NCBI GenBank assembly: GCA_963740085.1
Contig: CAVUCU010000007.1
Coordinates: 1-64,000, forward strand
Direction: 5' to 3'
Length of the DNA: 64,000 bases
From: Nitrospirota bacterium
GTDB taxonomy: Bacteria; Nitrospirota; UBA9217
The stretch's first letter is position 1. Each line of letters starts with the position of its first letter. Both the position numbers and the translations under genes were made by a program. The notes beneath the pieces are model-generated. The model worked only from the letters and a program-made list of their open reading frames with translations. It ran no database searches and was not told where the DNA came from. Shown in pieces: positions 1-64,000 of this stretch.

Positions 1-387
1 GCTCTACTGGGCCTGTTCTATAAAAAGCCCAAAACCGTGGGAAGGTGTCTGCTGAGTCAGGCGTGCAGAATGCACGTAAATAAAATTGTGGCAACCAATG
101 TTGGTTCTTTGCAGTAGACATAGTATCAAGTTAACAATATATTATCGAAACGGAATCTAGCATCTAATACTGCTTTCCCAAGTCAATCCTAGCCGTTCTT
201 GCCAAAAATTAACTCAGAAATACAGCTTGAAAAGTGCATAACGTCCAGATTTGATGGGTCTTACACCTGCAGGAAGGAATGCGCATCGCATATTTTACCT
301 GCGAGTTCTAAACCCCTTCCAAATTTATTTCTATCTCGACACCACCTACCGTGCTGCACAGGGCGATTTGTCAACAGAGGTGAAGTC

Positions 388-1390
388 TTATGGGTATTCT
401 AAAATTGAATTTATCTTGCCAAGTTCAATAGCTTCAAAGTACCTTGAATCTCCCTTTTCATTTGAGAGTTTGATTGAGCTTGATCTAGGCCCTGTAGTAC
501 TTCCTCTTTTTGTTGGGATATTTTTGTTCAAATCATAAAATGCTACAGTTAGACCTTCTCAAAATATTTTCATATCGCGAGATGTTGGCTTTAAGATAAT
601 CATATTGGGTACCGTCAATAAGATGTAACGAGGGGACGATGTCGTTCCTTATATTGTAAAAATACTGGAGATCGCAATCACATTCACCTAAGACGCTATT
701 AGCTCTTAAACTAAGTTTTTCGCCTTTTCTTTTTATATTTTTTGTTAAATACAAGGATTCAAGAGCAATCGTACAATCAATCAGCCTTTCTATCAAAATG
801 TACGGGTTGCGATTTTCAATGCTCCCTTTTAATAATATGTGAAGAGCGAAATTACAACGTATGTCAATTTGGTCAAACAGGGGTATTTTTTTTCTATAAG
901 GCATGTCGAACAAATCAAGATTTATTAAATAATCCTTCATTTCTTGTCTAAAAACTTCAAATGCCTTAACATCACCAGCATTCATTATATATTGATTGTC
1001 TTTTCTAATTCCACCACCGTCTCCATGGAATGGCATTTCGCGCAATTTGTCTTTATATGTGGTAAAAATAGAGGGGAAGATGATGTCACCGGGTTTAAAT
1101 AGTTTTAAAAGCCTAAACAGTGGGAAGAAAAATCCTCTCGAATTGTCTGGTAAAATCGATACGCTTTTTCCTCGACCTACATAATACCATTTGCATAGTA
1201 CATAGTCATCACTGTGAAAGATGCTGCAATATTTAAGTTCTTTCTGAAGTTCCTTCAAGTTATCATTTGATAACTTCTGTACCCAAAAACCATCGTATGG
1301 TGCATAATCGGCATTGAGGAAGGATAGATAGCCTTCATCCGATGTAAAATTTCTCAGTATCGCGCAAACATGTATGTTATTTTCAATCAT
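388..1390 (-). CDS. ApeA-like HEPN-domain protein (cassette), probably frameshifted near 545
   Basis: IALESLY...LSLRA...FYNIRNDIV(P) HEPN pattern; a shifted frame continues VAFYDLNKN...SILEYP* to about 388. Confidence 0.6.
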
Positions 1391-1395
1391 TTCCG

Positions 1396-1441
1396 ATTCA
1401 ACGCGTGGATTGCGCGTCGCTGTGGACCCGCTTTGTTAGAA
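1396..1441 (-). repeat. Degenerate or hybrid attC-like site
   Basis: Minus strand TTCTAAC-AAAGCGGGTCCACAGCGACGCGC...GTTGAAT; left arm nearly identical to the 1934-1993 site. Confidence 0.65.
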
Positions 1442-1645
1442 TCATCGGCGGATATTTGCCGGGAGCCTCTTGAGTGATAGGCTATATAATCGTATCTTCC
1501 TTTTCACTTTTTTCTTTGTTTTCTCTTCGCTTGTTAAACATTCCTGGCGACCCAGGCGGCTTCCAGTTTATTTCGCCCCAATTTGATGAAGATGATCACG
1601 GCAATTCGCTATATTGCATCGGGAGCATACTCCGCCAGAGAGAAG

Positions 1646-1680
1646 CCTAAACGAACACGAATACGACGTGATAGTTAGAA
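1646..1680 (-). repeat. Minimal attC-like hairpin (35 bp)
   Basis: TTCTAAC-TAT-CACG-tcgtatt-CGTG-TTC-GTTTAGG. Confidence 0.5.
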
Positions 1681-1933
1681 TGCTGTTCTAAATTCGACGA
1701 TCGTAGAGGAAGTTCTTGTTGTTCAATGATTACGATTATATCGTAACCGGACGGCAAGATAAAGCAGAAAAACGAGAAAAGATGATCATGAAAAATTCAT
1801 AATGAACTTTGCACATAATACTTCAACCGATATTTGTTGCTTCAGGACGATGCTGAGCCTTACGAAGAGCACCTACGAGCTTGCATGCGTGTTGACTAAA
1901 ATTCAATGCGAAATACTACTTGAAAAGTGTGTA

Positions 1934-1993
1934 TATGAACACGGCGGTCACGCGCCGACTTTAGGCGCGTCGCTGTGGACCGCCATGTTGGAA
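1934..1993 (-). repeat. attC-like site (60 bp)
   Basis: TTCCAAC-ATGGCGGTC(C)AC...GTGACCGCCGT-GTTCATA; arms pair with one unpaired C. Confidence 0.85.
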
Positions 1994-2057
1994 TTCGGGT
2001 ACTTCTATTCACGCATTACGGAGGACAGTATGTGCAAGAGAAGCGATAGAAAATATA

Positions 2058-2606
2058 TTATTCGTGGTCACATGTATGTTTCAATGGCATTGATTCGTCA
2101 AATGATAGAAAGATGTCTAAATTGTAGAGGTCGTGATTTAGTGTGTTCAGCTCCCCAAACAGAAGCGCAAATATTACGGCGCTTGAGGAATCCAAAGAAT
2201 AACGGTGAAGAAGGTGAGAATCGCCTAAAACGTAAACCGAGAAGAGTTCTTTGTCAGGAAGTTGAAAATTGGGGATATTAATGTCAAAGTTCTTTTTGTT
2301 CCGATTAAATAGCTGAGATAATAGCTCCGGATTCTTTCTTATACCGTATGAGAACCTCAATTCAAATTTTGCAAGGCGAGACGCTATTTTTTCTACGTCA
2401 ATTTTAGACATGAAACTAATCAATCTATCTTCTGGATCGAACATATATATACGCACGGTATTACCACGCAGCACTTTATCAAGAAAAGGCTCCTGTGGAA
2501 ATTGCTTTAATTTAGTTTTATCGCCATCGATGCTCATGGTAAATAAGCGCATCATTTCATCCGCGATTATTTTGAAATCGGCTCTAAATTGGGACAATTG
2601 ATCCAT
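2058..2606 (-). CDS. Hypothetical cassette protein (182 aa)
   Basis: ORF between two attC-like sites; RBS GGAGG overlaps the upstream GTTGGAG box. Confidence 0.7.
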   Translation of the reverse strand: MDQLSQFRADFKIIADEMMRLFTMSIDGDKTKLKQFPQEPFLDKVLRGNTVRIYMFDPEDRLISFMSKIDVEKIASRLAKFELRFSYGIRKNPELLSQLFNRNKKNFDINIPNFQLPDKELFSVYVLGDSHLLHRYSLDSSSAVIFALLFGELNTLNHDLYNLDIFLSFDESMPLKHTCDHE

Positions 2607-2616
2607 TATTTGTTAC

Positions 2617-2654
2617 CTCCAACAGCTCGCCTAAAGGTAGCCGAATGGTTAGAA
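2617..2654 (-). repeat. Short attC-like site (38 bp)
   Basis: TTCTAAC-CATTCGGCTA-cctt-TAGGCGAGCT-GTTGGAG; left end identical to the 4563-4621 site. Confidence 0.75.
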
Positions 2655-2664
2655 TCATCATGCG

Positions 2665-3597
2665 CTATTGTCTAACAAAAGCAACTTCTTCGAAATAATA
2701 CTCGTTATTTGAATGATCAAATTGGAAGATTCGAATTCTGTTACCAACAACCCAATGCTTTAATCCTTGGTAAAGTGAGTATATTTTATTTTTATCGTGT
2801 CGCGGCACAACAATAAATAATCTCGGGTTAGGTGATGTATCTTTGTACTCGTTATAATAACGTGAAACTTGGCCACATAATCTGTCGGCCGCGCTTGAGC
2901 TTAGATGTTTTGCCTTTAACTCTACAATAACATCTTCGCCTAATTTGTCTTTTGCGACAATATCCAGTGCGCCGGTCGCTATAAACTTCTGCTGTTTTAC
3001 GAATTTTAAACCCGGCTCAAGGGCTTCAATATTTAATGTAATGTATTCTTGAAGTTTTTCTTCGGGGTAATTTCTGATTAACTTTGCTTTTTGACGTAAT
3101 GGGATGTTATTCACCATACACCACTTGGAGAATTCGCTGCAATCCGTGAAATGCTTTCCCTCGCTGTCATTATATGACTTCTTTAATGATCCATTGATCG
3201 AGAAATCCTTATATTCCTTATACCACCTTGCAAATACGCCAAATTTATTAAACATTACCTCTGGACAAGAATTGGATATTTCAACGAGAAATTCTTTGGG
3301 GTTACTTGTGTTGTGTATAATACCCAAGTGCGGATTGAGTTGATAATCTGTTTCATCAATATCTTCGAAAGATAATGCCCGCCCCTTTCCCACAGTCATA
3401 TCATATATATAACTTGAATATTCCTTTGTTCCTTGACGACTGAGCAGCCATCTCGTGCCGCTTGCTCGCTCACAATCCGTTACAGCAGGACACCTGGATG
3501 GGTAGCCGGATTGTTCACTAAGCTTCTCATATTGAAGTTTAGAATACCCAAGACAGTCGTGATTTTTTTTAGCTTTTGCTTTTCGTTTAGTGGCCAT
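2665..3597 (-). CDS. Protein with C-terminal NucS/EndoMS-like PD-(D/E)xK nuclease domain (cassette)
   Basis: EEKLQEYI...LEPGL...GALDIVAKD...VELK...GQVSRYY; Cys-rich N-terminus. Confidence 0.75.
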   Translation of the reverse strand: MATKRKAKAKKNHDCLGYSKLQYEKLSEQSGYPSRCPAVTDCERASGTRWLLSRQGTKEYSSYIYDMTVGKGRALSFEDIDETDYQLNPHLGIIHNTSNPKEFLVEISNSCPEVMFNKFGVFARWYKEYKDFSINGSLKKSYNDSEGKHFTDCSEFSKWCMVNNIPLRQKAKLIRNYPEEKLQEYITLNIEALEPGLKFVKQQKFIATGALDIVAKDKLGEDVIVELKAKHLSSSAADRLCGQVSRYYNEYKDTSPNPRLFIVVPRHDKNKIYSLYQGLKHWVVGNRIRIFQFDHSNNEYYFEEVAFVRQ

Positions 3598-3655
3598 AGC
3601 TTAAAATTCCATGTGAAAACATGGTCTGTTAGTTAACACACAAGGTGTGCGTCAG

Positions 3656-3719
3656 AACTAACGTGCGGCCGGCTGACCCACCGGGCGAAACCCGGATGGT
3701 GTCTAGCCGCTGGTTGGAA
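3656..3719 (-). repeat. attC-like site (64 bp)
   Basis: TTCCAAC-CAGCGGCT(A)GAC...CCGGG-tttcg-CCCGG...GTCAGCCG...GTTAGTT. Confidence 0.8.
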
Positions 3720-3741
3720 TCATTTAGTTTGCTGAGAATCT

Positions 3742-4496
3742 TCATTTTGCTCTATGGACTTCGTTTTTGATCCCATGTGTATTATTCCATTTACGAATTA
3801 TCGGGTTTTTTAAAGTACCCTGCCCCATTTCTTTTCGACGATTTTCAGTGTCCACTAGATTGTCGGCTATCTTTGGGTTGCGGAGGAGACGATTAATCTC
3901 CCTGTGAAAAAGGGCGTTAATATCGTTCGCGGTTTTCGAGTATCCCTTATGGGTGGTTAAATCGAAATCTTCATTTTGGTCGGTTCCAATTAAAGCGCCG
4001 TCCCGATCAATCCAGCTGACGTGTTGAAAATATGCTACTTGCTTTTCCACGTCGAAATATACAAAGGCAGAAATAAATTTTACGAGATCAGGGTATGGTT
4101 TTTTATAACCCCGAGAGTTCCATTTTCAATTTTTTGCTTTAGCGTGCGCGCAAGCTCTTTTCTTTTTTTCCCATCTTTCAATTTGATTATCAGTCGAACA
4201 GTAAAATTCCCATCGTCAAGATATGATGTTGCGCCAGCATATATATGATTTTCGTCACCCAATAGGGGGCCGAGATTGGCATCTATCGAATCTGATGTTA
4301 TGTACGTATCTGATTGCGGCGACGATTTAACTAAAACCGGTTTTGTCCATTGATCGTTTAAACCCTGAACTACAAACGTTCCCTGTGGCCCAATCTGGAT
4401 TGGATGAAGCAATCTAGAGGACTCATAATCTTGTGCCTGAGAAATACTGAACAAGGCAAATACAAAAAATAATACCCAATTTGATATCGTCTTCAT
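3742..4496 (-). CDS. Secreted hypothetical cassette protein (ORFs 4080-4496 and 3742-4050, possibly one frameshifted gene)
   Basis: Signal peptide MKTISNWVLFFVFALFSISQA; no attC between the two ORFs. Confidence 0.55.
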
Positions 4497-4562
4497 TTTG
4501 TCATCCTTTGGTTTATTAGCTGCTCAGCGGCCTTGTCCGTCTGGAGCGTGTGCTTGGAGAAA

Positions 4563-4621
4563 GTCCAACGGCTCGGCTGATGGGCGCGTTTTTCGCGACC
4601 TCTCGAGCCGAATGGTTAGAA
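4563..4621 (-). repeat. attC site, best conserved copy (59 bp)
   Basis: TTCTAAC-CAT-TCGGCT(C)GA...TCAGCCGA-GCC-GTTGGAC; canonical GTTRRRY box; unpaired C gives an extrahelical G on the bottom strand. Confidence 0.9.
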
Positions 4622-4670
4622 CAATTTATTTGTATCTATTACGAAGGCGATCCGGGACCGCAAGCTCCTC

Positions 4671-5444
4671 TTAACCAATGTGCAGAACGAAGAGGGCCAT
4701 CGTCCGGCTTTGCGTCCGAAGACCACATACAAGCCCCCACAATATTATGCCATGACCAAACTGAGCCGCGAAGGCGAAAAAATCCTCCTGCGGTTTGTAC
4801 CCAGAAATATATTTAAAGCGATCACCGTATTCCTTGATATTCGGTCGTTGTCCCACGGTCAAGTTAGGCAATGTTGAAGTCAGAAAAGAATTCAATTTAT
4901 CAGTTCCACCGACTTGCGGCTGGTATGAACTAATATAGAAGTAATGATCTCGAGTCAAGATTTTGCCAACTTCACGAAGGTATAGAGCGTGAATGAATTT
5001 TTTCCCCATCATTTCAACCGCATCTTTTAGGACTGACGGTACAGGCAACGTGAAGGCAACTGGTTCGGGCGTGATGATTGAGCCAACTTTATTTATTGGA
5101 TACGATCTCGTTACATCGGGAAGAGCGTCTGGATAATTGTTGGCAATGCCCTGCCTCAGTTTTTGTATCTTCTTGTGAATTTCCTTATGGCGCACCATCG
5201 ATTCATCGAAATCTAGCAAAAATGAATATAAACCGAAAATTTGATCTTGCTTCTTTGAGCCTTCGTTGCAGACTTTACACGCTGGCGATTCAAAGCTGTG
5301 AGGTGCATATCCATCCGGAAAGCATGCTTGGGGAGGAACATGATCGATAGTAATAGCAGGGTTTATTCCACCGCAGAAATAGCAATCTGGATGTTCAATG
5401 AGAAACGTTTGCTGTCGCTTCTTTCGGCACATAGCGTTAGACAT
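4671..5444 (-). CDS. HNH-family nuclease-domain protein (cassette)
   Basis: CYFCG...TIDHVPP...ACKVCN zinc-binding HNH motif at the N-terminus. Confidence 0.75.
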   Translation of the reverse strand: MSNAMCRKKRQQTFLIEHPDCYFCGGINPAITIDHVPPQACFPDGYAPHSFESPACKVCNEGSKKQDQIFGLYSFLLDFDESMVRHKEIHKKIQKLRQGIANNYPDALPDVTRSYPINKVGSIITPEPVAFTLPVPSVLKDAVEMMGKKFIHALYLREVGKILTRDHYFYISSYQPQVGGTDKLNSFLTSTLPNLTVGQRPNIKEYGDRFKYISGYKPQEDFFAFAAQFGHGIILWGLVCGLRTQSRTMALFVLHIG

Positions 5445-5479
5445 TCTGGGCTCAACGACCTCCGATTCAAGTTGAGAAA

Positions 5480-5537
5480 GTACAGCATCTCGGCTAGGGA
5501 GCGGCTATCGCGACACTCTCGAGCCGAATGATTAGAA
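5480..5537 (-). repeat. Degenerate attC-like site (58 bp)
   Basis: TTCTAAT-CATTCGGCTCGAGAG...CTCCCTAGCCGAGAT-GCTGTAC; left arm matches the 4563-4621 site but core boxes are mutated. Confidence 0.75.
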
Positions 5538-5569
5538 TCTGCATGGGTCAAAACATCAAGTCACTGAAC

Positions 5570-6025
5570 TTACACTTCTTCTTTTACGCGAACCCACTCT
5601 TTCTTTAAAACCCGCTGTGATAGTTCAGTAATTTTGCCATGCGACTGAATGAACTGCTTGTCTAAGTCTGGCCCGCCCGCTATTGAATTAATCATGTCGC
5701 GCATTGCTTTTAATAGACCAACATGATCATCTTCCTTTGGGTTCAGCATGAGAATAATTCTTTGCTCAAGCTCAAGCAGGCGTTTGTACTCCTTGTCTGT
5801 CCGGTCGTCAAATCCAGTGAGAAAGTAATGGTGTGAACTACTAATTATCTAGACAGATCTTAGTTCATTTATCCAAGCCTGACGCATAGGAGCGATGATT
5901 TGTTTATTAGATATTCTCTGCGAAGTATCTATTTGACGTTTTGCAATTCGCCAAGATATAAACGGACCGACAAAAACGGCCAACAAGGCTATGGTTAGTG
6001 AGAGAACAGGGATTATTTCATTCAC
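5570..6025 (-). pseudogene. Single-TM hypothetical cassette protein interrupted by an in-frame TAG (5849-5851)
   Basis: RBS AGGAGG plus GTG; same frame continues past TAG: IISSSHHYF...LMLNPKEDDH...VLKKEWVRVKEEV*. Confidence 0.65.
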
Positions 6026-6045
6026 CAGAACATCCTCCTTGCGAC

Positions 6046-6081
6046 CGGCAACAAGGGGATCAATAGCCCCCCTCGTTAATA
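6046..6081 (-). repeat. Short attC-like hairpin
   Basis: TATTAAC-GAGGGG...CCCCTT-GTTGCCG. Confidence 0.45.
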
Positions 6082-6093
6082 CCGAAACTCTGT

Positions 6094-6138
6094 TCTTAAC
6101 GAGCCCCATAGATAATACCGGATTTTCGTGGTTATCTA
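6094..6138 (-). other. Candidate attI-like site
   Basis: GTTAAGA box at the array head, preceded by inverted repeat TAGATAA-N16-TTATCTA. Confidence 0.4.
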
Positions 6139-6467
6139 GTTTAGCAATGATTGTGCCATGTCGGATTTAATATTCAGCACGACTATAAACCTGATCTAAT
6201 AAGATGTCAACGGCAGTGAGGGGTAGTTACTGGGTATTTATTGGTAGGTTGGCTCAACGAATACAGGTTGTTAATTTAAGTGTGTCGTAAGATGGCAACT
6301 TCAACTGCTCCAGGAAGTTGATTGCGTATCATGAATATATCATAGATTTCACAATACATAAAGTATCTTCTGCGTGATATCATTACTACTAATAGAATCT
6401 TACTATCAAATGCCTCCCGACTTCATCCTAAAGAATCCCTAGAGGCACCATCACAACAGGAGGAACC

Positions 6468-7307
6468 ATGCAAATATCAAATGCCATAAGCACCTTCAGA
6501 ATGCAGCAATTCGCTACTCTAAGACCAAGCACGCAGGTTCACTACATCAAACTGCTCGATCAGCTCCAGCAGCATTTTAGCGGAAGAGAAATTGAATCAG
6601 TAACGGCTGATGAGGTCGGTCAATTTCTTGAATCGAAGACGGCAAACAAGGCTAAAGCGACGCGGCGATTAAAGTATGCGCAGGTTAAAGCGTTCTTTAA
6701 TTTTCTGATCAATGAGTGCCTCATTGATATCAAGAATCCCTGCTCACATCCGTTAGTTGCGAAGCAGTTTAAGAATCCCAAACCGGCAGCCCGGAAGATA
6801 TTAGACAAGGAACTTGTGGATCAGCTGATCTATAGTACTAAGTCGGACAGGGATCGTCTAATACTTGAACTACAGGCACGATGCGGATTAAGAATCGGGG
6901 AGGTACTCAAACTTCGGGCTGTCGATGTCGCTGACAGAAAGCTTACGATCCTTGAGCCGAAATCCGGCAAGGAAAGCGAAATTGCCTTCATGCCGGAGCA
7001 AATTGCAAAGAGGCTTGCCGAGTACATCGTTAACTGCAATATCGGTCCCGAGGCGCGACTCTTTCCCGTTTGTTATTCGACAGTGCGAGCACTGATCAGG
7101 CACTTGGCAGAAAAGTTCCGCGTGAAAATAACGCCACACGATTTCAGGCGACATTCAGCCACTTATGCCAGTAGGAATGGAGTTCCGTTGGAGATCGTTT
7201 CAAAGGTGATATTAAGACATCACGACCTCAAGACGACCCAGGTATACCTTGGCAAAGTCAATGATACCGAGGCTATCCGGTGGATGGATGTGCTCCACGG
7301 GAAATAA
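6468..7307 (+). CDS. Tyrosine recombinase (Xer-sized, no IntI insertion)
   Basis: CGLRIGE, KSGK, HDFRRH, ILRHHDLKTTQVY catalytic residues; RBS AGGAGG. Confidence 0.92.
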   Translation: MQISNAISTFRMQQFATLRPSTQVHYIKLLDQLQQHFSGREIESVTADEVGQFLESKTANKAKATRRLKYAQVKAFFNFLINECLIDIKNPCSHPLVAKQFKNPKPAARKILDKELVDQLIYSTKSDRDRLILELQARCGLRIGEVLKLRAVDVADRKLTILEPKSGKESEIAFMPEQIAKRLAEYIVNCNIGPEARLFPVCYSTVRALIRHLAEKFRVKITPHDFRRHSATYASRNGVPLEIVSKVILRHHDLKTTQVYLGKVNDTEAIRWMDVLHGK

Positions 7308-7503
7308 AATAGCATGTAACAGTTAGTATCAGTGCCTCTGGGGAAATAATTCAGCTTGAAATGTGCGATTTTTTAATTCATAATAGCTCGCGATTAACTT
7401 CCTATATCCAATGAGGTTTCCATTCTTCTAAACACTTAATGTTTGCTGTATTCTGCAACCTATTTACCAACATTTTCCCATTCGACACACGAGGTAATTG
7501 CCC

Positions 7504-7532
7504 TTGACAAGTAGTATCAATAGTGATACTAT
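7504..7532 (+). promoter_or_regulatory. sigma70 promoter with palindromic operator (hicAB)
   Basis: TTGACA-17 bp-TACTAT overlapped by TAGTATCA-N4-TGATACTA; ATG at 7538 suggests a leaderless mRNA. Confidence 0.7.
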
Positions 7533-7537
7533 TATTT

Positions 7538-7801
7538 ATGTCAACGATCGCGGATGTTGTTGCAGAGATGCGGAATAACCCGAAAGGAATACGTTTCACT
7601 GATGCGATCACGGTTTGTAACCATTATTTCGGAAAGCCGCGCCAGAAGAGCAGTAGTCATCATGTATATAAAACGCCGTGGATCGGGAATCCGCGTGTCA
7701 ATATTCAAAACGAAAAAGGTAAGGCCAAGGCGTACCAAGTAAGACAGATTCTGGCGGCAATTGATAAGTTGGAGGCCGAACATGCAAAAGAAAACAGATA
7801 A
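7538..7801 (+). CDS. hicA: HicA-family toxin
   Basis: NPKGIRF...FGKPRQKSSSHHVYKTPW...GKAKAYQVRQ. Confidence 0.85.
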   Translation: MSTIADVVAEMRNNPKGIRFTDAITVCNHYFGKPRQKSSSHHVYKTPWIGNPRVNIQNEKGKAKAYQVRQILAAIDKLEAEHAKENR

Positions 7802-8111
7802 ATATACCTACCGAGTAACGTGGTCAGAAGAAGATGCGGAATATGTCGGGTTGTGTGCTGAGTTCCCGGGCCTGAGCTGGCTTGCTAAATCACCTGAAGC
7901 GGCGCTAAAGGGAATCCGTGCGGTGGTATTTGACGCGCTCACGGACATGTCGCACAACCACGAACCATTGCCGGAGCCGATCGCTACAAAACATTTCAGT
8001 GGTAAGTTTGTGGTTCGAGTCCTTCCTGATGTACATAGACAGCTTGCGATTCAGGCGGCAGAAGCAGGGGTAAGCCTTAATCGGCTGGCCAGCGTAAAGC
8101 TCAGTCAGTAG
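7782..8111 (+). CDS. hicB: HicB-family antitoxin
   Basis: YTYRVTWSEED...CAEFPGLSW...FSGKFVVRV...EAGVSLNR. Confidence 0.88.
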   Translation: MQKKTDKYTYRVTWSEEDAEYVGLCAEFPGLSWLAKSPEAALKGIRAVVFDALTDMSHNHEPLPEPIATKHFSGKFVVRVLPDVHRQLAIQAAEAGVSLNRLASVKLSQ

Positions 8112-8479
8112 CGGATCGGGCGCGCTAAAGTTGTGTGCCCCACTGTCCCAACTGGGCTGCACTACTCTCTTCCCGCTGTTCAATAAGGATATCTGAAATC
8201 ATTATGCCGCTATTGTTGACCGGGATTCCCCTTACCGACCACAATCTCTTTCTTTTCTATTTAACGGGTTTCCATTCTTAGTAACAATGTAATTATCAAC
8301 CTGTATTTGTTAATGTTCAAACCATTTTCGTCATTCATTGTCATTAATAGCGATTACCGCAATTACCAAAATCCTGCTGAATATAATATTGCATCACGAA
8401 TTAAAATGGGGTATGCTTGAACATAAAGACAAGAGAGCCTGAATTGCTCAATTAATAAAACATACAAGGAGGATATTCA

Positions 8480-8677
8480 ATGGAAGGTCTTTTTCAGCCG
8501 ATGCATTTGATTATCATTTTAGCGATTGCACTGATAATATTTGGCCCGAGCAGGTTGCCGCAACTTGGGGAAGGACTTGGTAAAAGTATTAGGGAATTTA
8601 AAAAAGCTTTGAACGAAAAGGACGAACCACAAGAAATGACCAAATCAATTTCGCAGGGTAGTGAGAAAATCAAATGA
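8480..8677 (+). CDS. tatA: Twin-arginine translocase TatA/E
   Basis: [27 protein letters not shown]. Confidence 0.9.
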
Positions 8678-8832
8678 ATTCATAGAGACGTTTTATCCTT
8701 ATGTTTTAAATAAAAAAGTGAACACTGCCATCGCTGTGAACAATACACCATAGTACTGGAGAAGGGACTATAAGGCCCACCAAACGGACAGATTAAGACC
8801 GATATAGGAAACACATAGATACAAGAGATACT

Positions 8833-9101
8833 ATGAATTGGCATAAACACTTTACCGCATTTCTCATACTGGTTCTGCTGTTATCCACATTCGTGGCGGT
8901 GTTCCATCACCATGATAACAAGCGGCTGATCACGACTGCCCCATCTGTCTTGTAAGCCATCATCAGCACGCAACAGGCCAGACAACCATTGCTTTTGATA
9001 GCGTTCCTTTTTTCTTTGAAACAGTATATGTCCCTTCCGCACTAATAATTGTCGAGAAGATATTCGCCTCTTTCCAGAGCGACCGCGCACCACCCGCATA
9101 A
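8833..9101 (+). CDS. DUF2946/CruR-like metal-sensing leader peptide (about 89 aa, one frameshift near 8920)
   Basis: TM helix + HHH, then DHDCPIC...SDRAPPA* in the shifted frame; absent from the ORF track. Confidence 0.75.
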
Positions 9102-9249
9102 CTCCTCTCAAAACGCATTGCAGAATAGGGCCTACGTGAAACGCGCGTAATCAGGAAGACTGTTTGTAATCAGTCTTGCCATGATCTGTTTCGTGCGGTA
9201 TTCGTTCGGCCAGGGCATTTTCCTTTTTACGTTATCTCATGGAGGAGTT

Positions 9250-10597
9250 ATGAAACCAATCGCCATGTTTTGCATGGTATTCATGCTCGTGTTTGCGTTT
9301 TTATCTTCCACGGCTTTTGCCGAGGACCAGAACGAACGACTGAACAAGCTTGAGGAATCGCTTAAAAACCAGCAACAAACAATCGAACAGCAGCAAGTAA
9401 CCATCGACACGCTCAAAACGCAGGTAAATCAAAAGAACGATCAGGGTGCGCCAGCAGCGCCTACCTGCACCATCTTCCCAGAAGGCAAGCGGGTTATTCG
9501 GTGGCAGCGCCTTCACGAACCCCAATTTGTCCGTTGTCCTTGACACCTTCGGTTATTCCTCGAATCTCACGAATGAAGAACTGGCGAATCGTGGAATCCC
9601 TGGTTTTACCACGCAGGGGCTTGACCAGCGGAATGGATTCAACCTCGATTCAGTGGAACTTTTTATCTTTTCACCGGTAGACCCCTATTTCAATTTCTAC
9701 ACAAACATCCCGGTAACGGAAAACGGCGTGAGCATTGAAGAGGCGTACGTCGTGACCACGGCCCTTCCCGAAGGCTGGCAGGTCAAGGGCGGCAAGTTTA
9801 AAAGCAATTTCAGCCGCCTCGACGCGCAGCATCCTCATGCCTGGGATTTCTGGGACATTGCCTTGCCTTACCGCGCGTTTTTCGGCAACGAGGGTCTGGG
9901 CGGAGAAAAAGGCGTGCAGCTTACGTATCTGCCGACCTTGCCCATTTACACCATATTCGGCGCTGAAGTGCTTCAGGGAGAGAATCCTCTCCTGTTCGGG
10001 CCGGGAGCAGCGGAGGAGAGTCCGCATGCCTTTACATTTTTCGTAAAAAGCTCCGTTGATACGAGCGACTACTCGACGATCTATTTCGGACCGTCCGTGC
10101 TTTTTGGTAAGACAGACAGCACGAACATCCTTCCTAACAATTCGAGGTCAAAGGCAACAGCGCCCTGTATGGTCTGGAAGCAGTCTGGAAATGGAAGCCC
10201 ACGAGCAAGAAGGCGTTGACGATCCAGAGCGAATATCTGTTTCTTACTCAATCAGGAACCGCGACGGACCTCACCACTGCTGCCGTCGATTCGCTGCGGC
10301 GCAGGCAGGACGGGTTCTATGTCCAAGGGATCTATCGAATAAACCGATGGGGGATAGGCGCACGGTATGACGCGCTCAACGTATTTTCCGATACCTTCTA
10401 AGCTGGCAGGAGTGCAAAAAGACTATGGCAAGCCCTGGCGCGAGACAGCCAGTCTTGAGTACAACCCCAGTGAATTCGCCCGAATCAGGCTTCAGCTCAG
10501 CCATGATCGTTCAGATACCATGACCGCGCGGACGAACGATGAGGCGATACTACAATTTAACTTCACCGTCGGAGCCCATCCGGCGCATTCATTTTAG
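9250..10597 (+). CDS. Outer-membrane beta-barrel of metal (Zn-regulated type) uptake locus; several frameshifts
   Basis: Signal peptide + coiled coil; NPNLSVVLD, VDPYF, EEAY, HPHAWDF, C-terminal GAHPAHSF across 4 ORF fragments. Confidence 0.8.
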
Positions 10598-10606
10598 GAG
10601 GAGCAC

Positions 10607-11489
10607 ATGCGAAAGATCTTTTTATCATTTTTGTTATTGTTGATGTTTACTACTCCCGCTTTTGCGGAGCTGAATATCGTGGCAACGCTTCCCTGGATCG
10701 GAAGTGCGGCGAAAGAGATCGGAAAGGACAAGATCAACGTCACGGTCCTTGCAAAGCCGAGTCAGGATGCCCACTTTCTTGAAGCCAAACCGAGTATGAT
10801 CCTGGCTGCACGGAAAGCCGATATCATCATGTATGACGGCCTCGATCTGGAAATCGGATATCTCCCGCTCATCATAGAATCCTCGAAAAATCCGAAGCTC
10901 ATGCCCGGGCAGATCGGAAACTTCGACTGTTCGCAGTTCATTACCGTCGCTGGAAAAACCGACGACCGTGGACAGAAGCATGGGGGACGTGCACCCGCTC
11001 GGCAATCCCCATTACCACTTCTCGCCGCGAAGAGTGCTCCGCGTTGCTGAAGGTATGACCAGGCTCCTTGCCGATGCGGACAAGGCGAATGCGGATTTTT
11101 ATCTGGCGAATTACAAGGCTTTTGCCGAACGGGTGAAAGAAAAAGAGAAAGAGTGGCACGCAGTGCCGCTCAAAGGAAGAAAATACGTGGCCTACCACAA
11201 GTACTTCGAGTACCTGGCAGACGAGTTCGGATTCAGATTCATCGGCTATCTGGAGCCGAAGCCCGGCATACCGCCGTCCGCATCGCACATAGAGGAACTC
11301 ATCGAGCTTATGAAGAGGGAAAAACCCGATGCTATTCTTGTTACGCCCGCCTACGGCAAGGATGAGGCGGAATCGCTGTCATCGAAAACCGGGGTAAAGG
11401 TTATTGTGCTTCCTCACGACGTCGGCTCGATGCCCGGGACTGATGACTTAATTTCGTTCTGGGACAAGATCATTTCATTATTGAAATAG
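10607..11489 (+). CDS. Metal ABC transporter substrate-binding protein (ZnuA/TroA family), frameshifted near 10950
   Basis: QDAHFLEAKPS, GLDLEIG, DVHPLGNPHY, YHKYFEY, EPKPGIPPS. Confidence 0.88.
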
Positions 11490-11574
11490 AGGAATGAGGC
11501 GTGAAACGTAGAAGGGATGGTCAAATCTCTTCACGTTTTCACTCTCCGGCTTTATACGGCTTTTTGGAGGAACC

Positions 11575-12378
11575 ATGGACGCACTCAATTTTCTGTTGTA
11601 TCCTTTTCTGGCATGTCTTCTTTTAATCGGGATTCACGCCTATTTCGGCATTCACATCCTGCAGCGCGGGATCATCTTCGTGGACCTGGCCCTTGCCCAG
11701 TTCATCGGCATCGGTCTTGCGCTTTCCTTTCTTCTCGGAGGGGAACGCCACGTAGTCCTCTCCCTGGTCTTTGCCATGATCGGAGCGCTGATCCTTGCAA
11801 TTTCAAAGAGGGCCGCGAAATACGTGAACATCGAGGCGTTTATCGGCGTGCTCTATATTTTTTCCGTATCCGCAGCCATACTGATCCTCGACAGAAGCCC
11901 GCACGGCCTGGAGGAATTCAAGTCAATCATCAACGGCAACATCATCTGGGTCACGTCCGCCGATATACTCTCAACGTTCATTGTGTACGGACTGGTCGGC
12001 TTGCTCCATTTTATTCTTTGGAAAAGGTTCTACGCGCTGTCCTATGAGGGGAAGGGCGGCTTCTGGCTCGAGTTTCTGTTCTTCGCAAGCTTCGCAGTCG
12101 TGCTCGTAAAGTCGGTGAAAATGGCGGGCGTTCTCCAGGTATTCTCGTTCCTCGTGATTCCGGCAATGATCGGACGGCTCTTTACCCGTGATCCGCTAAA
12201 GGTGCTCATGGTCGGGTGGACGCTCGGCGTATTCGTCAGCGTCTTCGGTATATTCCTCTCCTACAAGTTCGATATACCTACTGCGCCGGTCATCGTCCTT
12301 TCTTTAAGCGTCATCTTTTTCGGTTTTCTCACAGTACGTGCATGGAGCAAGTGGAGCAGAGAGCGGCTGAATGCATGA
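11575..12378 (+). CDS. Metal ABC transporter permease (ZnuB family)
   Basis: HAYFGIHILQRGIIFVDLALAQ, GVLQVFSFLVIPA; multiple TM helices. Confidence 0.88.
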   Translation: MDALNFLLYPFLACLLLIGIHAYFGIHILQRGIIFVDLALAQFIGIGLALSFLLGGERHVVLSLVFAMIGALILAISKRAAKYVNIEAFIGVLYIFSVSAAILILDRSPHGLEEFKSIINGNIIWVTSADILSTFIVYGLVGLLHFILWKRFYALSYEGKGGFWLEFLFFASFAVVLVKSVKMAGVLQVFSFLVIPAMIGRLFTRDPLKVLMVGWTLGVFVSVFGIFLSYKFDIPTAPVIVLSLSVIFFGFLTVRAWSKWSRERLNA

Positions 12379-12440
12379 GGTCATTAAATGAAATGTCTCG
12401 CAAAAAGTCCCCCGTCTCATGGTTTGCATAAGGAGCAACA

Positions 12441-13049
12441 ATGAACTTACGTGCAAAATTAATGACTTTGTTAGCAATCGCTATCACGATCGCGGGCTGC
12501 GGGGCAACTGCAAAAGAGATAGCCAGAATGAGTCAGAGCGTAAGAAAGGATGTTTTTGCCGAGATTATATCTGAGGGCCCTGCTCCAGCAGGCTTCGCGG
12601 ATTTGGTCATCAGGGCATCCTTAAAGACACCCCCTGCAGGGTATTATTTCTTTGAATCCAAAGCATTCTCTCACGGAAAAGCTGTCGAAACCTTTCTTAT
12701 AAATATCGACGGACAGGCCGTTCTGTGGCAGGCGGAAGGGGGAAAACACGTGCTCCCGGATTATGTGGATAACAAGACGAGCCGCGATCCCGAAGCTGGT
12801 GAAGGAATGAAGTATATGCTTGAAAGGAAAGTCCGGCTTGCAGCGGGATCTCACAAGGTGTTTTTCGGGTTGCCCGACGAGCCGTATTATACAACCACGA
12901 ACATATCTGTAAAGGGCGGGGGATCGTACGTTTTGGAGTTCGAGCCGGACTACAGGTATAAGACAGTGCCAACGCGCATCCCGACGTTTTTGAATGGAAT
13001 TGCAAAGTTTGAAGTTATGTTTAAGTCGATGGTGGTTAAAGATCGTTGA
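12441..13049 (+). CDS. Hypothetical lipoprotein
   Basis: Lipobox IAGC; RBS AAGGAG. Confidence 0.7.
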   Translation: MNLRAKLMTLLAIAITIAGCGATAKEIARMSQSVRKDVFAEIISEGPAPAGFADLVIRASLKTPPAGYYFFESKAFSHGKAVETFLINIDGQAVLWQAEGGKHVLPDYVDNKTSRDPEAGEGMKYMLERKVRLAAGSHKVFFGLPDEPYYTTTNISVKGGGSYVLEFEPDYRYKTVPTRIPTFLNGIAKFEVMFKSMVVKDR

Positions 13050-13300
13050 CAACCCGAAAAGGGGCAGGGCTTTTTTTATGGTATGCTGTTGTAACTTTCT
13101 CCGATCACTCTAGTGTCATTATCAACTAGAATTCTTTGGCATCGTCATAAAATTGACATTGCAGTTAAGTAGGTGAAGACCGCATTTCATCGCCTCACTG
13201 ATTAATGCAAGATTCCAGATGAAGTCTATATTTCATACTTGTCAGACAGCGGTCCTGAGTTGGCACTCAAAAAAAGGGCTGGATTTCTCCAGCCCATAAA

Positions 13301-13320
13301 TTGTGCCCATTTTGTGCCTA
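13301..13320 (+). repeat. Arm-type-like direct repeats near island end
   Basis: TTGTGCCCA / TTGTGCCTA tandem about 130 bp inside the tRNA fragment. Confidence 0.45.
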
Positions 13321-13450
13321 TCGCAGCCAGAAATCACCTGACGCCAGCTGACTCCATCTGAGATGCCTGCATTCATGAACCTCTTGCCTATCAAGGATTT
13401 TATTGCTAATTCAAGAGATTCCTGACGAACAAATTTTTCATGAATTTGCT

Positions 13451-13516
13451 CTTCAAATCCGCTGTTTCCTGGCTTTGGTCAGGAAAGGTGAGTTCGATTC
13501 TCATGCTCTCCCGCCA
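13451..13516 (+). tRNA. selC: 3' fragment of tRNA-Sec (attachment-site remnant)
   Basis: CTTCAAA loop (UCA anticodon), long variable arm TTTCCTGGC-tttg-GTCAGGAAA, T-arm GTGAG-TTCGATT-CTCAT, GCTCTCCC-GCCA; no matching 5' half upstream. Confidence 0.82.
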
Positions 13517-13521
13517 TAAAT

Positions 13522-13556
13522 AAAAAACCCTCACGGAATAACCCATGAGGGGTTTT
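13522..13556 (+). terminator. Intrinsic terminator after the selC 3' end
   Basis: AAAAAACCCTCA...TGAGGGGTTTT. Confidence 0.7.
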
Positions 13557-13629
13557 ACATCAAGAGGTTGGTCCCCTATGGGATCCTCGATAATTACCTG
13601 CTGATTGATAGTATAGGAGGTACAACTTC

Positions 13630-13713
13630 TTACCCTCTCCTGCTCCAGTAAAAGCCGCCCCCGCCGAACACAAGGATCAACACGATGATCAAAAGGATTA
13701 GCTCAGTACTCAT
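13630..13713 (-). CDS. 27-aa single-TM small protein (DUF3309-like)
   Basis: RBS AAGGAGGT; MSTELILLIIVLILVFGGGGFYWSRRG*. Confidence 0.7.
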   Translation of the reverse strand: MSTELILLIIVLILVFGGGGFYWSRRG

Positions 13714-13781
13714 GGTTCAATAACCTCCTTTCCGAGATTTCACCTCTCAGACGTCTTGCATAACGATGGGCCGGCCCATCG

Positions 13782-14060
13782 TCATGCCACCTTTTTTCCA
13801 AACGTCTCCCGCTCCTCGAAGTTGTTTATAAACTGCGAAACCTGAACGCTGAGATACACGCACTTGGTCCCGTTCATGCATTCATCGGCATCTTTCCTTT
13901 CGAGATGAGTGGTAAGTGTCTCACCTCCGCGTTTAAATGTGACTATGTAGACGTTCTTCTGCGAGCTGAAATCCAAGCTCGTCAGAATCTTGTGTTCTTT
14001 GATCTCGGGATACATGTTTACAATTTCATCTTTTAATTCTTCAAGAGTATAATATTCCAT
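13782..14060 (-). CDS. Conserved hypothetical protein
   Basis: MYPEI...LTTHLERKDADECMNGTKCVYL; RBS GAGGAG. Confidence 0.7.
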   Translation of the reverse strand: MEYYTLEELKDEIVNMYPEIKEHKILTSLDFSSQKNVYIVTFKRGGETLTTHLERKDADECMNGTKCVYLSVQVSQFINNFEERETFGKKVA

Positions 14061-14298
14061 AATCGTCTCTCCTCGCGAAAAACTTAATCTCTTATTAAAA
14101 GTATAGCACCGATTTCTATACATTGTGCTATGTACCCAATTTAACGATTCAACGTATGGTCATTAATGTTGCGTTATTATAATCATCCAATTATTATCCA
14201 ACCTAAGTAACAAGCAGGATACTTCTGAATCCACTTGAGATGCTCCCCTGTGTAGTGCCGCTCTCAATCAAGTGTCTTGATCCTTCCCCCAAATCCCC

Positions 14299-14880
14299 TT
14301 ACTCCGCCGCCTTCCGGACCTTCCGGAACATCCTGCTGAGTGCGGGCAGCTGATAGCTCGCGTTCAAGCCGCTGGGGTTCGGCAGGACCCAAAGCCGCGA
14401 CGGGCCAATGCACTGCTCCTGGGGGCCGAAAAGGGCCTTCGGATTTCCAAAAGCAATGCGGAACGCCTCGAGACCGAGCACCGCGACCACGCGGGGACGA
14501 TAGCGACGGACCTTTGCCTTGAGATCGCGGCCTCCCTTTTCCAGCTCCACGCGGCCCAGTTCCGACGCCGCAGCCGTTGAATGTTTCACAGTGTTCGTGA
14601 TGCCGTACCCATGCTTCAGCAGTTCCCGTTCCTCGAACGGCGAGAGCTGCCGCTCAGTGAACCCCGCTTTGTACAGGACCGGCCAAAAGCGGTTTCCCGG
14701 CCGGGCGAAATGGTGGCCCACGGCGCCGGAATACAGACCTGGGTTGATCCCCACGAACAGGACCTTCAGTCGCGGCGCGATCACATCGGGTATGTGCTTC
14801 CCGTACGCGGCAAGAAGCTGGGCTTTCGTAGGTTTCCAGATCTTGATTGATGGTGGCCCTGCTGGTCGGTCTTTTTTCAT
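14299..14880 (-). CDS. mug: G/U mismatch-specific uracil-DNA glycosylase
   Basis: GINPG, HHFARPGNRFW, LPNPSGLN. Confidence 0.92.
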   Translation of the reverse strand: MKKDRPAGPPSIKIWKPTKAQLLAAYGKHIPDVIAPRLKVLFVGINPGLYSGAVGHHFARPGNRFWPVLYKAGFTERQLSPFEERELLKHGYGITNTVKHSTAAASELGRVELEKGGRDLKAKVRRYRPRVVAVLGLEAFRIAFGNPKALFGPQEQCIGPSRLWVLPNPSGLNASYQLPALSRMFRKVRKAAE

Positions 14881-14953
14881 ACTTTTTAAACTTTTGCGCA
14901 CTTTGCGAGCTTTGCGAGAAACGCTTTTAGTTTCATTGGGGTATTTATTGGGG

Positions 14954-15727
14954 TCAGCGCTTGCCAACCGATGAAATGTAGACAGTGAATTCCTCGTCGC
15001 CATCAACCCCGAGAAGCCGGTCACAGGCTTTCTGGTCATAGGCGGCAATAGCGCAGGACCCGGCACTCATAGAGGTGCATGCCAGATAGAGGTTTTGGCA
15101 AACGTGGCCTGCATCGATGGCGATCACCTTGTGAGCCGCCAGATCATAGCGCCATTCCACACGAGCGGGGATCGCCGTCCAAAAGAACGTCACTGCTGCA
15201 GCGGCTATAAACGCCTGCCCCAGACAGGCGGCTGCCGCTTTACGTCCGATCTGCTCGTCGACTGCCAGTTGCGCCAATTGGCCTTCAAAGGGCAAGTAGC
15301 GGTAGAGTCCGGAGGCCAGGCCTTCGATCCGGCTGGCCAGCACGTAGGTTTCAAAGGCGTGGCGCGCACCGGCAGAGGGCACAGCGCGAAGCACAGTTGT
15401 CGGACTCAATGCTTTGCGAACACCCTGGGTTGCCCAGAGAAGGGCGGACAATTCCTCCAGGGTGAACGGAGCTGTGGAGTAATCGCGCACGCTTTCCCGC
15501 CGGATGATCGCCTCGCCAATGGGCATGCGACCCAATCGGACCAATGCCGCGGCGCCGTCGGGAAGCTGAATACGAACCGTGTCCGTCGAAGCTGGTTTTT
15601 GGATGGGCGGCGCCGGTACATGCCGATTCTGAGCGGTACGTGAGAAATCTATTTGTTGACGGATGGTGTCCTTGAGGAAAAAGCGGTTCTTCTCAAACGG
15701 TTTGTCGGACTTTCGATCGGAATTCAT
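14954..15727 (-). CDS. SagB/ThcOx-family nitroreductase
   Basis: RRESVR, LLWATQG, PSAGARH, DAGHVCQNLYL. Confidence 0.88.
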   Translation of the reverse strand: MNSDRKSDKPFEKNRFFLKDTIRQQIDFSRTAQNRHVPAPPIQKPASTDTVRIQLPDGAAALVRLGRMPIGEAIIRRESVRDYSTAPFTLEELSALLWATQGVRKALSPTTVLRAVPSAGARHAFETYVLASRIEGLASGLYRYLPFEGQLAQLAVDEQIGRKAAAACLGQAFIAAAAVTFFWTAIPARVEWRYDLAAHKVIAIDAGHVCQNLYLACTSMSAGSCAIAAYDQKACDRLLGVDGDEEFTVYISSVGKR

Positions 15728-15854
15728 GTCTTACAAGCCCCTTCTTCGCTGCGTCCCGCCTGCATTTTTTCCTGAGTATACGCCCGGTAATTATTTTGTC
15801 AAGCTCCGGACGGGGCAGCTCCGGACGGGCGGCCCAGATATCTTCTCTGCCTAG

Positions 15855-17417
15855 GAGTCTGTCGGACTTTCCCGACAAAAATATGATATAGTCGATTAGC
15901 TTTTGAGCATACATTCGCGAGGTGAGACTAAATGAGTGCAAAATTTATCGACTATGATCAAGCTACTTTATATTTGCTGCCGCCGTCTCTTCAAGACTGG
16001 CTACCCGAAGATCATCTGGCCCGATTTGTCGTCGAGATTGTTGACCAGCTTGACCTTAGCTCCCTGAAAGCGGCTTATGCCGGCCGGGGATCGCAGCCCT
16101 ATAATCCAGAGATGCTTCTGGCGCTCCTGTTCTACGGATACGCCACCGGAGTATTTTCCAGCCGGAAACTGGAGCGGAGCACCTATGATTCAGTAGCGTT
16201 CCGGTTTATCGCTGCCAATGCTCATCCGGACCACGATACAATTGCCGTCTTCCGGAAGCGGTTTCTGCCGCAGCTCAAAGCTCTGTTTATCCAGATCCTG
16301 CTGATCGCCCAGCAGACGGGCATCTTGAAACTGGGCACCGTCAGTCTGGACGGGACAAAGGTCAAGGCGAATGCCTCCAAGCATAAAGCCTTGAGTTACA
16401 ATCATGCCTGCAAGCTCGAAGAGCAGCTCAAGGCGGAAGTCACTGAACTTCTTCGCCAGGCGGAAGCTGCCGACCAGGCTGATCTTCCGGATGGGATGAA
16501 CATCCCGGAAGAACTTTCCCGGCGGACAGAGCGCCTCAAGGCCATAGCCGAAGCCAAGGCCGAGATTGAACGGCGTGCCGCCGAGCGCTACACCCAGGAA
16601 AAAGAAGCCTATGATAAAAACCTGGCCGAGCGCGCCGAAAAAGAACAGAAGACCGGCAAAAAGCCGCGCGGCCCTAAACCGCAACCGCCGGAACCGTGTG
16701 TCCAGGGGAAAGACCAGGTCAACCTGACGGATGGCGAATCCCGGATCATGAAAAAGTCCGGCGGCGGTTTTGAGCAGGCTTACAATGCCCAGGCCGGCGT
16801 CGATACCGAATCAATGCTGATAGTGACCAGTCATGTGAGCCAGCAGACAAACGACAAGCGCGAACTGGAACCGGCAGTTGCTAATCTGGCGGCATTACCC
16901 AAAGCGCTTGGTACGGTAGATGCGGTCCTTACCGACAACGGCTTTTACAGCGAAACCAACATCGGCGCTTGCGAGAAAAACAAGATTACGCCGTACATTG
17001 CCTTTGGCCGGGATCAACACAACCAGCCGCTTATGGATCGGTTCCGTGAGCCGTTGCCGCTGCCTGACGGTGCTGATGCGGTTACGAGGATGAAGCACCG
17101 GCTTCGGACACTGGCCGGGAAAAAACTTTACGCCAAACGCAAAAGCACGGTAGAACCGGTCTTCGGCATCATCAAGGCAGCCATGGGGTTCCGACAGTTC
17201 CTGCTGCGAGGCTTTGAGTCGACACAAGGCGAATGGGACTTGGTCTGCATCGCCTGGAACCTGAAAAGGCTACATGCCTTGAGTTGATAGCATTAAGAAA
17301 GAGCAGGTCAACCGCCTTTTCAGTAGTGACATTGCTGGAAAGTTAAAATGTCAGGCTGCTTTTGGGCAGCCCGTTAACTTGAAGTGCCGGATTTGCTATC
17401 ATAAGTCCGACAGACTC
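15855..17417 (+). mobile_element. IS1182-family insertion sequence
   Basis: Perfect terminal IRs GAGTCTGTCGGACTT, flanked on both sides by CTAG. Confidence 0.92.
15932..17287 (+). CDS. IS1182-family DDE transposase
   Basis: LPEDHLARF, SSRKLE, PDHDTI, LDGTK, AYNAQ, DNGF, VEPVFG. Confidence 0.95.
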   Translation: MSAKFIDYDQATLYLLPPSLQDWLPEDHLARFVVEIVDQLDLSSLKAAYAGRGSQPYNPEMLLALLFYGYATGVFSSRKLERSTYDSVAFRFIAANAHPDHDTIAVFRKRFLPQLKALFIQILLIAQQTGILKLGTVSLDGTKVKANASKHKALSYNHACKLEEQLKAEVTELLRQAEAADQADLPDGMNIPEELSRRTERLKAIAEAKAEIERRAAERYTQEKEAYDKNLAERAEKEQKTGKKPRGPKPQPPEPCVQGKDQVNLTDGESRIMKKSGGGFEQAYNAQAGVDTESMLIVTSHVSQQTNDKRELEPAVANLAALPKALGTVDAVLTDNGFYSETNIGACEKNKITPYIAFGRDQHNQPLMDRFREPLPLPDGADAVTRMKHRLRTLAGKKLYAKRKSTVEPVFGIIKAAMGFRQFLLRGFESTQGEWDLVCIAWNLKRLHALS

Positions 17418-17632
17418 CTAGTGCACCATAGAAAAGGGGACCCGAATAGCATGGGTCCCCTTGATTTATTACAGTCTTCTTTGGTCGACAGCCGGATCAA
17501 ACGCCGGTTCGATTGCCCCGATAAATACCGTCAGGGAACTGTTACCAGGAAATCCGCATAATCGTGGGCTGATCAAAAGAAAAAGCGCGCCCTGTCTTGC
17601 GACAGGGCGCTTCGAGAGTATTTCTTCTTAGC

Positions 17633-19505
17633 TTACCAGGTCTTCGTTCCGTGGCAACTGGGTGAGCAGGAGCCCGTGGTCGCGTTATAGTTCAAGGAAG
17701 CCACGGTGTTTACCGTGCCGTTCATGTGCGTCGCAGCAGTCACGGCTGTCGGGCTGTAGCCCGCGCCGTGGCACGTGCTGCATGTTGCGCGCGACGGGTA
17801 GTGGTACGTGTGATGGCCCGTCGACGGCGGGATTGCGTGGCAGGAACCGCATACCGGCGTCGGTGGCACATACGTGCAGGACTGTGACAGAACAGGTGTT
17901 CCTCCGGTGCAGCCTGTCGGAGATGACGTTGCTACGGTCCGGGTCTGTACGCCGTTCGTGCAAGTTCCCCAGCCGGAGTACGTGAACGAGGAGCAGGTCG
18001 TGACCGGCAGTACGTGTGCAGGACTGTGACAGAACAGGTGTTCCTCCGGTGCAGCCTGTGGGTGATGACGTTGCTACAGTCCGGGTCTGACTCCGTTAGC
18101 TGCAAGTTCCCCAGCCGGAGTACGTGAACGATGAGCAGGTCGTGACCGCAGGCGTGCAGGACTGTGACAGAACAGGTGTTCCTCCGGTGCATCCTGTCGG
18201 AGATGACGTTGCTACGGTCCGGGTCTGCACTCCGTTCGTGCAAGTTCCCCAGCCGGAGTACGTGAACGAGGAGCAGGTCGATGGTGCTGCTGAAAGGCCT
18301 GCCAGGAAATTCCCATAATCCTGTAAAGTCGTACCCGGCGCCAGTGTGGCCCCCATCCCGGTGATCGCCGACACCCAGGCAGACGCGGATCTACCGCTCA
18401 CGGTGTATCCGCCGGTCGCTAACACGATGCCGTTCACCGTGAGACCGTGGCACCGTGTGCATGACGTTGTTACCTGGGCCAGCGTAAGCGCTGAAGACGA
18501 CGTGCAGGACTGTGACAGGGCAGGTGTTCCTCCGGTGCAACCGGCGGGTAACGATGACAGCACCGTCCGGGTCTGCGTGCCGTTAGAGCAAGTTCCCCAG
18601 CCGGAGTACGTGAACGAAGAGCAGGCCGAAGTCGGCGGCCCATCTGTGCAAGACTGCGTCAGGACCGGCGTACCTGTGCAGCCCGCGGGAGACGATGTCA
18701 GCATCGTCCTGGTCTGCGTTCCGTCTGATTGGCATGTACCCCAATTAGAGTAGGTGTAGGAACAGGTGTTCGTTCCTCCCGGCCCGGCAGGCATATTTTC
18801 CGGGTAGAAGGTTCCTGAGTCGATATTATTTAAAGGACCCGAAAAGATCACGCCGCCGGTCTGCTTGTTCGTAACGATCACGGTTCCCGAGGCGACCACG
18901 ATCAGTACATCGCGGAACATTCCGCGCAGACCGCTGTTATCGTCGTCTTCACTGCCGTCATCGTCGGTGACCGGGTTCCCTGAGATCCGGTACCGCTCAA
19001 ACAGAGGCGCCAGCACGAATCTCAAGCTGTCGATAACTTGCTCAAAATTGTCCGCAGTTCTATGGTACATATCCCTATCAGGCCTCATAAAGAGATCATC
19101 CGGATCGGTGCCGTTCACTGCCGCTGCGACTGCCGCACCCGATATCGGATTAATATTGGTCCTTCCGCCCCTCTTCGATACAGAATACATCTTGATATTT
19201 CCCGAATTGTCAGATATTTCAGCCTTAAGAATGTAAGGCGGCATGAACCCGCTTACGTCCACCGTATAGGATCCGTTGCTGCTGATTGAGGCCGTCTTTT
19301 CCCGTGCCGGTACAGAAGAATCCATTGCGGAGACAGTGCTGGGTGTCGTCGTGCCGAGCGATGCGACACCGTACACCACGGACGGTGATTGTGATTGATT
19401 AAACGCGGCCGGTGAATCCGACGATCCGGATGAACCGCAGCCGGTCAGCGCAAGACCAATTGTAACTAAGCATATTAAGAGTATCGTCGCGGCGGTTTTT
19501 TTCAT
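17633..19505 (-). CDS. Lipoprotein with 5 thrombospondin-type-1-like repeats and c-type heme motifs; frameshifted in the repeats
   Basis: Lipobox LTGC; CSSFTYSGWGTC..QTRTV..GC.GG.P.L.QSC repeats; CTRCH, CGSCH, CSTCH, terminal CSPSCH. Confidence 0.8.
17872..18770 (-). repeat. Intragenic ~125-140 bp repeats encoding TSP1-like units
   Basis: Near-identical copies of caagttccccagccggagtacgtgaacga and gtgcaggactgtgacag. Confidence 0.9.
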
Positions 19506-19679
19506 GATTCGATCTCCTTGAGATAAAGTAATTGTTTGTACCCTCGGGTTGCAAGGTGAGTTGTTGTTTTGATACCCGTCCTTCTCTGTCATAAAACGTT
19601 CAAATAAGAAGCGGCGTTATGGCTCAACACTGCCGCTTCGCCTCCTTTCCTGTTCAGGTTTGTGGAAATTATTGAAATA

Positions 19680-19728
19680 CAAAAAGCCGGGGGCCTCAAT
19701 ATCGACTGGATATTTCGGCAACCCGGCT
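19680..19728 (-). terminator. Riboswitch expression-platform terminator
   Basis: AGCCGGG (aptamer 3' strand) pairs with CCCGGCT followed by a T-tract. Confidence 0.75.
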
Positions 19729-19788
19729 GTCTCTTGGAGATCCTGAAGGTTTTCCGCCCCACCCTCGCGGGTGGTTTAGTATTGTCGT
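19709..19788 (-). ncRNA. Class I cyclic-dinucleotide (GEMM-I) riboswitch, GEMM-Ib cyclic AMP-GMP type
   Basis: ACGACAATACTAAACCACCC-GCGA-GGGTGGGGCGGAAAACCTTCAGGATCTC-CAA-GAGACAGCCGGGTTGCCGAAAT. Confidence 0.9.
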
Positions 19789-19924
19789 CTACCCTGCTTC
19801 TGTGTAGTAATAAATACTCGCGTCAAGAAGACCTGCCGAAACATTTCATTCACCATAATCCGGCAGCCAGGAATGCATTATTAAGGTCGGTTACGTATTT
19901 CCATGCATTACTGAAGTACTATAT

Positions 19925-19940
19925 AGCAATCGATATGCCA
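19925..19940 (-). promoter_or_regulatory. sigma54 (-24/-12) promoter
   Basis: TGGCATATCGATTGCT (GG-N10-GC) upstream of the riboswitch. Confidence 0.75.
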
Positions 19941-20397
19941 CCACGCTCATTTTTCTATTTTTATCTCAATCATATTGATTTATTAGGTTGTTTTATATTT
20001 AAAAAAGATGCTCTTTTCAAATATCCGAGACTGCGTTGTATGGTTTTCCCTCCAGGCGATGGTAAAATCCCCATCTGCCCGCACAGCAAAATATTGCGTT
20101 CAGGCGATTCCGTGATTCACGATGAGTATACGCGCACAGTGAATACTTTTGGATCCACGGTATGCGGTCAAAACCCTGGCGTTTAGTTCTCCCCGGAGCG
20201 TCTTCCGTCTTATGAGGCGAGTGCGAAAAATAAGATGAAAAAACGTAACATACGATAGAGCAGGGGCAGGGAGTCTCTGACATCGTACTTTTCAAGGGCT
20301 CGTCTTGACTATTCTTGAGTTGTAGCTTATACTTAATTTCGTTGAAGCGTGGGTTGGTAGACTATTTTGGCAACTTATACGTGAAGGGGGAAGATGA

Positions 20398-20580
20398 ATG
20401 ATTAAGAAAGACGACATGCCTATTTGTGAAGCAGCAAATTATTTTAAAGAAGAGATCCTTGAAATTATGCCGGATGTTCCTAAAGTCCAACTCGCGGACA
20501 TGGTGTCACTATATATATATTATAATTATGGCATTACCAAAGAAGAAGCGAAGAAAGTTATTGAAAAAACCTGTTTATGA
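20398..20580 (+). CDS. Small hypothetical protein
   Basis: 60-aa ORF with purine-rich RBS. Confidence 0.55.
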   Translation: MIKKDDMPICEAANYFKEEILEIMPDVPKVQLADMVSLYIYYNYGITKEEAKKVIEKTCL

Positions 20581-20820
20581 GAGCTCAGACTCGTTATCCA
20601 TGATGCTCTCTCTCAAGGGATCCATATTTATTGAACAGTGGGTTCCGTTCTCTCTGGCCCTTCCGTTCTCAGTCGAGGAAGAGGTTCTCCCCGCATTGTT
20701 CCCAGAGCGGTGATGCGATAAATTAAAAGCGCAGGCCATTTGGGTTCTCATTCTCTCACGTCACAGAAAAAAACCCCCGCGGAACAATCCACGGGGGTTT
20801 AAACTTTTTATAATGACATT

Positions 20821-21144
20821 TTACTTTCTGTGACACTTGCCGCAGGCCGCTTGATCCTTTACGCTAAAAGCCTTGGTGCCGTTATGGCATGCGCCGCAGG
20901 CCTTGCCAGCCCCCATGTCCTTCATGGTAAAGACGTCAGCGCCCTTCTTCATCTTGAAGAGACCGGATTGATGGCAATCAGCGCACTTGAACCCTTTGTC
21001 GGCATGGACCTTGCCATCAAAGACAACCTTGTTTGCGCCTTTCGGGGTGAACTCAACGGTCTTGCCGGCCGGTACCGCGAATGCGGGAATCGACATGGCG
21101 AGCATGAGAACCACTCCAAGGGTCAATACGAATAATTTCTTCAT
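20821..21144 (-). CDS. Periplasmic c(7)-type triheme cytochrome c (copy 1)
   Basis: Signal peptide; CADCH, CGACH, CGKCH. Confidence 0.9.
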   Translation of the reverse strand: MKKLFVLTLGVVLMLAMSIPAFAVPAGKTVEFTPKGANKVVFDGKVHADKGFKCADCHQSGLFKMKKGADVFTMKDMGAGKACGACHNGTKAFSVKDQAACGKCHRK

Positions 21145-21209
21145 TCAGATTTCACCTCCTTCCGCGTTAAGGATATAACGAGCAAAATTAGATATTGGTG
21201 GCCACACCA

Positions 21210-21944
21210 TTAAAAATTAAACATCCCGCTGAAGATGAGTCCGGAGAAGGAGTCCTGGACATCTGAACTATTACCCGTGTTTGTTTCGTACCTATATCCG
21301 ATCCTACCGTTGAATTCTCTGGTAAAGTCGAATTTGAATCCTAGTTCGATTGCCCAGCCGGGACTGTCTTCTCGGAATCCCTGCACTGCTTCGCCACTGA
21401 ATGCATCTACTCCGCTACTTTGCTTGAATCTGGAAAAGAGATAGTCCAGCCTACCGTAAAACGCGGAGTTGTAGTACATCGGGGCGATTCCGATCATCCC
21501 GATGAGAGGTCCATACACCGTATTTTCGATCCCTGTTTCCTTTGTTTTAAACCACGAGTTTTTATATCCGGCCAAAACACCGAACTCGGGCACGATCATG
21601 TAACCAATTGCGATGTCTGCATCCTGCCGTTCGTCATTGAAGATAGTGTTAAAGTTGTCTGAGAAGGTATAATCGGACACGGTAAAAAGGTATGAAGCGT
21701 CCACAAAAAAATGATTAGGGAACTTCACTTCGATCGCCGGACCCAAGAGAACAGTAGCGTCCGACGTAATACTTCCCCCCGGCTGTAATTGCCCCCCCAC
21801 TATCCGCGTCGGCACGTCGTGTGTCCACTCATTTACCCACATCTTGACTCCTGCTTCTACCCCTTTGCCCGCTTCGGCATGCGCTGCTCCACAGCCCATG
21901 ATCAGCAATATCGCGGCCGCGGCTCCCATGAGAATGCGCTTCAT
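21210..21944 (-). CDS. Outer-membrane beta-barrel protein
   Basis: Signal peptide, alternating beta-strand pattern, C-terminal F. Confidence 0.75.
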   Translation of the reverse strand: MKRILMGAAAAILLIMGCGAAHAEAGKGVEAGVKMWVNEWTHDVPTRIVGGQLQPGGSITSDATVLLGPAIEVKFPNHFFVDASYLFTVSDYTFSDNFNTIFNDERQDADIAIGYMIVPEFGVLAGYKNSWFKTKETGIENTVYGPLIGMIGIAPMYYNSAFYGRLDYLFSRFKQSSGVDAFSGEAVQGFREDSPGWAIELGFKFDFTREFNGRIGYRYETNTGNSSDVQDSFSGLIFSGMFNF

Positions 21945-22091
21945 ATCTCACCCTCCCTGATTACTAGAGAATCAAATCTTCTCCGAACGGCTAGAACAAA
22001 TCAGCTTCTTTGATACCGCTTTTGACCGGGCTTTTCCTGGTTCCGGTTCATCCGGGTCAGGACATCGATCATTCCCCTTAGTGAGTAACGT

Positions 22092-22565
22092 CTATCTTCT
22101 CCCTACGCGGTTCTCATATGCCCGATGAAACTCATCCGCGATGAATGTGTCCTGCGAAGGGCCGCGAAGGCTCACCTCGAGCCTGATCCTCTCCTCAGGC
22201 TGTCTTTTGACGCGGATCGTGACGCGCGTTCGATCTGCCTGGCCCTCGATCGTACCAGAGGCTTCGTCAGCCGATGTTATTCGAATACCGACATCTTCAG
22301 CCGCTCTTTGAGCGTTCTCCCATGCAATCTTGTAAGAACTTACGCGATAGACAGCCGGAGCGGGGACCGGCGCATACGCAATGCACGAATGGAGTAAAAA
22401 GAGAGCGAACAATACCAGGACGTAACGTCCAAGCACGTCATACTGCCGACCGAGCCGGCACAGAAAGGGGGTTGTCGGATGTTGTGTGGAGGCGTTAGCA
22501 ATCATAAGAATACTTTTCCTCATCCTGAACCTTTGAAGATGAATATAATAGAATAGGATTTTCAA
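22092..22565 (-). CDS. Hypothetical (lipo)protein; start uncertain
   Basis: Hydrophobic segment followed by LHSC. Confidence 0.5.
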   Translation of the reverse strand: MKILFYYIHLQRFRMRKSILMIANASTQHPTTPFLCRLGRQYDVLGRYVLVLFALFLLHSCIAYAPVPAPAVYRVSSYKIAWENAQRAAEDVGIRITSADEASGTIEGQADRTRVTIRVKRQPEERIRLEVSLRGPSQDTFIADEFHRAYENRVGRR

Positions 22566-22691
22566 GTAACGTTACTCAATATACTATGCACCTCTTCCGA
22601 AAACCAGCTCCCCCCTGTTTAGGGCATGGTGAGGCGAGCTTATGACCTTCGGAATGATAATTTTATCTGACATTCATCTGTCAGCCCCTGC

Positions 22692-23696
22692 TCATCGTGT
22701 ATTCACAACGGCTCTCGCCAGGGCGTCGGGCGTCCATTCCGACTTTTTCCATGTCTTGTCAGGGTCGTACTTCGCCAGCGCCGTTGCAATCTCTTCTGTC
22801 TTTGGCCCCAGGTCCTTCTCATACACAATACCCTGTTGGTTCACGATCAAGGTCATGATCCCCGAGACCCCATAATCAGCGGGATATGCAACCAGGCCGA
22901 AACCACCAGCCATCCTGCCATTGGTCACGTAGTCGAGCTCTCCGCCAGGGGCATTGCTGCCCTGACTTTTCAGGATCCTGAAATAATATCCCTGGTATGG
23001 CGAGGGCTTCTCACCTTTTTTTCTGATGGTGTAACCCTCCTCTGTTGCACGGGCAAACAGCGGCCCCAGGGGACTCGTCTCTTCGCCCGGCGCAGCCTCC
23101 CAGTATAAGCCATCCTTCTTGCCCGTACTGCTCACAAATTTTTCGGCGTAATGTAATACACCCCCGTTATCGCGGTCCTTGCTCGCATATTCATTTTGTC
23201 CGGCCACATATGCCAGGGCAACCTGGATGGCCCTTAATTCGTTCCTTCCTATCCTCCGGTTTATGATCTCTTCCTTTCCATCTTCGGTAAAAAAAGTCCA
23301 TCCGCGTGATGACTTCACCAGGGGAACGGGAAATGACCACTCGTCTTTCCCGATAACGGCAAGTACTTTCGAATCATCTATCTTTGAAAACTTGACCCCA
23401 TCCGTGGCGGACTTAACGAATCGTTCACGCGCCTCCTTGTCGGCTACTTCATCACCTGAGGAGATGATATCCTTTCCCGAAGGTCCGAAGATGGCCAATA
23501 ATTCCTTCGTGTCATTTTTCCTTGTAGCATCGAGGAGCGCGTTGAATGCAGCCTCCGGAGATTTAAACTTTTTAGGCCCCGTATTCTGCGCAAACGCAAG
23601 AAAACTGAAGACAAGCACGCCAATAACGGCGGTAAAGGCCGCCAGGCCAAGACGGAAAAAAAATTGACCTGTTGATTTTGTTGCGTCTTTATCCAT
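22692..23696 (-). CDS. DUF2950-family protein
   Basis: EEIINRRIGRNE, DGLYW, PYQGYYFRIL, YPADYGVSGIMT. Confidence 0.88.
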   Translation of the reverse strand: MDKDATKSTGQFFFRLGLAAFTAVIGVLVFSFLAFAQNTGPKKFKSPEAAFNALLDATRKNDTKELLAIFGPSGKDIISSGDEVADKEARERFVKSATDGVKFSKIDDSKVLAVIGKDEWSFPVPLVKSSRGWTFFTEDGKEEIINRRIGRNELRAIQVALAYVAGQNEYASKDRDNGGVLHYAEKFVSSTGKKDGLYWEAAPGEETSPLGPLFARATEEGYTIRKKGEKPSPYQGYYFRILKSQGSNAPGGELDYVTNGRMAGGFGLVAYPADYGVSGIMTLIVNQQGIVYEKDLGPKTEEIATALAKYDPDKTWKKSEWTPDALARAVVNTR

Positions 23697-23792
23697 TGCT
23701 CCTGCCTCCCCTCCCTTGATGATCTGATGACGATCTCAATTCATTCTATGATAGGACGACGAGGTCCCACTCTGGCATTGACGACGTTTTCC

Positions 23793-24875
23793 CTAACGAC
23801 GCCCTGCACCATGGAATCCTCCTCTACTATTACCACCGAAACCACCTCTGACTCCCTGACGGGGAACACTGCGGGAAACTCCTCCTCGAATGCCACCACG
23901 ACTTCCCTCAAAGACGCGGCCTGCATTGGACCTGCTTTGGAATCCGCGGTCGCTTGCGGCCCGTTCAAACCGGCTGTTCCGCGAATGCTCAAATGCGCTT
24001 GAACGAATTCCGGCCGAAGGCCTTGATCCATATCCTCGAAAAACCCTGCTCGTCCCCATCGATGAAGGTCTCTGGCTGCTATTGAGAATTGCCTGTGCCC
24101 CCCTCCGCGCCGAGGGACTGGTCAATCCTGCGCCGCTTCCGGCGGGGAAGGTCCCACCGCGGGCCCTGTTGGCGGGATCGATCCTGGTAAACCCGCCTGT
24201 TCTCGTGTCGCGGAAATGGTTGCTGATAAATCCCCCATGTCCTCCGTGACCGTGACCATGCACCCTAACGTTAAAGTCCGCCAGGATAAAGTACCCGGGG
24301 TACCAGAAATTCCACCCCCAGAAGGGGTAAGGGACCCATGTATACATGTAGGCATAATCGGGTGGAGGAGAATAGTAGGTGATCACGGGCGGCCCCTCGT
24401 CGTAGTAATAATTATTAATGACGGGAGATTCAGGATAATTTGTTGCCGGTGCAACACTACCCTGCTGGACTATTGCATTGGTTTCTATCGGCAAATTATA
24501 CTCCGAAGTCACATCCTGCGCCGCTTTCATCGCCGCATCTTTCCCCATCGCCAACTTGCCCGCACTCGCTGCGGCGGCGATTGACGTCTGCAATTCTCCA
24601 AGAATATCCGGTGTAACCGGGTAATCGGCAATCCAACCGTTCTTGGGTTCAATCCCCGCAGCACCCAATACACTCTCGGCTTCAGTTTCACTGGTTACCG
24701 TACCAAGTTTAAGCGCATCCGCCAATTTAACGGCAAAATCACCTTCGCGCACAAGAGGCTGAGCTACCGGCGGCGTTTCAGCAGTCGAATTCCCTGATTG
24801 TGCGAATGCCAAACCGGACATCAGGAGCAGACCGCTTACAATGAATATACAGAACTTATAAAGTAACCTTGTCAT
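23793..24875 (-). CDS. Secreted protein with Pro/Tyr/Trp segment and Gly/Arg-rich tail
   Basis: Signal peptide; YYSPPPDYAYMYTWVPYPFW; RGG-rich C-terminus. Confidence 0.7.
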   Translation of the reverse strand: MTRLLYKFCIFIVSGLLLMSGLAFAQSGNSTAETPPVAQPLVREGDFAVKLADALKLGTVTSETEAESVLGAAGIEPKNGWIADYPVTPDILGELQTSIAAAASAGKLAMGKDAAMKAAQDVTSEYNLPIETNAIVQQGSVAPATNYPESPVINNYYYDEGPPVITYYSPPPDYAYMYTWVPYPFWGWNFWYPGYFILADFNVRVHGHGHGGHGGFISNHFRDTRTGGFTRIDPANRARGGTFPAGSGAGLTSPSARRGAQAILNSSQRPSSMGTSRVFRGYGSRPSAGIRSSAFEHSRNSRFERAASDRGFQSRSNAGRVFEGSRGGIRGGVSRSVPRQGVRGGFGGNSRGGFHGAGRR

Positions 24876-25303
24876 TGTGAACTCCTTTCTCGCACTGATG
24901 TCTTTATTGTATTTTACTACTTTGACCACGGATTTTCTTTATTGTTAAAAGAAATAAAAAAAAAGTTTTGCAATAATATTTGTGTGGTATTTGCGGAACA
25001 CCAAGACTGATCTATCAGGAGCGGAGAGGCCGTTAGGGTTTCCAATTCCGGCGGGATTAGAACAGGCCGCATCTTTCAGCGGGTAGTTGCTAAAGTCTTC
25101 TTGCCGCGGCGCGTTTTTCAACAGTTTATTCAATAAAGACAAGAAGGTAGCCTGGTTCAAAAATAACAAAAGCAGTAACAACGGAGGTTCTGGACAGATG
25201 TTGCTGCAATGCGACTAATTTCGATCTTCGTTCTCTCCTGTAGCGAAAATAAAAAAACCCTCACAGATAAATCCGTGAGGGTTTGTACGACTATAAAGAC
25301 ATC

Positions 25304-25627
25304 TTATTTCTTGTGACACTTGGCGCAGTTCGCTTTATCCTTTGCGTCAAAAGCCTTGGTGCCGTTGTGGCATGCGCCGCAGTTCTTGCCTGCATCCATG
25401 TCCTTCATGGTGATGACATCTCCGCCCTTCTTCATCTTGAAAAGACCGGACTGATGGCAATCAGCACACTTGAGCCCTTTGTCGGCATGCATCTTACCGT
25501 CAAAGATAACCTTTCCAGCTCCTTTGGCGTCGAATTCAACGGTCTTGCCGGACGGTACTGCAAAAGCGACAACCGCCATCGCGAGCGATACGATCACTAC
25601 GAGGGCCAATACGAGTAATTTCTTCAT
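25304..25627 (-). CDS. Periplasmic c(7)-type triheme cytochrome c (copy 2)
   Basis: CADCH, CGACH, CAKCH; close paralogue of 20821-21144. Confidence 0.9.
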   Translation of the reverse strand: MKKLLVLALVVIVSLAMAVVAFAVPSGKTVEFDAKGAGKVIFDGKMHADKGLKCADCHQSGLFKMKKGGDVITMKDMDAGKNCGACHNGTKAFDAKDKANCAKCHKK

Positions 25628-25716
25628 TCAGTTTCACCTCCTTTCATATGAGAATTGAAATACAACAAATGGGGTATCCCCGGACTTACGTCTGTTTCTG
25701 TCCTCTCCGAATGGCC

Positions 25717-26736
25717 TTATTCGTAGAACGCCTTCGGACTCCGATACTCGTGACAGGCAACACAGTCCTTCCGCGCCGAGTCCTCGGTCACGATCCACAC
25801 ATGCTGTTTGTGGCAGTCCTGGCACTTCATATCCATCGCGAGGTGGACCCTGTGTTTTCCGATCTTCGGTACGCCGGAATGGCAGCGCAGGCAATCCTCG
25901 TTATGGGGTCTTACCTTGCCCGCCTCATGCGGCTTGTGGCACTCATAGCAATAGAACTGCATCGGCGACTTATTGTTAAAGACGATCTTCTTGGCCTTCC
26001 TGATCGTGGCGGCATCGGGCGCAAAGAACCGCACGTCAAGGGTGGCATCTTCCTTCAGTCGCTTCCTGATGCTTTCATCGTTGCTGTGACAGTAGAGACA
26101 TTTAAGACGCCCGGGCTTGAGGTCCTTGGTCCGGTCGGTATGACAGTTGAGGCAGGCAAGCCCGCCCATGCCCTCGCCATGCACCTGCCGGTCAGGATGA
26201 CATTTTGTGCAGAACTTTTCCGTGGGCAGGAAGCGGTGGAGACCGCTCTTGTCGGGTTTTATATCGCCGTGGCACTGCGTGCATTCTATCTGCTCCATAT
26301 ATACATGCCTGGCATGGAACATGGACGTGTTGATCCTCTCGGCGTTGCCCTCGGTGTGGCACTGGTTGCAGTATTTCTGGCTCACGATGACGTGCTCTTT
26401 GTGACGCTTGGGCACCACGGTCGGACGCTTCAAAATGAAGCTGATCAGCAGCCCGTTCAGTTCCTTGACCGAGAGGTGATGGCATGCATGACAGTTGAGC
26501 TGCTTGTGTTCACTCTGCGCCCAGGTATCGAATGCCGGCTGCATGAGGTGACACCCAACACAGAACTTGGGATTGTTCTGGGTAAAATCATAAAATCTAT
26601 AAGCAACGTAACCGCCGCCCGAGACAATGATCAGGATCAGTGTAACAATAAGCAGCTTTGCCTTCAGGGAGATAGGCTCTTTGAGCCGCTCCGTGATCTG
26701 TGAGACCTTTTCCCTTATCCAACCGGTAATCTTCAT
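25717..26736 (-). CDS. Membrane-anchored multiheme cytochrome c (NapC/NirT-like N-terminus, 11 CxxCH)
   Basis: TM helix then FCVGCHLM; 11 CxxCH motifs counted. Confidence 0.88.
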   Translation of the reverse strand: MKITGWIREKVSQITERLKEPISLKAKLLIVTLILIIVSGGGYVAYRFYDFTQNNPKFCVGCHLMQPAFDTWAQSEHKQLNCHACHHLSVKELNGLLISFILKRPTVVPKRHKEHVIVSQKYCNQCHTEGNAERINTSMFHARHVYMEQIECTQCHGDIKPDKSGLHRFLPTEKFCTKCHPDRQVHGEGMGGLACLNCHTDRTKDLKPGRLKCLYCHSNDESIRKRLKEDATLDVRFFAPDAATIRKAKKIVFNNKSPMQFYCYECHKPHEAGKVRPHNEDCLRCHSGVPKIGKHRVHLAMDMKCQDCHKQHVWIVTEDSARKDCVACHEYRSPKAFYE

Positions 26737-26976
26737 AAATTTCCCCAAAAAAAATTAGAACAAGATCATTTACCACTAAGCCCAGATTTATATCATGGGC
26801 AAGCGCGTATGTCAATACCTATGTTGACCTTTACCGCCATTGCCCTCCGCGAAACAAATTTCTTTAGGACAGCCTAATAAAACAATATCTCCGGCAAGAC
26901 CGCCGCACACTATCAGCGGTATGAACGTGCTGTGCTTGTCCGATACTGCCGATGCACTACATCGACAAATAATCCC

Positions 26977-28234
26977 TTACAGTTCATGCGGGCTCTCCGC
27001 GAAGACCGGAAATATCTTGTCGATCACCCAGAACAGCGCGAAGGGCATGATGAAGATACCGAGCGCTCCCACTAAGCCTTCCTTCAGGGTTTCCAGATCA
27101 TGGGGTATGATCGGCAGACGATAGAGCATGAAACCGGCATACGTCTGCGAAAACGATTGCCCGCCGATAACGACGTTCCATCGCATCATGAACACGCCCA
27201 TGAGCACGAGCAGAACAGCGATGACCGTCCTGCGCAGGGTCAGCCCCGGAATCAGGAGAAGAATGAGCGGGACAAGGTTCCCCAGGCCATACTGAAGAAT
27301 GAAAATATCCGTGAAGTCCCTTTCGTAGATGACGCTTCTGAGAACGTCCCATGACTTCATAGCGGTATATCCCCGGAAGATGAGGTCCAGCATCTCGAGG
27401 CTGATGGCGGTCACCAGAAACACCAGCAGGTATTTTGCGGTCATCTGGATAACACTGATCTCAGCGCTCTTGATCGCCTCCCTGGTCTGGTATCTGCCAT
27501 GAACGACCTTCCTGCGCGAAGCCAGAAATTTTCGTATCTCCATGGTCACGACGTAGGTCAGCATACAGAGGGCGATGCCCGACACGATGGCCGAAATGAT
27601 AAAGATGACCGGCATGAGAGGCGTCATCCAGAGGGCGTTTGCCTTGACGGAGCCGAAGATGAACCCCGCGTAGCCGTGGAGAAAACAGGCGACGGGGATG
27701 CCGAGACCCGCGAGAAACTTGATGGCCTTCTCGTCTCGATGCAACGCCTGTTCGCTGACATCGGTGACGCCCAACGTCAGGAGTGAGAAAATGAGAAACT
27801 TGGATCCTCTCGGTGAGCGTCTTATCCTGCTTTCCCCTCAGTGTCAGGTAGACCCCTACCAGGTGTTTCCGGTAGAGGAACCAGAGTTCAGATGCCACTA
27901 TGGCGCTGTAGGTAAAGAACACGATCCCGAAGGCCGCGATGGCCGAGGTGAAGTGAGGGGTAAAAAATACGTAGAGACCTCTCTGGGGCTGGAGGAGATG
28001 AAGAAGAAGCGGCATAGGAGCTGCAAAGAGCAGGGCAAAAGAGAACACGAGGGCGAATTGCGCCATATCCTTGAGCTTCTGGATGCCGAAGACATGGTAG
28101 AGTGACGACAGCACGAATGCACCCGCCACCAGACCCGTCATAAAGGGATACATCACGATCTGGATGCTCCAGTAAATATACTCGTTCGGCGCAACAAATA
28201 GCTCCTTAACGGTCCAAATCTCTCCATGTACCAT
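26977..28234 (-). CDS. NrfD/polysulfide-reductase-type membrane subunit, frameshifted near 27800
   Basis: IVMYPFMTGLVAGAF, LHGYAGFIFG, MRWNVVIGGQ across two ORFs. Confidence 0.85.
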
Positions 28235-28236
28235 GG

Positions 28237-29025
28237 CTATCTGACCTCCTCGTCCAGCCCGATGTAATAGACCTGCGGCTTTGTACCGTATTCGCTCTTC
28301 AGGACGCTGATCCGCTCCGTGTTGATGATCCTGGTCACCGGGTCATTGGGGTCCTTGATATTGCCGATCTGCCGCGCCCCGAACGGACAGGCCTGAACGC
28401 AGGCTGTTTTCATGCCCTTGTTTATACGGTGATAGCAAAAGTTGCATTTGTCGGCGGTATGGTAAACGGGATGGAAGAACCGCACACCGTACGGGCATCC
28501 CATGATGCAGTAGCCGCAGCCGATGCACCACGTCCGGTCAACCAGCACCACACCGTCCGGCGTCTGATAGGTGGCCCCCACGGGGCAGACCTGAACGCAC
28601 GGAGGATTTTCGCACTGGTTGCAGAGCTTCGGTACAAAGAACGCTTTATCAATCCCTTCCTTGCTGATATCCTTGAGCCCGTCCGTATTCTGGTCTATCT
28701 GAAGGGTCGTAAAGCCGTCGCGAGCTCCCTTTGGCGTATCGGCATACACCTTCCCCTCTTTTGTCAGAACGTACCGCTCGACCCAGGTCCGGGTCACGTT
28801 TGCATCATACGGAATTTCATTCTCAAGTTTGCAGGCCTTCACGCAAAGTCCGCATCCCACACATTTATAGGTGTCCACCAGGAACACCCACCTGACCTTT
28901 GCGGCGCTTGCCGCCTCATCGGCCATAAGTTTCTTGGGGTCTATGGTCTCGAAAGCCGCGAGGGGCAGAGAGAGAGCGGCGATCCCCGTCACTGTATTTA
29001 TGAGGAATTTCCTTCGTGTAATCAT
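28237..29025 (-). CDS. Tat-exported 4Fe-4S dicluster protein (NrfC-like)
   Basis: TRRKFL; CVGCGLCVKAC, CNQCENPPCVQVCP, CIGCGYCIMGCP, CNFC. Confidence 0.9.
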   Translation of the reverse strand: MITRRKFLINTVTGIAALSLPLAAFETIDPKKLMADEAASAAKVRWVFLVDTYKCVGCGLCVKACKLENEIPYDANVTRTWVERYVLTKEGKVYADTPKGARDGFTTLQIDQNTDGLKDISKEGIDKAFFVPKLCNQCENPPCVQVCPVGATYQTPDGVVLVDRTWCIGCGYCIMGCPYGVRFFHPVYHTADKCNFCYHRINKGMKTACVQACPFGARQIGNIKDPNDPVTRIINTERISVLKSEYGTKPQVYYIGLDEEVR

Positions 29026-29501
29026 CTCAGACCCTCCAGATTAGGCTTGTGCGGGTTGTGGCACAGGGAGCATTCCATATCGGGGTTGTGTTTGTCCGGG
29101 TCGATGCCCCTGATCTTCGCCCGGCCGCTCGTGGGATAGGGCAGCGGGTAATGGCACCGCAGGCACAATGCCCGCGTTCTGTCGACAGTGAGTTTTGGAA
29201 TGTCCGATGGGTGATCGACGGCGGGACCGTGGCAGTTCTCGCACTGGATGTTCCTGTGAGGCGAGGTCCTGATGCTCGTGAAGTTTTTTTCATGACAGTC
29301 TTTGCAGTAATCCGAGCCTTGATACTTTACGGTGACGACCGTGTTCTTCCACTCTTCCTCGTTCCCCAGACGGTGCCATCCGTACATGTATCCCCGCTCC
29401 CCAACACCGAAATCCTTCGGAACGAATACGGTCCTGGTCAGCAGTATCAGGAGAACGACGCCGATGAAAACGAATAGCGGCCTAAAAATATGATTCTTCA
29501 T
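29022..29501 (-). CDS. Membrane-anchored tetraheme cytochrome c
   Basis: CKDCH, CENCH, CLRCH, CSLCH. Confidence 0.88.
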   Translation of the reverse strand: MKNHIFRPLFVFIGVVLLILLTRTVFVPKDFGVGERGYMYGWHRLGNEEEWKNTVVTVKYQGSDYCKDCHEKNFTSIRTSPHRNIQCENCHGPAVDHPSDIPKLTVDRTRALCLRCHYPLPYPTSGRAKIRGIDPDKHNPDMECSLCHNPHKPNLEGLR

Positions 29502-29541
29502 ACGTACTCTCCTCCTTAAAATCCCGTTCCACGCCGCTTAA

Positions 29542-29988
29542 TCACTGCTCCCTGCCCTTGGACGTCTGGTGTATCATCGTTGACCCTTCCCAGAGGATCG
29601 CCAGAAAGCAAAGCGACAGCCCGCCCACCAGACCGAAAACATGGAGAAGCTGCCATTTGATGACGACGAAAAGAATGATGAAAATGAGCGAGAGCTTCAG
29701 CAGGCTGATGATCACCGCCGCAAGGTTCGAGCCCAAGGGCGTTGCCCCCTGCCGCAGATACACGCGCTGAACGGATATAGCGAGCCACCGGAAGTTCAGC
29801 AGACCGAGCGCCCCGCCGAAGAGAACACTCGCGGGAACGAGCCACCAGGACTGCGCGGTCTTCTGGACCACCGAGAAAACCACGATACCCGCAGAGGCAA
29901 CGGAAACGATGAGGGCTGTTTTTTTTGCCACCCCTTTGAGGATGGCGTCCACCGCCTGTTTCCGGAGCTGTGTTTCATCCGTCGTCAT
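29542..29988 (-). CDS. atpI: ATP synthase subunit I-like membrane protein
   Basis: 4 TM helices, GGALGLLNFRWL; follows the AtpZ gene. Confidence 0.7.
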   Translation of the reverse strand: MTTDETQLRKQAVDAILKGVAKKTALIVSVASAGIVVFSVVQKTAQSWWLVPASVLFGGALGLLNFRWLAISVQRVYLRQGATPLGSNLAAVIISLLKLSLIFIILFVVIKWQLLHVFGLVGGLSLCFLAILWEGSTMIHQTSKGREQ

Positions 29989-30230
29989 TTCTTGTCCTTA
30001 TCGTTCTTATCGAACGTCTCCTGGCTTCGTTTGGAATATATGAACAGGTTTCTGAATCCAGCCGCGATGCCGACGAAGAGAAAAATCGCAGTGAACCAGG
30101 GAGAAGTGTCAAGCCAGGCATCCAGCTTGAGTCCGACGAACAGACCGATCACCGTTGCGAACACCAGCGTCAATCCCACAGTGCTCATCACGCCGATCAG
30201 GCGGACAAGCTTACGGTCTTTTTCGTCCAT
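29985..30230 (-). CDS. AtpZ/AtpI-family protein
   Basis: IGLFVGLKLDAWLDTSPWFTAIFLFVGIAAGFRN. Confidence 0.85.
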   Translation of the reverse strand: MDEKDRKLVRLIGVMSTVGLTLVFATVIGLFVGLKLDAWLDTSPWFTAIFLFVGIAAGFRNLFIYSKRSQETFDKNDKDKK

Positions 30231-30351
30231 AGTTGAGACAGAAGTACATGGGTACATGAGTGAATGCGTATATGCGTATATGCGGGAAAACCGATTTCTG
30301 GATTACCAGGCCACGCATCTACGCTTTCACGCCTGCACGCTTCCACGCGTC

Positions 30352-31653
30352 CTACAGCCCCTTCAAACTCTTCCTCGCCGCTTCGATGGTTTTGCTGATG
30401 TCCGACCTGGTATGGGCCAGGGACAGGAACCCGGCCTCGAACTGCGAAGGAGCCAGGTTCACGCCATTCCTGAGCATGCCCAGAAAGAACTTTCCAAACC
30501 GCGCGGTGTCCGACATCCTGGCGCTCTCAAAGTCCTTCACCTTCTTGTCCGTGAAGAAACAGGTGAACATTGACCCGACCCTGTTGATCGTTGCCGGCAC
30601 CCTCGCCTCCTCCGCCGCAGCGCGGAGCCCCTTTTCGAGGTCTGCTGCATTTTTTTCGAGCGTCTTGTATACGCCTGGTTTTGAGAGGGCCTTAAGCGTC
30701 TCGATGCCCGCGGTCATGGCAAGCGGATTGCCTGAAAGCGTGCCTGCCTGGTAGATGGGGCCTACGGGCGCGATCTTCTGCATGATCTCGAGCTTGCCGC
30801 CATAGGCGCCGACCGGGAGTCCGCCGCCGATGACCTTGCCGAGACAGGTAAGGTCCGGCTTGATCTTATACAACTGCTGCGCGCCGCCGTAGGCAACGCG
30901 GAAGCCGGTCATCACTTCGTCAAAGATGAGCACGATGCCGTACTTGTCACAGACATCGCGCAGGCACTGCAGGAATCCCGGCTCGGGCGGCACGCAGCCC
31001 ATATTGCCGGCAACGGGTTCAACGATGATACACGCGATCCGTCGGCCCTCGCGTACCGCCATCTCCTTGACCGCGGCAAGATCGTTATAAGGGATCGTCA
31101 GCGTCAGTCTTGCAAGGTCAGCGGGAACGCCGGGACTGTCGGGAAGGCCGAAGGTGGCCACGCCGCTCCCCGCCTTCACGAGCAGGCTGTCTGCGTGACC
31201 GTGATAGCAGCCGTCGAATTTGAGGATCTTGTCCCGGCCGGTGAATCCCCGCGCCGCGCGGATTGCGCTCATGGTGGCCTCGGTGCCGGAACTCACCATG
31301 CGCACCATTTCAATGGAGGGGACGGCCTTCTTGACCATCTTCGCGAGCGTTGTCTCGAGTTCCGTGGGCGCACCAAAGCTTGTGCCGCGCGCGATGGCTT
31401 GTTTGAGCGCCGCGGTTACTTTCGGGTGAGCATGCCCCAGGATCATCGGACCCCAGGAAAGAACGTAATCGATGTAGGCCTTGTTATCGACGTCGTAGAT
31501 CTTCGATCCCTTCGCCTTCTTGATAAAGAGCGGGTCGCCTCCCACGGAGCGGAACGCGCGCACCGGGCTGTTCACGCCGCCGGGAATATGTTTTTTCGCC
31601 TCTTTGAACAGTTTTCTTGATCTCGCCCCTGACATGCATGCTCCTTTCGACAT
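30352..31653 (-). CDS. hemL: Glutamate-1-semialdehyde 2,1-aminomutase
   Basis: [28 protein letters not shown]. Confidence 0.97.
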
Positions 31654-31790
31654 AGGAAATATCTAAACTCGAAAACTGTTCTTTATAAAATATGAAAAAC
31701 CAGCGCGAAAGTCAATGGAAAAGGTTGGATTGCAGGACTAATTACAAGTAACTATTATATTACAATCATAAATTTGCACGAACATGCTTC

Positions 31791-32300
31791 TCACCGGGCG
31801 ATCGCGCGCATGATAAGGTCCGCCACGCCTGCCGCATCGTTAAGATCAAAACAAGGGATCGAAACTTCGAACGGTCTGTCGCTCACCAGTGCGAGATAGG
31901 ACGGGTCGTTCTGCGAAAGAGGGCGTTCACCCGAGACCCCCTGGCGAAAGACCTCTATTTTGTTCATCGCATTTTTTTTGAACCCCTCGGTGATCACGAT
32001 CTCAACATCCCCTGCCAGCCTCGCCAGCTCATCAGGGGTCGGTTCATGTTCGACCTTCTGCATGAGCGCAACCCTGCCCGGTCCCGAAAGAATGACCGCA
32101 TCGGCTCCTGCCTGCTGAAAGCGCCATGAGTCCTTGCCCGGCTTGTCGAGGTCAAACCCTGCCGACGCATGCTTGATCACTGCGACGCGCAAACCGCGGC
32201 CCTTGAGGATGCGTACCACTTTTTCTATGAGCGTGGTCTTGCCGCTATTTGAAGACGCGGCTACGAAAGAGACCACTCGCTGTATTTTTACCTTCCGCAT
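31791..32300 (-). CDS. mobB: Molybdopterin-guanine dinucleotide biosynthesis protein B
   Basis: NSGKTTLIEK, IKH, DKPGKDSW, EGFK. Confidence 0.92.
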   Translation of the reverse strand: MRKVKIQRVVSFVAASSNSGKTTLIEKVVRILKGRGLRVAVIKHASAGFDLDKPGKDSWRFQQAGADAVILSGPGRVALMQKVEHEPTPDELARLAGDVEIVITEGFKKNAMNKIEVFRQGVSGERPLSQNDPSYLALVSDRPFEVSIPCFDLNDAAGVADLIMRAIAR

Positions 32301-32319
32301 TCTGAAATCCGCATTCGAC

Positions 32320-33120
32320 CTACGTCTCCGTCAGATCCGTGGAATCAGGTTTCGTTTTCCTGCCGAAGAAACGCACGCCGAGGATGCCGATCTCATAAAG
32401 AAAGTAAATGGGCAGGGACATGAGCGTCATGTTGAACACATCGGGCGTTGGCGTGATTAAAGCCCCGATGACGAAGGAAATGAGAAAAGCGTACTTCCGG
32501 AACTTGGAGAGGACATCGGCGCTGATGATGCCCATACGTCCGAGTATGATCATGACCAGGGGCAGCTCGAACACCGCACCCGACGCGAGCATGAACTTGA
32601 GGGTAAAGTCAATATAGTCCGCAAGCTTGATGATCGCCTTCAGGTGCTCGGTCTTATAGGTTATGAGAAACGGGATGGCAAAGGGCAGGAGCATGAGGAA
32701 GCAGAAAACGACACCAATGTAGAAAAAAAATGTCGCAAAGAAAACGAACTGGCCGGCGTATTTCCGCTCCCGCGGCAACAGGCCGGGTGAGATGAACTTC
32801 CATATCTGGAAGAGAATAACAGGGACCATGAGCATGATGCCGGCAATGAACCCGATCTTCAAATGCGACATAATGGGCTCGATGAGCGTGGTAAAATAAA
32901 GGTCCTGTGCGGCCTTATTGGGTTCAAAATGGAGGAAGGGAAAGATCGCGTGGTACGTCATTGTCGAATTCATCGGCAACAGCAGTATCCCGAGGATATC
33001 CTCTGAATAGTTGAAGCAAACAATGAAACCAATGCCGATGGCGATCGCGGCGTAAACGATCCTTTTCCGGAGCTCCGTCAGATGGCTCCAGAACGACATC
33101 CGAAATTCGTCCTCAGCCAT
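32320..33120 (-). CDS. tatC: Twin-arginine translocase TatC
   Basis: SHLTELRKR, FISPGL, FELP, ITPTPD. Confidence 0.95.
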   Translation of the reverse strand: MAEDEFRMSFWSHLTELRKRIVYAAIAIGIGFIVCFNYSEDILGILLLPMNSTMTYHAIFPFLHFEPNKAAQDLYFTTLIEPIMSHLKIGFIAGIMLMVPVILFQIWKFISPGLLPRERKYAGQFVFFATFFFYIGVVFCFLMLLPFAIPFLITYKTEHLKAIIKLADYIDFTLKFMLASGAVFELPLVMIILGRMGIISADVLSKFRKYAFLISFVIGALITPTPDVFNMTLMSLPIYFLYEIGILGVRFFGRKTKPDSTDLTET

Positions 33121-33463
33121 TCCCTTTGGTCTCCTCGTCCTTTTTCGGTTCCGGCTCTTGTTCAGGCCCTGTTCCGGCCTTTTGCTCATCCTGGCGCTGC
33201 TCCGCGGACGCTGCCGCATCAATCTCCTTGGCGAGAGACTGATCAGACAGATTGCCGAGCTTTTTGAGCTCGTCCAGGTTGGCGGTCTTCTGGACCTCTT
33301 TCATTTCCGACTGTACTGATTCCTGAAATTCCTGCTGGGCCTTTTTGAACTCGGCCATGGCGCGGCCGATGGACTTGCCCAGGTCCGGCAGCTTTTTAGG
33401 TCCGAAGACCACAAGAGCGATAACAAAGATAACGATCAGTTCCGGTAATCCAAGGCCAAACAT
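33113..33463 (-). CDS. TatA/TatB subunit
   Basis: MFGLGLPELIVIFVIALVVFGPKKLP. Confidence 0.9.
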   Translation of the reverse strand: MFGLGLPELIVIFVIALVVFGPKKLPDLGKSIGRAMAEFKKAQQEFQESVQSEMKEVQKTANLDELKKLGNLSDQSLAKEIDAAASAEQRQDEQKAGTGPEQEPEPKKDEETKGNG

Positions 33464-33524
33464 ATGTTCCTCCCCTTTGTGATTGCGGGTTTCGGTTTTA
33501 ATGTCTTCCGTGATCCGCAGTCAA

Positions 33525-34583
33525 CTACTTCTCCGGCTTTGACTCAACCACAACCTTCATTTCCAACAACGCATTCTGCCGGAATACTTTGAGAACAACG
33601 GTTTTTCCGATATGGCCGAATGCGACCATCCGGGGCAGCTCTGAGGGGTCGAGGACCTTCTTACCGTCAAGCTCCACGATCACATCGCCGCGCTTCAGGC
33701 CGGCCTTGTTTGCCGGCCCGCCCTTCACGACAGAGGTTACCAGCGCGCCGGTCGGCTCGGAAAGGCCGACCGCAGCCGCCAGGTCCGGCGTAAGAGACTG
33801 CGCCGAAACCCCAAGCCAACCCATATCAGGCCTGCCCTTTTCCTTGATCGACGGCAGCACTTCTTTCACCATGCTGATGGGGACGGCAAACCCGAGGTTC
33901 TGTCCCGACGCAATGATCACGGTGTTGATCCCGACCACTTCGCCCTTGATGTTGAACAGCGGCCCGCCGCTGTTGCCGGGGTTGATGGCCGCGTCGGTCT
34001 GGATAAGGTCATCATAGGGACCGACGCCGATGACCCTGCCCTTCGCGGAGACGATGCCGGCGGTGACCGTATGGGAGAGCCCGAAGGGATTGCCGATCGC
34101 CACGACCCAGTCGCCCACCTCGAGCGCGTCCGAATCCCCGAGCTGTACGATGGGAAGGGCCGTCGCATTCACCTTGATCAGGGCGATGTCGATCTCCCTG
34201 GACCGGCCGACGAGCTTGGCCTCGAGCACCCGGCCGTCGGAGAGCGCGACCTTGATGTCACGCGCTTTGTCCACCACGTGGTTATTGGTAAGAATATACC
34301 CATCGGAGCTGATGATGAATCCGGACCCGAGGCTCTGCCTTATCTGCTCGCGCTGCGGGACATCGCCGAAAAAGTGATAGAAGAACTCGTCCATCCGCGG
34401 GTCGCCGAAGGGAGACTGCTGCTGCACCCTGATCACCTGCCTGGTAGAGATGTTCACCACGGCAGACCGCTCCTTTTTTACCAGGGGCGCGAATGACTCC
34501 GGAGCAGACGCTGCAAGCGCCCCGGAGGGAAAGAGAACTGCAATAAGAAGAAGGATCGATGACGGTTTTAACGCTGCTTTCAT
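33525..34583 (-). CDS. HtrA/DegQ serine protease with PDZ domain
   Basis: TNNHV, QTDAAINPGNSGGPL. Confidence 0.93.
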   Translation of the reverse strand: MKAALKPSSILLLIAVLFPSGALAASAPESFAPLVKKERSAVVNISTRQVIRVQQQSPFGDPRMDEFFYHFFGDVPQREQIRQSLGSGFIISSDGYILTNNHVVDKARDIKVALSDGRVLEAKLVGRSREIDIALIKVNATALPIVQLGDSDALEVGDWVVAIGNPFGLSHTVTAGIVSAKGRVIGVGPYDDLIQTDAAINPGNSGGPLFNIKGEVVGINTVIIASGQNLGFAVPISMVKEVLPSIKEKGRPDMGWLGVSAQSLTPDLAAAVGLSEPTGALVTSVVKGGPANKAGLKRGDVIVELDGKKVLDPSELPRMVAFGHIGKTVVLKVFRQNALLEMKVVVESKPEK

Positions 34584-34609
34584 TCGCCTCCCTGATGGAC
34601 GCTTGCTGA

Positions 34610-34978
34610 TTACATCGCGACGCGGATGATGGTCTTCACATTGCCCCGGACGTTAAAATCGCCTGCCACCTCCAGGGCGCGCGGCTTGAGATCCTTCTTG
34701 AGCGTGTCAAAGATCAGGTTTGTCACGGCCTCGTGAGAAAGGCTCTGGTCACGGAAGCTGTTCAGGTAGAGCTTCAGCGCCTTGAGCTCGACCACCTTTT
34801 TGTCAGGGGTATAGGTGATCCTGATGGTCGCAAAGTCAGGATAGCCGGAGCGCGGACAGAGGCAAGTGAATTCGGGGTAGGATATGTCTATGGTGTAGTC
34901 CCGGTCCGGGTTGGGATTGGGCCACAACTCCAGTTTTGCCTGTTTGACCGCCTTTGTTCCGTATTTCATGGACTGCAT
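34610..34978 (-). CDS. queF: preQ0 reductase
   Basis: [27 protein letters not shown]. Confidence 0.95.
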
Positions 34979-35179
34979 TCTACAGAGTTTCCTTTTTTCT
35001 GTAAAGATGAAAGTTACATCAATTCATGACCTCTCATCACCAACCACGCCTGCTCACGATCGGTTTCTCGGGGCAAACGTAAAAAGAAGCGGGATTTTTT
35101 TGTTTTTAAGTTGTTTTTTCCCGGTGTAGAATATATAATCGATGATACGATATTATTGCATGAAAACGAGGGAAACAGA

Positions 35180-36226
35180 ATGACCTGCCACTTCAACTGC
35201 ATAGCCACGGGCATCGGAAGTCTTCCGGTCGTCGATCCCGACAAGGCCGCGGCGCTTTCGCTCAAATATGTCATGGAAGCGCCGTTCTGGCCGCAGCTCC
35301 CGCAACGGGACTTCCGCGAGCACATGGATGCACAGTACAGCGAGACCCTGCCGGGAGCGATCCTGGACGACGCGAAGAAAAAGGTTTTTTTCGACACGTC
35401 CCGCGACCTCACGCCGGAGCTCGAAAAGTTCTTCGAGCGATACCTGGAGAAGGATTACGGGTTTTTCAGGATGACCGATGAATATGCACCCGGGTTCGCC
35501 GCCTTCATCCGCGCCATGAAGAAAGGATTTCCGCGGGGGGTGCGGTTCGTCAAGGGCCATATCACGGGCCCGCTAACCGCAGGCACCTCCTTGAAGGACG
35601 AGACAGGCAGGGACATCATTCATAACGAGGTTATTTTCGACGCCTTGGTCAAGGGGCTCGCCATGAAGGCCGCGTGGCAGATCCGGGAGCTGAAACAGTT
35701 CAACAAACCGGTCATCATCTTCATCGACGAACCTGCCATGGAGTCTCTCGGCTCCGCCTTCTCCGCCGTTTCTTCGGACATGGTGGCTGAAAAGCTGAAC
35801 GAGATCATCGACACGATCCACGAACTGGGCGGCATCGCCGGCATCCACTGCTGCGGGAACGCGGACTGGCCCATGATATTCAATACGAGGGTGGACATCG
35901 TGAACTTTGACGCCTTCGGATATATGGAAAAGGTGATGCTCTACCCCGGCGACATCAGAAAATTCACTGACCGGGGAGGCGCGCTGGCCTGGGGTGTTGT
36001 CCCCACGGGCGCCTTCACCGGAAATGAGACCGTGGATATGCTCATCGCAAGACTCCACAAGGGCATGAACCGGCTGGAGAAGGAAGGCGTGGACCGTAAA
36101 AGGATCCATCGACAATGTCTCATCACCCCTTCCTGCGGGTTGGGCAGTCTGACACCGGACAAGGCCGAGGCGATCCTGAGACTGCTCAGGGAAGTTTCGG
36201 ACAGGATGCAGGAATCAATCGTGTAA
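35180..36226 (+). CDS. Cobalamin-independent methionine synthase-like catalytic-domain protein
   Basis: TGIGSLP, WPQLP, DEP, IHCCG, ITPSCGLG. Confidence 0.8.
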   Translation: MTCHFNCIATGIGSLPVVDPDKAAALSLKYVMEAPFWPQLPQRDFREHMDAQYSETLPGAILDDAKKKVFFDTSRDLTPELEKFFERYLEKDYGFFRMTDEYAPGFAAFIRAMKKGFPRGVRFVKGHITGPLTAGTSLKDETGRDIIHNEVIFDALVKGLAMKAAWQIRELKQFNKPVIIFIDEPAMESLGSAFSAVSSDMVAEKLNEIIDTIHELGGIAGIHCCGNADWPMIFNTRVDIVNFDAFGYMEKVMLYPGDIRKFTDRGGALAWGVVPTGAFTGNETVDMLIARLHKGMNRLEKEGVDRKRIHRQCLITPSCGLGSLTPDKAEAILRLLREVSDRMQESIV

Positions 36227-36236
36227 CCACGGATTC

Positions 36237-36335
36237 ACCCCGTTAGAGATTGGATGAAACGATTTGATGTAATAGCGCGTTGCTCGGGAATTTATCATTG
36301 GCGTGTATCGATACACTATGAATCTCTAACGGGGT
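36237..36335. repeat. MITE-like element with 15-bp terminal inverted repeats
   Basis: ACCCCGTTAGAGATT ... AATCTCTAACGGGGT. Confidence 0.7.
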
Positions 36336-36381
36336 CAACATGGTAAGAACAGAGGATTAATACATACTGGACCCTTGTCCC

Positions 36382-37221
36382 TTGCCCCTTGACCCCCGGA
36401 ATCTTATGTCCTTTCGTTTACGCTTCTCTATATTTCTCATTATTTCCGTCGTGCTTCATGCGCTGGTTATTGTCGGGATCATTTTGATAAAGCCGCAAAC
36501 ACCGGAGATGCCCCTGATCATGCCGGTCACGATCGCGAACCTGCCGCAGCAGGAGATCAGACAGCTTCCGCCGCTGAATCAGCCGACACCGGTACCTCAG
36601 GCACGTCCTGTTGTTCCTCCCTCACCCCCCGTTCCGGAACGCTTTGTTCCGGAAAAACCTCTGCCACCCGGCGCCGTGCCCATGCCAAAGAAATTCGGCA
36701 CAAGCGACGAGCTCAAACTCCCGAAGACCTTGCCGCGCACCGGTGTGCCTGAGGGAGCGGAGCAAGGCAAGGAAACGGGAAAGACGGGGGCCCAACAGCA
36801 TAAAGAGACCGGCCCTCTCCCCTTTTTGACCCAGAACGACATCGACGAACTCGCTCGCAAAGGCATGCCCCAGAAAAGACCGGGCGAGGATTCCGTCACC
36901 CTCGATACGGACGAATTCAAATTCATGTCCTACAACCGCTGGCTCAAGATCAAGGTCGAGAGCGTGCTCCAGTATCCCGAGCTTGCGGCAATATCCGGGT
37001 ACCAGGGAACGCTTTATATCCTGTTCGACATTATGAAGGACGGTTCCCTCGGCAGGCTGGAGATATTGAAGTCGTCCGGGTACAAGATCCTGGACGACGA
37101 GGCGCTCCGTTCGATCCGAGCCGCAGCGCCGTTCCAGCCGCTCCCTGATGAGTGGCACATGGAGCGATATTCCATTCGTGCGGCCGTCTTGTTCTATCTG
37201 GGTGCTGGATATATCCGATGA
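36382..37221 (+). CDS. TonB-family energy transducer
   Basis: SVVLH TM anchor, Pro-rich linker, YPELA, SSGYKILD. Confidence 0.85.
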   Translation: MPLDPRNLMSFRLRFSIFLIISVVLHALVIVGIILIKPQTPEMPLIMPVTIANLPQQEIRQLPPLNQPTPVPQARPVVPPSPPVPERFVPEKPLPPGAVPMPKKFGTSDELKLPKTLPRTGVPEGAEQGKETGKTGAQQHKETGPLPFLTQNDIDELARKGMPQKRPGEDSVTLDTDEFKFMSYNRWLKIKVESVLQYPELAAISGYQGTLYILFDIMKDGSLGRLEILKSSGYKILDDEALRSIRAAAPFQPLPDEWHMERYSIRAAVLFYLGAGYIR

Positions 37222-38414
37222 CGGACCTGCTGAAGATCGGCGCCGCCTTCGGGCTCATCGTGTTCCTTCTCCGCCTCCGCTGGAATCTCGGCCTGGTTAT
37301 GCTGCTTGGCTCGGTCTTCCTCGGGTCGCTCTCGCTCCTCGGGCCGGTGCAGCAGGCGCGGATCATCCTTGCCGCCGGCATCGATCCGGTGACGATAAAC
37401 CTCGTGACCGGTCTCGTTCTCATCATGGTGCTCGAGAACATCATCAGAAAACGGGGCGTCCTCAAACGCATGATGGAGGCCGTGGTGAACGTGGCCGGGG
37501 ACCGCCGCGTCGCCATGGCCGTGCTGCCCGGCGTGATCGGCCTCCTGCCCTCGGCAGGCGGAGCGGCCTTCTCGGCGCCCATGGTGCAGGAGGCGGCGGC
37601 CGATGCTGACATGCGACCGGAACGCAAGGCCTTCGTCAATTACTGGTTCCGGCACATCTGGGAATATATCTCGCCGCTCTATCCCGGCATCGTGCTGGCA
37701 GCCGCGGTGACGAAAACACCGATAAACAAGCTGCTTCTTTCCCAACTCCCGCTGCCGATCGCGGTCATCGCAGTCGGCGCGCTGCTCGGCTTCCGGGGAA
37801 CAGCGGTCGGGACCATTGAAGGGAAACGGGACAGGAACGAGCTCAAGGCGCTCTTCGTGTCCCTGCTCCCGATCACGGTCCCGATCGTCCTTGTTGTCGT
37901 ATTCAAGCAGCCACTGGCAATAGCCATGGCATCGATCGTGATCGCGATGCTCTTGTTCTACCGGTACGTGTTCAGCGAGCTTTGGACCACGCTTCGGGAA
38001 AGCGTTTCGCTCAATGTCATGCTCATGGTCTTCGGCATCATGGTGTTCAAGGGAATGCTCGATGCATCAGGCGCCATTGAAGTCCTGCCCTCCTTATTCA
38101 AACAGAGCGGCCTCCCGACAGGGGTTGTCCTGTTTGCGCTTCCGTTCATCGTGGGACTATTGACAGGCCTCACCGTCGGTTTCGTCGGCGCCACCTTCCC
38201 GATCATTACGGCCATGATGGGAGGCCATCCGGACCCCGCCACGGTCACCTTCGCCTTCGCGAGCGGCTTTGCCGGTGTGATGCTCTCCCCCACCCACCTC
38301 TGCCTGCTGCTGACGATCCGTTACTTCAAAGCCGACATGGCAGGCACCTACCGTTTAATGTACCTTCCGGTGCTCCTTGTCTTCCTCGTGGGACTGGTCA
38401 GGCTGTGGTTGTGA
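37218..38414 (+). CDS. DUF401-family membrane protein
   Basis: GLLPSAGGAAFSAP, NYWFRH, SPTHLC. Confidence 0.85.
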   Translation: MTDLLKIGAAFGLIVFLLRLRWNLGLVMLLGSVFLGSLSLLGPVQQARIILAAGIDPVTINLVTGLVLIMVLENIIRKRGVLKRMMEAVVNVAGDRRVAMAVLPGVIGLLPSAGGAAFSAPMVQEAAADADMRPERKAFVNYWFRHIWEYISPLYPGIVLAAAVTKTPINKLLLSQLPLPIAVIAVGALLGFRGTAVGTIEGKRDRNELKALFVSLLPITVPIVLVVVFKQPLAIAMASIVIAMLLFYRYVFSELWTTLRESVSLNVMLMVFGIMVFKGMLDASGAIEVLPSLFKQSGLPTGVVLFALPFIVGLLTGLTVGFVGATFPIITAMMGGHPDPATVTFAFASGFAGVMLSPTHLCLLLTIRYFKADMAGTYRLMYLPVLLVFLVGLVRLWL

Positions 38415-38792
38415 TCGGACACTGACTCTGACTGACTCTGATCCTGACAATAACCAACCACAGGGTCAGATTTTTCAATCTTATTCATAATAGGCCAGTC
38501 AAAATATCCCATTCGAATATCATCTCATATTTTATAATTTGAATAAATAATAATTTCAACGTAATAGCATTTACGGCTGCTTAGCATCGTTTTTGCAAAT
38601 TTATGGGATAACTGGCAAATAGTTAAAGCAAAAAAGTAATCCTTTCGCATGGCCGTATTGTTTTATCGACATGCATATTCGAAAGGCATAGCTGAATCCA
38701 TTCCGTCAATAACGACACAGACTTGCGATACTCTTTACTTATTTCTCGAGAAATCTATCTTGATTAGCCACAACACTGGAAAGGAGTAAGAC

Positions 38793-40180
38793 ATGACTAA
38801 TTTGCGAGCTGAGAAGATCGAGGGGTTGAAAGACGGCTTCAACGGAGAGATTCTTCTTCCGAGCGACGGGGCTTATGAAAGCGCGCGCAAGATCTGGAAC
38901 GCGATGATCGACAAGCGCCCCGCTGTCATCGCTCGCTGCGCCACCACCTCGGACGTCGTCCGCGGGGTGAATTTCGCAAGGGATAACGGGCTCTTGCTCG
39001 CCGTCCGCGGCGGCGGGCACAACATCGCCGGCAATGCCCTGTGCGACGACGGGCTCGTGATCGACCTTTCGAAGATGAAGGCCGCGCGAGTTGACCCTGC
39101 AGGGCGCCGCGTTACCATCGAAGGCGGTGCCACCCTCGCGGACCTCGACGCCGCCACCCAGGCCCACGGCCTCGCCACGCCGGTCGGCATCAACTCCACC
39201 ACCGGCATCGCCGGACTGACGCTCGGCGGGGGCTTCGGCTGGCTCAGTCGCAAGTACGGCATGACCGTTGACAACCTCGAGTCCGCCGAGGTCGTGACCG
39301 CGGCCGGTGAGGTGGTGCGCGCCAGCGCGAGCGAGCACCCCGACCTCTTCTGGGCCCTCAGGGGCGGCGGGGGCAATTTCGGCGTGGTCACCCGCTTCGA
39401 GTTCCGGCTCCACCCCGTCGGCCCTGACGTGCTCAGCGGACTCATCGTGTATCCGATCTCGGAGGCGAAGTCGGTGCTGCAGCAGTACCGCGAATTCATC
39501 GCCAAGGCGCCGGAGGAGCTCTCCGTGTGGATCGTCCTTCGCCAGGCTCCGCCGCTGCCGTTCCTCCCCGAGAAGGTCCACGGCACGGGGGTCATCGTGC
39601 TCGCGCTGATCTATGCGGGTGACCCGAAGCAGGGTGAGCCGCTCATCGAGCCGTTGCGCAAATTCGGCACTCCCCTGGGCGAACATGTCGGCGTCCAGCC
39701 TTACGTCGCCTGGCAGAAGGCTTTCGACCCGCTGCTCACCACTGGCGCCCGCAATTATTGGAAGTCCCACAATTTTTCCACTCTCAAGGACGGGCTCTTC
39801 GACACCGTCATCGCGTACGTCGGGAAGTTGCCGTCACCTCAGTGCGAGATCTTTTTCGGTGCGCTCGGCGGGGCCACTACACGGCCCGCTCCGGGCTCCG
39901 CGGCGTATCGCGCACCGCGACACCAAGTTCGTCATGAACTTCCACGGCCGCTGGGAGGACCCGGCCGACGACAAGCGCTGCATCGGCTGGGCGCGCGATT
40001 TCTTCAAGGCCACGGTACCTTTCGCCAGCGGCGGCGTCTACGTCAATTTCCTCGAGCGCCGACGAGGGCGATCGCGTGCGCTCGGCCTACGGCCCGAACT
40101 ACGATCGCCTTGCCCAGGTGAAGCGCAAGTACGACCCGGCCAACCTCTTCCGCATGAACCAGAATATAGAGCCGGCCTGA
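38793..40180 (+). CDS. FAD-linked oxidase (berberine-bridge family), two frameshifts near the 3' end
   Basis: RGGGHN, LFWALRGGGGNFG, YVNF, KYDPANLFRMNQNI. Confidence 0.9.
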
Positions 40181-40270
40181 GAGAACAAGAAGCGCCCGAC
40201 AACCGGTTGCTGATTTATCTTTTTGCTTTTAGCAAAACCACCACTGAAGAGAAGAAAGGAGGTGAGGACC

Positions 40271-40435
40271 ATGGCGGGAAAACTTAAAAAACTGGAATGC
40301 GACCCAAAATGCGGCTTTGCCATTCAAAGCCATGACGAAAAGGAAGTCATCGACATTGCTATAAAGCATGCGAAAAAAGCGCACAGCATGGACGTATCTG
40401 AAAAAGAGGCAAAAGGGATGATAAAAGATGCATAG
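40271..40435 (+). CDS. DUF1059 small metal-binding protein
   Basis: ECDPKCGF...HAKKAH. Confidence 0.8.
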   Translation: MAGKLKKLECDPKCGFAIQSHDEKEVIDIAIKHAKKAHSMDVSEKEAKGMIKDA

Positions 40436-40718
40436 TACTGTCGAATGCCAGGATTTTTGACTGCGAGGGCTTGGAAATTCCAGGCCCTTTTTAATTTTCC
40501 GGTACTCACAGGAAATCTTCGCCGACAAAAAACATCATGCGGCTATATTGTCGGCAATTCATCTATCTCTCGTCGGAAACTGACCTCGACACCGGCTTTA
40601 AGCACGCCGGTTCAGGCCCTGATCCGGCGTGACTTCACGATTAATTTCCCCGCCCTCCAGGTCATAACCTCTCAATTTCCGTTTGATTTTTCAGACTATT
40701 TATGTTACTTTCGTCAGC

Positions 40719-41912
40719 ATGATCACCAACGACATTCTTTCGGATTCTCATCAGTACATCATGAACACCTACAGCCGGCAGCCGCTCGTGCTCGTGAAGG
40801 GCCGGGGCACGAAGGTCTACGATTCCGACGGACGGGAGTACCTCGATTTCGTGACCGGCGTTGCCGTATGCAACCTCGGTCACTGCCACCCGCGGGTTGT
40901 GGTGGCGCTCCAGAAACAGGCACAGCGGCTGATGCACGTGTCGAACCATTTTCACAATGAGCCGCAGATCAATCTGGCAAAGCTGCTTGTTTCCAATTCT
41001 TTCGCGGACAAGGTGTTCTTCTGCAACTCCGGCACCGAGGCTGTCGAGGCCGCCATCAAGCTCGCGCGGCGATATTCCCGCGAGGTATTGAAACAGGACC
41101 GGTTCGAGATCATTACCATGAGGGGATCTTTCCATGGACGGACCTACGGTTCCCTGTCCGCCACGGCACAGGAAAAGTTTCACAAGGGGTTCGAGCCGAT
41201 CGTGCCGGGATTCCGGTACGTCCCATTCAACGATATCGGGGCCGTCGCAGCTGCGGTGAATGAACACACCTGCGCCGTGCTCGTGGAACCGGTCCTGGGC
41301 GAGGGCGGGGTGATCGTGCCGGCGCCAGGGTATCTGAAGGAACTGCGGGACCTCTGCGACAGGAACAATATGCTGCTCATGCTCGATGAGATCCAGACCG
41401 GCATGGGCCGGACCGGAAAGTTCTTCGCTTACGGCCATTCCGGAATTACCCCCGATGTCATCATGCTCGCCAAAGGGCTCGGCGGAGGCATGCCGATCGG
41501 CGCGCTCCTTGCCACGGACAAGGTTTCCCAGGCCTTCACGCCGGGAACCCACGGCTCGACCTTCGGCGGGAATCCGCTGGCCTGTGCCGCGGCAATCGCG
41601 TCGATCGAGGTCCTGATCGAAGACAACATCATCATCCCGAACGTGGTTCAGCTTGGCGCATACTTCCGGCAGGGTCTTGAGAAACTGAAACAAAAATATT
41701 CCTTTGTAAGGGACGTACGGGGGCAGGGTCTGCTCATCGGCATGGAACTGGACTTCCACGGCAAGGAGATCGTCTCCGCCTGCATCAGGGAAGGCATGCT
41801 GATCAATTGCACCATGGACACCGTACTGCGGTTCATGCCGCCGCTCATCGTCACCGAGGAAGAGATCGACCTCCTTATCGAGGCACTTGACCGGATCTTC
41901 GCAAAACGCTGA
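40719..41912 (+). CDS. argD: Acetylornithine aminotransferase
   Basis: NSGTEA, SFHGRT, DEIQTG, AKGLGGG; adjacent to argF. Confidence 0.93.
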   Translation: MITNDILSDSHQYIMNTYSRQPLVLVKGRGTKVYDSDGREYLDFVTGVAVCNLGHCHPRVVVALQKQAQRLMHVSNHFHNEPQINLAKLLVSNSFADKVFFCNSGTEAVEAAIKLARRYSREVLKQDRFEIITMRGSFHGRTYGSLSATAQEKFHKGFEPIVPGFRYVPFNDIGAVAAAVNEHTCAVLVEPVLGEGGVIVPAPGYLKELRDLCDRNNMLLMLDEIQTGMGRTGKFFAYGHSGITPDVIMLAKGLGGGMPIGALLATDKVSQAFTPGTHGSTFGGNPLACAAAIASIEVLIEDNIIIPNVVQLGAYFRQGLEKLKQKYSFVRDVRGQGLLIGMELDFHGKEIVSACIREGMLINCTMDTVLRFMPPLIVTEEEIDLLIEALDRIFAKR

Positions 41913-42019
41913 GCTGACTCGCGGCCGATAGCTGATAACTCCCCGCTGACGGCTTTTTTTATTCGTCCTTCGCGATCATGGGCCATGACCTGTGAGCTAT
42001 CACCTCCTCTGGAGAACAC

Positions 42020-42940
42020 ATGAAAAAAGACCTGCTTGCCATTACCGACCTTACCTCCAATGACATTGAGAAGATACTCAAACGCTCCGCGACCTTGAAA
42101 AAGCTGCTGAAACAGGGGAAGCCGCATCAGACGCTCAAGGGCAAGTCTCTCGGCATGATCTTCGAGAAATCCTCGACCCGCACAAGGGTGTCCTTCGAGG
42201 TGGGCATGTTCCAACTCGGCGGCCAGGCGCTGTTCCTGTCGCCGAACGACCTTCAGATCGGACGCGGCGAACCAATCGAGGACACGGCGCGCACCCTCTC
42301 TCGCTACCTCGACGGTATAATGATCCGCACCTTTGCGCAGAAAACGATCGAGGAGCTGGCGCGCTTCGCATCGATACCCGTGATCAACGGGCTGACCGAC
42401 GCTCATCACCCGTGCCAGGCCCTTGCGGACCTGTTTACCATCCAGGAGAAAAAGAAAAAACTGAAGGGGATCACGCTCGCGTACGTGGGAGACGGGAACA
42501 ATGTCGCCAACTCGCTTATCCAGGCCTGTGTGAAAGTCGGCATGCACTTCGCCATCGCCTCTCCCCGCGGGTACGAGCTTGATCCCTCTATCTTGAGGCA
42601 GGCGAACAGAGATGGACAACGGAGCAACGCGGGCGTACTGGTTACGACTGATCCCTTTCATGCGGTCAGGAAAGCCGACGTTGTGTACACCGATGTCTGG
42701 GCAAGTATGGGACAGGAGGCGGAGCACGCGAAACGGCTGAAAGCGTTCAAGGGATACCAGGTTGATGCGAAGCTCATGAAAAAGGCCAACCCGGGGGCGC
42801 TGGTGATGCACTGCCTGCCCGCCCATCGCGGCGAGGAGATATCCGCGGAGGTTCTCGATGGTCCGCAGTCGTTGATCTTTGACCAGGCAGAGAACCGTCT
42901 GCACGTACAAAAGGCGGTGCTCGATATGCTCCTGGGATAG
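42020..42940 (+). CDS. argF: Ornithine carbamoyltransferase
   Basis: STRT, HPCQ, SMG, HCLP. Confidence 0.96.
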   Translation: MKKDLLAITDLTSNDIEKILKRSATLKKLLKQGKPHQTLKGKSLGMIFEKSSTRTRVSFEVGMFQLGGQALFLSPNDLQIGRGEPIEDTARTLSRYLDGIMIRTFAQKTIEELARFASIPVINGLTDAHHPCQALADLFTIQEKKKKLKGITLAYVGDGNNVANSLIQACVKVGMHFAIASPRGYELDPSILRQANRDGQRSNAGVLVTTDPFHAVRKADVVYTDVWASMGQEAEHAKRLKAFKGYQVDAKLMKKANPGALVMHCLPAHRGEEISAEVLDGPQSLIFDQAENRLHVQKAVLDMLLG

Positions 42941-42979
42941 TGGCAAATCAAATTCTTCTCGAAATGGAAACAAAATTCA

Positions 42980-43075
42980 GCCACGAAGACTCCAAGACGC
43001 GAAGAAAACACAACGAATTAGGGACTTAGTGCTGGTCTATGCATGAATTTCTTCATGCCTTCGTGACTTTGTGGC
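42980..43075. repeat. Intergenic palindromic repeat (9-nt-periodic family)
   Basis: GCCACGAAGACTCCAAGACGCGAAG...CTTCATGCCTTCGTGACTTTGTGGC; paralogous to 60872-60972. Confidence 0.75.
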
Positions 43076-43199
43076 ATATTCGGTTCGGACTTGATCCGGC
43101 TTTGGATAATAAATCTCAAATTAGAATGTCACACTGACAAACCTCCCCAAATATGTTATAAATATTTTCATTGACCGTGATCATTCTCATTGGGGAGGA

Positions 43200-43913
43200 A
43201 TGCACATGAAACCCTTGATCGGTATCACCATGAACCATGAGGCGCAGCCAGCCAGGGACCTTAATCTTCTCGATCAGGATTATGGCAAGGCGGTATTTCG
43301 GGCGGGCGGATTTCCCGTCCCCATCCTGGGGATCGAACAATCCATTCCCGATCTGGCGAAACGCCTGGACGGTTTTGTATTCACCGGGGGAGATGATATT
43401 GACCCGCGCTTCTATAAAGAGAAGCCCTTGTCGGGCGTGCGCGTCACGATCTCTCCCGATGAGCGCATCCGATTCGAGATCGAGCTCTTCAAGGCTGTGA
43501 CATGTGCGAAGAAACCCGTGCTGGCCATTTGCTACGGCGCGCAACTCGTGAATGTCGCCCTGGGAGGGAAGTTGTATCAGGACATCGGGCAACAGATCCC
43601 GAACCCCATTAAACACGGCGCGGCGCGACCCGGGGAAAAGGTCTTTCATGATGTCGACATCTTCGAGGGGACGCTGCTTTCGCGGATTCTGGGGGCTCCC
43701 CGGATCCGGGTCCGGAGCTCTCACCACCAGAGCGTGAAAAACCCGGGCAAGGGGCTCCATCTTTCCGCGGCCTCTCACGACCGGGTGATCGAGGCCTTTG
43801 AGCCGCGGACGCATAACTTTCTCATAGCCGTACAATGGCACCCGGAAAAGACACCCAATGACCGATACACGAAGAAACTTTTCAAGGCACTCGTCAGCGC
43901 ATCCCGGAAATGA
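43200..43913 (+). CDS. Peptidase C26 / gamma-glutamyl-GABA hydrolase family
   Basis: TGGDDIDP, AICYG, HHQ, VQWHPE. Confidence 0.9.
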   Translation: MHMKPLIGITMNHEAQPARDLNLLDQDYGKAVFRAGGFPVPILGIEQSIPDLAKRLDGFVFTGGDDIDPRFYKEKPLSGVRVTISPDERIRFEIELFKAVTCAKKPVLAICYGAQLVNVALGGKLYQDIGQQIPNPIKHGAARPGEKVFHDVDIFEGTLLSRILGAPRIRVRSSHHQSVKNPGKGLHLSAASHDRVIEAFEPRTHNFLIAVQWHPEKTPNDRYTKKLFKALVSASRK

Positions 43914-43932
43914 TCCCCGGAGATCGACCTGG

Positions 43933-45516
43933 ATGCGCGCCGCGTTCCTGCGCCTTTTCCTTTGTACACTGTTCCTCGCCGCTGCCCTCGGCTGCCACAG
44001 GTCCGACGAGGGGCGACTTCCGGGCCATCTTTACCTCCGGCTGAACAACAACCCGACAACGCTCGATCCCGCTTTGATAACCGATGTTCAAGGAGGCGGG
44101 ATCTCGGCTAAACTCTTCAATGGTCTCGTCCGCTTCAACGAGAACCTCGACCTTATCCCCGATATCGCCCATTCATGGAAACTGTCCGATGACCACGTGA
44201 CCTATACGTTTCGGCTCAGACGTGATGTCCGTTTCAGCAATGGCAGGAAGATCACGGCGCAGGACTTCAAATATTCCTTTGAACGCGTACTCACCCCCGG
44301 GACGAAAGCTCCTCTCACCTGGGTGCTCGACAGGATCGAAGGGGCAGGCGACTTTATCGCGGGTAAGGCCGCGAGCGTCTCCGGTATCCGCGTCGTCAAC
44401 GACCACACGCTCCAGCTCAAACTGCAAAAACCGTTCGGACCCTTCCTCTCCCTCCTTGCCATGACCACGGCATATGTGGTTCCCCATGAGGAGGTGGAGC
44501 GGCTCGGACAGGACTTCGGCACCCACCCTGTTGGCAGCGGCCCTTATCTGCTCACGGAGTGGAAACACGGTCAATTCATCATCCTCACGGCGCGAGAGGA
44601 CTATTTCGAAGGAAGGCCGAAGCTGAATGGCATCGTCTACCGTGTCATCCCCGAAGACCTCACTGCGGTGATGGAATTCGAGACCGGACACCTGGACGTG
44701 CTCCAGATACCCTCATCGGAATACAAGCGCTATACGACCGATCCCGCATGGCGTGACCAGGTATACGGCAAACCCGGCTTGAACAGCTATTATCTCGGCC
44801 TCAACTGCACACGACCTCCATTCGATGATATCCGTGTTCGGCAGGCAGTGAATTTTGCCGTCGACCGAAAGCATATTTTAAATACGCTCTTTGAAAAAAG
44901 GGGCGTGCTTGCCGTTGGACCGGTCCCGCCCGGGCTTTGGAAGAGCAAGGTGTTCCTGCAGAATAGAGAAGGATACGGTTATGATCCGGTCAAGGCCAGG
45001 AAACTCATTCGCGACGCAGGCGCTGCGGGGAAAACAATTAAGATCTACATCACTGCGGATCCCGAGGTTCTCGATATCATCGAGGTCGTCCAGAGCTATC
45101 TTTCCAAGGCAGGGCTCAAATCAGATATCGTACAACTTGACTGGAGCGCCTTCAAGAACGCGGTAAATGAAGGAGAACCTGACGCGTTCTGGCTTTCCTG
45201 GTGGGCCGATTATCCGGACCCGGAAAACTTCCTCTTTCCTCTTTTCCATTCAGCGAACGCCGGTTCCTCCGGGAACCGGACACGTTGTTCCGATCCGGAA
45301 CTCGACCGGCTGATCGACACTGCTCAACAGACCATGGACGAAAGACTCCGCTACCGCCTCTACCGTCAGGCCGAAGACCGGATCATCAAGAACGCGCCCT
45401 GGCTCTTCATGTGGCATAAAGCCGACTATTTCGTGATCCAGCCGTGGGTAAAGGATTTCAAGATCTATCCTATTTACTCCATTGACAAACGAGTCGATGC
45501 GACCGTGACGAGATAA
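43933..45516 (+). CDS. ABC substrate-binding lipoprotein, family 5 (peptide/nickel)
   Basis: ALGC lipobox, TLDP, GSGPY, WWADYPDP. Confidence 0.9.
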   Translation: MRAAFLRLFLCTLFLAAALGCHRSDEGRLPGHLYLRLNNNPTTLDPALITDVQGGGISAKLFNGLVRFNENLDLIPDIAHSWKLSDDHVTYTFRLRRDVRFSNGRKITAQDFKYSFERVLTPGTKAPLTWVLDRIEGAGDFIAGKAASVSGIRVVNDHTLQLKLQKPFGPFLSLLAMTTAYVVPHEEVERLGQDFGTHPVGSGPYLLTEWKHGQFIILTAREDYFEGRPKLNGIVYRVIPEDLTAVMEFETGHLDVLQIPSSEYKRYTTDPAWRDQVYGKPGLNSYYLGLNCTRPPFDDIRVRQAVNFAVDRKHILNTLFEKRGVLAVGPVPPGLWKSKVFLQNREGYGYDPVKARKLIRDAGAAGKTIKIYITADPEVLDIIEVVQSYLSKAGLKSDIVQLDWSAFKNAVNEGEPDAFWLSWWADYPDPENFLFPLFHSANAGSSGNRTRCSDPELDRLIDTAQQTMDERLRYRLYRQAEDRIIKNAPWLFMWHKADYFVIQPWVKDFKIYPIYSIDKRVDATVTR

Positions 45517-45589
45517 AGTTCGGGACAACAGGCCCTTTTGTCTTCAACCTTCCGTCTTCGGCCTGTTGTTCGCGGATCCGCCCTTCGAT

Positions 45590-45976
45590 CTATCCTTTCC
45601 ATAAATGGAGCGACTTTTCCACCTTTGCTTTCAGCTCAGGGGTAAACTCCTTGATACCGTGGGCATCACGCGTGTGAACCGCAACACCGTCGGCGATCAA
45701 CTCCTCGGTCTGCGCAACGTACTTCCAGTCACAGGAATAACCCAGGTCCTTGCACCTGAATTCCTTCATCTCCAGACCCTCTGCTTTTTCTGCTTCGATC
45801 GGGTCGGGATTGCTAAAAGCGTTCTTGATCTTCGCCACCATATCCGCCGTAAGCGACTTCATCCCGTGGACGTCGCGCAGATGGACCGCTACGACATCTG
45901 CAAGCAGCTCCTCTGTTTTGGCAATATGCTTCCACGAACATTTATTTCCAAGGCTTGCGCATTTAAACTCTTTCAT
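45590..45976 (-). CDS. Tandem DUF1059 protein
   Basis: Two MKEF.C..LG..C.W...H.RD.HG repeats. Confidence 0.85.
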   Translation of the reverse strand: MKEFKCASLGNKCSWKHIAKTEELLADVVAVHLRDVHGMKSLTADMVAKIKNAFSNPDPIEAEKAEGLEMKEFRCKDLGYSCDWKYVAQTEELIADGVAVHTRDAHGIKEFTPELKAKVEKSLHLWKG

Positions 45977-46217
45977 GTCACTCCTCCTCTCCCGGTTCCC
46001 GGCATTGAAATAAGATGGTATATATCCTGCTTAAAGTATAGCACAAAAACCGGAATCGGTTTACCAACAACCCGCGAAGCGATACTTTAGTCAGACAACA
46101 GAGAATTTTTTTTAATTCGAAGGACCTGATTAACAAAAAAAACGCCGGTTAAAAGAAAATAACCGGCGGTCAAATACTTATTGAGACGTTGTCTTGCAAA
46201 GACGGATATTTTTACTC

Positions 46218-47459
46218 TTAGTTCATGCCGCCGTACGAATGGAGTCCGGAGAGCACGAGATTGACTCCGAGATACGTAAAGATCACGGCAAGGAACCCCA
46301 CGGCGGAAATGACCGCCATCTGCGTCCCCTTCCATCCGCGCACATAACGCGCATGGAGATAGATGGCGTACACGAACCAGGTGATGAGCGACCACGTTTC
46401 TTTCGGGTCCCAGCTCCAGTACGTGCCCCAGGCGCTGTTTGCCCAGACCGCGCCCGTGATGATACCGCCGGTCAAAAGCGGCCAGCCAATGGCTATCATG
46501 CGGTAGGTCACATCGTCGAGCTGGTCCAGCGCAGGCATATACTGCTTCAGCAGTTTCTTGAGCCTCATGCCCTGCGACCAGATCAGCCAGAACACGGCAA
46601 GCACCGCCAGCCAGCTGACAAGCGCTATTGGAACGGATGGATTGAGAAAGGTCGCTTCGAAAAGATGTTTCTTGAACGACTCGCCTTCAGCCAGGGGGTG
46701 GGAAAAAAGGGATATGGAATCGATGCCCATGCCCGCGAGGAGACTGATTGTCATGGTCACGCAGAGCGACCAGAACAGAAAGACCTGGGACTTGTGTTTC
46801 GACCCTGCACTGATCAGATAGATGAACCAGATGAGGATCAGCGCGCCAAGACCCATCCAGAAGGCGGTCTTCAACCGCTCTCCCTGGCTTGCCATGAAAT
46901 TCCCGAGCAGCGCGAGGACCACGATCGCCCCGATCCCGGTATAGAGGTGGCGCGTGGGACCGTGCTCCTCCGTGTCCATGAGCAGATAGATCATGCTGAC
47001 GGCAAAGGCTATCCCGAAGGCCGCGTAGCCCAGGAAGCTGATGAGGACATGATAGAACAACCAGTTGCTCTTGAGCGCCGGGACCAGCGGCGTTATGTCC
47101 TTGCTGATCCCCGCCACGTTGATGAACGCGAGCGCGAGAAAGGCAACCGGAAGCACGAATGCGCCGAAGGCCCTGGTTTTATACTTGTACTCGACGACGA
47201 GATAGATGAGCACGGTGCTCCAGGTGAAAAAGACGAGGGATTCATACAGATTCGATAAAGGCACCCTGCCGATATCCATCTGGTACGATTCCCTCCATCG
47301 AAGGAAAAGGGCGACCGTCTGGATCACCCACCCGGTCAAGGTCACGATCGATGCGATCTTGCCGATCCCTTCCTTGCGAAATGCGAGGTAGCTGATATAG
47401 AGCACCATCGCCACCAGATATGCCAATGTTGCTAAATTGAAAAGCAAGGAACTTTCCAT
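46218..47459 (-). CDS. Cytochrome c biogenesis system II protein ResC (CcsB/CcsA type)
   Basis: PLSNLYES, WANSAWGTYWSWDPKE, GLHSY. Confidence 0.93.
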   Translation of the reverse strand: MESSLLFNLATLAYLVAMVLYISYLAFRKEGIGKIASIVTLTGWVIQTVALFLRWRESYQMDIGRVPLSNLYESLVFFTWSTVLIYLVVEYKYKTRAFGAFVLPVAFLALAFINVAGISKDITPLVPALKSNWLFYHVLISFLGYAAFGIAFAVSMIYLLMDTEEHGPTRHLYTGIGAIVVLALLGNFMASQGERLKTAFWMGLGALILIWFIYLISAGSKHKSQVFLFWSLCVTMTISLLAGMGIDSISLFSHPLAEGESFKKHLFEATFLNPSVPIALVSWLAVLAVFWLIWSQGMRLKKLLKQYMPALDQLDDVTYRMIAIGWPLLTGGIITGAVWANSAWGTYWSWDPKETWSLITWFVYAIYLHARYVRGWKGTQMAVISAVGFLAVIFTYLGVNLVLSGLHSYGGMN

Positions 47460-47483
47460 CTATCCCTCCTGAACGATACGCTC

Positions 47484-48992
47484 TTACTTGGAAATCTCGT
47501 CAATAATTACATTAAATTCGCGCTCGAACCCCATGCGGTTCCTGTTGACGGTGCCCGCCACGGTGACCACGGCATGTCCTGCCCGGTCCTGGACCCTTAC
47601 CCACAGCTTCTTGTGGGAACCGAAGAACGCGATCAGCGGTCCGATGCAGAGTAAAATAAATCCGGTATACACCACCAGGACTCCCGGGTCCTTCGTTACC
47701 TGCAAACCGGTGTACCGCGTGCCCCAATAGCCGCCGTAGCCGATGACGTAGCCCTCAGGCAGGTAGGGCTGTCCCGAGTCCGTCTTCATAACAGTGGTCT
47801 TGTAAACCGGCTTCTTGCCGTCATATATTTCGAGTTCCACCGTGGGGTTGATGTATTCATCATTCTGGGATTGATAGAACATGACCTGACCCGAGGCCGG
47901 GTCCCTTATTCCATACGGCGCGAAGCCGAGCGCTTTGATCGTCCGGTTGATCGAGGGAACGTACACCGATCCGCCCGGATCAACGGTCACCGTCTCACCG
48001 ACGGACTCGGGACTGCTCTTGCTTCGGATGTTCAGGATTATCTTTCCACGGGCCTCCGGGATCGTCCCGTAGCTGGACTGATAGAAGGTGATGCCGCGAT
48101 AGGTGAGCGGATCGTTCACCCGGATGCGCTTGTCCAGGACCTTATGGCTATCAAGGTCGAAGACGGAGAGCGTGCTGTGAAATTCCGACGGCATGCCGGT
48201 CGGCTGACCCGAAGGACTGACGTAATAGTCCACGTCAAAATTGTCGCATCGGACAAAGAAACCCAGCGGCATGGAGGGAACTCCTCCCTCCGGATTGGGG
48301 ATCACCGGACTCCCGGCGATGCCCAGGGCGGACATGATCTTGTCCCACATTGGCTCATTCCTGAGATAAACGACTTTTGACGCAGAGCCCTCGGGAAGGT
48401 TCAAGAATGCCTTGAACCCGAAAAAGGAGCCGATCAGCGCTCCGACAAAAATGAGAATAATGCTGGTATGCGTAACGTACACACCCAGACGGCTGAAGAC
48501 GCCTTTCTGGGTCATGAACTGGGTCATCCCGGCGCTCTTTGATTCGACAAAGCGGTATCGGCGCGCATTCAGAACCTTGACCGCGCGCTCCTCGGCCTTA
48601 TCCATGCCGCCCTTGAAAGATATCTCTTTTTTGAACAGTACGGCCTTCAAACTGTCTTCGTCGATCGGTTTGAGCGGAGCCGAGATGATCCGCAACGTAT
48701 GCGGCAGGCGCTCGAGGGTGCATACCGTCAGATTCGCCGTAAGGAGGAAAAGAAGGAGCACGAACCACCAGGTATGGTACATGTCGAAGAAGCCGATCGT
48801 CTCGAACAGCTGGACCGTTGTCTGGCTGTACTCGAGCAGGTATCTTTCCGGGGCTTCATTCTGCTGGATCACCGTGCCAATGACCGAGACGATCGCCAGA
48901 ATGATGAGCAGGACGACCGCAAGCTTTACGGAAGAGAAAAATTTCCAGACCTTATCTGCAGCGATTTCAATTATTCCTTTTTTATTCTCCAA
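47484..48992 (-). CDS. resB: Cytochrome c biogenesis protein ResB
   Basis: FFSSVKL, VNDPL, YQSSY, TGLQVTKDPG. Confidence 0.92.
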   Translation of the reverse strand: MENKKGIIEIAADKVWKFFSSVKLAVVLLIILAIVSVIGTVIQQNEAPERYLLEYSQTTVQLFETIGFFDMYHTWWFVLLLFLLTANLTVCTLERLPHTLRIISAPLKPIDEDSLKAVLFKKEISFKGGMDKAEERAVKVLNARRYRFVESKSAGMTQFMTQKGVFSRLGVYVTHTSIILIFVGALIGSFFGFKAFLNLPEGSASKVVYLRNEPMWDKIMSALGIAGSPVIPNPEGGVPSMPLGFFVRCDNFDVDYYVSPSGQPTGMPSEFHSTLSVFDLDSHKVLDKRIRVNDPLTYRGITFYQSSYGTIPEARGKIILNIRSKSSPESVGETVTVDPGGSVYVPSINRTIKALGFAPYGIRDPASGQVMFYQSQNDEYINPTVELEIYDGKKPVYKTTVMKTDSGQPYLPEGYVIGYGGYWGTRYTGLQVTKDPGVLVVYTGFILLCIGPLIAFFGSHKKLWVRVQDRAGHAVVTVAGTVNRNRMGFEREFNVIIDEISK

Positions 48993-49212
48993 CGCACCCT
49001 CCCGCGTGAAAACAGTGGCAATACGTTAACATATCGGCCGGCAACGTGTCAAGAAGTTTACCGTTCTTTTGCCGATCTTCAGCTGCTCCGCGTCACTAAA
49101 TATGGACGAGCAAATCTCCCCTCGATCCTCTCTGCCGGGGAGGGATATCATTCCCTGCGGAGCCTGCCCTCAGCGAAGTCGAAGGGAAGGGAAAGCCGAG
49201 GTTGGGAAGGAT

Positions 49213-50631
49213 TTAATAAATATGCCAAGACAAGTATGAGACGGTGAATAAATACGCATGGATCGCCTGCGCCGCTTTTCTTCCGGCTCCGAGCGCAGAG
49301 ATGACGGTTGCGGACCCGGTCACGATGTCGCCGCCGGCGTACACCCCCGTGCGGCTGGTACGGCCCTTCTCGTCGGCGATGATGTAGCCGCAATTGTTGA
49401 CCGCAAGGTCACTGGTGCTCCGCGATACGAGCGGATTGGCGTTCGTTCCCACAGCCATGATCACCGTATCGGCCTTGACCAGGAACTCCGACCCCTTCTT
49501 CGGGAACGAACAACAGCGTCCAGATGCATCGGGCGCTCCCAGCTCCATACGCTCGCATTCAACGGCGGTCACATGGCCGTTCTCTCCGACGATCCTGACC
49601 GGACTCGTCAGGAGTTCGAAAATAAGACCTTCTTCCTTTGCATGATGGACCTCTTCCCGGCGCGCCGGCATCTCCGCTTCAGAGCGGCGGTAGATGATCA
49701 CCGTTTCCCGGGCCCCGAGGCGCATGGCGGTCCGGGCGGAATCAATGGCCACATTCCCTCCACCCACCACGGCGACACGCTCTCCCCTCCTGATCGGAGT
49801 ATCGTATTCCGGCGTCGAATAGGCCCGCATCAGGTTGATCCGTGTAAGAAACTCGTTGGCTGAATACACGCCGGAGAGATGCTCGCCCTCAATGCCCATG
49901 AATTTCGGCAACCCCGCTCCTGTTCCGATGAAGACGGCATCAAAATCCCGCATGAGTTCGTCCACGCTTATGAGTTTGCCTACCACGGCATTCGTGACGA
50001 TCTCAACGCCCATTTTTCTCAGGACCGCGATCTCACGAGCCACGATCCTTTTCGGAAGACGGAACTCGGGGATCCCGTAGACAAGCACTCCGCCCGCCTC
50101 ATGGAGGGCCTCAAAGATGGTCACCTTATGACCCAGTTTTGCGAGATCGTAAGCGCAAGCCAGACCGGACGGACCGCTCCCCACGATCGCGACCTTTTTT
50201 CCCGTCAGCACGACTGCCGTCGGAGCATCTTGCCGCCCCTGCTCGGCCGCCCAATCCGCAATAAACCGTTCCAGACGGCCGATGGCCACGGGTTCGAATT
50301 TTTTTCCAAGCGTGCAGCGTTGCTCGCACTGGGTCTCCTGGGGACAGACACGGCCGCAGACGGCGGGCAGGAGGTTTTCGCTCAGAATGATCTTGAGCGC
50401 CTGGTCGAACTCTCCCCCCTTGATCGCCTGGATGAACCGGGGTATGGGGACGCCCACCGGACAACCGGCAATACACTTCGGGTCCTTGCAGTTCAGACAT
50501 CGTCCCGCTTCCGTGCGCGCCATCTCCGGTGAGTAACCGAGAGAAACCTCGTCAAAGTTCGCTCGTCGCTTCCGGGGGTCCTGTTCGGGGATTGGTGTTT
50601 TATGCGGGATGATCTTTGACGGCTTGTTCAA
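49213..50631 (-). CDS. nfnB: NfnB / GltD-like NADPH-dependent oxidoreductase
   Basis: RCLNC, CGRVCPQE, YGIPEFRLPK; paired with nfnA. Confidence 0.85.
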   Translation of the reverse strand: MNKPSKIIPHKTPIPEQDPRKRRANFDEVSLGYSPEMARTEAGRCLNCKDPKCIAGCPVGVPIPRFIQAIKGGEFDQALKIILSENLLPAVCGRVCPQETQCEQRCTLGKKFEPVAIGRLERFIADWAAEQGRQDAPTAVVLTGKKVAIVGSGPSGLACAYDLAKLGHKVTIFEALHEAGGVLVYGIPEFRLPKRIVAREIAVLRKMGVEIVTNAVVGKLISVDELMRDFDAVFIGTGAGLPKFMGIEGEHLSGVYSANEFLTRINLMRAYSTPEYDTPIRRGERVAVVGGGNVAIDSARTAMRLGARETVIIYRRSEAEMPARREEVHHAKEEGLIFELLTSPVRIVGENGHVTAVECERMELGAPDASGRCCSFPKKGSEFLVKADTVIMAVGTNANPLVSRSTSDLAVNNCGYIIADEKGRTSRTGVYAGGDIVTGSATVISALGAGRKAAQAIHAYLFTVSYLSWHIY

Positions 50632-50685
50632 CTGAAAATACCTTTCAGCAATCAGGTCCGATGAAAAACCTTTCGTAGATACACA

Positions 50686-50829
50686 GCCACAAAAAGCACA
50701 TAAGTCACAAAATGAGCTTCTTAATTTCTATCTTTGGAGAACCATACTTTATCAGCTGAGATCTGATTACGCAACCCTAAGATATCCTTTTCGTTCCTCA
50801 CTTCTTGTGCCCTCGGTGCTTTATGTGGC
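50686..50829. repeat. Intergenic palindromic repeat (9-nt-periodic family)
   Basis: GCCACAAAAAGCACATAAGTCACAAAA...CTTGTGCCCTCGGTGCTTTATGTGGC. Confidence 0.65.
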
Positions 50830-50845
50830 CATCATGCCACGGTTA

Positions 50846-51712
50846 TTATTCACAAACAGGCTGCCTTTCTTTACCCAGCATCCGGTCGTGGCGCTGTTTC
50901 CATGTTTCGAAGGACTCCTGCTCTTCGCTCTTATAAGCCTTCTGTCGGTTCATGAGCAGGTCCCAGTCCACCAGGTGACCATCGAACTCGGGTCCGTCGG
51001 TACACGCGAATTTCGTCTCACCGCCCACGGACACGCGGCAACCGCCGCACATCCCGGTGCCGTCGATCATGATGGGGTTCAGGCTGACGATCGTCCTGAC
51101 GTTGAACGGCTTCGTGGCCTCGCACACGAACTTCATCATGATGGCCGGTCCCACGGCCATGACCAGGCCGGCGCCGACCATTTCCAGTTCCTGCTTCAGT
51201 GCCGTGGTCACGACGCCCTTTATTCCTTTGCTTCCGTCATCGGTCGTGACCAGCACCTTGTCGCTTACCTGCTGCATCTCCTGCTCATAGATCAGCAGGT
51301 CCCTGCTCCTCGCCCCCATGATGACCGTTACCGCGTTTCCCGCTGCCTTAAAGGCCCGCGCGATAGGGTAAAGCGGCGCTGCGCCGAAACCTCCGCCCAC
51401 AAGGATCACCTTGCCCACCTGTTCGATATGGGTCGGCATGCCCAGGGGGCCGCAGAGATCAAGGATGTCATCACCGGCCCGGCATTGCGACAACTCGGTC
51501 GTGGTCTTGCCGACGGCCATCACGATCAGGCTGATCGTCCCATCGACTGGATCGATATCCGCAAGAGAGAGGGGAATACGCTCGCCTCTGTCGTGGAGGC
51601 GAATGATTACGAACTGGCCGGGCAGCGCTTTCCTGGATATCAGGGGCGCGGCGATTTTATAATAATATACGTCGGGCGTACGAATGAGCCTTTTCTCAAG
51701 AATCTTGGCCAT
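50846..51712 (-). CDS. nfnA: NfnA / SudB ferredoxin-NADP reductase subunit
   Basis: GERIPL, DGTGMCGGCRV, CTDGPEFD. Confidence 0.9.
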   Translation of the reverse strand: MAKILEKRLIRTPDVYYYKIAAPLISRKALPGQFVIIRLHDRGERIPLSLADIDPVDGTISLIVMAVGKTTTELSQCRAGDDILDLCGPLGMPTHIEQVGKVILVGGGFGAAPLYPIARAFKAAGNAVTVIMGARSRDLLIYEQEMQQVSDKVLVTTDDGSKGIKGVVTTALKQELEMVGAGLVMAVGPAIMMKFVCEATKPFNVRTIVSLNPIMIDGTGMCGGCRVSVGGETKFACTDGPEFDGHLVDWDLLMNRQKAYKSEEQESFETWKQRHDRMLGKERQPVCE

Positions 51713-51851
51713 AGCGGGCTATACTACCACATTAAAAAGAACTTTTTCCACCATTAAATTTTCAGGGGGGCTTCTCTCATGAAGCAGGGGAAGACTCTGC
51801 GCAAACCGGGTGCTGCACATTCACCTGTCTTTTTCACGGCTCTTTACCCGC

Positions 51852-52757
51852 CTACTTGCAGATCTCGTCCTGTTTGCACATGCCTTCTTCCCCTGCCGAC
51901 ACGCTCGGCTCCGTCAAGAGGAAGGGCTGAATGAACATATCGCCCGCAGCACCTGTTCCCGGCGCAGAAACAGCGCGCGACGCGTCCTCTTTTGTTTTTC
52001 TCCCGTCGCCCGCCTTGGTTTCCTGCGGCAGCGTGCAGGCCACCAGGTAGCGGAGGATCGCCTCTTTGCCGGTTATGAAGATCTTTTGAGAAGGACTGTT
52101 CACCATGAGCGTTGGGACGGTATCGATACCCATGCTTTTCAGGAAGGTGGAATATTCGGCAACATTGAGATGCTTCACGTTGATCTTCTTTTCATCAAGG
52201 TTTTGTATCACCTCAGCGCAATACTTGCAGTCCTTGCTGAAAAACAGGATGAAACGGTCACCGGCGGGAAGGTCAACAGGAACACCCGCCGGCATCACCA
52301 GATAGAGCAGGCTGAAGACGGCCACGAGGGACAGGAATCCCGCGATGACCTCTCGTTCTCCCTCAAGGAGCCTGACGATCCCAAGGACGACAATGACCGC
52401 GAAGATAATGAGGCAAAAAAGACAGGGGGTATGGATGCTGAAGGCCTGATACCCGGTGAAGAACCCTTCGCATGCCAGAGACACGATCAGGAGCAGGTTG
52501 ATGTACGAACCTGCATTGGTTTTGCTCCAATAGATGTCCAGGAGCGATAAGAGCGCCAGCACAGAGAAGGTCGCGAGACCGATGAGCAGGATCGAGATGT
52601 CGCCGTAGCGAACATACTGCGCCACGACCTTGCATCCCTCGGTCTGGCAGATGCTCCTGCCGAAAGAATTCATGACGATCTCCGTCAGGACAAAGACCGC
52701 TGCCAGCGAGCTCAACGCAAAAAAGATTCTTTTGTAAACTTGTTTTCCGTTCTGCAT
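51852..52757 (-). CDS. VKOR-like membrane protein with C-terminal thioredoxin-like domain
   Basis: CQTEGC loop, TM CLFC, then FFSKDCKYC...VPTL. Confidence 0.65.
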   Translation of the reverse strand: MQNGKQVYKRIFFALSSLAAVFVLTEIVMNSFGRSICQTEGCKVVAQYVRYGDISILLIGLATFSVLALLSLLDIYWSKTNAGSYINLLLIVSLACEGFFTGYQAFSIHTPCLFCLIIFAVIVVLGIVRLLEGEREVIAGFLSLVAVFSLLYLVMPAGVPVDLPAGDRFILFFSKDCKYCAEVIQNLDEKKINVKHLNVAEYSTFLKSMGIDTVPTLMVNSPSQKIFITGKEAILRYLVACTLPQETKAGDGRKTKEDASRAVSAPGTGAAGDMFIQPFLLTEPSVSAGEEGMCKQDEICK

Positions 52758-52998
52758 TTCGCTTTAAACTCTCCCGCTCTGGTAAATCTGTGCTGCGCAG
52801 TGTACACCCGTAAGCGAAAAACTTCAACACCCTCCCTGGTACGGGGAAGGGGAAGTCTTTGACACGGATTTGCACGGATAAAATTCGGATAACAGCGGAT
52901 CATTCCAAAAAGAGTGTTTCTCCCGGCTCGTGACAGCTGAGCAGAAGAATAATTCGTTTTTTATCCGCTTTATCGTATGGCAATCCGCACCTTCAGTG

Positions 52999-53457
52999 TC
53001 AAATGCTGCTCTTTACCGGGACCACCAGCACCTTGCAGGGCGCGTGACCGATGACCCTGGAAACAACGCTGCCCATCATAAGCCGGGTAAGCCCGGTCCG
53101 GCCGTGGCTTCCCATGATGATGGTACTGACCTTGCGTTTTTTCGCCTCCGCGACAATATCCTTGTAAGGCTCGTCACCCAGGTGCAGGATGATCTCGCAT
53201 TTGATGCCTTCCCCGGCGGCCCTCGTTTTTATCCCGTCGAGATATTTTCTCATTTGCCTTTCGAGCTTGTCCGCGGACTTCGCATCCCATATTTCGACCT
53301 CGGCGTTCACCTCGATCACCATCAAAACATATAAGGTGCTCGAACAGGCACTGGCTATCTTGATCGCCTCGTGAACTGCCGTTTTGCTGAATCCCGAACC
53401 GTCCGTGGCAACCAGCAATTTCCCGAATCCCGGTGTTGGACATATCCGTTTTGCCAT
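52999..53457 (-). CDS. Universal stress protein
   Basis: LVATDGS, MGSHGRTG, MGSV. Confidence 0.92.
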   Translation of the reverse strand: MAKRICPTPGFGKLLVATDGSGFSKTAVHEAIKIASACSSTLYVLMVIEVNAEVEIWDAKSADKLERQMRKYLDGIKTRAAGEGIKCEIILHLGDEPYKDIVAEAKKRKVSTIIMGSHGRTGLTRLMMGSVVSRVIGHAPCKVLVVPVKSSI

Positions 53458-53519
53458 TGATGCCTCCCTGTAGTGAGATTAAATGACTTGGTTTATAAAG
53501 ATCTTTTAAACCCTGGTTT

Positions 53520-53588
53520 AACCACAGAATCACGGAGAACAGAACTATTAATATGCTTTACTCCTCCGTGTCTCAGTGTCTCCGTGGT
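53520..53588. repeat. Intergenic palindromic repeat
   Basis: AACCACAGAATCACGGAG...CTCAGTGTCTCCGTGGT. Confidence 0.65.
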
Positions 53589-53622
53589 AAATTCCAGCTG
53601 TATTGCACCTGATTCTTTGATG

Positions 53623-54939
53623 TTACAGAAGCGTAGCCGCAAGCTCCGCAAGGTCGGAGCGCTCTCCCTTAACAAGCGTAATGTGTCCGGCAATGGACTC
53701 TTCCTTGAACCGGTCCACCACGAAGGTCAGGCCGTTGCTCGACGAATCGATGTAAGGATTGTCGATCTGGTACGGGTCGCCGGTCAGTACCACCTTGGTC
53801 CCTTCGCCCGCACGGGTAATAATCGTCTTGATCTCGTGCGGAGTCAGGTTCTGCGCCTCGTCGACGATAAGGTACTGGTTCGGCATGCTGCGGCCGCGGA
53901 TGTAGGTGAGCGGCTCCACCTCGATCATGCCGAGATCAAAGAGGCTCTGAAGGTCCTTCTTGCCCTTGACCCGCCCGGGCCCCCCCGAGGACCCCACGAG
54001 GAAGTCGAGGTTGTCACGGATCGGCTGCATCCAGGGCCTGAGCTTCTCTTCAATGTCTCCGGGCAGGTACCCGATGTCCTTGCCCAGGGGGAACACGGGG
54101 CGGGACACGACAAGCCGCTGGAACGTCCGCGCCTCGATGGTCTTCTCCAGTCCCGCGGCGAGCGCCAGAAGCGTCTTGCCCGTTCCGGCCTTTCCCACGA
54201 GCGTGACCAGCCGGATATCGTCGTTCAAGAGCAGGTCGAGGGCAAACTGCTGCTGTTTGTTCTTGGCCGAGATCCCCCAAACGCCGTGCTTCGCGGTCGT
54301 GATCGGGACAAAAACGCTTTTCTGCTTGCTATACCGGGCCAGGGCCGTCTGTGATTCGTTGGCGTTATTCTTAAGCAGCGCGAACTGGTTAGGGAAGAAC
54401 TGCTGGTCAACGGGCTTCATCTCTCCCCTGGCATAGAATTCGTCGATCGCCCCCGGCGGTACCAGCAGTTCGGTCTCTCCGGAGTACAGCTCATCGAGCA
54501 TGATCGTGTCCGACTCATAGTCTTCCGCCGTCATGCCGAGCGCGTCAGCCTTGATCCGGAGGTTCGTGTCCTTGGTCACGAGGATCACCGGCAGGCCGTC
54601 ATTCTTCAGGTTGAGTGCCGTGGAAAGGATCCGGTTGTCCGCCTTGGCCGCGATCAGCTCGCTCGGCAGGCACTCCGGCGACTGATGGTTGAGCTCCACC
54701 CGCAGGTTCCCGCCGCCCTCGAGCTTCACGCCCAGCGAGAGCTTTCCCTTGAGCCGGTGCTCATCGAGTATCCGCGAGACCTGGCGTGCGTTCCTGCCGA
54801 TCTCATCAACGCCTTTTTTGAATTTATCGAGTTCCTCGATCACGACGATCGGGATCACCACGTCGTTGTCCTCGAACGAAAAGATCGCCCGCGGGTCGTG
54901 GAGCAGCACGTTGGTGTCCAGAACGAATATTTTTTTCAT
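53623..54939 (-). CDS. PIN-PhoH (PhoH2) protein
   Basis: VLDTNVLLHDP; GKAGTGKT; RGRS; DEAQN. Confidence 0.93.
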   Translation of the reverse strand: MKKIFVLDTNVLLHDPRAIFSFEDNDVVIPIVVIEELDKFKKGVDEIGRNARQVSRILDEHRLKGKLSLGVKLEGGGNLRVELNHQSPECLPSELIAAKADNRILSTALNLKNDGLPVILVTKDTNLRIKADALGMTAEDYESDTIMLDELYSGETELLVPPGAIDEFYARGEMKPVDQQFFPNQFALLKNNANESQTALARYSKQKSVFVPITTAKHGVWGISAKNKQQQFALDLLLNDDIRLVTLVGKAGTGKTLLALAAGLEKTIEARTFQRLVVSRPVFPLGKDIGYLPGDIEEKLRPWMQPIRDNLDFLVGSSGGPGRVKGKKDLQSLFDLGMIEVEPLTYIRGRSMPNQYLIVDEAQNLTPHEIKTIITRAGEGTKVVLTGDPYQIDNPYIDSSSNGLTFVVDRFKEESIAGHITLVKGERSDLAELAATLL

Positions 54940-55000
54940 GAACGATCCTTTAAAAAGAATTTAACGCCTTAACACGAACATACATGAAACAAAACCTCGG

Positions 55001-55097
55001 AACCGCCAAGGCGCGAAGGTCGCGAAGGAGTGCTCAGATTTTTCAGTTCAAGCCAGGAGGAAAAGCCTTCCTTTGCGTCCTTGGCGGCTTCGCGGTA
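55001..55097. repeat. Intergenic palindromic repeat (9-nt-periodic family)
   Basis: AACCGCCAAGGCGCGAAGGTCGCGAAG...CTTTGCGTCCTTGGCGGCTTCGCGGT. Confidence 0.8.
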
Positions 55098-55134
55098 AAT
55101 TTCTTTTCCATTCTGCGATGAATTATATTTGCAA

Positions 55135-55758
55135 CTATCCCAGGATCTCCCTCGAAGGTATCGCCCCTTCCCTGATCATTCTCGGTTCATCCCCGCTCAC
55201 ATCCACGACCGTCGAAGGGTTGCCGCCTTCGGTCCTGCCTCCGTCGAGGACCAGATCGACCATCCCCCCGATCGCCTCAGCCGCCTCCCGTGCTGTGCGC
55301 GGATTTTTCCCGCCCGAGATATTCGCGCTCGTACCGGTAAGCGCGGTGCCGAGAGATGCAAGTAAAAGCCGCGTCAGCTCATTTCCGGGAACTCTGAGCC
55401 CGATCGTCTCCGAGCCGCCGGTCAGTTCCACCATCACCCCCGGCTTTGCTTTGAACACGAGGGTGAGCGGACCGGGCCAGAATTTTTTCATGAGCCCCTC
55501 CGCGCGCGGCGTGATCACCGCTGCCCAGTCCGGCACCTCGTCTGGATCCCTGATCAGCAGCAGGATCGGCTGGTCAGCCTGCCTGCCTTTGATGGCGAAC
55601 AATTTTCTGACCGCTTCGGGATTCCTGGGATCCGCGCCCAGGCCGTACAAGGTGTCGGTCGGGTACACGATGAGGCCGCCGGCACGGATCACGTCCCTGC
55701 AGCGGGAAAAAGCTTTTTCGGGATGGGCGGGATCGATCTCAACTATCGGTGTCCGCAT
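55135..55758 (-). CDS. tsaC: L-threonylcarbamoyladenylate synthase
   Basis: PTDTLYGL, KGR, WPGPLT, TSANISG. Confidence 0.93.
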   Translation of the reverse strand: MRTPIVEIDPAHPEKAFSRCRDVIRAGGLIVYPTDTLYGLGADPRNPEAVRKLFAIKGRQADQPILLLIRDPDEVPDWAAVITPRAEGLMKKFWPGPLTLVFKAKPGVMVELTGGSETIGLRVPGNELTRLLLASLGTALTGTSANISGGKNPRTAREAAEAIGGMVDLVLDGGRTEGGNPSTVVDVSGDEPRMIREGAIPSREILG

Positions 55759-55828
55759 ATGACATGCTCGCCGCGCATAGCAGATCGCGGAATACGGATT
55801 TCTGATGAAGTCCACCCCGCGCTCCGCA

Positions 55829-56683
55829 CTAGCTCGCCCCTCCCGTCAGTACGATATCCCCATTCCGGCGCTTCAGAAAGGCGGCTACGACAGGGCACTT
55901 GACCTTAAAGAGAAAAAAGATGCGCTTATCGTTCTCCTGTTCCAGCGTTTCATAATTCGCCTGGCCCTTGCTGATGATCAGATCGGCCGATCGGTACGCA
56001 TCCATGAATTGCATTGAACACGCTTCCAGCAGCGTTCCGATGCCGTCATTGCCGTTGTCGATCACCGTGGCGCATTCATGGAGACCAGCGGCATGCGCGT
56101 CGTCGAGCGTGGCATCGTTGATCACCGGAGAGCCTTTGACGACGGCGACCACGTCCTTCCCGCTGTCGCGCAGGATCTCGAGCAGGACCCGGTCGAACAC
56201 GATCTCTCCGGCATTATCGCAGAGGTAGAGGATACTGCGCGCGCGCTGGACCGCCCGGGAAAAATTGCGAAGATCGGTTTCGGACAAGGGCAGTCGGAAA
56301 GACTCTTCCAGAGAGCGGTCCAGATCAACGCTGTCGTAAATACCGAAATCGATCACGTTGCCGGCGATCGCGATCCGCACGCCGCCTTCAAGACGATCGG
56401 CTGCTCCGGCGGCCATGCGTCTCAGGGCGGGAAGACGGTCGAGCGCGCTTTGGTTATACGTTTCCTTGAGCAGCTTATAGGGGTCGACGCCGGTCCCGTC
56501 ACGCAGGATCCGATGAATATGCGTGGTGGTCCTGGCAGGGACCTCGTCAAGGGAAGCGTCCTCGATCACCTTTTCCGCCATGCGGCCGATGCCGCGCCCC
56601 CGGTCGCCGTTCACCCCGGCGTGGTTCAGCGAGCGGGTTATCTGCCCGAAGAAGCAGGGCAGACACTCGAGCTCGGTCTTCAT
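55829..56683 (-). CDS. ARMT1/DUF89-family phosphatase
   Basis: AGNVIDFG, DNAGE, KGQANYE. Confidence 0.9.
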   Translation of the reverse strand: MKTELECLPCFFGQITRSLNHAGVNGDRGRGIGRMAEKVIEDASLDEVPARTTTHIHRILRDGTGVDPYKLLKETYNQSALDRLPALRRMAAGAADRLEGGVRIAIAGNVIDFGIYDSVDLDRSLEESFRLPLSETDLRNFSRAVQRARSILYLCDNAGEIVFDRVLLEILRDSGKDVVAVVKGSPVINDATLDDAHAAGLHECATVIDNGNDGIGTLLEACSMQFMDAYRSADLIISKGQANYETLEQENDKRIFFLFKVKCPVVAAFLKRRNGDIVLTGGAS

Positions 56684-57378
56684 TCCGTCGGTCCCTGGGG
56701 CGTGTCGGCCCCTCCTGGTTTTTTCTTCCGCCGTCTGCGCCTTGGCTTCTTCTTGGCAAGGGCATTCTCGACAAGGGGCTCCGCTTTCACGGCGGGCGCG
56801 GTCATTTTGGCAGGCGCCGATACCTTGACCGGCGCCGATATCTTGATCGGAGCCGAAACCTTAACAGGCGTGGCCATCGGGTTGAAAGAGAGGAGCCGCT
56901 TGGCCTTTTCCTCCACATCGCGTTCCATCTCGACCTTGAAGACCTTGAGGCGGTTCGCCACCTTCACGTCGCTCACGGCGATTATCTGCGCAGCGAACAC
57001 TCCCGCGTTCTTGGCGCCCGCCTTGCCGAGCGACATGGTCGCCACCGGCACGCCGCCCGGCATCTGCACGGTGGCGAGAAGCGCGTCGAGCCCCTTGAGC
57101 GGGGACGAATCGATCGGCACGCCGATCACCGGCAGGGTGGTCTGCGACGCCACCACCCCGGCAAGGTGCGCTGCCCAGCCCGCTCCGGCTATGATCACCT
57201 TGAGACCGCGCTTCTCCGCGCTCGAGCTGTATTCGAGCACCTTCTTCGGCGTGCGGTGCGCTGACGCGATCGTCATCTCGTACTCGATCCCGAACTCCTG
57301 GAGCATTGCCCCTGCCTCCTGCATCACCGGCAGGTCGGAATCGCTCCCCATCAATATCCCCACAACTGGTTTAGCCAT
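56680..57378 (-). CDS. purE: N5-CAIR mutase with basic C-terminal extension
   Basis: MGSDSD, SAHRTP, AAHLAG, QMPGGVPVAT. Confidence 0.95.
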   Translation of the reverse strand: MAKPVVGILMGSDSDLPVMQEAGAMLQEFGIEYEMTIASAHRTPKKVLEYSSSAEKRGLKVIIAGAGWAAHLAGVVASQTTLPVIGVPIDSSPLKGLDALLATVQMPGGVPVATMSLGKAGAKNAGVFAAQIIAVSDVKVANRLKVFKVEMERDVEEKAKRLLSFNPMATPVKVSAPIKISAPVKVSAPAKMTAPAVKAEPLVENALAKKKPRRRRRKKKPGGADTPQGPTE

Positions 57379-57426
57379 ATGGCCCCCTTCTATATAATCT
57401 CTGAATGTAATATCACCATAAACGTT

Positions 57427-57537
57427 AACCGCCAAGGCGCGAAGGTCGCGAAGAAGGACCCAGCGACGTAACCACAGGGGGTTATCTCTGCCTTGATAAA
57501 ACCACGATCCTCTTCGCGTTCTTTGCGTCTTCGCGGT
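57427..57537. repeat. Intergenic palindromic repeat (9-nt-periodic family)
   Basis: Left arm identical to the 55001 copy over 27 nt. Confidence 0.8.
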
Positions 57538-57577
57538 AATTATTTTCGTTTCTGCAAAGTTTCATCAGCAACTAACA

Positions 57578-58369
57578 TCACAGCTCTTTCGGATCTGAAA
57601 CAAAAACGGTTTCAACGCCAAAGGTCTTTTGAATGACCGGCATCAACGCCTTGACGCCGACGGTTTCCGTGGCATAGTGGCCGGCGACAAGAAGGTTCAT
57701 GCCGTATTCCTTTGCCGCATTATACACGGCCAGATCGATCTCGCCGACGAGAAAACAACCGAGCTTGTCAACACACGCCTCTTTCAGCATGCCCCCGCCC
57801 CCGCCCGAGACAATGCCGATCGAACGGACGCGCTTGTTCCCAAATCTGAACACGCGGCACGACGTGTCCAACGTTTCGTTCAGGACCGAGGCCAGGGTGT
57901 CCAGGGCGGTCGCCTTTTTGAAGACGCCCGCATAGCCGATCCTGATGCCGTGATACCGGCCGAACCTTCTCGGTCCCCGCGCGCCCAGGATACGGAGCAA
58001 CTGCATGTTGTTCCCGTATTCCTCGTGGAGATCGAGCGGCAGATGCGCGGCATAAAGCGCAATATTATTTCTCTTCAAGTGCTCCGCTCTTCCGGTCTCG
58101 AGGTCCCGGTCCTTTTGCGGCCTCCACTTGATGCCATGGTGAACGACAAGGAGATCGACACCGAGCTTTTTTGCCTTCACAAAGGTGGAGACGCAGGCGT
58201 CAACGGCAAAACCGACCTTCCTTATTTCGCCGCTCTTGCGGGACCTCACCTGCAGGCCGTTCACGGAAGCGTCTTTGATCTTTCCGACCCGCAGCGTCTT
58301 GTTCAAAAAACCCGTGATGTTCCTGATCGTCGCCCGGCGCATGTTACCTTTTGGCCTCCGCATTCTCAA
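57578..58369 (-). CDS. Nif3-like dinuclear metal protein
   Basis: NGLQV, HHG, HLPLD, GHYATE. Confidence 0.92.
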   Translation of the reverse strand: MRMRRPKGNMRRATIRNITGFLNKTLRVGKIKDASVNGLQVRSRKSGEIRKVGFAVDACVSTFVKAKKLGVDLLVVHHGIKWRPQKDRDLETGRAEHLKRNNIALYAAHLPLDLHEEYGNNMQLLRILGARGPRRFGRYHGIRIGYAGVFKKATALDTLASVLNETLDTSCRVFRFGNKRVRSIGIVSGGGGGMLKEACVDKLGCFLVGEIDLAVYNAAKEYGMNLLVAGHYATETVGVKALMPVIQKTFGVETVFVSDPKEL

Positions 58370-58407
58370 GTGGTCCCGGCCCGGACAAGCCGGAACTAAA
58401 AACGTGG

Positions 58408-58493
58408 AACCGCGAAGGCGCGAAGGAGTTCTAATTCTATGTTTAAATACCAGGAGTTAAGGATTTCCTTAGCGTTCTTTGCGCCCTGGCGGT
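58408..58493. repeat. Intergenic palindromic repeat (9-nt-periodic family)
   Basis: AACCGCGAAGGCGCGAAG...CTTTGCGCCCTGGCGGT. Confidence 0.75.
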
Positions 58494-58536
58494 AAATTTT
58501 TTTTGCCGTTTTGAGAAGAGTTTGACTCCTTAGTTA

Positions 58537-59816
<1,280 letters not shown>

Positions 59817-59924
59817 TTAACTCCTTGTAATAGACCAGCAGATATCAGCACGTGGATCCGCTGAGCGAACTGCACGATGGACGACCGTTCGCTTCGCTCA
59901 CTAAGACGTTGGACGTAAAAGACT

Positions 59925-60749
59925 CTACGTCTCTCGTCCCTCTCGTTTCATTCCCTCATTCATGCTTCCCGTCCGGTATCCTGCGAGGTCCAGACAAACG
60001 TAGGTATAGCCGATCTCCTTGAGCGCCGCCGTGATGCGCTCCGCAACGCCGTCCGAAAGCAGCTTCGTAAACTCCGCGCGATCAACCTCGATCCGCGCCG
60101 TGTCCCCGTGGTGCCGCACGCGCACCTGGCGGAATCCGCGGGCGCGCAGCTGGTCCTCTGCTGTCTGAATTGACTTGAGTATCCTGGGCGTGATCCGTGT
60201 ACCATAGGGGATCCGGGAGGAAAGGCAGGCGAGCGAAGGTTTGTTCCAGACAGGAAGTTCAAGACCGCGGGCGAGCTCCCGGACCTCTGACTTCGAAAGT
60301 CCGGCCTCGACAAGAGGGCTGCGCACGCCATGTTCCTCCGCGGCCCTTCGGCCCGGACGATAGTCGATCAGGTCGTCGATGTTCGAACCTTCGAGGACAA
60401 AAGTGATCCCTTCTGTATCGGCAAGCTTCCTGAGCTTTTCAAACAACTCCTTCTTGCAGTGATAGCAGCGGTCCGGGGAGTTCCGGACAAAGGCTTCCGA
60501 GGCGAGTTCTTCCGTACGGAGGATCCGGTGGGTGACGCCCAGAGACCGGACAAAGTCCTTGGCCGACTGCAGTTCACCGGCGGGATAGGTCTCGGAAACA
60601 GCGGTAGCTGCAATGAGGCCCGCACCCATGACTTCGGAAGCGGCCCTGAGCAGAAGCGAGCTGTCCACCCCGCCGGAATAGGCGAGAACGGCCGGTTTCA
60701 TCTCGTGAAGCAGTGCCTTGAGGCGTTCCCATTTTTGTTCGGTCGGCAT
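59925..60749 (-). CDS. larE: ATP-dependent sacrificial sulfur transferase
   Basis: SGGVDS, RCYHCK, DYRPG, ACLSSR. Confidence 0.9.
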   Translation of the reverse strand: MPTEQKWERLKALLHEMKPAVLAYSGGVDSSLLLRAASEVMGAGLIAATAVSETYPAGELQSAKDFVRSLGVTHRILRTEELASEAFVRNSPDRCYHCKKELFEKLRKLADTEGITFVLEGSNIDDLIDYRPGRRAAEEHGVRSPLVEAGLSKSEVRELARGLELPVWNKPSLACLSSRIPYGTRITPRILKSIQTAEDQLRARGFRQVRVRHHGDTARIEVDRAEFTKLLSDGVAERITAALKEIGYTYVCLDLAGYRTGSMNEGMKREGRET

Positions 60750-60871
60750 CTGGGCGATAATAGCATAGCTTGAACGGGGGTGTCAATAAAGTCCTGCACC
60801 CGGTCAGGCCGCAGCAAGGATAAGGCAATTACTAAAGAATCAAATTCTTCTCAAAATGAAAACATAATTCA

Positions 60872-60972
60872 GCCACGAAGACTCCAAGACACAAAGAGAG
60901 CTCAAAGGATTAGGGTCTTAGTGAATCACAAACCTTTATATGATCTTCTTCGTGCCTTCGCGTCTTTGCGGC
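60872..60972. repeat. Intergenic palindromic repeat (9-nt-periodic family)
   Basis: Paralogue of 42980-43075, including shared flanks. Confidence 0.75.
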
Positions 60973-61007
60973 ATATTTGGTTCCGGCTTGTCCTTGGTCG
61001 GGATGGA

Positions 61008-61811
61008 TTATTTTTTCCCGGCCGGCAGGTTGAACCCCATCTTCGCAGAGACGGCTTTGCCTGCATCCTGCACCATGGAAATAAGAACGCCCTTTTCAAG
61101 GAGCTCTTCCGTGAGTCGGTACGACGGGGCAACGATGCCTACTGCGCCGATCACCTTCCGGGAAAAGTCCCTGACCGGCACAGCTATGCTCCGCACGTCC
61201 GGATCAGCCTCCTCGCGCTCAAGCGCATATCCTTTTTCAGCGATCTTTTTCAGTTCAGTGAGAAGGACATCGCGCGTCTTGATGCTCTTTTCGGTGAGCG
61301 GGGGCAAATTCACCTCCGGGTACAACCGCTCGATCTCAGCCGCCGGCAGAGCGGCAAGCTGCACTTTGCCCACCGCCGTGCAGTGGGCGGGAAGCATGGC
61401 GCCGATGCGCGAGGTCACGCGCACTGTCCTCGCCGACTCCGCGCTGTCCATATAGATCACCTTGTTCCCGCGCAGGACCGCCACGACAGAGGTCTCTCCC
61501 GATGCCGCCGTAAGGCCTTCGATGAGGGGCCGCGCATGGCGGCGGCACTCGCGCTGCTCGAAAAAGATCGCGCCGATCTGGACCGTCTTGGGGCCAAGGC
61601 GGTAGTTCTCGGACAACAGGTTCTGCTCGATGTAGCCGCGGTGCTCGAGCGTGGCAAGCAGCCGGAACACGTTGTTCTTGTGAAGCCCGAGCCGCTTCGA
61701 CAGTGCGGTCACGCCGAGTTCGTCCTCGGTCATGGTGAATGATTCCAGGATGTCGAGCGCGTGCGAGACCGACTGGATCGTATAATTTTCTTTTTCCCTC
61801 TTTATGACCAT
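61008..61811 (-). CDS. IclR-family transcriptional regulator
   Basis: IQSVSHALDILE HTH; PAHCTAVGKV. Confidence 0.92.
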   Translation of the reverse strand: MVIKREKENYTIQSVSHALDILESFTMTEDELGVTALSKRLGLHKNNVFRLLATLEHRGYIEQNLLSENYRLGPKTVQIGAIFFEQRECRRHARPLIEGLTAASGETSVVAVLRGNKVIYMDSAESARTVRVTSRIGAMLPAHCTAVGKVQLAALPAAEIERLYPEVNLPPLTEKSIKTRDVLLTELKKIAEKGYALEREEADPDVRSIAVPVRDFSRKVIGAVGIVAPSYRLTEELLEKGVLISMVQDAGKAVSAKMGFNLPAGKK

Positions 61812-61839
61812 GGTATGACACTCCCTTGCAAATTTGACC

Positions 61840-62259
61840 TTACTTCAGGTGCCCCGTCTTCTTGCCTTTTTGCACGGGATAACCCTTCGAGAACCAATCC
61901 GGCATGCCTGCCTGATATATCATGAGAGAGGTGTATCCCAGCTCAGTGGCCGCACCTGCGGCCATTCTGCTGAGGCCTCACTCCAAGCCTCTGCAATAAA
62001 AAATGATCAGTGCTGTTTTATTCTTCGGCAAATATGCGGCCCTGGCCTTCATCTCCTCCGGCATGATATTGATAGCTCCCGGGATGTGCGCCAGCTGATA
62101 TTCTTCAGCCGTCCTTGTATCGACAAGCACCGCGTTCTTTTTTCCCATCAAATATGACCGCAGTTGCTCCGCATCAATGACCGTAAATTGCGCCATGACT
62201 GACGTGGAAAATAAAAGCAGAATACCGAACAAAAACAGGAAGGTCCTTGTTTTAATCAT
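61840..62259 (-). CDS. Rhodanese-domain selenoprotein (Sec at UGA 61978-61980), 139 aa, with signal peptide
   Basis: HIPGA, FYCRGLE-U-GLS...ELGY...YQAGMPDW continues in frame past TGA; SECIS-like hairpin follows. Confidence 0.85.
61947..61964 (-). promoter_or_regulatory. Bacterial SECIS-like hairpin
   Basis: TGGCCGC-AGGT-GCGGCCA starting 13 nt after the UGA, with G in the apical loop. Confidence 0.75.
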
Positions 62260-62315
62260 AGTAAGTCCTCTCTTTTAAAACAGGTGTTTAATCTTAAGTC
62301 GCTACGGCGAGTTTG

Positions 62316-62864
62316 TCAAGAGGTAAGTCCCCAGAGGCCGAAGGCGATAAAGATCAGCGCGGCGAACCATTTGATCTGTTTTTCAGGGATGTTCTTGTGC
62401 ACTACGATGCCGGCAATGATCCCGATCGCGTCCGCGATCAGCATCCCGGTCGTGGTGCCGATCCATACCGGGATGACCGTATTGAAGTCAGCGGCAAGCG
62501 CCACGGTTGCGAGCTGGGTCTTGTCCCCCATCTCGGCGATAAAGAACGCCACCGCAACGGTCCAGAAGGGGCTGAAGTTGAACCTTTTGTCCTCGTCCGT
62601 CAGCTTGTCACCGCGGAGCGTCCAGAGACCGAAGAGAATGAAGGACACCGAAGCCGCGATCTTGAGGTAATTGAGCGGAATGATATTGGTGAGATAATTT
62701 CCCACGAGGACGGCGAACAGGTGGTTTGCAGCCGTCGCGACGAATACACCCCACATCACTGTCTGCCACCTGAACCGCGAGGCAAAGGCCATGGCCAGGA
62801 GCTGGGTCTTGTCGCCCATCTCGGCCAGGGCAACGATCGCAAGCGACGTGAGAAACGCCGTCAT
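62316..62864 (-). CDS. TMEM165/GDT1-family Mn/Ca transporter
   Basis: Two AEMGDKTQ motifs. Confidence 0.92.
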
Positions 62865-63568
62865 GCAAGCATTTCTTTCTGTTTTTTTACAAGCGCGCGA
62901 ATGCCTTTCTCGCCGAGCGTGAGAAGTTCTGTGAGCTCTGCCTTGGAGAACGGTTCGCCCTCGGCAGTGCCCTGCACCTCAACGATCCTGCCCTTGCCCG
63001 TCATCACGAGGTTCATGTCAACTTCCGCTGTCGAATCCTCGGTGTAGCAAAGGTCGAGCATGGGTTTCCCGTCTACGATGCCGACGCTGATCGCGGCAAG
63101 ATAGTCATTGACCGGCACGTCCTCGATCAGCCCCTGCCTTTTTACATGTCGAAGCGCGTCAACGAGCGCGATATAGGCACCGGTGATCGATGCCGTGCGC
63201 GTTCCGCCGTCCGCCTGGATCACGTCGCAGTCGATCAGTACGGACCGTTCGCCAAGCGCCTTCATGTCCACCACCGAGCGAAGGGACCTGCCGATGAGCC
63301 GCTGGATCTCGTGCGTACGGCCGCCCACCTTGCTCCGTTCGCGCTGGATCCTCTGGCCCGAGGAGCGCGGAAGCATGGCGTATTCCGCCGTGACCCAGCC
63401 CGTGCCTTTGCCGCGCAGAAAAGAAGGGACGGAATTCTCGACCGTGGCCGTGCAGATGACCCGCGTGTCGCCCATCTCGATCATCACCGAGCCCTCCGCC
63501 GCCTTGATGTAATTCCTGATGATCTTCAGCTTGCGGAGCTCGTCCGCCTTTCTTCCGTCTTTACGCAT
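62861..63568 (-). CDS. rph: Ribonuclease PH
   Basis: [28 protein letters not shown]. Confidence 0.97.
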
Positions 63569-63919
63569 TAAACGTCTCCTCTCGGTCTCCCCAACCGCAT
63601 AACTATAGTAATATCCATGGGTTATGTCAATTCGTTTTTTTTATACAGTTTGACACCTCGTATATTTTCCGTTAAAGTCGGGAAAAATCACTCAATCATT
63701 GGTTAACCACTATGCAAACCTGCGACTGGACATCCGTAATACAGGATGCTTCCGTCACGATAGCATCACTTGCCGTGATCTTCGGGATTGATGCATGGCG
63801 TCGTGAGCACATCGGAAAGCGCCGTATGGAGCTGGCAAAGGAAGTACTTTACTTCTTATGTTCCTTCCCAAATAATGCTTGCGTAATATATAAAAACTTA
63901 TATAATATAAGTCCTGATT

Positions 63920-64000
63920 ATGAAACCGCTAAACTTCATAGGTTCAAGCTTGGACGACCTTCGGAACTTCCCGGATGAAGCTCGCAAAGCGGCAGGTTTT
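63920..64000 (+). CDS. RelE/Gp49-like type II toxin (5' part, runs off the window)
   Basis: MKPLNFIGSSLDDLRNFPDEARKAAGF. Confidence 0.7.
   Translation, partial: MKPLNFIGSSLDDLRNFPDEARKAAGF

Follow-up and report, generated by a model that had tools for sequence, protein, structure and literature searches.

A probable orphan integron cassette array beside an unrelated Xer-like recombinase in a Nitrospirota genome

Background

Which enzyme serves an array of attC-bounded cassettes when the gene at its head encodes a tyrosine recombinase that does not look like an integron integrase (IntI)? The window analysed here, a 64-kb stretch of DNA from a Nitrospirota bacterium, raises this question: AT-rich, co-oriented genes parted by attC sites occupy positions 1-6109 and a divergent tyrosine recombinase gene stands at their head (Table 1), exactly where intI would be expected. 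The original prediction, which had described this layout correctly, proposed either that a separate recombinase lineage runs the cassette system or that such an enzyme has replaced intI beside an orphan array. If true as submitted, this would mean that attC cassettes can be run by a second lineage of enzymes.

Integron cassette clusters without their own integrase (CALIN) are defined, in the sections of the IntegronFinder 2 paper that deal with them, by at least two attC sites no more than 4 kb apart and no IntI nearby (PMC9024848). The corresponding sections of the two IntegronFinder papers give five to six attC sites per CALIN on average and place half of the CALINs in IntI-encoding genomes (PMC4889954, PMC9024848).

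Results

attC sites, cassettes and the integrase of the genome

Two covariance models (R1 and R2) were used, both tailored to the kind of attC that this bacterial family carries. R2, built from 36 IntI-adjacent attC sites, all taken from 11 other members of the family and none from this genome, recovers five sites in the window (A, C, E, F and G), every one on the expected minus strand and separated by gaps of 0.5, 1.7, 0.8 and 0.9 kb. The R1 scan of the genome (3.46 Mb; 150 of 2060 candidates scored) returned 18 sites, about one per 190 kb, of which five lie inside 4.2 kb of the window; no attC cluster elsewhere in the genome is as large as this array. As a positive control, 12/12 IntI flanks of relatives were matched, with 60 matches at E<=1.

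The minus-strand pattern R'' TTCYAAC ... R' GTTRRRY is found in sites A, C, D, E, F and G. Pairing holds for 77.9% of the pair cells in the A3 alignment and drops to 29-40% once the partner is shifted by one to three columns; none of 500 shuffles equalled the 77.9%. Taken singly, minus-strand hairpins exceed shuffled sequences in energy at sites C, F and E (z -4.7, -2.9 and -2.5) and do not at A, D and G (0.2, -1.8 and -0.3). The attC type is that of the genome's own integron, since the 5' arm of site A (93% identity over 30 nt) and site C (92% over 36 nt) match its IntI-adjacent site c5_2. Site D shares TTCTAACCATTCGGCT with site F and looks like site F with the middle deleted. Soil metagenome contigs share positions 4567-4621 (site F) with dissimilar sequence on either side, run X1 giving four loose ends before 4567 and two behind 4621, with further ones in X6 and X7.

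As the original prediction had reported, the entry box of each of three consecutive cassettes co-varies with the exit box of the same cassette (6/7, 5/7 and 6/7 matching positions). The variable fourth base agrees in 3/3 of these cassettes, which at a two-state position amounts to p = 1/8 only, against 0/3 when a site is compared with its own adjacent R'. This co-variation is absent (3/7 or 4/7) from the cassettes after G and after C, and from the one after B if B is real.

The array region has a GC content of 0.32-0.47, compared with 0.53-0.55 across the seven contigs of the genome, and reaches the contig start, so that its full extent and far flank lie outside the available sequence. A NucS_C nuclease domain in a 310-aa protein is the only over-threshold family match among the eight cassette proteins; a 257-aa protein gives weak HNH and PDC-M01B matches. 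No intI remnant and no other IntI-like frame was found anywhere in the 64-kb window.

The one IntI of the genome above the curated cut-off is encoded on another contig (C5:330983-331921; 361-368 bits against 265, with 368.4 for the C5 protein as control). It spans the model from end to end without stops and is followed, on the divergent strand, by a small array of attC-bounded cassettes with three attC sites (R1), the first cassette having entry GTTGGAA and exit R'' TTCCAAC (7/7 match). Within this Nitrospirota family, IntI is present in 29 of the 61 genomes searched.

Table 1. Features located in the window, listed by position
Feature	Position	Strand	Details
Eight cassette ORFs	533-6109	-	533-1390, 2058-2606, 2665-3597, 3742-4050, 4080-4496, 4671-5444, 5570-5749, 5849-6109 (ORF list)
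attC site A	1396-1441	-	3' arm largely missing; R2 32.4 bits; R1 36.3 bits though outside R1 training set
Candidate B	1646-1680		35 nt; matched by neither R1 nor R2
attC site C	1934-1993	-	well formed; R2 69.4 bits; hairpin z -4.68
attC-like site D	2617-2654	-	38 nt; boxes obey cassette rule; matched by neither R1 nor R2
attC site E	3656-3719	-	R2 21.9 bits; R1 40.8 bits (inside R1 training set); hairpin z -2.46
attC site F	4563-4621	-	site of the original prediction; R2 44.7 bits; hairpin z -2.85 (minus), -4.12 (plus strand)
attC site G	5480-5537	-	degenerate; R'' TTCTAAT, R' GCTGTAC; R2 18.4 bits; hairpin not significant
Sigma-70-like promoter reading into array head	6182-6210	-	TTGACA-17-TATAGT, 11/12 consensus positions; consensus match only
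REP copy 1 (dispersed ~85-nt repeat)	6251-6335	+	nhmmer 65.8 bits; opposite in orientation to copies 2 and 3
Inverted repeat, left arm	6436-6448	+	TCCCTAGAGGCAC; 12/13 complementary to 7332-7344
Xer-like tyrosine recombinase, not IntI	6468-7307	+	279 aa; profile searches
Inverted repeat, right arm	7332-7344	+	GTGCCTCTGGGGA
REP copy 2	7383-7474	-	nhmmer 45.5 bits
hicA/hicB-like toxin-antitoxin module	7504-8111	+	hicA-like ORF (ATG) 7538-7801; hicB-like ORF 7761-8111
REP copy 3	8233-8317	-	nhmmer 49.0 bits
Island right edge	8375	.	beyond: 93% identity to island-less same-genus genome G003

The recombinase and its family

The recombinase has the predicted length; its KSGK and LFP motifs are separated by 29 residues (about 30 had been claimed), and it also carries ...ILRHHDLKTTQVYLGK. 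IntI needs an extra segment for binding folded attC; in agreement with the original prediction this segment is missing, the alignment giving 40 residues against 90 in the IntI of this genome. Scored against IntI profiles, the protein is not an IntI (TIGR02249 44.8 bits against 265; PRK15417 21.7 against 435). PF00589 (67.7 bits against 27.1) establishes membership of the tyrosine recombinase superfamily only, and the scores for XerA_Arch (NF040815, 121.1 bits against 220), TIGR02225 (68.1 against 329.6) and TIGR02224 (62.3 against 335.2) are below the XerA/XerC/XerD equivalog cut-offs. Its closest solved relatives are XerA-type chains, with IntI4 at just 22.7 bits. The protein thus resembles archaeal XerA and bacterial XerC/XerD in its best HMM and solved-structure matches, its size of about 280 aa and its SAM-like N-terminal domain followed by a catalytic domain; it differs from them in falling below all curated cut-offs, in its patchy, accessory distribution and in having no identified dif-like site. 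Separate XerC/XerD-like genes lie on contig C4.

The family is present in eight of the 201 genomes of the phylum searched, and 98 of the best 120 relatives are exactly 279 aa long. The stretch conserved between copies measures about 0.9-1.03 kb, a clade-covarying inverted repeat of 8-22 nt brackets the gene in 75/75 homologous loci, and a -10-like box precedes it in most of them. The recombinase gene is carried by a small, self-contained unit, about 1 kb in size, that has spread horizontally and has a promoter-like box of its own. Literature searches found no description of such an inverted-repeat-bracketed recombinase unit.

The enrichment of attC arrays beside homologues, for which the original prediction had proposed a test, was not seen. 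The first model matched at 2/72 genome loci of homologues (931 kb; one match of 39 bits and one weak of 18 bits) and 0/80 metagenome loci (460 kb), that is 2/152 loci against 12/12 IntI flanks, for models that may miss the attC of Syntrophales and other distant hosts, to which many of these loci belong; R2 matched at 1/100 loci (1.24 Mb). The 39-bit match, of the same attC type, lies about 500 bp upstream of a recombinase with 83% identity (locus L012). The window and L012 are thus two closer loci near attC, above the expectation from genome-wide density.

Repeats and modules between the array and tatA

The stretch from the array to the host gene tatA is a mosaic of single-gene modules, first the recombinase and next hicAB, whose boundaries are marked by REP, a repeat aligned over six copies and confined to the closest clade. 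The hicAB-like module has a promoter (TTGACA-17-TACTAT, 10/12 consensus positions with TG) over a palindrome. Its HicB-like part matches phrog_9151 and phrog_497 (E 4.5e-6 and 7.8e-6); the upstream 92-aa ORF has no match in Pfam, PHROGs or NCBIfam, and its HicA label is our reading of the sequence. The recombinase and hicAB are found apart from each other in metagenomes. All module breakpoints seen in metagenome contigs (6311/6313, 7415, 7450 and 8240) are located within a copy of REP. The right edge of the island is based on blastn of 8375-8770 against L101 and on X4 and X7 contigs, which diverge from the window before 8375/8376.

Single-gene modules that include a toxin-antitoxin pair, are bounded by short repeats and lie beside an Xer-like enzyme resemble the pdif modules known from Acinetobacter plasmids. 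The inverted copies of an intergenic dispersed repeat on either side of a recombinase gene resemble REP/RAYT systems. Unlike these, the repeat is about 85 nt rather than a 28-bp dif-like site and is confined to the closest clade, and the enzyme is a tyrosine recombinase rather than an HUH Y1 transposase; any action of this enzyme on REP would be conjecture.

Discussion

Because the IntI sits on C5, R2 finds five sites in the window and the recombinase family shows no link to attC, window 1-6109 is very probably a CALIN beside an unrelated Xer-like recombinase, an assignment that rests, like the attC calls, on purpose-built covariance models and not on that of IntegronFinder. At least two attC sites within 4 kb are present and the only IntI is on another contig. 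Compared with the CALINs treated in the sections cited above (Cury et al. 2016, PMC4889954; IntegronFinder 2.0, PMC9024848), the array is alike in its five or more attC sites, which share one orientation and lie within less than 4 kb of each other, its cassettes of unknown function, the lack of an IntI or intI pseudogene nearby and the complete integron elsewhere in the genome; it differs in touching a contig end and in the unrelated tyrosine recombinase at its head. With sedentary chromosomal integrons (IntI, attI and attC array) it shares the cassette structure, the G/TT box logic, the co-oriented R''/R' sites after the cassettes, an attC type common to the IntI-adjacent arrays of the family and a divergent recombinase gene. 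No IntI is adjacent, however: the recombinase fails the IntI models and is without the IntI-specific insertion, and no attI was identified at the array, attI sites having no general model; of the attI site and Pc promoter that would mark an integron head, the promoter-like match at 6182-6210 is all that was found. IntI-type G/TT recombination, acting on folded attC sites, would have produced the cassettes and assembled them into the array; if they are still mobile, the canonical IntI of C5 is probably the enzyme that serves them in trans. The way in which this locus lost its intI, and the role of the recombinase, we infer rather than observe.

That the 279-aa recombinase itself recombines these attC sites, as a non-IntI integron, is hardly credible. 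Its divergent position at the array head, the presence of all catalytic motifs (R..K..HxxR..H..Y read from the alignment) and the L012 copy that also adjoins an attC speak for it; yet the IntI-specific segment is missing, attC accompanies the homologues far more rarely than IntI genes, the nearest attC is the degenerate site G, separated from the recombinase by the dispersed repeat and 930 bp, and in L012 attC and recombinase are on the same strand, opposite to the layout here. The original prediction had itself named as grounds against it the two things that were found, homologues without attC association and a canonical intI elsewhere in the genome. A separate lineage running a cassette system is thus unsupported and, since the evidence points to a commonplace orphan array whose genome also has a normal integron, the claim of a second attC-running enzyme lineage should be dropped. 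Of the alternative claim, replacement of intI beside an orphan array, the orphan array stands and active replacement does not. One rather improbable scenario would give replacement a narrower sense: an ancestral integron, with the array as its body, would have had its intI-attI head removed or split off through a rearrangement at REP, and the recombinase and hicAB modules would have come with that event, so that intI was replaced physically and not functionally. The integron on C5 is short, whereas the genome has no attC cluster larger than the orphan array; all metagenome breakpoints seen fall within REP copies, and the same-genus genome G004 carries an intI remnant and a single attC, showing that integron loci decay in the genus; against this, the locus retains no intI or attI remnant, and array-side synteny with relatives is broken, so that no ancestral state can be reconstructed.

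It is very unlikely that the whole low-GC island (array, recombinase and hicAB) is one integrative element with the 279-aa protein as integrase and the cassettes as cargo. The island does end about 1 kb past the recombinase relative to a same-genus genome, the L012 gene begins 85 nt after a tRNA-Lys gene and the family is patchy; however, tRNA adjacency was seen in 1/30 loci scanned, the tRNA-end repeat was not found downstream in L012, no neighbour gene is conserved among 39 loci, conservation between copies extends over no more than about 0.9-1.03 kb, recombinase and hicAB are found apart, and flanking direct repeats exceed shuffles in only about 6/58 loci, without a common sequence. As unlikely as the ancestral integron is that the family constitutes an undescribed type of compact module for recombination, about 1 kb in size, whose enzyme would in this Nitrospirota clade exchange modules of one gene each (its own, hicAB and possibly others) at the ~85-nt repeat. 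Transcription would then start from the left arm of the clade-covarying inverted repeat under the module's own promoter, the right arm lying just past the stop codon, and a second cassette-like system would adjoin an integron array that it has perhaps itself decapitated.

Conclusions

In this Nitrospirota family, of which few genomes have been sampled, both integrons and orphan arrays seem to be frequent, whereas for the phylum the relevant part of a 2022 RefSeq survey gives only two CALINs (PMC9024848). The architecture of the recombinase unit is strikingly uniform across phyla and may be the sign of a small unit, mobile or self-regulating, that has so far gone unrecognised.

The window array and its attC sites

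The window opens contig C7 and covers its initial 64 kb. The genome (3.46 Mb in seven contigs, GC 0.53-0.55) shows low GC, 0.32-0.47, across window positions 1-9400, with eight ORFs on the minus strand (533-6109). Read on that strand, the inter-ORF sites start with TTCYAAC and end with GTTRRRY. The stretch of site F (55-59 nt) was found again in soil metagenome contigs with unlike flanks on both sides, which matches the expectation for a cassette recombination site. The suggestion that the entry box of a cassette co-varies with its own exit box held for three consecutive window cassettes and failed for the remaining ones; it is also true of both checkable cassettes on contig C5 (7/7, and position 4 matched). 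No cassette protein received a confident defence assignment from PADLOC.

A scan for attC by regular expression and folding energy was too noisy, F being the only true site among many GC-rich false matches, and was dropped for covariance models. Model R1 was trained on 12 sites of this genome; because four of these lie in the window, a second model, R2, was built from 36 IntI-adjacent sites of 11 other genomes of the family and nothing else. With 150 of 2060 first-look candidates scored, R1 recognised at least 18 sites genome-wide: five in the window, three beside IntI and the rest in small clusters or as singles. R2 recovered C, F, A, E and G, in every case on the minus strand; E<=1 was otherwise reached only by C in antisense and by a single partial match at 32179. 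The genome encodes one canonical IntI (C5:330983-331921; 361-368 bits for a cut-off of 265, model covered end to end), followed by cassettes on the divergent strand, and the attC beside it, c5_2, is 92% identical to site C over 36 nt and 93% identical to site A over 30 nt. Because of this IntI, this identity and the matches of both models, we consider the window array to be an integron array.

Two further hairpins were noticed. One, small and perfect-ended (GTTAGTT ... AACTAAC, z -2.05), directly follows the R' core box of site E and looks like a second, minimal R'/R'' pair. The other, near the contig start, is possibly an extra attC-like site (R'' TTAGAAC, R' GTTATGC, z -2.45) that both models miss; a 38-nt stretch adjoining it (199-236) is 79% identical to the one adjoining site C (1892-1929).

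Features of the window and related elements elsewhere (R2 scores in bits; C1 to C7, contigs of the genome; L012, closest homologue locus from a genome)
Feature	Position	Strand	Remarks
Possible attC-like hairpin	240-320	-	
attC-type site A	1396-1441	-	3' arm missing; no hairpin beyond shuffles; R2 32
attC-type site C	1934-1993	-	hairpin beyond shuffled controls; R2 69
attC-type site D	2617-2654	-	resembles F minus its middle; hairpin not beyond shuffles
Small hairpin beside site E	3627-3662		
attC-type site E	3656-3719	-	hairpin beyond shuffled controls; R2 22
attC-type site F	4563-4621	-	hairpin beyond shuffled controls; R2 45
attC-type site G	5480-5537	-	R' degenerate (GCTGTAC); hairpin not beyond shuffles; R2 18
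~85-nt repeat	6251-6335	+	
Left inverted-repeat arm	6436-6448		around recombinase gene
Recombinase gene	6468-7307	+	279 aa
Right inverted-repeat arm	7332-7344		around recombinase gene
~85-nt repeat	7383-7474	-	
hicAB-like pair	7504-8111		own promoter, after recombinase
~85-nt repeat	8233-8317	-	
c-di-GMP-I riboswitch aptamer	19714-19790	-	41.9 bits (gathering score 35)
Single attC match	C7:65939		just past window end
Other single attC matches	C3:188683, C4:24464, C1:851745, C1:1586804, C1:133789		
Two-site attC cluster	C3:57302-57360, 59167-59226		
Two-site attC cluster	C1:1002405-1002464, 1003550-1003606		
~85-nt repeat, intergenic	C1:264401-264489, 845543-845613, 951782-951851, 954355-954427		
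~85-nt repeat, intergenic	C5:387378-387451, 387988-388062		
Repeat copies in L012	9543-9717, 12945-13119, 16995-17108		
Short repeat copy in L012	10926-11008		

Nature and distribution of the recombinase

The recombinase gene is divergent from the array ORFs. Its product is not an IntI, in agreement with the original prediction: it scores 44.8 bits with the IntI model and 121 with the archaeal XerA model, each under its cut-off, and among solved structures XerA-type proteins match it best, IntI4 being marginal (22.7 bits). In the alignment, 40 residues separate the beta-hairpin lysine region from the HxxR motif whereas the genome's own IntI has 90, so that the IntI-specific insertion is missing, as had been claimed. 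No intI remnant was found within the 64-kb window. The ESM Atlas returned generic integrase clusters only, and the listings and abstracts covered by a literature search described neither this 279-aa family nor any action of a non-IntI enzyme on attC.

The family is large (2735 matches at E<=1e-3; 98 of the best 120 are exactly 279 aa). We gathered 72 genome and 80 metagenome loci with homologues; homologous loci carry Nitrospirota labels. Three relatives at about 61% identity (P0065, P0091, P0092) are labelled Hodarchaeales / Heimdallarchaeota MAGs, for which cross-domain spread and binning error are both possible. R1 was positive at every one of the 12 IntI loci taken from relatives (60 matches at E<=1 in 174 kb of flanking sequence), in contrast to two of the 72 genome loci (931 kb; L012 with 39 bits, L030 with 18 bits) and none of the 80 metagenome loci (460 kb), and R2 was positive at one of 100 homologue loci (1.24 Mb; L012), the models being perhaps less sensitive in distant hosts (many loci are from Syntrophales and others). 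Among the close relatives (77-88% identical; about a dozen metagenome and several genome loci), L012 alone was attC-positive. The recombinase family is apparently not tied to attC arrays. Such rarity of attC at homologue loci, set against 12/12 IntI flanks and with a canonical IntI elsewhere in the genome, contradicts the proposal that a separate recombinase lineage runs the cassettes.

Architecture and mobility of the recombinase unit

The recombinase is patchily distributed: among 201 genomes of the phylum, 8 carry it, with one to three copies each, fragments included, and the four other same-genus genomes of the sample do not; copies of one genome or genus can be aligned over about 0.92-1.03 kb only. 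No neighbour gene is conserved across 39 loci, the largest neighbour cluster (nine loci) being a multi-copy sensor-type family. An inverted repeat of 8-22 nt surrounds the gene at all 75 loci with both flanks (23/23 from genomes, 52/52 from metagenomes; L011-L082 and L122-L201), its arms lying 20-55 nt upstream of the start and 8-57 nt downstream of the stop. The arm sequence varies by clade, yet is maintained on both sides (GCAGACCCYGGC, CCCCAGAGGC, AACCCCAAAGRCC, TTCCCCAAAGGTC, ACATACCCCAA). Since a TAnAAT-like (-10-like) box precedes the left arm by about 6-8 nt in most loci, with none outside the right arm (by eye, uncounted), the transcript is predicted to start at the left arm.

Twenty-six of the 57 distinct arm pairs are perfect, and the mismatches comprise 21 transitions that are G-U-compatible in sense RNA, 8 that are not and 14 transversions. 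This G-U-compatible excess (21 vs 8; one-sided binomial p = 0.012, overstated because the loci are related) hints that the 5' and 3' ends of the recombinase mRNA may pair through the arms; it is equally possible that the arms are protein-binding sites on DNA. An inversion switch was rejected: in almost all of the 75 loci the -10-like box is 5' of the gene (by eye, uncounted; a few lack a clear one), and none of them shows an inverted state; assemblies would mask a rare one. Targeting of tRNA genes was also discarded, as 1 of 30 loci has a tRNA next to it and the tRNA end is not repeated distally in L012. Flanking direct repeats are poor candidates for att sites: they stand above the shuffled controls at about 6 of 58 loci, their sequences are unrelated, and that of locus L014 lies 76 nt outside the junction. 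An empty site around L014, sought in 10 genomes of its genus, gave no clean case and no exact ends; in one relative the left flank matches as far as L014 9881, and the far side differs too. These empty-site and direct-repeat comparisons yielded neither the ends of the unit nor a target site. The inner inverted-repeat motif has 11-18 near-matches per genome (three genomes); despite 0-3 for a reversed-pattern control, we do not claim enrichment, since this is about the hand estimate for a 13-mer with one mismatch.

Dispersed repeat and local mosaic

Besides the three window copies, the ~85-nt repeat has about ten more in ordinary intergenic regions of the genome and others in the closest homologue loci (L011, L012, L013, L040, L067, L074). 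It lies mostly upstream of opposite-strand genes, contains a conserved small hairpin, (C)AACYTC - 10-13 nt - GARGTT(G), and has no match in Rfam; an attC-like hairpin was rejected (z -2.2 to +0.8 in seven copies). The repeat measures about 170 nt in L012, where its copies, arrayed in direct orientation 3.4-4 kb apart, enclose tRNA-Lys, a hydrolase gene and the recombinase together with other genes.

Likeness of metagenome contigs to the window begins or ends at 6311/6313, 7415, 7450, 8240 and 8375, and a same-genus genome that lacks the island starts to resemble the window at 8375, just before the host gene tatA. The metagenome edges suggest that the recombinase and the hicAB-like pair occur as separate modules bounded inside repeat copies; at 90% likeness, they may just mark rising divergence. 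The sequencing runs hold contigs only, without reported joints (at most 0.46 of sampled words in any run), and are thus silent on excision or inversion. The hicAB-like promoter is near-consensus, and the palindrome it overlaps (GTATCA...TGATAC) is probably an operator. Another HicB/HicA-like pair, read from sequence, is a cassette of the C5 integron (L009, about 13069-13480).

Origin of the array

The attC type of the window cassettes is the one found beside IntI throughout the bacterial family, and the same genome encodes an intact IntI. The array would have been made by IntI, which could excise or reshuffle, in trans, those cassettes whose sites are intact (C, E and F), sites A, D and G probably being in decay. 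A rearrangement at the dispersed repeats may plausibly have removed intI from the array head, given that G004, a genome of the same genus, shows a decayed intI and one attC elsewhere. This truncated gene (C12:1310518-1311055 of G004, model positions 123-313; attC at about 1311727) sits between blocks syntenic to C1:286.3 kb and 289.1 kb of the present genome, where there is no attC match.

A non-IntI integron is unsupported, the recombinase being under the IntI cut-off and its homologue loci rarely attC-positive. The element is of a known kind, a CALIN (an attC cluster lacking an integron integrase) beside an unrelated tyrosine recombinase, for which mobility of its own unit, module exchange at repeats or something else are candidate roles. 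One point alone merits a further look: the recombinase family's uniform architecture.
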